From Thraustochytrium aureum (Eukaryota), in the NCBI GenBank assembly GCA_012862495.1, contig BLSG01000115.1, positions 61,508 through 81,507 on the forward strand: DNA of 20,000 nucleotides. The letters run 5' to 3'. The translations under genes were made by a program, and so were the position numbers. Of this stretch, positions 1 to 20,000 are shown in pieces. How positions within the stretch are numbered: position 1 is the stretch's first letter; each line of letters begins with the position of its first letter. Under the pieces are notes generated by a model. That model was not told the origin of the DNA and ran no database searches. It worked only from the letters and a program-made list of their open reading frames with translations.

Positions 1-1330
1 ACAGCGTCAGCAACCGTCCAGGCCTCGCGTGGAATCAGCCTCTCGCCGCCAGGGATGCAGACTGGACTGAACAGCTCGCTCGTCGCGCTCGCAGCTAGGC
101 GTGCAGCGGCGCGCCCCAGAGGACAGACCAGCGCAGGAACGGCCGCCGTAGCGCCCTGCAAGGCGCCTTGCTCGCTGTTGCTTTCCTCGCCAGACTCGGC
201 CCAGTCACTTGCCTCCTGCAGCAAGTGTCCTGCGGTGCCCTTCGCAGGCCGTTGGCCTTCAGTTTCCGCGCTGAGCGCCGCCTGGCACTTGGCCGCGAGC
301 TCGCCGCACCTCTTGTATACGAGGATCGCGCTCTGCTCGGCCGCCGTCGGGTCAGGATCGTGCGTCTGAGCGACGCACCCGAAGGATCCAGGCGTCGCAA
401 AGAGGCCTTGCATGGGGCCGCAGGGGCGAGACAGCACAAGTGCTTGCGCTCTGGCCCGGCTGCGTCTTGTGGGTGCCGCCGGCACGCCTTGCCAGTTGAC
501 CCGTCAAAGGCCTGGCCGCACCTCGCACAGCGGAACAGCTGGTTGACGCCCCAAAACGCCCACAGGAGATGCTCCCACGCAAGCCGGTGGTCGCGCCGCG
601 CAGGCACAATAAATGTGTCGACCAAGTCCCAACGCGCTTGCGGAACGTGCGCTCTGCGAAGCCTGCCCCGAAAGTCCACGGCCGGCTTGGCCGCGCCACA
701 CTGTAGAACGCTCTCCCACTTCCGGTTGTACATCCGCCGGCACAATTGGCAGCTGGCCAGGCTGCCGTCTATGTGCTCCAAAAGCTCCTCTAGCTTGGCT
801 CTGCAAAGGCGTCCCAGAATCTTATCTGAAGGGTCCACGACGTCGGCCAGCGCCTCGGGTGACAGGCCATCCGCTATGAGGCGCAGTAGGTCGTCCTCAA
901 TGCAGGCCAGATCGATGGGGAGCGACACGATCTCGTTCAGGCGGGACCCGACGAACTGCGCGGCTTGGGGGACCAGGTGCCGCATGCCCAAAAAGTTGGA
1001 CGCGATCAGTACGGAGACGGCAGACCGCGGCTTGAGGTCTGGCTTTCGGTCTGGCTCGCGGACGTACATCATGAGCATGTCGAAGATGTGCACGTCGCAG
1101 TGCACTGAGATGTCCACCTTGTGCAGGTCCTCGAGGTAGCTCGCAAAGTACGACATGTGCTGCACGAGCACGTCCTTGGCGCAGGAAAAGTCGCGCGTGA
1201 TCCCGCGCAGCTCGTCACGGACGTGAATCACAATCTGCTTGCTTCGCCGTGCGGAGCCGGCGACCGGCGACCGCGCAGGCGACTTTGGGTTCTTCGCTTT
1301 CACGGCGCCCGGTCGCAACTGGCTGGCCAT
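1..1330 (-). CDS. SANBR: SANBR/KIAA1841-like (DUF3342, SANT/BTB) protein; probable frameshift at ~380-430 and 3' end beyond the window
   Basis: From the ATG at 1330 (MASQLRPG...) the frame reads IVIHVRDE..RDFSC.KDVLVQHMSYF, VDISVHCDVHIFDMLMMYV, SVLIASNFLGM and Cys/His clusters (CQLC, CARC, CRRHP, LCC), which I recognise as KIAA1841-type. After LCC the ORF-track frame becomes Arg/Ser-rich, while another frame reads FGCVAQTHDPDP... and stays open to base 1. Confidence 0.85.
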
Positions 1331-2091
1331 CGATGCCGCGGGCTGCCTGCTAGCGTCTTTCAAGGTGTTGCTCAGAGGCGATGCCGACTGCTCGGGCAGG
1401 GGCGTTCTCGCGGTGGCGGCCTGGTTGGCGTTGGTGTCGTCGCCGCGTTCACTTTGGGCTTGCTGGCCGCCAGCGGCCTCGGCTCGGGCTCGCTGCGCTT
1501 CGCGAAGCCTCCGGCGCGGCTCGCTCTCCGCCCACTGTTGCTGCTCGTTCTGGCGTGGTGGCCTGGAGGTCGTTGACCCAGAGAGCCATTGCCGTTGCTG
1601 GAGGATGGTGCCTGCTCGCACCACTTCACCACCGCGTATTGGCATTCCCCGCCGTGATGGCGCCGCTCGCAGCCGCCGTCGCGCGTGGCAGGCAGCGCGC
1701 CCGCCGGCGCTGCAGCTCCAGCGTCTGCGTTGCCTGGGACAGTTGCTCTGTTGTTGCAAGTGAGTAGTACTCAGTACCGGTGGTGGCAACAATTTCTCTA
1801 TGCCGCTCGTCGATCAATCGAACTTGGAAAAAAGCCTCCCGCGGCCCGCGAACCAGGCCAGGAGGCGAGCCCGCAGCTCTCACCGAGGCGCGCGGTGGGC
1901 GGTCCGCGTCGGAGCAAGGGCGCGGGAAACCCACGTTCGAGAGCTGAAAATGAGACATTTTTCCGTTTAGGGTCTTGCGAGAGACGGCCCAAGGCCGCCA
2001 GCACACTGACCGTCAGCCAGGCGCGTCTAGCTGGCAACGCAGCCGAGCTCTGCCCAAAGCAGCGCAGAAGANNNNNNNNNNNNNNNNNNNN

Positions 2092-2332
2092 CTCGACCAT
2101 GATCGGCGGCTCCTCGAAGCAATGGAGGGGCGGGGGGCTCGGACACGATCCACTCGAGCGTGAACGCGACGTTGTCGACCACAATGGCGCCGTCCTTGGT
2201 GTACTCCACCGGAGGCTGCACCCAGCCCTCGCCGCTAAAGCCGCGCACCTGCGAGGCAAGGCGGCTCTGGGCCATCACCTGCGTCTTGACCCCAACGGCC
2301 GACCGCCGCGCCACAGTCGCCAGAAACGACAT
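2092..2332 (-). CDS. cox1-c: Nucleus-encoded C-terminal fragment of cytochrome c oxidase subunit 1 (Cox1-c) with a mitochondrial targeting presequence; 1-nt frameshift at ~2141; stop codon probably in the N gap
   Basis: ATG at 2332 gives MSFLATVARRSAVGVKTQVMAQSRLASQVRGFS (Arg/Ser/Ala-rich, no acidic residues, ends in R-x-F-S), then ...AFTLEWIV. Removing one base from TCCG (2143-2140) continues S/P-SPPPLHCFEEPPIMVE, matching the Cox1 C-terminal LEW..SPPPxHxF.E.P motif. Confidence 0.85.
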
Positions 2333-2349
2333 CCTTCCCACGACCACGT

Positions 2350-2642
2350 CTACCAGCACCAGCGCCGTCCGTCCGTCAGTCAGTCAGTCAGTCTCGCTCG
2401 CTCGCTCGCACGCACGCAACCCACCCACCAACCAGCCATCCAAACACGGAGACACACACGCACGGACGCACGCACAGCCTCGCGCGAAAGCAACAAGCCG
2501 CGCCGGCGAGGGGCGGCGCGTCGGCCAGCGCCTCAGCGCGTCCACTGCCAGCGGCCCGCCTTCCTTCCTCCCCGCCAGAGAAACACGCACACACACGCAC
2601 GCGCGCGCGCTTACGCGCTCCCGCGCTCCCTCCCTCACTCAC
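2350..2642 (-). other. Predicted 5'-UTR spliceosomal intron of the cox1-c gene (293 nt)
   Basis: On the minus strand: donor CAG|GTGAGT at 2642, repeated CTGAC branch-like motifs at ~2375-2392, and acceptor TAG ending at 2350, with 17 nt between it and the ATG. The interior is filled with simple repeats. Confidence 0.6.
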
Positions 2643-2745
2643 CTGCTCCTCGCTCGCGTCCCGACTGCAACGCGCCCTGCTGCTGCTGCTGCTGCTGCTG
2701 CTCTCCACTGCTTGCCTGCCTGCCTGCCTGCCTGCCTGCTTGCTC
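2367..2745. repeat. Compound microsatellites: (GTCA)n, (CTCG)n, (CA/CG)n, (CTG)n, (CCTG)n
   Basis: Visible directly, e.g. gtcagtcagtcagtca, ctgctgctgctg at ~2677-2701 and gcctgcctgcctg at ~2714-2739. Confidence 0.9.
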
Positions 2746-2764
2746 CTCTGTGCGTGCTGCGCCT

Positions 2765-2774
2765 ACCCTAACCC
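2765..2774 (+). promoter_or_regulatory. Telo-box-like motif ACCCTAACCC upstream of cox1-c
   Basis: Interstitial telomere-type repeat, with a second degenerate copy AACCTAACC at 2787-2795. Similar motifs lie upstream of RPL35 and RACK1. Confidence 0.4.
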
Positions 2775-2837
2775 GACAGCCGCAGGAACCTAACCTGCCC
2801 TGCCGCGCTGCAGATGCGCTCGAGAGATGCACGGGGA

Positions 2838-3160
2838 GGTTTGGCCGAGAGGCAAGGGGTTGTGCCGAGAGGGGAGGCGTGGGAGGAGGGATGTGGGCGG
2901 CGGGGTTTTGACGGTGTGAGAGGAGGAGGGGTGGAAGGGGGAGTTATGCCGAGGGGAAGGGTTTTGCCGAGGAGGTGTTTGTTGGGAGGGAGAGCAAAGA
3001 CGTTTTGCGGAGTTGAGGATGAGGCGATGTTTTGCCGAGGGGGACAAAGGAGAGAATGTGGAGGGAGGTTTTGCCGGTAAAGCGTTTTGTGTGGAGGATT
3101 TTTTTAAAAAGAAGAGGTTGTGTGGCGGGGTTTATTATTTTGGGGAAGGTTTATCCGAGC
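2838..3160 (+). repeat. Degenerate dispersed motif GTTTTGCCGAG in purine-rich spacers (about 9 copies)
   Basis: Copies near 2838, 2858, 2904, 2943, 2961, 3002, 3029, 3068 and 3148. Confidence 0.65.
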
Positions 3161-3344
3161 GACAGACGCAGGCTCGGAGATTTTAAAAAGGAATAGAGGG
3201 GCATTCGGTGCGGAGACTGGGCCGGGGTTCTGGAGCTCGGGTGTTTTGGGTTGGTTTTCGTGCTTGCAGGCAGCAGGCAATTGCTCTGATGCTTGCGGGC
3301 TTGCAGCGATCTGTCGTCGCGGCCGGTTGTCCTGAGCAGCGCTG

Positions 3345-3390
3345 CGCCATCTTCGCTTTGCAGCGGCTCGCCGTCTTCGCTTTGCAGCGG
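3345..3390. repeat. 24-bp tandem repeat running into an assembly gap
   Basis: cgccatcttcgctttgcagcggct is followed by cgccgtcttcgctttgcagcgg and then the N run. Confidence 0.75.
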
Positions 3391-4114
3391 NNNNNNNNNN
3401 NNNNNNNNNNNNNNNNNNNNNNNNNNNNNNNNNNNNNNNNNNNNNNNNNNNNNNNNNNNNNNNNNNNNNNNNNNNNNNNNNNNNNNNNNNNNNNNNNNNN
3501 NNNNNNNNNNNNNNNNNNNNNNNNNNNNNNNNNNNNNNNNNNNNNNNNNNNNNNNNNNNNNNNNNNNNNNNNNNNNNNNNNNNNNNNNNNNNNNNNNNNN
3601 NNNNNNNNNNNNNNNNNNNNNNNNNNNNNNNNNNNNNNNNNNNNNNNNNNNNNNNNNNNNNNNNNNNNNNNNNNNNNNNNNNNNNNNNNNNNNNNNNNNN
3701 NNNNNNNNNNNNNNNNNNNNNNNNNNNNNNNNNNNNNNNNNNNNNNNNNNNNNNNNNNNNNNNNNNNNNNNNNNNNNNNNNNNNNNNNNNNNNNNNNNNN
3801 NNNNNNNNNNNNNNNNNNNNNNNNNNNNNNNNNNNNNNNNNNNNNNNNNNNNNNNNNNNNNNNNNNNNNNNNNNNNNNNNNNNNNNNNNNNNNNNNNNNN
3901 NNNNNNNNNNNNNNNNNNNNNNNNNNNNNNNNNNNNNNNNNNNNNNNNNNNNNNNNNNNNNNNNNNNNNNNNNNNNNNNNNNNNNNNNNNNNNNNNNNNN
4001 NNNNNNNNNNNNNNNNNNNNNNNNNNNNNNNNNNNNNNNNNNNNNNNNNNNNNNNNNNNNNNNNNNNNNNNNNNNNNNNNNNNNNNNCAAGCGCCTCGCG
4101 GTGCGCCGCGATGT

Positions 4115-4384
4115 CTACTTGAGCGGCGACTCCATCTTGCGCATCGCGGCCTTGTGCATGCGGCGCTCGCGCTCGCGCCACTGCCTCGTGGTGAAGCTCG
4201 CTTTGATGCCAAGGTCGAGGCTCGGCAGCGACTGCTTTGTCCCCAGCTCGCCGCATCCCGGGCTTAGTAGCGACCCGACAGCGCTCGCCGGGTCGTCGGC
4301 CAGGCGCAGCTTGCCGACTAAAGCGGGTATCGCGTCCAAAGTGAGCTCGCCGAGCTCGCCCAGCTCGCTGGCCGCGCTTGCCAT
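4115..4384 (-). CDS. Possible hypothetical protein (may extend into the gap through a frameshift)
   Basis: ATG at 4384 gives MASAASELGELGELTLDAIPALVGKLRLADD... with coding-like codon use. No family motif was recognised. Confidence 0.3.
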   Translation of the reverse strand: MASAASELGELGELTLDAIPALVGKLRLADDPASAVGSLLSPGCGELGTKQSLPSLDLGIKASFTTRQWRERERRMHKAAMRKMESPLK

Positions 4385-4968
4385 CTCGTTTGCGGACCGG
4401 CCAGCGCTTGTGCCCCTCTGGCACGCGCTCCGGAGGCCCTTGCCCGCACGCAAAGCGGTCCTGCTGACCTATTGCATTCCGAGCAGAATCAATCGGCTCG
4501 TCAGGATTCCGCGCCGGCCGCTTCATTCTGAATTGTGTCATGGGGTGAACAACAGAACGATGCGGCGGTGCAGCGCGGACCCAAGCAGCGGTCAGTGCAG
4601 CATTCTCAGATAGCACTTGCTGCCTCTCAGCACTCAGTGGGGAGCGCAACGCCAGGCCGCAGCGAGGGCCAGTCTCGCAGCACGCATTCCTCGAGGGTTG
4701 CGCATTTTCGTGCGTGTTGGCCTGCCGCACCAACAGCAAGCCAGCCAGCCTTGGCACTCGGTCCTCGGTGCGCGAACGCTCAATTCTACAAGAAGCTTGA
4801 AAGCGAAAAGAGTCGTCCATTGGCCTTCTTCGCCCAGTCATCGCCAGTGCGGAGCAGAAGACAGCAACCGGCGCCGCGGCGGGCTGTGCGCCAGAGCGAT
4901 CGTCACCGCCTCCAACCGCCGCAACAATCTTCACGCCCAATGCAACGCGGGAAGTTGCTCCGCATCGC

Positions 4969-5075
4969 ATCAGCAGCAGCAGCAGCATCGGAACGGAGTT
5001 CAAAATCAGAGGAGTTCAGAAGCATCAGCAGCATAACAGCAGCATCAGCAGCATAACAGCAGCGTCAGCGGCATC
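4969..5075. repeat. CAG-rich low-complexity tract with a 20-bp tandem unit (agcatcagcagcataacagc)
   Basis: Exact copies at 5021-5040 and 5041-5060, a degenerate third copy, and (CAG)n at ~4971-4987. Confidence 0.8.
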
Positions 5076-5233
5076 AAACCAGTCCCCGAGCACAAACCAG
5101 CAGCAAGACAGCCATCTCCACATCCACCACACAGCGCGAGCGCCGCGCAACCTCCACGAGCAGGAAGGAGCGCAAACCCACTCACTCACCCACCCACCCA
5201 CCCATCCTCAACGCCTCCAACGGCTCTCTCCTC

Positions 5234-5310
5234 ACCCTAACCCCAACCCTGCCCCAAACTAGGGTACTCTTCGCTCCTCTCGAGCTGCACACCTCCGCCT
5301 CTCTAACCCT
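5234..5310 (+). promoter_or_regulatory. Cluster of telo-box-like motifs upstream of RPL35
   Basis: ACCCTAACCCCAACCCT at 5234-5250, inverted CTAGGGT at 5259-5265 and CTAACCCT at 5303-5310, about 360-440 nt before the RPL35 ATG. Confidence 0.5.
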
Positions 5311-5671
5311 TGACCAGACTTGACACTCAATACTCATCCCACCTCCCGCGCGCCTCCCGCCCTTGACACTTGCTAATTAGCGGGGCAGCTGCCCCCCGCA
5401 ACGGGTGGGTGCCGCGCGCGTCGGACAGAGGGTCCAGGGGGTGTACGGGGGGAGTCTGGGTGATTGCGCGGGGTATCTCGCGGCGGGGAGATCGGCGAGT
5501 AAGGTGCGCGGTTTTGTCGGGGAAACTTGTGCGATGGATGGAGGCAAGCAAGCTAGCGAGCATGCATGCACGCAGCGGCAGAGCAGCAGCTGGAGTGGAC
5601 GAGCAGGAGCAGGAGCAGGCAGGCAGGCAGGCAGGCAGAGTAGTTGACGCGGACGAAGGACCCAGGCAGCG

Positions 5672-6288
5672 ATGTGTAAGTTGGTCGGTCGGCGTGCGTG
5701 GGCCACGAAGCCTGGCTGGCGGTCGGGCGACGATGGGAGGATTTGACGGATGGATGGGTTGGGCGATGGATGGCGGCGACCGGGTTTGTGGTCGGCACGG
5801 CCCGGATGGGGACGGGGTGGGCGGCTGGCTGACGAGGTGTGGTTTGGACAGCGAACACAACGGCCAAGGCGCACGAGCTGCGCAATCTGCCCAAGGCGGA
5901 CCTGCTCAAGCAGCTCGAGGAGCTCAAGGATGAGCTCGCGCAGCTCCGCGTTGCCAAGACCACCGGCGGCGTCGCCTCCAAGCTCGGCAAGATCCGCGTT
6001 GTGCGCAAGCAGATCGCCCGCGTTCTGACCGTGTACAACCAGACCGAGAAGGCCAAGTACCGCGAGGCTTCCAAGGGCAACAAGTTCATCAACAAAGACC
6101 TCCGCAACAAGTACACCCGTGCCATCCGCCGCCGCTTGACCAAGTCGCAGCTGTACGTCCGCGTTGAGGCGCAGCCCCTTTCTGAGAAGAGCGGCAAGCG
6201 CAGCAACAAGTTTGTGCGCCGCGCGGTGCCCCGCGTCGCCAAGCGCGCGGCCAACTTCCCGCAGCGCGTCTACGCCGTCAAGGCTTAA
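5672..6288 (+). CDS. RPL35: 60S ribosomal protein L35 (uL29); exons 5672-5675 and 5852-6288, 146 aa
   Basis: [62 protein letters not shown] and C-terminal [20 protein letters not shown] at 5672-5681, branch CTGAC at 5829-5833 and acceptor CAG ending at 5851 splice in frame to [11 protein letters not shown]. Confidence 0.97.
5676..5851 (+). other. Phase-1 GT-AG intron of RPL35 (176 nt)
   Basis: Canonical GTAAGT donor, CTGAC branch point and CAG acceptor. Splicing supplies the otherwise missing start codon in frame. Confidence 0.88.
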
Positions 6289-7537
6289 CAAGTTCGTAGT
6301 GTGACGAAGTGACTGCTCTATTCCCCGGCTCAGACATCTCAGTTCGGTTTCTTTATCTTCTTGTCACTTCCTTTCTTGATCAAGATCCGGTCAAGAAATC
6401 ATGCGCTTGCCTTCTTGCTTGCTTCCTGCCTGCCTAACTGCCTGCCCAACTGCCTGCCNNNNNNNNNNNNNNNNNNNNNNNNNNNNNNNNNNNNNNNNNN
6501 NNNNNNNNNNNNNNNNNNNNNNNNNNNNNNNNNNNNNNNNNNNNNNNNNNNNNNNNNNNNNNNNNNNNNNNNNNNNNNNNNNNNNNNNNNNNNNNNNNNN
6601 NNNNNNNNNNNNNNNNNNNNNNNNNNNNNNNNNNNNNNNNNNNNNNNNNNNNNNNNNNNNNNNNNNNNNNNNNNNNNNNNNNNNNNNNNNNNNNNNNNNN
6701 NNNNNNNNNNNNNNNNNNNNNNNNNNNNNNNNNNNNNNNNNNNNNNNNNNNNNNNNNNNNNNNNNNNNNNNNNNNNNNNNNNNNNNNNNNNNNNNNNNNN
6801 NNNNNNNNNNNNNNNNNNNNNNNNNNNNNNNNNNNNNNNNNNNNNNNNNNNNNNNNNNNNNNNNNNNNNNNNNNNNNNNNNNNNNNNNNNNNNNNNNNNN
6901 NNNNNNNNNNNNNNNNNNNNNNNNNNNNNNNNNNNNNNNNNNNNNNNNNNNNNNNNNNNNNNNNNNNNNNNNNNNNNNNNNNNNNNNNNNNNNNNNNNNN
7001 NNNNNNNNNNNNNNNNNNNNNNNNNNNNNNNNNNNNNNNNNNNNNGCGCGCACAAGCCGGCGGAGACCTTGCGCTTCCCCGTGAGGGTCCGCTGCGGGGG
7101 CCTCGGCGGGAGAGGCGGGCGCCGCGGACGCAACTCGCTCTGGGTTTCCACGAACGACTCGTTTTGTTGACAAGTTCGTAGTTTTACGCGAGTACCTAAG
7201 TGTACTAGAGTTGGGACCTTCGGGGCAGCCAGCTCTCTCGAGGTCAGATGGACCGCTGCCGCCGCAGCTGCAGCGCTCCGCAGGTTTCGCTGCGTGCGTG
7301 GCTTGGGCTCGACGCGCTCGCTTTTGCATTTGATCAAGAACGCCACGGAGGAAAGGCGCGAGCTGCCGAGGCGTCTGCCTCGCTGCCGAGGCGCCTGCCT
7401 TCCTCGCTGCGCGTTGGGCCGCTTGCCGCGCGTGTTGTTCTTGACCATGAGCACAACGGCATGCTTGCTCGTCGCTAATCGAGCTGAACAGCAAAGGGCA
7501 AGGTCTGGCAGATCGCGAACGTCATTATGTCGCCCGC

Positions 7538-9022
7538 TCAGGGGCTCGGCGCGCGCTGAGCGAGGTACTCGGTAAAGCGCTCCACAGCGTGCCAAGTCGA
7601 CTGCGCGCACGCTGAGGAGACATGGCAGTCGCAGTCGTGCGAGCCGTGAACCGGCACCAGCGCGTGTGGGACGCCACGCGAGTCGAGCTCTTCCTGCAAC
7701 CACAGCGCCTGGTCCAGAAACACAAGAGGGTCCTCGTAACCGTGGATCAATAGCGTCGGGGGCAACGGACGCCCCCCCGCCTCGCTCTCCGGCCGAGTGG
7801 CGTGGAAAATGGGCGAAAGCTCCTCGAAGCACGCCTCCTCGGTCACGGACGCCGGGCGGTGCATGCAGACATGCCGCGTCAGAGACACCCACGCCCTCGA
7901 GTGCATTCCCGCAAACGTCCAAGCACTCTCGGCACGGCGTTCAAGCGCCGACGCCCGCAGCTCGGTGACGCCGTAGTGCGAGATAACGCCGACGACAGAA
8001 GCTGGCCTGTACTTGAACGCCGCGTTGAGTGCCAAGTTGCCGCCCGCCGAAGTGCCCCAGGGAATGATGTGCGCGCCGTCGCCGCCCCAGCTGGCGGCGT
8101 GCTCCTCAACGAAAGCGATTGCGTCGCGGATGTCGTCGACCATCTCGCGCGGGTCAGACCCCGCGCAGCTAAGCCTGTACGAGACGCTGACGATCATGAA
8201 GCCCTTCTCCAAGAGCTTGTGAGGCATGCCGCCGTGGTAGTTGATGCGGATAAACGAGCGGTCGCCCTTTTTCCAGCCCCCTCCGTGGATGTGGAGCACG
8301 ATAGGCAGGTTTGCCCCCGCCACAGTCCCAGGAGGCCGATAAACGTCCAAGTCGAGGATGCCACGCAGAATAGCGGCCCGGTTTTGCAAAAAGAACGAGT
8401 CGCCGGGCAGTCCCGGCATGTCCTCGGCGTCGCAAGTGCTCGCGTTCGGGTCCATCTTGACAGTTTTGTACGTTGTGGTGATGTCGGGCTCGATGGGGCG
8501 CAGCCCGCCATGTGCGTTGAAAACGTGATCTGCGAGCGAGTACGCGCTCTGCCCACTCTCAAAGTGGCCAGGGTCGCGACTAGCGAGCGGAAAAGCCGCC
8601 TGCAGACGCGCGCTGGCCTCCAGGCCGGCCAGGTGGGCTGCCCAGCCCCTCGCGGCCCAAGCAGCGGGCGAAATAACAAACATCGCCAAGCTCAGAAAAC
8701 GCGCGAGGCGGCTGCCCGGCCCGTGACTTGGCCAAAGCACCTCGCGCTGCAGGCCCCCGACAGCCAGCAGCGTCAGCAGCGCAGCAGCCCATGTTGCTGG
8801 GGTCGAGTCGCCGTCGAAAAAGTGGCCCACGGCGCCGTACCAGGTCGGCGTATACACCTGAACAAACCTTGGCACCGCGAACGAAACAAAGTACGTGACA
8901 GGCTGCCTCGGAAGAGACCACAGCGCGTCAAAGAGCACGATCCGGACGACCAGGGCCCACCCGAACAGCCGGTGCGCCACGACCGCGAGCGCAGGCGGGC
9001 GCTCACGGCCTCTTCCCTCCAT
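7538..9022 (-). CDS. Membrane-anchored alpha/beta-hydrolase (HSL/BD-FAE-like carboxylesterase), 494 aa
   Basis: Several hydrophobic N-terminal segments, then LDVYRP, oxyanion motif HIHGGGWKKGDR, VSVSYRL, nucleophile elbow GTSAGG, acid motif LLIHGYEDPLV and His motif GSH. First ATG at 9022. Confidence 0.9.
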   Translation of the reverse strand: MEGRGRERPPALAVVAHRLFGWALVVRIVLFDALWSLPRQPVTYFVSFAVPRFVQVYTPTWYGAVGHFFDGDSTPATWAAALLTLLAVGGLQREVLWPSHGPGSRLARFLSLAMFVISPAAWAARGWAAHLAGLEASARLQAAFPLASRDPGHFESGQSAYSLADHVFNAHGGLRPIEPDITTTYKTVKMDPNASTCDAEDMPGLPGDSFFLQNRAAILRGILDLDVYRPPGTVAGANLPIVLHIHGGGWKKGDRSFIRINYHGGMPHKLLEKGFMIVSVSYRLSCAGSDPREMVDDIRDAIAFVEEHAASWGGDGAHIIPWGTSAGGNLALNAAFKYRPASVVGVISHYGVTELRASALERRAESAWTFAGMHSRAWVSLTRHVCMHRPASVTEEACFEELSPIFHATRPESEAGGRPLPPTLLIHGYEDPLVFLDQALWLQEELDSRGVPHALVPVHGSHDCDCHVSSACAQSTWHAVERFTEYLAQRAPSP

Positions 9023-9555
9023 GGTCCCCAACGACTTGCGTCAACCGGAGCGGATCCCGAGGACTGCGCAAGCCGCACGCCTGCGCCGGGAAGAGTCGGC
9101 GGTTGGCCGGCCGTGGCGCCTTGCTCAAGCTGGAAAGGCGAGTCCAGTAGCCTCGAGCTTTGATGCTCAGACTCTGCGGCGCTGGCCCAAACGAACGAGC
9201 CGCGAGTCGGACTGGCCACAGCCCGGCGCTGTACCTAGGGACCTACTTTTGAGTACTCTACCAAGTACTCCAAGTGCCGCTAAAGCGCGCCAGCCCCGAG
9301 CAGCTGCGGACCCATGGTGCACGCAGCTACACGCCAGCGCAGCAGGGCCGACGTCAGCGCCATGCAGGCTCTCGAGTCGATCGATGCGATGGCAGCACGG
9401 AGTACCAGCTGCAAGTCGTTGCCGATCACGCTGAGATCGCAAGGCGAGAAAGGTTTGGCGGGGCGGAAACGGGCGCGCTCGGCGAAAATAAGTTTCGAGA
9501 TTGGCTGGTGCGGGTGCATGGGCCTCGCGGAGAGCGCCGCTCAATCCGGTAGTGC

Positions 9556-10503
9556 TTAGATGACGTTGTAGACGCGGATCTTGCTGTCAGAGTAGCCGGC
9601 AAAGAGCGTCGAGCCGTCGGCGCTCCAGGCGAGCGAGCAGACGAAGGGCGGCAGGTAGCGCTTGCCGGTCTGCTGGTCGTCCTCGGACTCGAGCTTGATG
9701 TCGGCGACCGTGACCTTGGACTCGAGGTCCCAGATCTTGATCGAGCCGCCGGCAGCGGCGCAGAGCCAGTAGCGGTTGGGCGAAAACACGAGGGCGTGGA
9801 TGATCTCGCCGGCCTCGAGCTTGTAGAGCAGCTTGCTCTCGCTCAGGTCCCAGAGCATGGCGACGCCGTCCTTGCCGCCCGAAGCGCACAGGGAGCCGTC
9901 CGGGCTGACGGTGACCGAGTTGAGGTAGCCGTCGTGGCCGATGAGGTTGGCCCGAAGCTTGCAGTTCGAGAGGTTCCAGACCTTGACGAGCTTGTCCCAG
10001 CCGCACGACACGATCAGCGGGTTGGTGGTCGAGGGCGAGAAGCGCACGCACGAGACCCACTCGGTGTGCTGGTCGTCGGTGATGGTAAACTTGCACTCGC
10101 CGAGGGTGTTCCAGAGCTTGATGGTGCGGTCGCGGCCACCCGAAACGATCTGGCGGTTGTCCGGGCTGAAGGCCACGGAGAGGACGTCCTTCTTGTGGCC
10201 CACAAAGCGGCGGGTCGTGGCGCCGGTGTTGAGGTCCCACAGGCGCAGGGTGCTGTCCCACGAGCACGACAGGGCAAACTGGCCATCGCTCGAGATGACG
10301 ACATCCTCCACAAAGTGGTGGTGGCCGGTCAGCGCGCGGCGCGCAAACCCGCAGGCCTCATCATGGGTGAGCGCCCAGATGATGCACGACTTGTCGCGGC
10401 TCGCGGACAGGATCATGTCCGGGTTTTCCGCGGTCGTCGCGAGCGCCGTGACCCAGCCCTCATGGCCCTCAAGCACGCCGCGAAGCGTAAGCTGCTCGCC
10501 CAT
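9556..10503 (-). CDS. RACK1: Receptor for activated C kinase 1 (WD40 beta-propeller, 40S-associated), 315 aa
   Basis: [95 protein letters not shown] and [11 protein letters not shown] are unmistakable RACK1 motifs. No coding introns. Confidence 0.99.
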
Positions 10504-10795
10504 CCTGCCTCTTGTGTTTTCTTCCTTGCGCTNNNNNNNNNNNNNNNNNNNNNNNNNNNNNNNNNNNNNNNNNNNNNNNNNNNNNNNNNNNNNNNNNNNN
10601 NNNNNNNNNNNNNNNNNNNNNNNNNNNNNNNNNNNNNNNNNNNNNNNNNNNNNNNNNNNNNNNNNNNNNNNNNNNNNNNNNNNNNNNNNNNNNNNNNNTC
10701 GATCGATCGATGGATGGGGCTCTGCAACCCGCATGCACGCACGCGGGAGCGCCACCGCCACTCGCCCGCCCGCATGCTCTCTGTCCGGTGCCGTG

Positions 10796-10805
10796 CCCTA
10801 ACCCT
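10796..10805 (+). promoter_or_regulatory. Telo-box-like motif CCCTAACCCT upstream of RACK1
   Basis: Reads AGGGTTAGGG on the RACK1 sense strand, about 300 nt (gap included) before the ATG. Confidence 0.45.
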
Positions 10806-11159
10806 TGCGAATGCGCAGTTGTTCGCTCTGTTCTTTGCGTGGGGAGAACCCCGTTTGTTCGCTCTTTGGCGTCTGTGGTTTTGTTCGTTTGTTCGCTCGT
10901 TCGCGTCTGTGGGTTTGTTCGTTTGTTCGTTGATTGGTTTTGGTGAGAGAAGAGCGCCGCCTTGTGTTCCGTCACGGTTGTTGCATGTGTTGTGCGGTCG
11001 TGGTCGCGGTGGTCGTGGTCTTGTCGGGAACCTGCCACTGCGTGCGCTTGGTCTTGCCTTCGTGGAGTGGCTTGTCGGAATGGCGAATGACTTGGTCGTG
11101 CTGTCGTTGCCAGCTTGTCGCCGCTCGAAGGCCTTGGCCCGTCCATCTTCGCGGAATGG

Positions 11160-11283
11160 CTTGCTACGGTCTCAAGTCAGCTTCTGCTGCATTGTGCTTG
11201 CCACGGTCTCAAGACAGCTTCTGCTGCATTGTGCTTGCCACGCTCCCAAGACAGCTTCCTTCTGCTGCATTGTTCTTGCTACG
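11160..11283. repeat. 37-bp minisatellite, about 3.3 copies
   Basis: Unit cttgc(t/c)acggtctcaag(t/a)cagcttctgctgcattgtg starts at 11160, 11197 and 11234; the third copy has a 4-nt insertion. Confidence 0.9.
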
Positions 11284-11374
11284 AGTTGTCGCTTCGTTCG
11301 GTCCGCCATCAAAGATCATTTGGGATGACGGAGGCAAGCGAGAGGCGAGGCCAACGAAAATGCAGTGAATAAAA

Positions 11375-14300
11375 TTAGTACTTGCTTATTGTTGCGCGCA
11401 AGTCGACGCCCTGCTCGCAATAACCGTCGCCAAGAGCGCGGCAGTCGATGCTGCCAGGGTTGATGCCTTGCACAAACATCTTGTGCAGCACCGAATAAAA
11501 CGGGCTCCCATTCCCCGCGTCGACGTACCAGTGACTGTCCACGCCAATGTTGCAGTGGTAATCGCCCGGACCGATCAGGTGAAGCAGGTTGGTCAGGTTG
11601 CCCGGCATGTACTGGTCGTACAAGTCGTTCATCGCCGTATTCCACGCCACCTTGTCCTCCGACTTGACGATGGATCCCTCCCCGAGCTTTTGCGCCTTGA
11701 GGAAAAACGCCTGATTCCAGTCGTACGCGCTCGAAAACTGCGACCAGGTCGTGTTCGGGAACCGTGTCGCCGCCCAGCGGTACAGGAGCGGCAGAGTGAG
11801 CTCGGCAGCGTCGAGCGGCACTGTGGGCCAGTCGTCGGGCACGACAAAGAACGGGAACGCCCCCGCCTCGAGGACCTGCCACGCCGGGAACGAGTCGGCA
11901 AGAAAGTCGCTCGAGATCACGCCGAGACCCGCATCCGCCATCTGCACCACCGCAGTGGACGTGCCCTCGTATAGGTTGGACAGGTGAGCGCCCCACACGA
12001 GGGAGCCGTACGCACCCGCACTGCACCCGGTCACGAGCACGCGCGGCGGGCGCGGAATCTCTGCCTTGAGGTACTCGAAAGCGCTCCCAGCGTTAATTGC
12101 GCCACGATGCCGGATTCGCAAATTCTCCGTGTACTGCACCGTCGAGTTGCCCCAGTGCAAGTCTGCCGAGCAGTATGGCACGAAAACGTGCGTGAAGGCT
12201 GCGTACGGGCCGTTCTCGTCCTGCAGCCCGGCGGCACGGTCCGAACCCTCGATCACGCGCCGAAACGCCGCGCGGGTGTCCTCCACAGTGTCCTTGAAAG
12301 TCTGCGAGGCCCGCTGACAAGTCCGGTCGTTCCAGCACGCACCACCGCCCTCGAGTTCAAAGATCATGGGCGACCCTGGCGCACCCTTGCGTATGAAGAA
12401 CGCGTACGGAGTGCCGCGCGCACAGAGCGTCTCGCCGCCCGGACGCATCTCGACCCACTTGCCCTGCTGCAGAGAATCCCACGCTGGCATGTTGACGGTG
12501 TCGTCGTACTCGACCACGTTGGCGTCCTCGGCCTCCTCCTTGGCCTTTTCGTCGTCGACCTGGCCTGAGCGAACAACCCAGGAAACCACGCTTGCCGCGA
12601 CCACGAGCACCATGAAGAGGACGTACAGGAGGGCCGCCTTGCGAACGCTCGCCGGCGACCGGGCTTTGATGCTGTCGCTGAGGCTAGAGTCCATCCCAGC
12701 GCCAAGCACGCGCTTTTGCTTTGCGGCGTCCTCCCCCTCCTCGTCGGCGCTCTCGCCATCTGACGCCGACACTGCGCCTTCCATCTCACGTTTCAGGTAC
12801 TGCGGCACGCACACGTTTCCAGCGCGGCCCTCCGGCCCAAAGACGCTAAGCAGAGCCGGAAAGAAGAGCGCAGCGAAGGCAAACGCCGTCACGACCGCGA
12901 CGACCATGATGCGGCCAAACTTGCTGAAGAAAATGATCGTGGTAAACAGCAGGAAGACGGTGGAGAGAAGCGTCGTGAAGGCGCCCGCCAAGATCGAGGT
13001 GCCCAGTGTCGTCAGCGCGTGCTCGACGCGCTCTTCGCGCCCTTGGATGCCGCGGTCGAATTGGGCGTCGCTGTAACCCACTGCAATGTGGAGGCTAAAG
13101 TCGATCCCCACCCCGATGACGAGCACAAGGAGGACGGACTCGATGCTGCCCAGCTTGAATCCGTAGAGCACGATGCCAGCCACGACCACGACCACGACGA
13201 GCAGGATGGTGATGCTCAGCAACAGCGCAACCCGCCAGTTGCGCGTCGCCACGGTGGCCACGGCCATAACGAGAACGAGGCTGAGCACAATGGAGGACAC
13301 TGCGTTGACGACGAAGAGGAACTGGGTGCGCTGCCACACAAAGTAGATAAAGTCTGTGTAGAAGGCCTCGCCAAGCGAGTCGGGTTGCTCGGCGTTGACT
13401 TGGGCCGCGAAAGCGTCCCAGGCCTCGAGCACGTCACTCCGCTTGCCGAAGGGGTCGTCCTCGCTTATGTTGGCCACAAACTCTTGGACGGCAAACTTGA
13501 CGCGCAGCCGCTTGTCCGCTCCGCGCTCGAGCCCGACGCTTGCATAGTAGTCAAAGCCAAAGTTGGGGCGCCCGAGAAACTCCACCAGCGAGTCTTCGAA
13601 GGTCTCTGCGATTGACCCCGCCGGCACTGTTATGTTGTCGATCGTGACCGCAGCCGCTGAAGGAGGCGCAGCCCGCGGCACTGGGAAGGACTCGTTCCGG
13701 GCCTCCCGCCAGAGCGCAAAGGCCGCCATAAAGCACTGGCCCACTTCCCCGTCGTCCAGTTTCGTGCTGAGGAAGAGGCGCTCGCTGTTCTCCTCGACCG
13801 CCTTGTAGCACACATCGCGAAGGTAGAGCTGCGCGCGCTCGTCGGCCAGGTCGAAGCCGTCCGCGCTCATGAAGATCGGCTTGCCAAAGTCAAAGTCGCG
13901 CGTCTCCTTGGTATCAGCGCGGTCGATCATCGGGTCTTGCAGGCCCCAGACCATCTTGATCGACTCCGAGTTGGTGTCCGACTTTTTGAACGAGTCGAAG
14001 AGATTGTTGAGCGCGATCCCGAAGAAGTGATCGTCCTCCCAGAAGCTGAGCGCCTTCTCGGCGAGTTCGAGCTGCGCAGCCAGGGCGATCGCGGCGACGA
14101 TCACCGCGCCAAACACCGCCAAGATGGTGAGCCGTCCCTTCTTGTTGTTGATCACCTTGCGCGCGACGACGTCGCGGAAAAAGGTCTCGGTCTTCGAGCC
14201 GGCCGCCTCCCCAATGTCGTCCTCGAGCCCGGGGAGCTCTTGCGGACTCTCCGCCAGCGCGGCCGCGTCCGAGCGCGGGATCCACCGCTTGCCCTCGCCA

Positions 14301-15631
14301 AAGTAGCGGCCCCAGATTACGAGCGCTGGCAAGTACATCGCGCACACCAGGAAGAAGTTGACGAAGAGCAGCAGAGCAGTAAAGATTCCAAAGTAGCGCA
14401 CGACAGGGATGATCGAGGTCGCGAGCATGAGAAACGCGAAACCGGTGGTGATGGTCGTGCTCGCCATCGTGTAAGCGGCGCGGTGAAAGGCCCAGGCCAG
14501 GCGGCGCTCCAGCGACCAGCCTGGGCCGCGCAAGAAGCGGCGGCTCTGGAAGAACGCATCCGACATGATGAACACGTCGTCGGCGCCGATGCCGAGCAGC
14601 AGGTAGAGCGAGATGATGTTGAGCCCGCCGAAGAGCTCGATCCCGAAAACAACGCGATAGATGAAAAAGCAGACCGGGAAACTGAGCAAGACCTGAAACA
14701 GCGCCACGAGGGCCAGGAACGGCGAACCGAGGTGCAAAAGCATCACCAGCAGGACGGCCGCAAGACTGCCGCCCGCGTACACGATGTCGTTGCCCAGGAT
14801 GACCAGAACCTCGGCGTCAAAGACCGCGCTCTGGTAAAAGGTGACCACCATCTCGCTTGGGTCTTCCTGGAACTTGTCCCGCGCTGCCTTGAGAAGATCG
14901 AAGGAGGACGGTTGGCCGTCTTTGCCGCCGTCCAGCATCCACTCGAGCACCGCGTCGCGCTGCTCGTCAGACCTGTCGTCCACGTTGAGGTAGCCGGGCA
15001 GCGGCAGCCCGAGCCGCAAGCTGGTGCGTGTCATCCGGCACTTGACGTTGGTCACGTTGTCAAACTCGAGGGGAAAGTGCACAAGCGTGCCGTCTTTCTC
15101 GGCGTCGCGGTCGAGCCACATGGCCTGCAGCGCTGCGCGCATCTCCTCGTCAGTTTTCGCGTTGCGGACGTAGCGGAGCGGGGAGAGCAGCACGGCGCAG
15201 TCGCCGCTGTCGACGTCAAACAGGCAGTGGTCCTTGTACCCGGAAACGCTGATGAGCTTGTCCTCCAGGGCGGCCATCTTGGCCACGTTGGCCACGGTGA
15301 ACACGTTGTCGCTGCCTTCTTCGGCGACGTAGAGGATCATCAGCGTGTTGGCCTCGGCGGTTTGCTCGGTCACGCGCTGGTTGTTGGCGTCTCCCGAGTC
15401 GGGCCGAAGCTCGTCGAGGGACATGTACCAGGCGTCCGCGCGCTCGGCCGCGATGTCATCGCGGATGCGCAGCCCCACGAGCGGGTTGTCCAAGTTGAAA
15501 AATCCGAGGCTCAGGTACGAGCACACGACGGCCACAGCGAACGTGGTACCAATCGTCAGAAACGGAAACTTGACGCTCACGGCCACAGGCCAGGGCGTCG
15601 TCCGCAGTTGGCTCTTGCCGTCCTCGCTCAT
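11375..15631 (-). CDS. Dispatched/Patched-family RND (sterol-sensing domain) transporter fused to a C-terminal Notum/pectin acetylesterase-like hydrolase, 1418 aa
   Basis: Two 1+5 TM repeats, each with a large loop. TM4 LLGIGADDVF and TM10 IGVGIDFSLH are present, along with TMASTTITTGFAF, IRY-like VRYFGIF and LFFPALLSVFGP. An acidic linker and an extra hydrophobic helix (ALLYVLFMVLVVAASVVSWVV) follow, then PAE motifs CARGTPYAFF, LEGGGACW, FVPYCSADLHWG, VTGCSAGAYG, ADAG, SAYD and YHC. Single uninterrupted ORF. Confidence 0.9.
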   Translation of the reverse strand: MSEDGKSQLRTTPWPVAVSVKFPFLTIGTTFAVAVVCSYLSLGFFNLDNPLVGLRIRDDIAAERADAWYMSLDELRPDSGDANNQRVTEQTAEANTLMILYVAEEGSDNVFTVANVAKMAALEDKLISVSGYKDHCLFDVDSGDCAVLLSPLRYVRNAKTDEEMRAALQAMWLDRDAEKDGTLVHFPLEFDNVTNVKCRMTRTSLRLGLPLPGYLNVDDRSDEQRDAVLEWMLDGGKDGQPSSFDLLKAARDKFQEDPSEMVVTFYQSAVFDAEVLVILGNDIVYAGGSLAAVLLVMLLHLGSPFLALVALFQVLLSFPVCFFIYRVVFGIELFGGLNIISLYLLLGIGADDVFIMSDAFFQSRRFLRGPGWSLERRLAWAFHRAAYTMASTTITTGFAFLMLATSIIPVVRYFGIFTALLLFVNFFLVCAMYLPALVIWGRYFGEGKRWIPRSDAAALAESPQELPGLEDDIGEAAGSKTETFFRDVVARKVINNKKGRLTILAVFGAVIVAAIALAAQLELAEKALSFWEDDHFFGIALNNLFDSFKKSDTNSESIKMVWGLQDPMIDRADTKETRDFDFGKPIFMSADGFDLADERAQLYLRDVCYKAVEENSERLFLSTKLDDGEVGQCFMAAFALWREARNESFPVPRAAPPSAAAVTIDNITVPAGSIAETFEDSLVEFLGRPNFGFDYYASVGLERGADKRLRVKFAVQEFVANISEDDPFGKRSDVLEAWDAFAAQVNAEQPDSLGEAFYTDFIYFVWQRTQFLFVVNAVSSIVLSLVLVMAVATVATRNWRVALLLSITILLVVVVVVAGIVLYGFKLGSIESVLLVLVIGVGIDFSLHIAVGYSDAQFDRGIQGREERVEHALTTLGTSILAGAFTTLLSTVFLLFTTIIFFSKFGRIMVVAVVTAFAFAALFFPALLSVFGPEGRAGNVCVPQYLKREMEGAVSASDGESADEEGEDAAKQKRVLGAGMDSSLSDSIKARSPASVRKAALLYVLFMVLVVAASVVSWVVRSGQVDDEKAKEEAEDANVVEYDDTVNMPAWDSLQQGKWVEMRPGGETLCARGTPYAFFIRKGAPGSPMIFELEGGGACWNDRTCQRASQTFKDTVEDTRAAFRRVIEGSDRAAGLQDENGPYAAFTHVFVPYCSADLHWGNSTVQYTENLRIRHRGAINAGSAFEYLKAEIPRPPRVLVTGCSAGAYGSLVWGAHLSNLYEGTSTAVVQMADAGLGVISSDFLADSFPAWQVLEAGAFPFFVVPDDWPTVPLDAAELTLPLLYRWAATRFPNTTWSQFSSAYDWNQAFFLKAQKLGEGSIVKSEDKVAWNTAMNDLYDQYMPGNLTNLLHLIGPGDYHCNIGVDSHWYVDAGNGSPFYSVLHKMFVQGINPGSIDCRALGDGYCEQGVDLRATISKY

Positions 15632-16785
15632 TCCTCCTTTTCCTTTGCAAGCGCGCTCCTCCTCTGCTCTTCGTCAGAAGGCGCGCCGTGTTCGGCGGCA
15701 CTCGGGCTTGCGCCGGCCTCGCCACCGCTGCCAGCGACTGGGCGACTGGGGTCTGCCACGTCCCGCAGCTCCGCAAGATGCCAACTCCTGTTGAACTCGG
15801 TGGCATTCTCGTCGTGCACACCGACCAGCCACAAGGCCGAACGAATTCCAACTCGATGATCCCGAGCAGCAGGAAACAACGGCAAGCGCACACGCCTCCG
15901 CCGGCCAGCCGCTCGCTGCGATGGACGCCGAGGAAGGAACGACGCTGTGCCTTGCTCATGCCAAGGAGGATGCCTTGCTCATGGGTCCTGTGGCTCGGGA
16001 ATGGGCCTGGCCTCGAGGCGGATCCTGGACCCGGCAGCCCAAAACCACCCNNNNNNNNNNNNNNNNNNNNNNNNNNNNNNNNNNNNNNNNNNNNNNNNNN
16101 NNNNNNNNNNNNNNNNNNNNNNNNNNNNNNNNNNNNNNNNNNNNNNNNNNNNNNNNNNNNNNNNNNNNNNNNNNNNNNNNNNNNNNNNNNNNNNNNNNNN
16201 NNNNNNNNNNNNNNNNNNNNNNNNNNNNNNNNNNNNNNNNNNNNNNNNNNNCTCGTAAGGCTCTTGAGTCAAGGACGTGCGGAGTCAAGGACGCGCAGAA
16301 GCATGTTCGCGCGAGGGCGTGCCGCGTTCGGTCGAGGCGACCGCCGCAAACAGATTGCGCTGCGGCCGTTCGAACTAGTTGCTCCGTGCACGCTGTCGAG
16401 CAGTCGCTGCGCTCGTCGTGGGCCACCTCGCGTGCGTGCTCGCGAAGCTCTGGACGCTGTCGTGCTCGGGACGGACTGCGAGCTCCGAGACCGTGGCGTC
16501 TGCGAGCATGGCGTCTAGCAGCATGGCGTCTGCGCGCATGTCGTCTTTCGGCGCGTCGCTGGGCCTCCTGCAGGTCGAGCACTTGCAGGCGTACGAGATG
16601 GTGCCGCTGTGCACGATGAGCGCAGGTCGAGCTGGCGTGGACTCGAGGATCCGTCGCTTGACAGCATGGGATGGACGAACGACGGAGCTCTTCAAGCGCA
16701 AGATCGGCCGCAGTGCTACACGGCGGCTTGCTCGGCGTTGCAACGTTGGCAGCTCGTTGGCATGTGTTTCCCGCGAGCTGGCTCA

Positions 16786-19310
16786 ATGGCACGGCGCGGC
16801 GCCAGGGCCCGCTGCGCGGCTTGCAGGACCCTTGCCGCAGGCGTCGTCCTGCTGGGGTTGGTCGCGGCGTCCGCCGAAAGCTTGGGTGAAGGGCCGCGCG
16901 AGTGCGGCGGCGCGGGGAACGCTGTTGCCTGGGAAAACTGCGCCTTTGACGGGGCGCCGTCAAGCGAATGGGACGTGAACGGGGCCGGCGACCCCGAAAT
17001 CGTCGGGTTCGCAACCTCGATGAGCTATGCTCCTGGAGAACACGTGGAGCTCAAGGTGCGGACCGTGAGCGACAAGTACCGCGTGGATGTTTACCGCCTC
17101 GGGTGGTACCAGGGCCACGGCGCGAGGCTGGTCGGGACTTCAAGGCCGCACGTTCCGCTCCCCCAGGCTCAGCCGCCGTGTCTCGAGCGCAACGACACCC
17201 TTCTGTACGACTGCGGCACATGGGCGACGAGCGCGACTTGGCAGGTCCGCAGAATGCAACTTCGGGCGTGTACGTGGCTCGCCTGACACGGGAAGACTCG
17301 CTCGAGCCGCGGCCCATCGGTGCCGCGTGGCGCGTCGACTACAGCCAGGTCGGGCTGGACGCCAAGTTCCAGCGCCCGGGCCTGGACACGGAGCCAGGCC
17401 TCGGCGAAGAGTGGCCCCACAGCTACGGCGCGCATAAGCGCAGTCAAGGCGCGGGCCGCGGCCTCCGCAACGCGCTTCGCGAGCCGCGCGCGAGCCACGT
17501 GTACTTTGTTGTGCGAGACTTGGCCTCGCGCTCCGCGGTGCTCTTCCAGACCAGCGACACGACCTGGCAGGCGTACAATCGATTTGGAGGCAGCAGCACT
17601 TATGGGAGCTACAAGCCGGCCGAGCCGCGGCGGCGGTGCTTCGAGTCGAGCTACAACCGCCCCTTCGAGAACCGAGACTACAGGACCATCAACATCATCT
17701 TCGGGGCCGAGCTGCCGGCCATCCGGTTTCTCGAGCGCAACGGCTTTGACGTGTCGTACTTTAGCAGCATCGACACGCACCTGTACGGCGGCGAGCTGCT
17801 TCGCAACCACGACGTGTTCCTCTCCGTCGGCCACGACGAGTATTGGAGCGGCCAGCAACGCGCCAACGTCGAGCGTGCGCGCGACAGCGGCGTACACCTC
17901 ATGTTCTGGTCAGGCAACCAAGTTTTCTGGCGCGTCCGGTGGGAGCCGTCCCCAACAGAGCAGAGCGCGCAAGGCGGTGCCGGGGCCGGCGGTGGCGAGC
18001 AAGGGCGCAGTCGCCGGCCGAAGCCGGAGCCGCGCACCATGGTCTGCTACAAGGACACGCAAGAATCCACGAAGCTCGACCCGCACCCGCACGAGTGGAC
18101 TGGCACGTTCCGGGACAGCCGCGCCATCAACCCCCTCGGCGCGCAGCCGAAAACNGCCTGAGCGGCTTGCTCTTCACGGTCAACGCGTGGCGCAACGACC
18201 CGCTCATCGTGCCGAGGCGATTCAGCCGCGCGCCGATCTGGGCCAGCACCGAGGTGGCCGCACTGGCTGCGCAGCCTGCCTTTCGCGCCGCGTCCGAATA
18301 CACGCACCTCGGAACACAGCCCGTTTTACGGCTCGGCTGCGCTGGTCGAGCCTTGGCGTGTTTTGAAGCAAGGCATCTTGGGCCACGAGTGGGACAGTGA
18401 CGTCAACAACGGGTTTCGGCCTGCGGGTCTGGTTCGGCTCAGCGAGACGCTGGTTGACAATGTGATGCACATCCAGGACAGTGGCTCGGTGTACGACACC
18501 TCTTCCGCGGTGCACCACCTCGTTTTGCATCGCGCGCGCAAATGTGACGCGAGGCCCCCGGGCGAAGAGGCGGGCGAATGCAATGCGGTGGAGACGGGGG
18601 GGTCGAGCTCTGTCGAGCGCTGCCGTTGTGGAGCCGGCGATGCGGCTCGGCAGGGCGCCCTGGTCTTTGGCGCTGGCACGGTGCAGTGGGCTTGGGGCCT
18701 GGACCCAATGCACGACAACGAGCATGGTCTGCTCTCGCAGGACCAGAATAGGTACGACACGCGCGTGGGCTTCGACCTGACCGGCCCCGACCGGGATGTC
18801 CAGCAAGTGACTATCAACCTGTTCGCCATGATGGGCGTTGTGCCAAGTGCATTGGAGCCGGGCCTTTCGCCAGGGTCTCCGCTCCCCGCCGAGGACGCTG
18901 TGAGCAGCGGTGGAAAGTGCCACGCCGAGCCGGGGCCCCGCGGGCAGCTGAGGGTTCGCGTGGACGGCGTTCCGCCGCACCAGGTCGTGCTTGGAGTCGA
19001 GGTCCAAGAACGCTCTCAAGGCGACGCGCGCTGGCACCCGGCCGAGCACGACTTGGAGCTTTACGCAGAGGTCTTTAAAAAGCAGGGCGTGGCGGCTGGT
19101 CCGATCGAGGACGTTAAAAAGCAGGGCGTGGCGGCTGGTCCGATCGAGGACGTAGACCCAGCCTTTGGTCGCCGTTGGGTGGTGCAATGGCCGTCGCCTG
19201 GCGTTGGCGAGTTTTGGTGTCGGTTCTCAGGCGGCGCGATTGTCCTGTCTGCCGAGTCAGGGCCCTTCTCGGTTGACCCGCAGTCGCCGCCGAGCTCCTC
19301 CACAGGTTGA
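16786..19310 (+). CDS. Probably secreted N,N-dimethylformamidase beta-subunit-like protein of bacterial type; three apparent frameshifts (~17247, ~18150, ~18320)
   Basis: Signal-peptide-like N-terminus from the ATG at 16786. Motifs continue across four frame segments: NAVAWEN..G.P.SEWDVNGAGD..IVGFAT, VYRLGWYQGHGAR, SGVYVARL, FVVRD, LFQTSDTTWQAYN.FGG, SYNRPF, RFLERNGFDVSY, FLSVGHDEYWS, SGNQVFWRVRWE, LGHEWD, GALVFGAGTVQWAWGLD, QQVTINLFAMMGV.P. Confidence 0.82.
19075..19153 (+). repeat. Perfect 39-bp in-frame tandem duplication (KKQGVAAGPIEDV twice)
   Basis: ttaaaaagcagggcgtggcggctggtccgatcgaggacg occurs at 19075 and again at 19114. Confidence 0.95.
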
Positions 19311-19694
19311 GCGCATCGGTGTCTCGAACACGCTCACGCGGCGTGCGTGTTGTGTGGCGAGCGGGCGAGCGGGCGGGCGTGCGTGCGTTGGGTCGTTGCG
19401 CTGCGGTGGGTTGCGTGCTGCAGAGAGTTGCTCTGGAACGAACGAGCGCCACTTGGCGAGGAGGTTGAAAGCGCGGCAATCCACTCTGCTCGGTGTGGTC
19501 GGCCTTCCCTTCCTGGCGAAACAAGCAGCAAAGGGAAAAGGAAAGGCTCAAAACAAGCAGGCAAAACGAGCCCAAAACAAGCCCAAACCGTGTTTTTTGT
19601 TTGTTTTCAAAAACTGCTTGGCCTGCATGCTGAGTGACCCTCTCTGCATTCCGGCTCACTGCAAAGGAGAGCGCTTGTGAATGCGCGCGTGAGC

Positions 19695-20000
19695 CTAGTT
19701 GACGTTGATGCGCCGTTGGTAGCACGACGCGATGCGAGCCGGCACCATCTCGATCCAGACGTACTGCATCACGCACGTGAAGAGGATCGTGAGACCGAAC
19801 AGGCTCTGCACCCGCTCCATGGGCATGTCACCGTTGCGCATGACGCGAAACTCGCCGCCAAACAGGATCCAGCCGATCATGACGACCCAAGAGCCCTGGA
19901 GAATCAGCGCAGCCGGGCACAGGAGCTGGGCCACGCGCGCAAAGCGGCGAAAGTTCGCCAGCTCGCCGAAAACGGAAGCCAGGTACACGACAAAGAGAAA
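19695..20000 (-). CDS. C-terminal part of a multi-pass membrane protein, TMEM45/DUF716-like (5' end outside the window)
   Basis: Hydrophobic helices with LILQGSWVVMIGWILF, which resembles the TMEM45 LQGxWxxxIGxxLY motif. Stop codon at 19697-19695. Confidence 0.6.
   Translation of the reverse strand, partial: FLFVVYLASVFGELANFRRFARVAQLLCPAALILQGSWVVMIGWILFGGEFRVMRNGDMPMERVQSLFGLTILFTCVMQYVWIEMVPARIASCYQRRINVN

Follow-up and report, generated by a model that had tools for sequence, protein, structure and literature searches.

The described proteins closest to the one reported here are transporters of the RND fold with a sterol-sensing domain (SSD), namely Dispatched, Patched and NPC1, and hydrolases of the pectin acetylesterase (PAE)/Notum type. 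In NPC1, a further helix carries an additional lumenal domain. Nine Na+-ligand positions of DISP1 are defined in the accessible part of bioRxiv 10.1101/2020.09.05.284026, and single-celled eukaryotes, according to the accessible part of PMC9222137, lack canonical Hedgehog signaling, their Patched/Dispatched homologues being noted there as unstudied. Among the hydrolases, Notum has a hydrophobic pocket of about 380 cubic angstroms for a C16 acyl chain (PMC8172013, in part). In plants and oomycetes, PAE-family enzymes carry the annotation of carbohydrate acetylesterases, and secreted CE13 enzymes are described for oomycetes in the accessible sections of PMC4176579.

Architecture of the fused protein

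Both types of protein are joined in the window, by which we mean the entire 20,000 nucleotide stretch of Thraustochytrium aureum DNA that was analysed. A Dispatched-like RND transporter is followed by a 13th transmembrane (TM) helix and then by a PAE/Notum-fold esterase, in one frame with zero internal stops, and the fused transporter and esterase is one conserved membrane protein. Its features are as follows.

11375..15631, minus strand: single intronless ORF, 1418 aa (Pfam; tiling by contigs of run X1; full-length colinear homologs)
15506..15562, minus strand: TM1, aa 24-42 (hydropathy; model)
14786..15499, minus strand: ectodomain 1, aa 45-282, with conserved C136/C145 (model; alignment motifs)
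14303..14785, minus strand: TM2-6, the sterol-sensing domain, aa 283-443 (Pfam PF12349/PF02460; model)
14576..14593, minus strand: GIGADD in TM4; D351/D352 correspond to the DISP1 Na+ ligands D571/D572
14444..14458, minus strand: TM5 T392, T393, T395 and T396, corresponding to DISP1 T610, S611, T613 and T614
14075..14143, minus strand: TM7, aa 497-519 (hydropathy; model)
13346..14074, minus strand: ectodomain 2, aa 520-762, with conserved C608/C633 and three N-glycosylation sequons
12839..13345, minus strand: TM8-12, aa 763-931 (Pfam; model)
13097..13114, minus strand: GVGIDF, within TM8-12; D844 corresponds to DISP1 D1049
12656..12811, minus strand: acidic linker, predicted cytosolic, aa 941-992, with a basic patch at its end (low-confidence model)
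12572..12628, minus strand: 13th TM helix, aa 1002-1020 (hydropathy; model; fusion alignment)
11378..12496, minus strand: PAE/Notum-fold alpha/beta-hydrolase, aa 1046-1418, with three sequons and conserved cysteines (Pfam; model)
12332..12349, minus strand: oxyanion loop GGGACW (Notum GGWYCF)
12014..12028, minus strand: nucleophile elbow GCSAG, Ser1204
11711..11731, minus strand: SAYDWNQ, catalytic Asp1304
11552..11566, minus strand: GDYHC, catalytic His1359

All Pfam matches lie above their curated cut-offs: Sterol-sensing (PF12349) at aa 305-440 (E 1.4e-19), Patched (PF02460) at aa 304-439 (E 2.7e-14), MMPL at aa 781-934 (E 1e-9) and PAE (PF03283) at aa 1068-1236 (E 1.7e-18; 67.3 bits against a cut-off of 26.6). 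Hydropathy and the structure model give 12 TM helices, in a twofold 1+5 repeat, and two large ectodomains. A first-pass annotation of this DNA had described an uninterrupted ORF of this length, a 12-TM RND/sterol-sensing core with GIGADD and GVGIDF at the positions listed, an acidic linker and a 13th hydrophobic helix, in what appeared to be a eukaryote; Pfam, which finds every one of the Patched, MMPL, SSD and PAE domains it had named, together with hydropathy and the model of aa 1-1033, bears out this description, and the eukaryotic host is supported. Its hydrolase assignment likewise stands on fold, Pfam and an intact triad, the domain being, at about 373 aa, slightly longer than the approximately 350 aa first given.

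In the model of aa 1-1033, the linker has a pLDDT below 50 over most of aa 949-984, helix 13 extends over aa 993-1032 (pLDDT 93-96), and the linkers on either side of TM13 are flexible. All 15 aligned fusions have a hydrophobic helix ahead of the esterase, and TM13 with basic residues upstream recurs among them; by prediction, TM13 puts the esterase on the exoplasmic side.

Integrity of the fusion

Two separate genes in the transcripts, or a misassembly at the linker, had been named at the outset as grounds against the fusion. Contigs of X1, a probable RNA run (X1, X3 and X4, from one study, are called RNA by guess), tile the ORF, and one of them, covering 12441-14283, crosses TM7-12, the linker and TM13 with no joint; a joint or indel at the linker is absent from all six sequencing runs, and 24 of the 26 variants tested are silent. 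Indel errors do occur elsewhere in the window's assembly (17246, 18146 and 18324), but that two adjacent genes were joined here through misassembly or read-through is practically impossible given the frame without a stop, the X1 contig that bridges the linker and an even GC3 along the ORF (0.81-0.85), and it is refuted because conserved homologs, at least 17 further fused proteins from NCBI, EukProt, JGI, ENA and Logan, are colinear with the query from end to end. One low-depth contig of X4 skips 393 bases; the ends of this gap are not of the splice type, and it was not read as an isoform.

The transporter half is Dispatched-like

Dispatched is the best match of the RND model (Foldseek E 2e-32; Z 44.6, rmsd 5.8 over 788) and also the closer relative in sequence (phmmer E 2.6e-39; 138 bits for DISP1 versus 69 for NPC1). 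DISP1 (PDB 7rph, 6tbu) shares the 12-TM RND fold, the two ectodomains and all nine Na+-ligand positions, although identity is only about 20%, and the query protein lacks a furin-type site and carries TM13 and the esterase in addition. The furin-type motif R-x-K/R-R ahead of TM2 was found in none of 17 fusions by a motif test. The TM4 GxxxDD, the TM10 GxxxD and the six hydroxyl ligands are complete in the query (P0001; nine of nine), TM8-12 also holding the invariant H848 and T886/T887 (DISP1 T1087/T1088), and the nine positions are Asp or Ser/Thr in 18 of 18 fusions. Since they are equally conserved in 113 unfused relatives, they indicate a working transporter and not its coupling to the esterase.

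NPC1/NCR1 and Patched share the SSD-RND fold (Z 37-40.5), and the NPC1-family and PTCH1 structures lie just behind Dispatched (Z 39-40.5), so that the direction of transport is unreadable from the fold. The protein falls outside the curated NCBIfam Patched/NPC1 families (TIGR00918, 67.8 versus 1120; TIGR00917, 65.5 versus 1016), and the extra domain of NPC1 is N-terminal and non-catalytic, unlike the C-terminal esterase. The RND half belongs to the unfused Dispatched-like proteins, which form a large family.

The esterase half and its stand-alone kin

The top fold match of the esterase model (pLDDT 92.9) is Notum, at Z 30.7 and an rmsd of 3.4 over 319, with the next family at Z 13.6. The Ser1204-Asp1304-His1359 triad, which sits in the GxSxG, xxDxxQ and HC motifs, is intact and its residues are invariant in all 118 aligned rows. 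Notum (PDB 4uzk, 4uyz) shares the fold, the Ser-Asp-His triad, a glycine-rich oxyanion loop and the predicted exoplasmic site; however, structural identity is 16%, and Notum is secreted whereas the query esterase is membrane-tethered to a transporter. The Notum G126-G127-W128 loop with its pocket-mouth Trp is absent from the query, which reads GGG: W128 and the following Tyr are replaced by G and A, and Notum GGWYC is thus GGGAC, as it is in bacterial proteins. The plant and oomycete CE13 pectin acetylesterases belong to the same Pfam family and have the GCSxG, xxDxxQ and HC motifs in common with the query (PMC5465549, in part), but they are soluble and secreted, and the plant GGxWC motif reads GGGAC in the query. 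An oomycete cluster matches the esterase at 0.96 in the Atlas, where leads for the whole protein are all below 0.9.

Bacterial and oomycete PAE-family proteins are closer to the query esterase than Notum is. It reaches 195-230 bits with stand-alone members of the family, most of them bacterial, but only 29 bits with Notum, and the nearest kin sampled, at 35-41% identity, are mostly myxobacterial lipoprotein-like enzymes. The bacterial PF03283 'pectin acetylesterase-family hydrolases' (Sorangium, other Myxococcota, Bdellovibrionales, Vicinamibacteria) are 32-41% identical over most of the domain and share its GGGACW, GCSAG and HC motifs, but stand alone; in esterase trees built from top hits only, with a long-branch outgroup and without plant, animal or oomycete rows, they are sister to, or surround, the fused clade. 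With this sampling we make no case for transfer of the esterase from bacteria to eukaryotes. The first-pass annotation had also suggested that the fusion would connect relatives of the Hedgehog and Wnt pathways, a link left without support by these bit scores, the replaced oxyanion loop, and an RND half that has no furin-type site and comes from a large unfused family.

A lipobox occurs in 67 of 115 stand-alone kin (shuffled mean 15.5), suggesting that this type of enzyme often works tethered to the outer face of a membrane. An RND gene was found beside the esterase at none of 80 genome loci and none of 67 metagenome loci that have the esterase only; flanks were at most 6-8 kb, many of them shorter, and the RND profile used, which had no bacterial MMPL positive control, matched 10 fusion loci. 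RND proteins were absent among the 29 of 37 multi-TM non-fusion neighbours examined with Pfam. The bacterial neighbourhoods thus give no operon support. Clustering of neighbours at 54 of the 80 loci gave Sorangium synteny, and the other larger clusters are putatively the esterase and its shadow frames. No relative was found on viral contigs, and plasmids gave five weak matches.

Fused relatives and their origin

A separate tree for the RND half, which the first-pass annotation had suggested, places the 18 fusions in one clade (support 99) with no unfused member, among 113 unfused relatives and without a named animal DISP1 sequence; IQ-TREE on 14 fusions gives the clade a support of 100. The nearest named relative is from Hondaea. 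Members of the clade are only about 30% identical to one another, and the identities of the RND and esterase halves co-vary (Spearman 0.77 over 66 non-independent pairs). Of the 17 fusions that extend as far as the motif, 12 have an intact triad, and five have lost the catalytic serine and kept their ion sites, suggesting that catalysis is dispensable in some lineages.

Another Dispatched-like protein, P0049, holds a PAE domain inside ectodomain 2. It lies apart from the main clade in all trees and is possibly a second, independent fusion; a single origin is not rejected (AU p 0.28 and 0.24). In P0015, a related PAE domain is fused to a rhomboid-like membrane domain. Database names for the fused proteins reflect one half only, and searches of the open full-text literature gave no paper describing the fused architecture.

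A possible lift-and-cut machine and its alternatives

Functional coupling of the two halves, as first suggested, is reasonable to suppose. Tentatively, and with slightly less than even confidence, we propose a machine, powered by Na+, in which an acylated lipid is lifted from the membrane and cut on the outer face of the cell, the substrate, direction and coupling of the machine being what we infer from the comparisons above. TM13 would set the esterase outside the cytosol, next to both ectodomains. By analogy with DISP1 and PTCH1, Na+ entering by way of the aspartate sites in TM4 and TM10 may power the extraction of an ester-linked lipid from the membrane toward the ectodomains, and the tethered esterase would hydrolyse the exposed ester and free the cargo. 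Candidates for that lipid are acylated lipids, sterol esters and the acyl anchors that hold glycans or proteins at the surface; the serine-less paralogs may hold cargo without cutting it. Neither a Wnt nor a Hedgehog protein is a likely substrate, and the conserved Na+ sites point to export rather than import. More doubtful is an extended version in which Na+-powered lift-and-cut of lipid-anchored protist cargo arose twice, by C-terminal fusion and by insertion into ectodomain 2, with the serine-less paralogs as built-in lipid acceptors.

On that reading, a single chain would do the work that in animals is split between Dispatched with SCUBE2, on the one hand, and Notum, on the other. The fused enzyme offers a handle on the cargo of protist Dispatched-like transporters: identifying the ester that the domain cuts would reveal which class of cargo a member from outside the animals carries, and would bear on whether the family was already extracting and releasing acylated molecules before there was a Hedgehog. 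Thraustochytrids are culturable and studied for their lipids, which makes testing practical.

Rather unlikely is the converse, in which the esterase, occupying the place of the N-terminal sterol-binding domain of NPC1, would split lipid esters, be they sterol, wax or acyl esters, that come from outside the cell or lie in food vacuoles, and the RND half would then load the product into the membrane. Hondaea is an osmotrophic thraustochytrid, which counts in favour of such import, as do the nearly tied NPC1/NCR1 structures (Z 39.5-40.5), the serine-less paralogs, which suit binding and hand-off, and a tie between oomycete sterol acquisition and sterol-sensing proteins (PMC12223298, in part). DISP1 is nevertheless closer than NPC1 in both sequence and fold, and the complete DISP1-type ion sites suggest outward, cation-driven work.

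It is also unlikely that the halves are co-located without coupling, the esterase deacetylating surface glycans or acting as a general esterase, with the transporter as a mere anchor and trafficking signal. The flexible linkers around TM13, the bacterial esterase genes without RND neighbours, the rhomboid-like fusion P0015 and the secreted CE13 enzymes of oomycetes (PMC4176579, in part; the Atlas cluster) would fit such an arrangement. Against it, the fusion clade has no split member despite identities of about 30%, five fusions retain the domain after losing the serine, and P0049 holds it within ectodomain 2.

Mycobacterial MmpL3 and antigen 85 are a precedent for export followed by transfer, in which an acyl donor exported by the RND half would pass its acyl group, by way of the hydrolase-fold domain, to an acceptor at the surface. 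An acyl-enzyme intermediate is compatible with the topology and with Ser-Asp-His chemistry, and both mycobacterial proteins are among the fold matches, though simply as general fold mates; Notum itself hydrolyses (PMC8172013, in part), and with antigen 85 at Z 13.1 versus Notum at 30.7, a transferase role is very unlikely.

A conserved RND-esterase fusion

Both halves of P0001, the 1418-aa protein of the window, are of known kinds, and joined in one conserved protist family they constitute an undescribed variant: our literature search, at hit-list level for most records, found no description of an RND plus esterase architecture. Excerpts of a review (PMC9222137) describe protist PTCH homologues as unstudied and canonical Hedgehog signalling as missing from single-celled eukaryotes. 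P0001 is encoded by a single open frame (11375-15631, minus strand), in which Pfam bears out the RND and PAE domains read there in the first-pass annotation; the GIGADD and GVGIDF motifs also lie where it had placed them.

Pfam domains of the 1418-aa frame, all over cut-off
aa 305-440: sterol-sensing domain
within the frame: Patched domain
aa 781-934: MMPL domain
aa 1068-1236: PAE domain

The fusion is real. The window stretch is found in six sequencing runs from four studies. All six lack an RNA label in their records, three runs of one study being RNA by guess. Contigs of X1, a guessed-RNA run, overlap over 11354-12382, 12353-12468 and 12441-14283, and further X1 contigs extend to 15742. Reads over 12400-12900 had been suggested as a check of the linker; the 12441-14283 contig, which spans TM7-12, the linker, TM13 and the start of the esterase, is continuous there, with no joint or indel found. 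The three guessed-RNA runs have zero cover in bins 10906-11339 and 16114-16547, whereas every one of the 30 bins is covered in X2, a DNA-like run. Silent changes account for 24 of the 26 variant positions listed within the frame, whose three parts all have GC3 values of 0.81-0.85. One low-depth contig of X4, also RNA by guess, omits 393 bases in frame at 14197-14591 with non-splice ends, probably an artefact.

Transporter and esterase halves

The closest match to the predicted model of aa 1-1033 (pLDDT 88.3) is Dispatched (E 2e-32; Z 44.6, rmsd 5.8 over 788); NCR1, NPC1 and PTCH1 follow at Z 39-40.5. Nine Na+ ligands of DISP1 are named in the text seen of 10.1101/2020.09.05.284026, and all nine positions are kept as Asp or Ser/Thr in 18/18 C-terminal fusions. 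Unlike DISP1, none of 17 fusions searched for the motif has an R-x-K/R-R furin-type site upstream of TM2. Together, these results suggest that this half works in the manner of a Dispatched-type cation-driven transporter, though it is not necessarily a DISP1 orthologue.

The esterase model (pLDDT 92.9) adopts the fold of Notum (Z 30.7, rmsd 3.4 over 319), the next-best family reaching 13.6. Ser1204, Asp1304 and His1359 lie in PAE/Notum motifs, as given in excerpts on PAEs (PMC5465549) and Notum (PMC8172013), and are invariant across 118 aligned rows; the proposed PAE/Notum-fold hydrolase is supported. The GGWYC of Notum is GGGAC here. Three fragments clustering with the fusions rank first; the closest proteins behind them are stand-alone PF03283 proteins (32-40% identity). 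Judged by record title, most of the best 80 among 445 genome loci belong to Myxococcota, the remainder including Bdellovibrionales and Vicinamibacteria, and a lipobox-like start occurs in 67 of 115 stand-alone proteins (shuffled mean 15.5). An oomycete cluster in the Atlas (0.96 for the esterase) indicates that the subfamily is present unfused in stramenopiles.

Past TM12 the chain continues through a linker modelled at low confidence and a basic patch into a 13th helix, which recurrently precedes the esterase among the fusions. Both termini of RND proteins are usually cytosolic, so with TM13 the esterase is predicted to lie outside, beside the ectodomains; its three sequons and conserved cysteines are compatible with this placement.

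Distribution and history of the fusion

The nearest named relatives are GBG25719.1 from Hondaea fermentalgiana (esterase identity 51%) and CAK9008135.1 (55%), filed as Durusdinium trenchii on a 6.1-kb contig and suspected to be a contaminant. The database names of these two NCBI records each reflect a single half, one being 'dispatched homolog 1' and the other 'pectin acetylesterase 3'. A long-protein search with the esterase region gave 15 matches: ten with both Pfam sets, one partial fusion (by sequence) and four of a different type (one with a rhomboid match). The best 150 of 10,078 matches in a representative library added P0040-43, P0045-48, P0050 and P0049. Both halves are encoded at 10 of 78 metagenome loci, where adjacent genes are of eukaryotic type, a VPS13-like gene (under the Pfam cut-off) among them; one esterase-only locus, ending at a contig edge, lies near eIF-1A.

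The gene model of P0003 (GBG25719.1) seems to be without part of the TM8-9 region and continues into about 1000 unrelated residues; it is probably mis-joined. P0013-P0016 (about 815-860 aa, one from MMETSP) begin with a PAE domain and carry a membrane domain towards the C terminus, with a Pfam rhomboid match in P0015, and are a different kind of PAE and membrane-protein fusion.

Separate phylogenies of the halves, as had been proposed, were built. Among 132 RND halves, the unfused relatives being top matches only, the 18 C-terminal fusions fall together in a single clade (99) that contains no unfused protein; IQ-TREE with 14 of them gives 100. In the full esterase tree 23 of 24 fusion rows group at 95, long-branched P0050 falling outside, and in the reduced tree 16/16 group at 99. 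Pairwise identities of the two halves co-vary. A single old fusion is the simplest reading. P0049, an ENA protein of 2456 aa from one metagenome record, is a Dispatched-like RND whose ectodomain 2 holds an inserted, intact PAE domain as well as FN3-like repeats. It falls outside the 18-fusion clade in both trees and is possibly a second, independent fusion; AU tests do not reject one clade with the main fusions (p 0.28 and 0.24).

GCSAG is retained in 12 of 17 fusions. In P0040-43 and P0050 the catalytic Ser has been lost, whereas Asp, His and every ion site remain; in P0040-43 the Ser and Asp motifs are separated by an insert of about 130-190 residues. Fragment P0141 likewise keeps Asp and His without the nucleophile Ser; the large insert of P0040-43 and P0141 is sequon-rich. 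P0042 and P0043 may be linked paralogs, since both list a longest contig of 125,724.

A possible mechanism

We tentatively favour a lift-and-cut machine, in which Na+ influx would drive an ester-linked lipid outward, toward the ectodomains, where the tethered esterase would then cleave it. This reading draws on the ion sites of DISP1 type, the predicted topology, a fusion that stays unbroken and the persistence of esterase domains that have lost the serine. Against it, almost all of the 113 unfused relatives likewise have Asp or Ser/Thr at the nine ion positions, and no linkage of bacterial esterase genes to an RND gene was found at 80 genome loci. Cutting followed by import is a weaker contender, anchoring of the esterase without coupling is slightly less probable again, and acyl transfer is improbable.

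Neighbouring genes

RACK1, the neighbour of the fusion frame, indicates a eukaryotic host. This host is putatively thraustochytrid-like.

Other genes of the window
9556-10500, minus strand: RACK1 gene
95-1645, minus strand: SANBR-type BTB-domain gene
7538-9022, minus strand: second esterase, BD-FAE/hormone-sensitive-lipase type, with an N-terminal hydrophobic region
16666-19310, plus strand: DMFA2_C (N,N-dimethylformamidase beta-like) gene

The second esterase lies about 2.3 kb downstream of the fusion frame on the same strand, past RACK1. The DMFA2_C gene is apparently broken into three frames; these splits are probably assembly errors, since contigs of several runs differ there by single-base indels (17246, 18146 and 18324).
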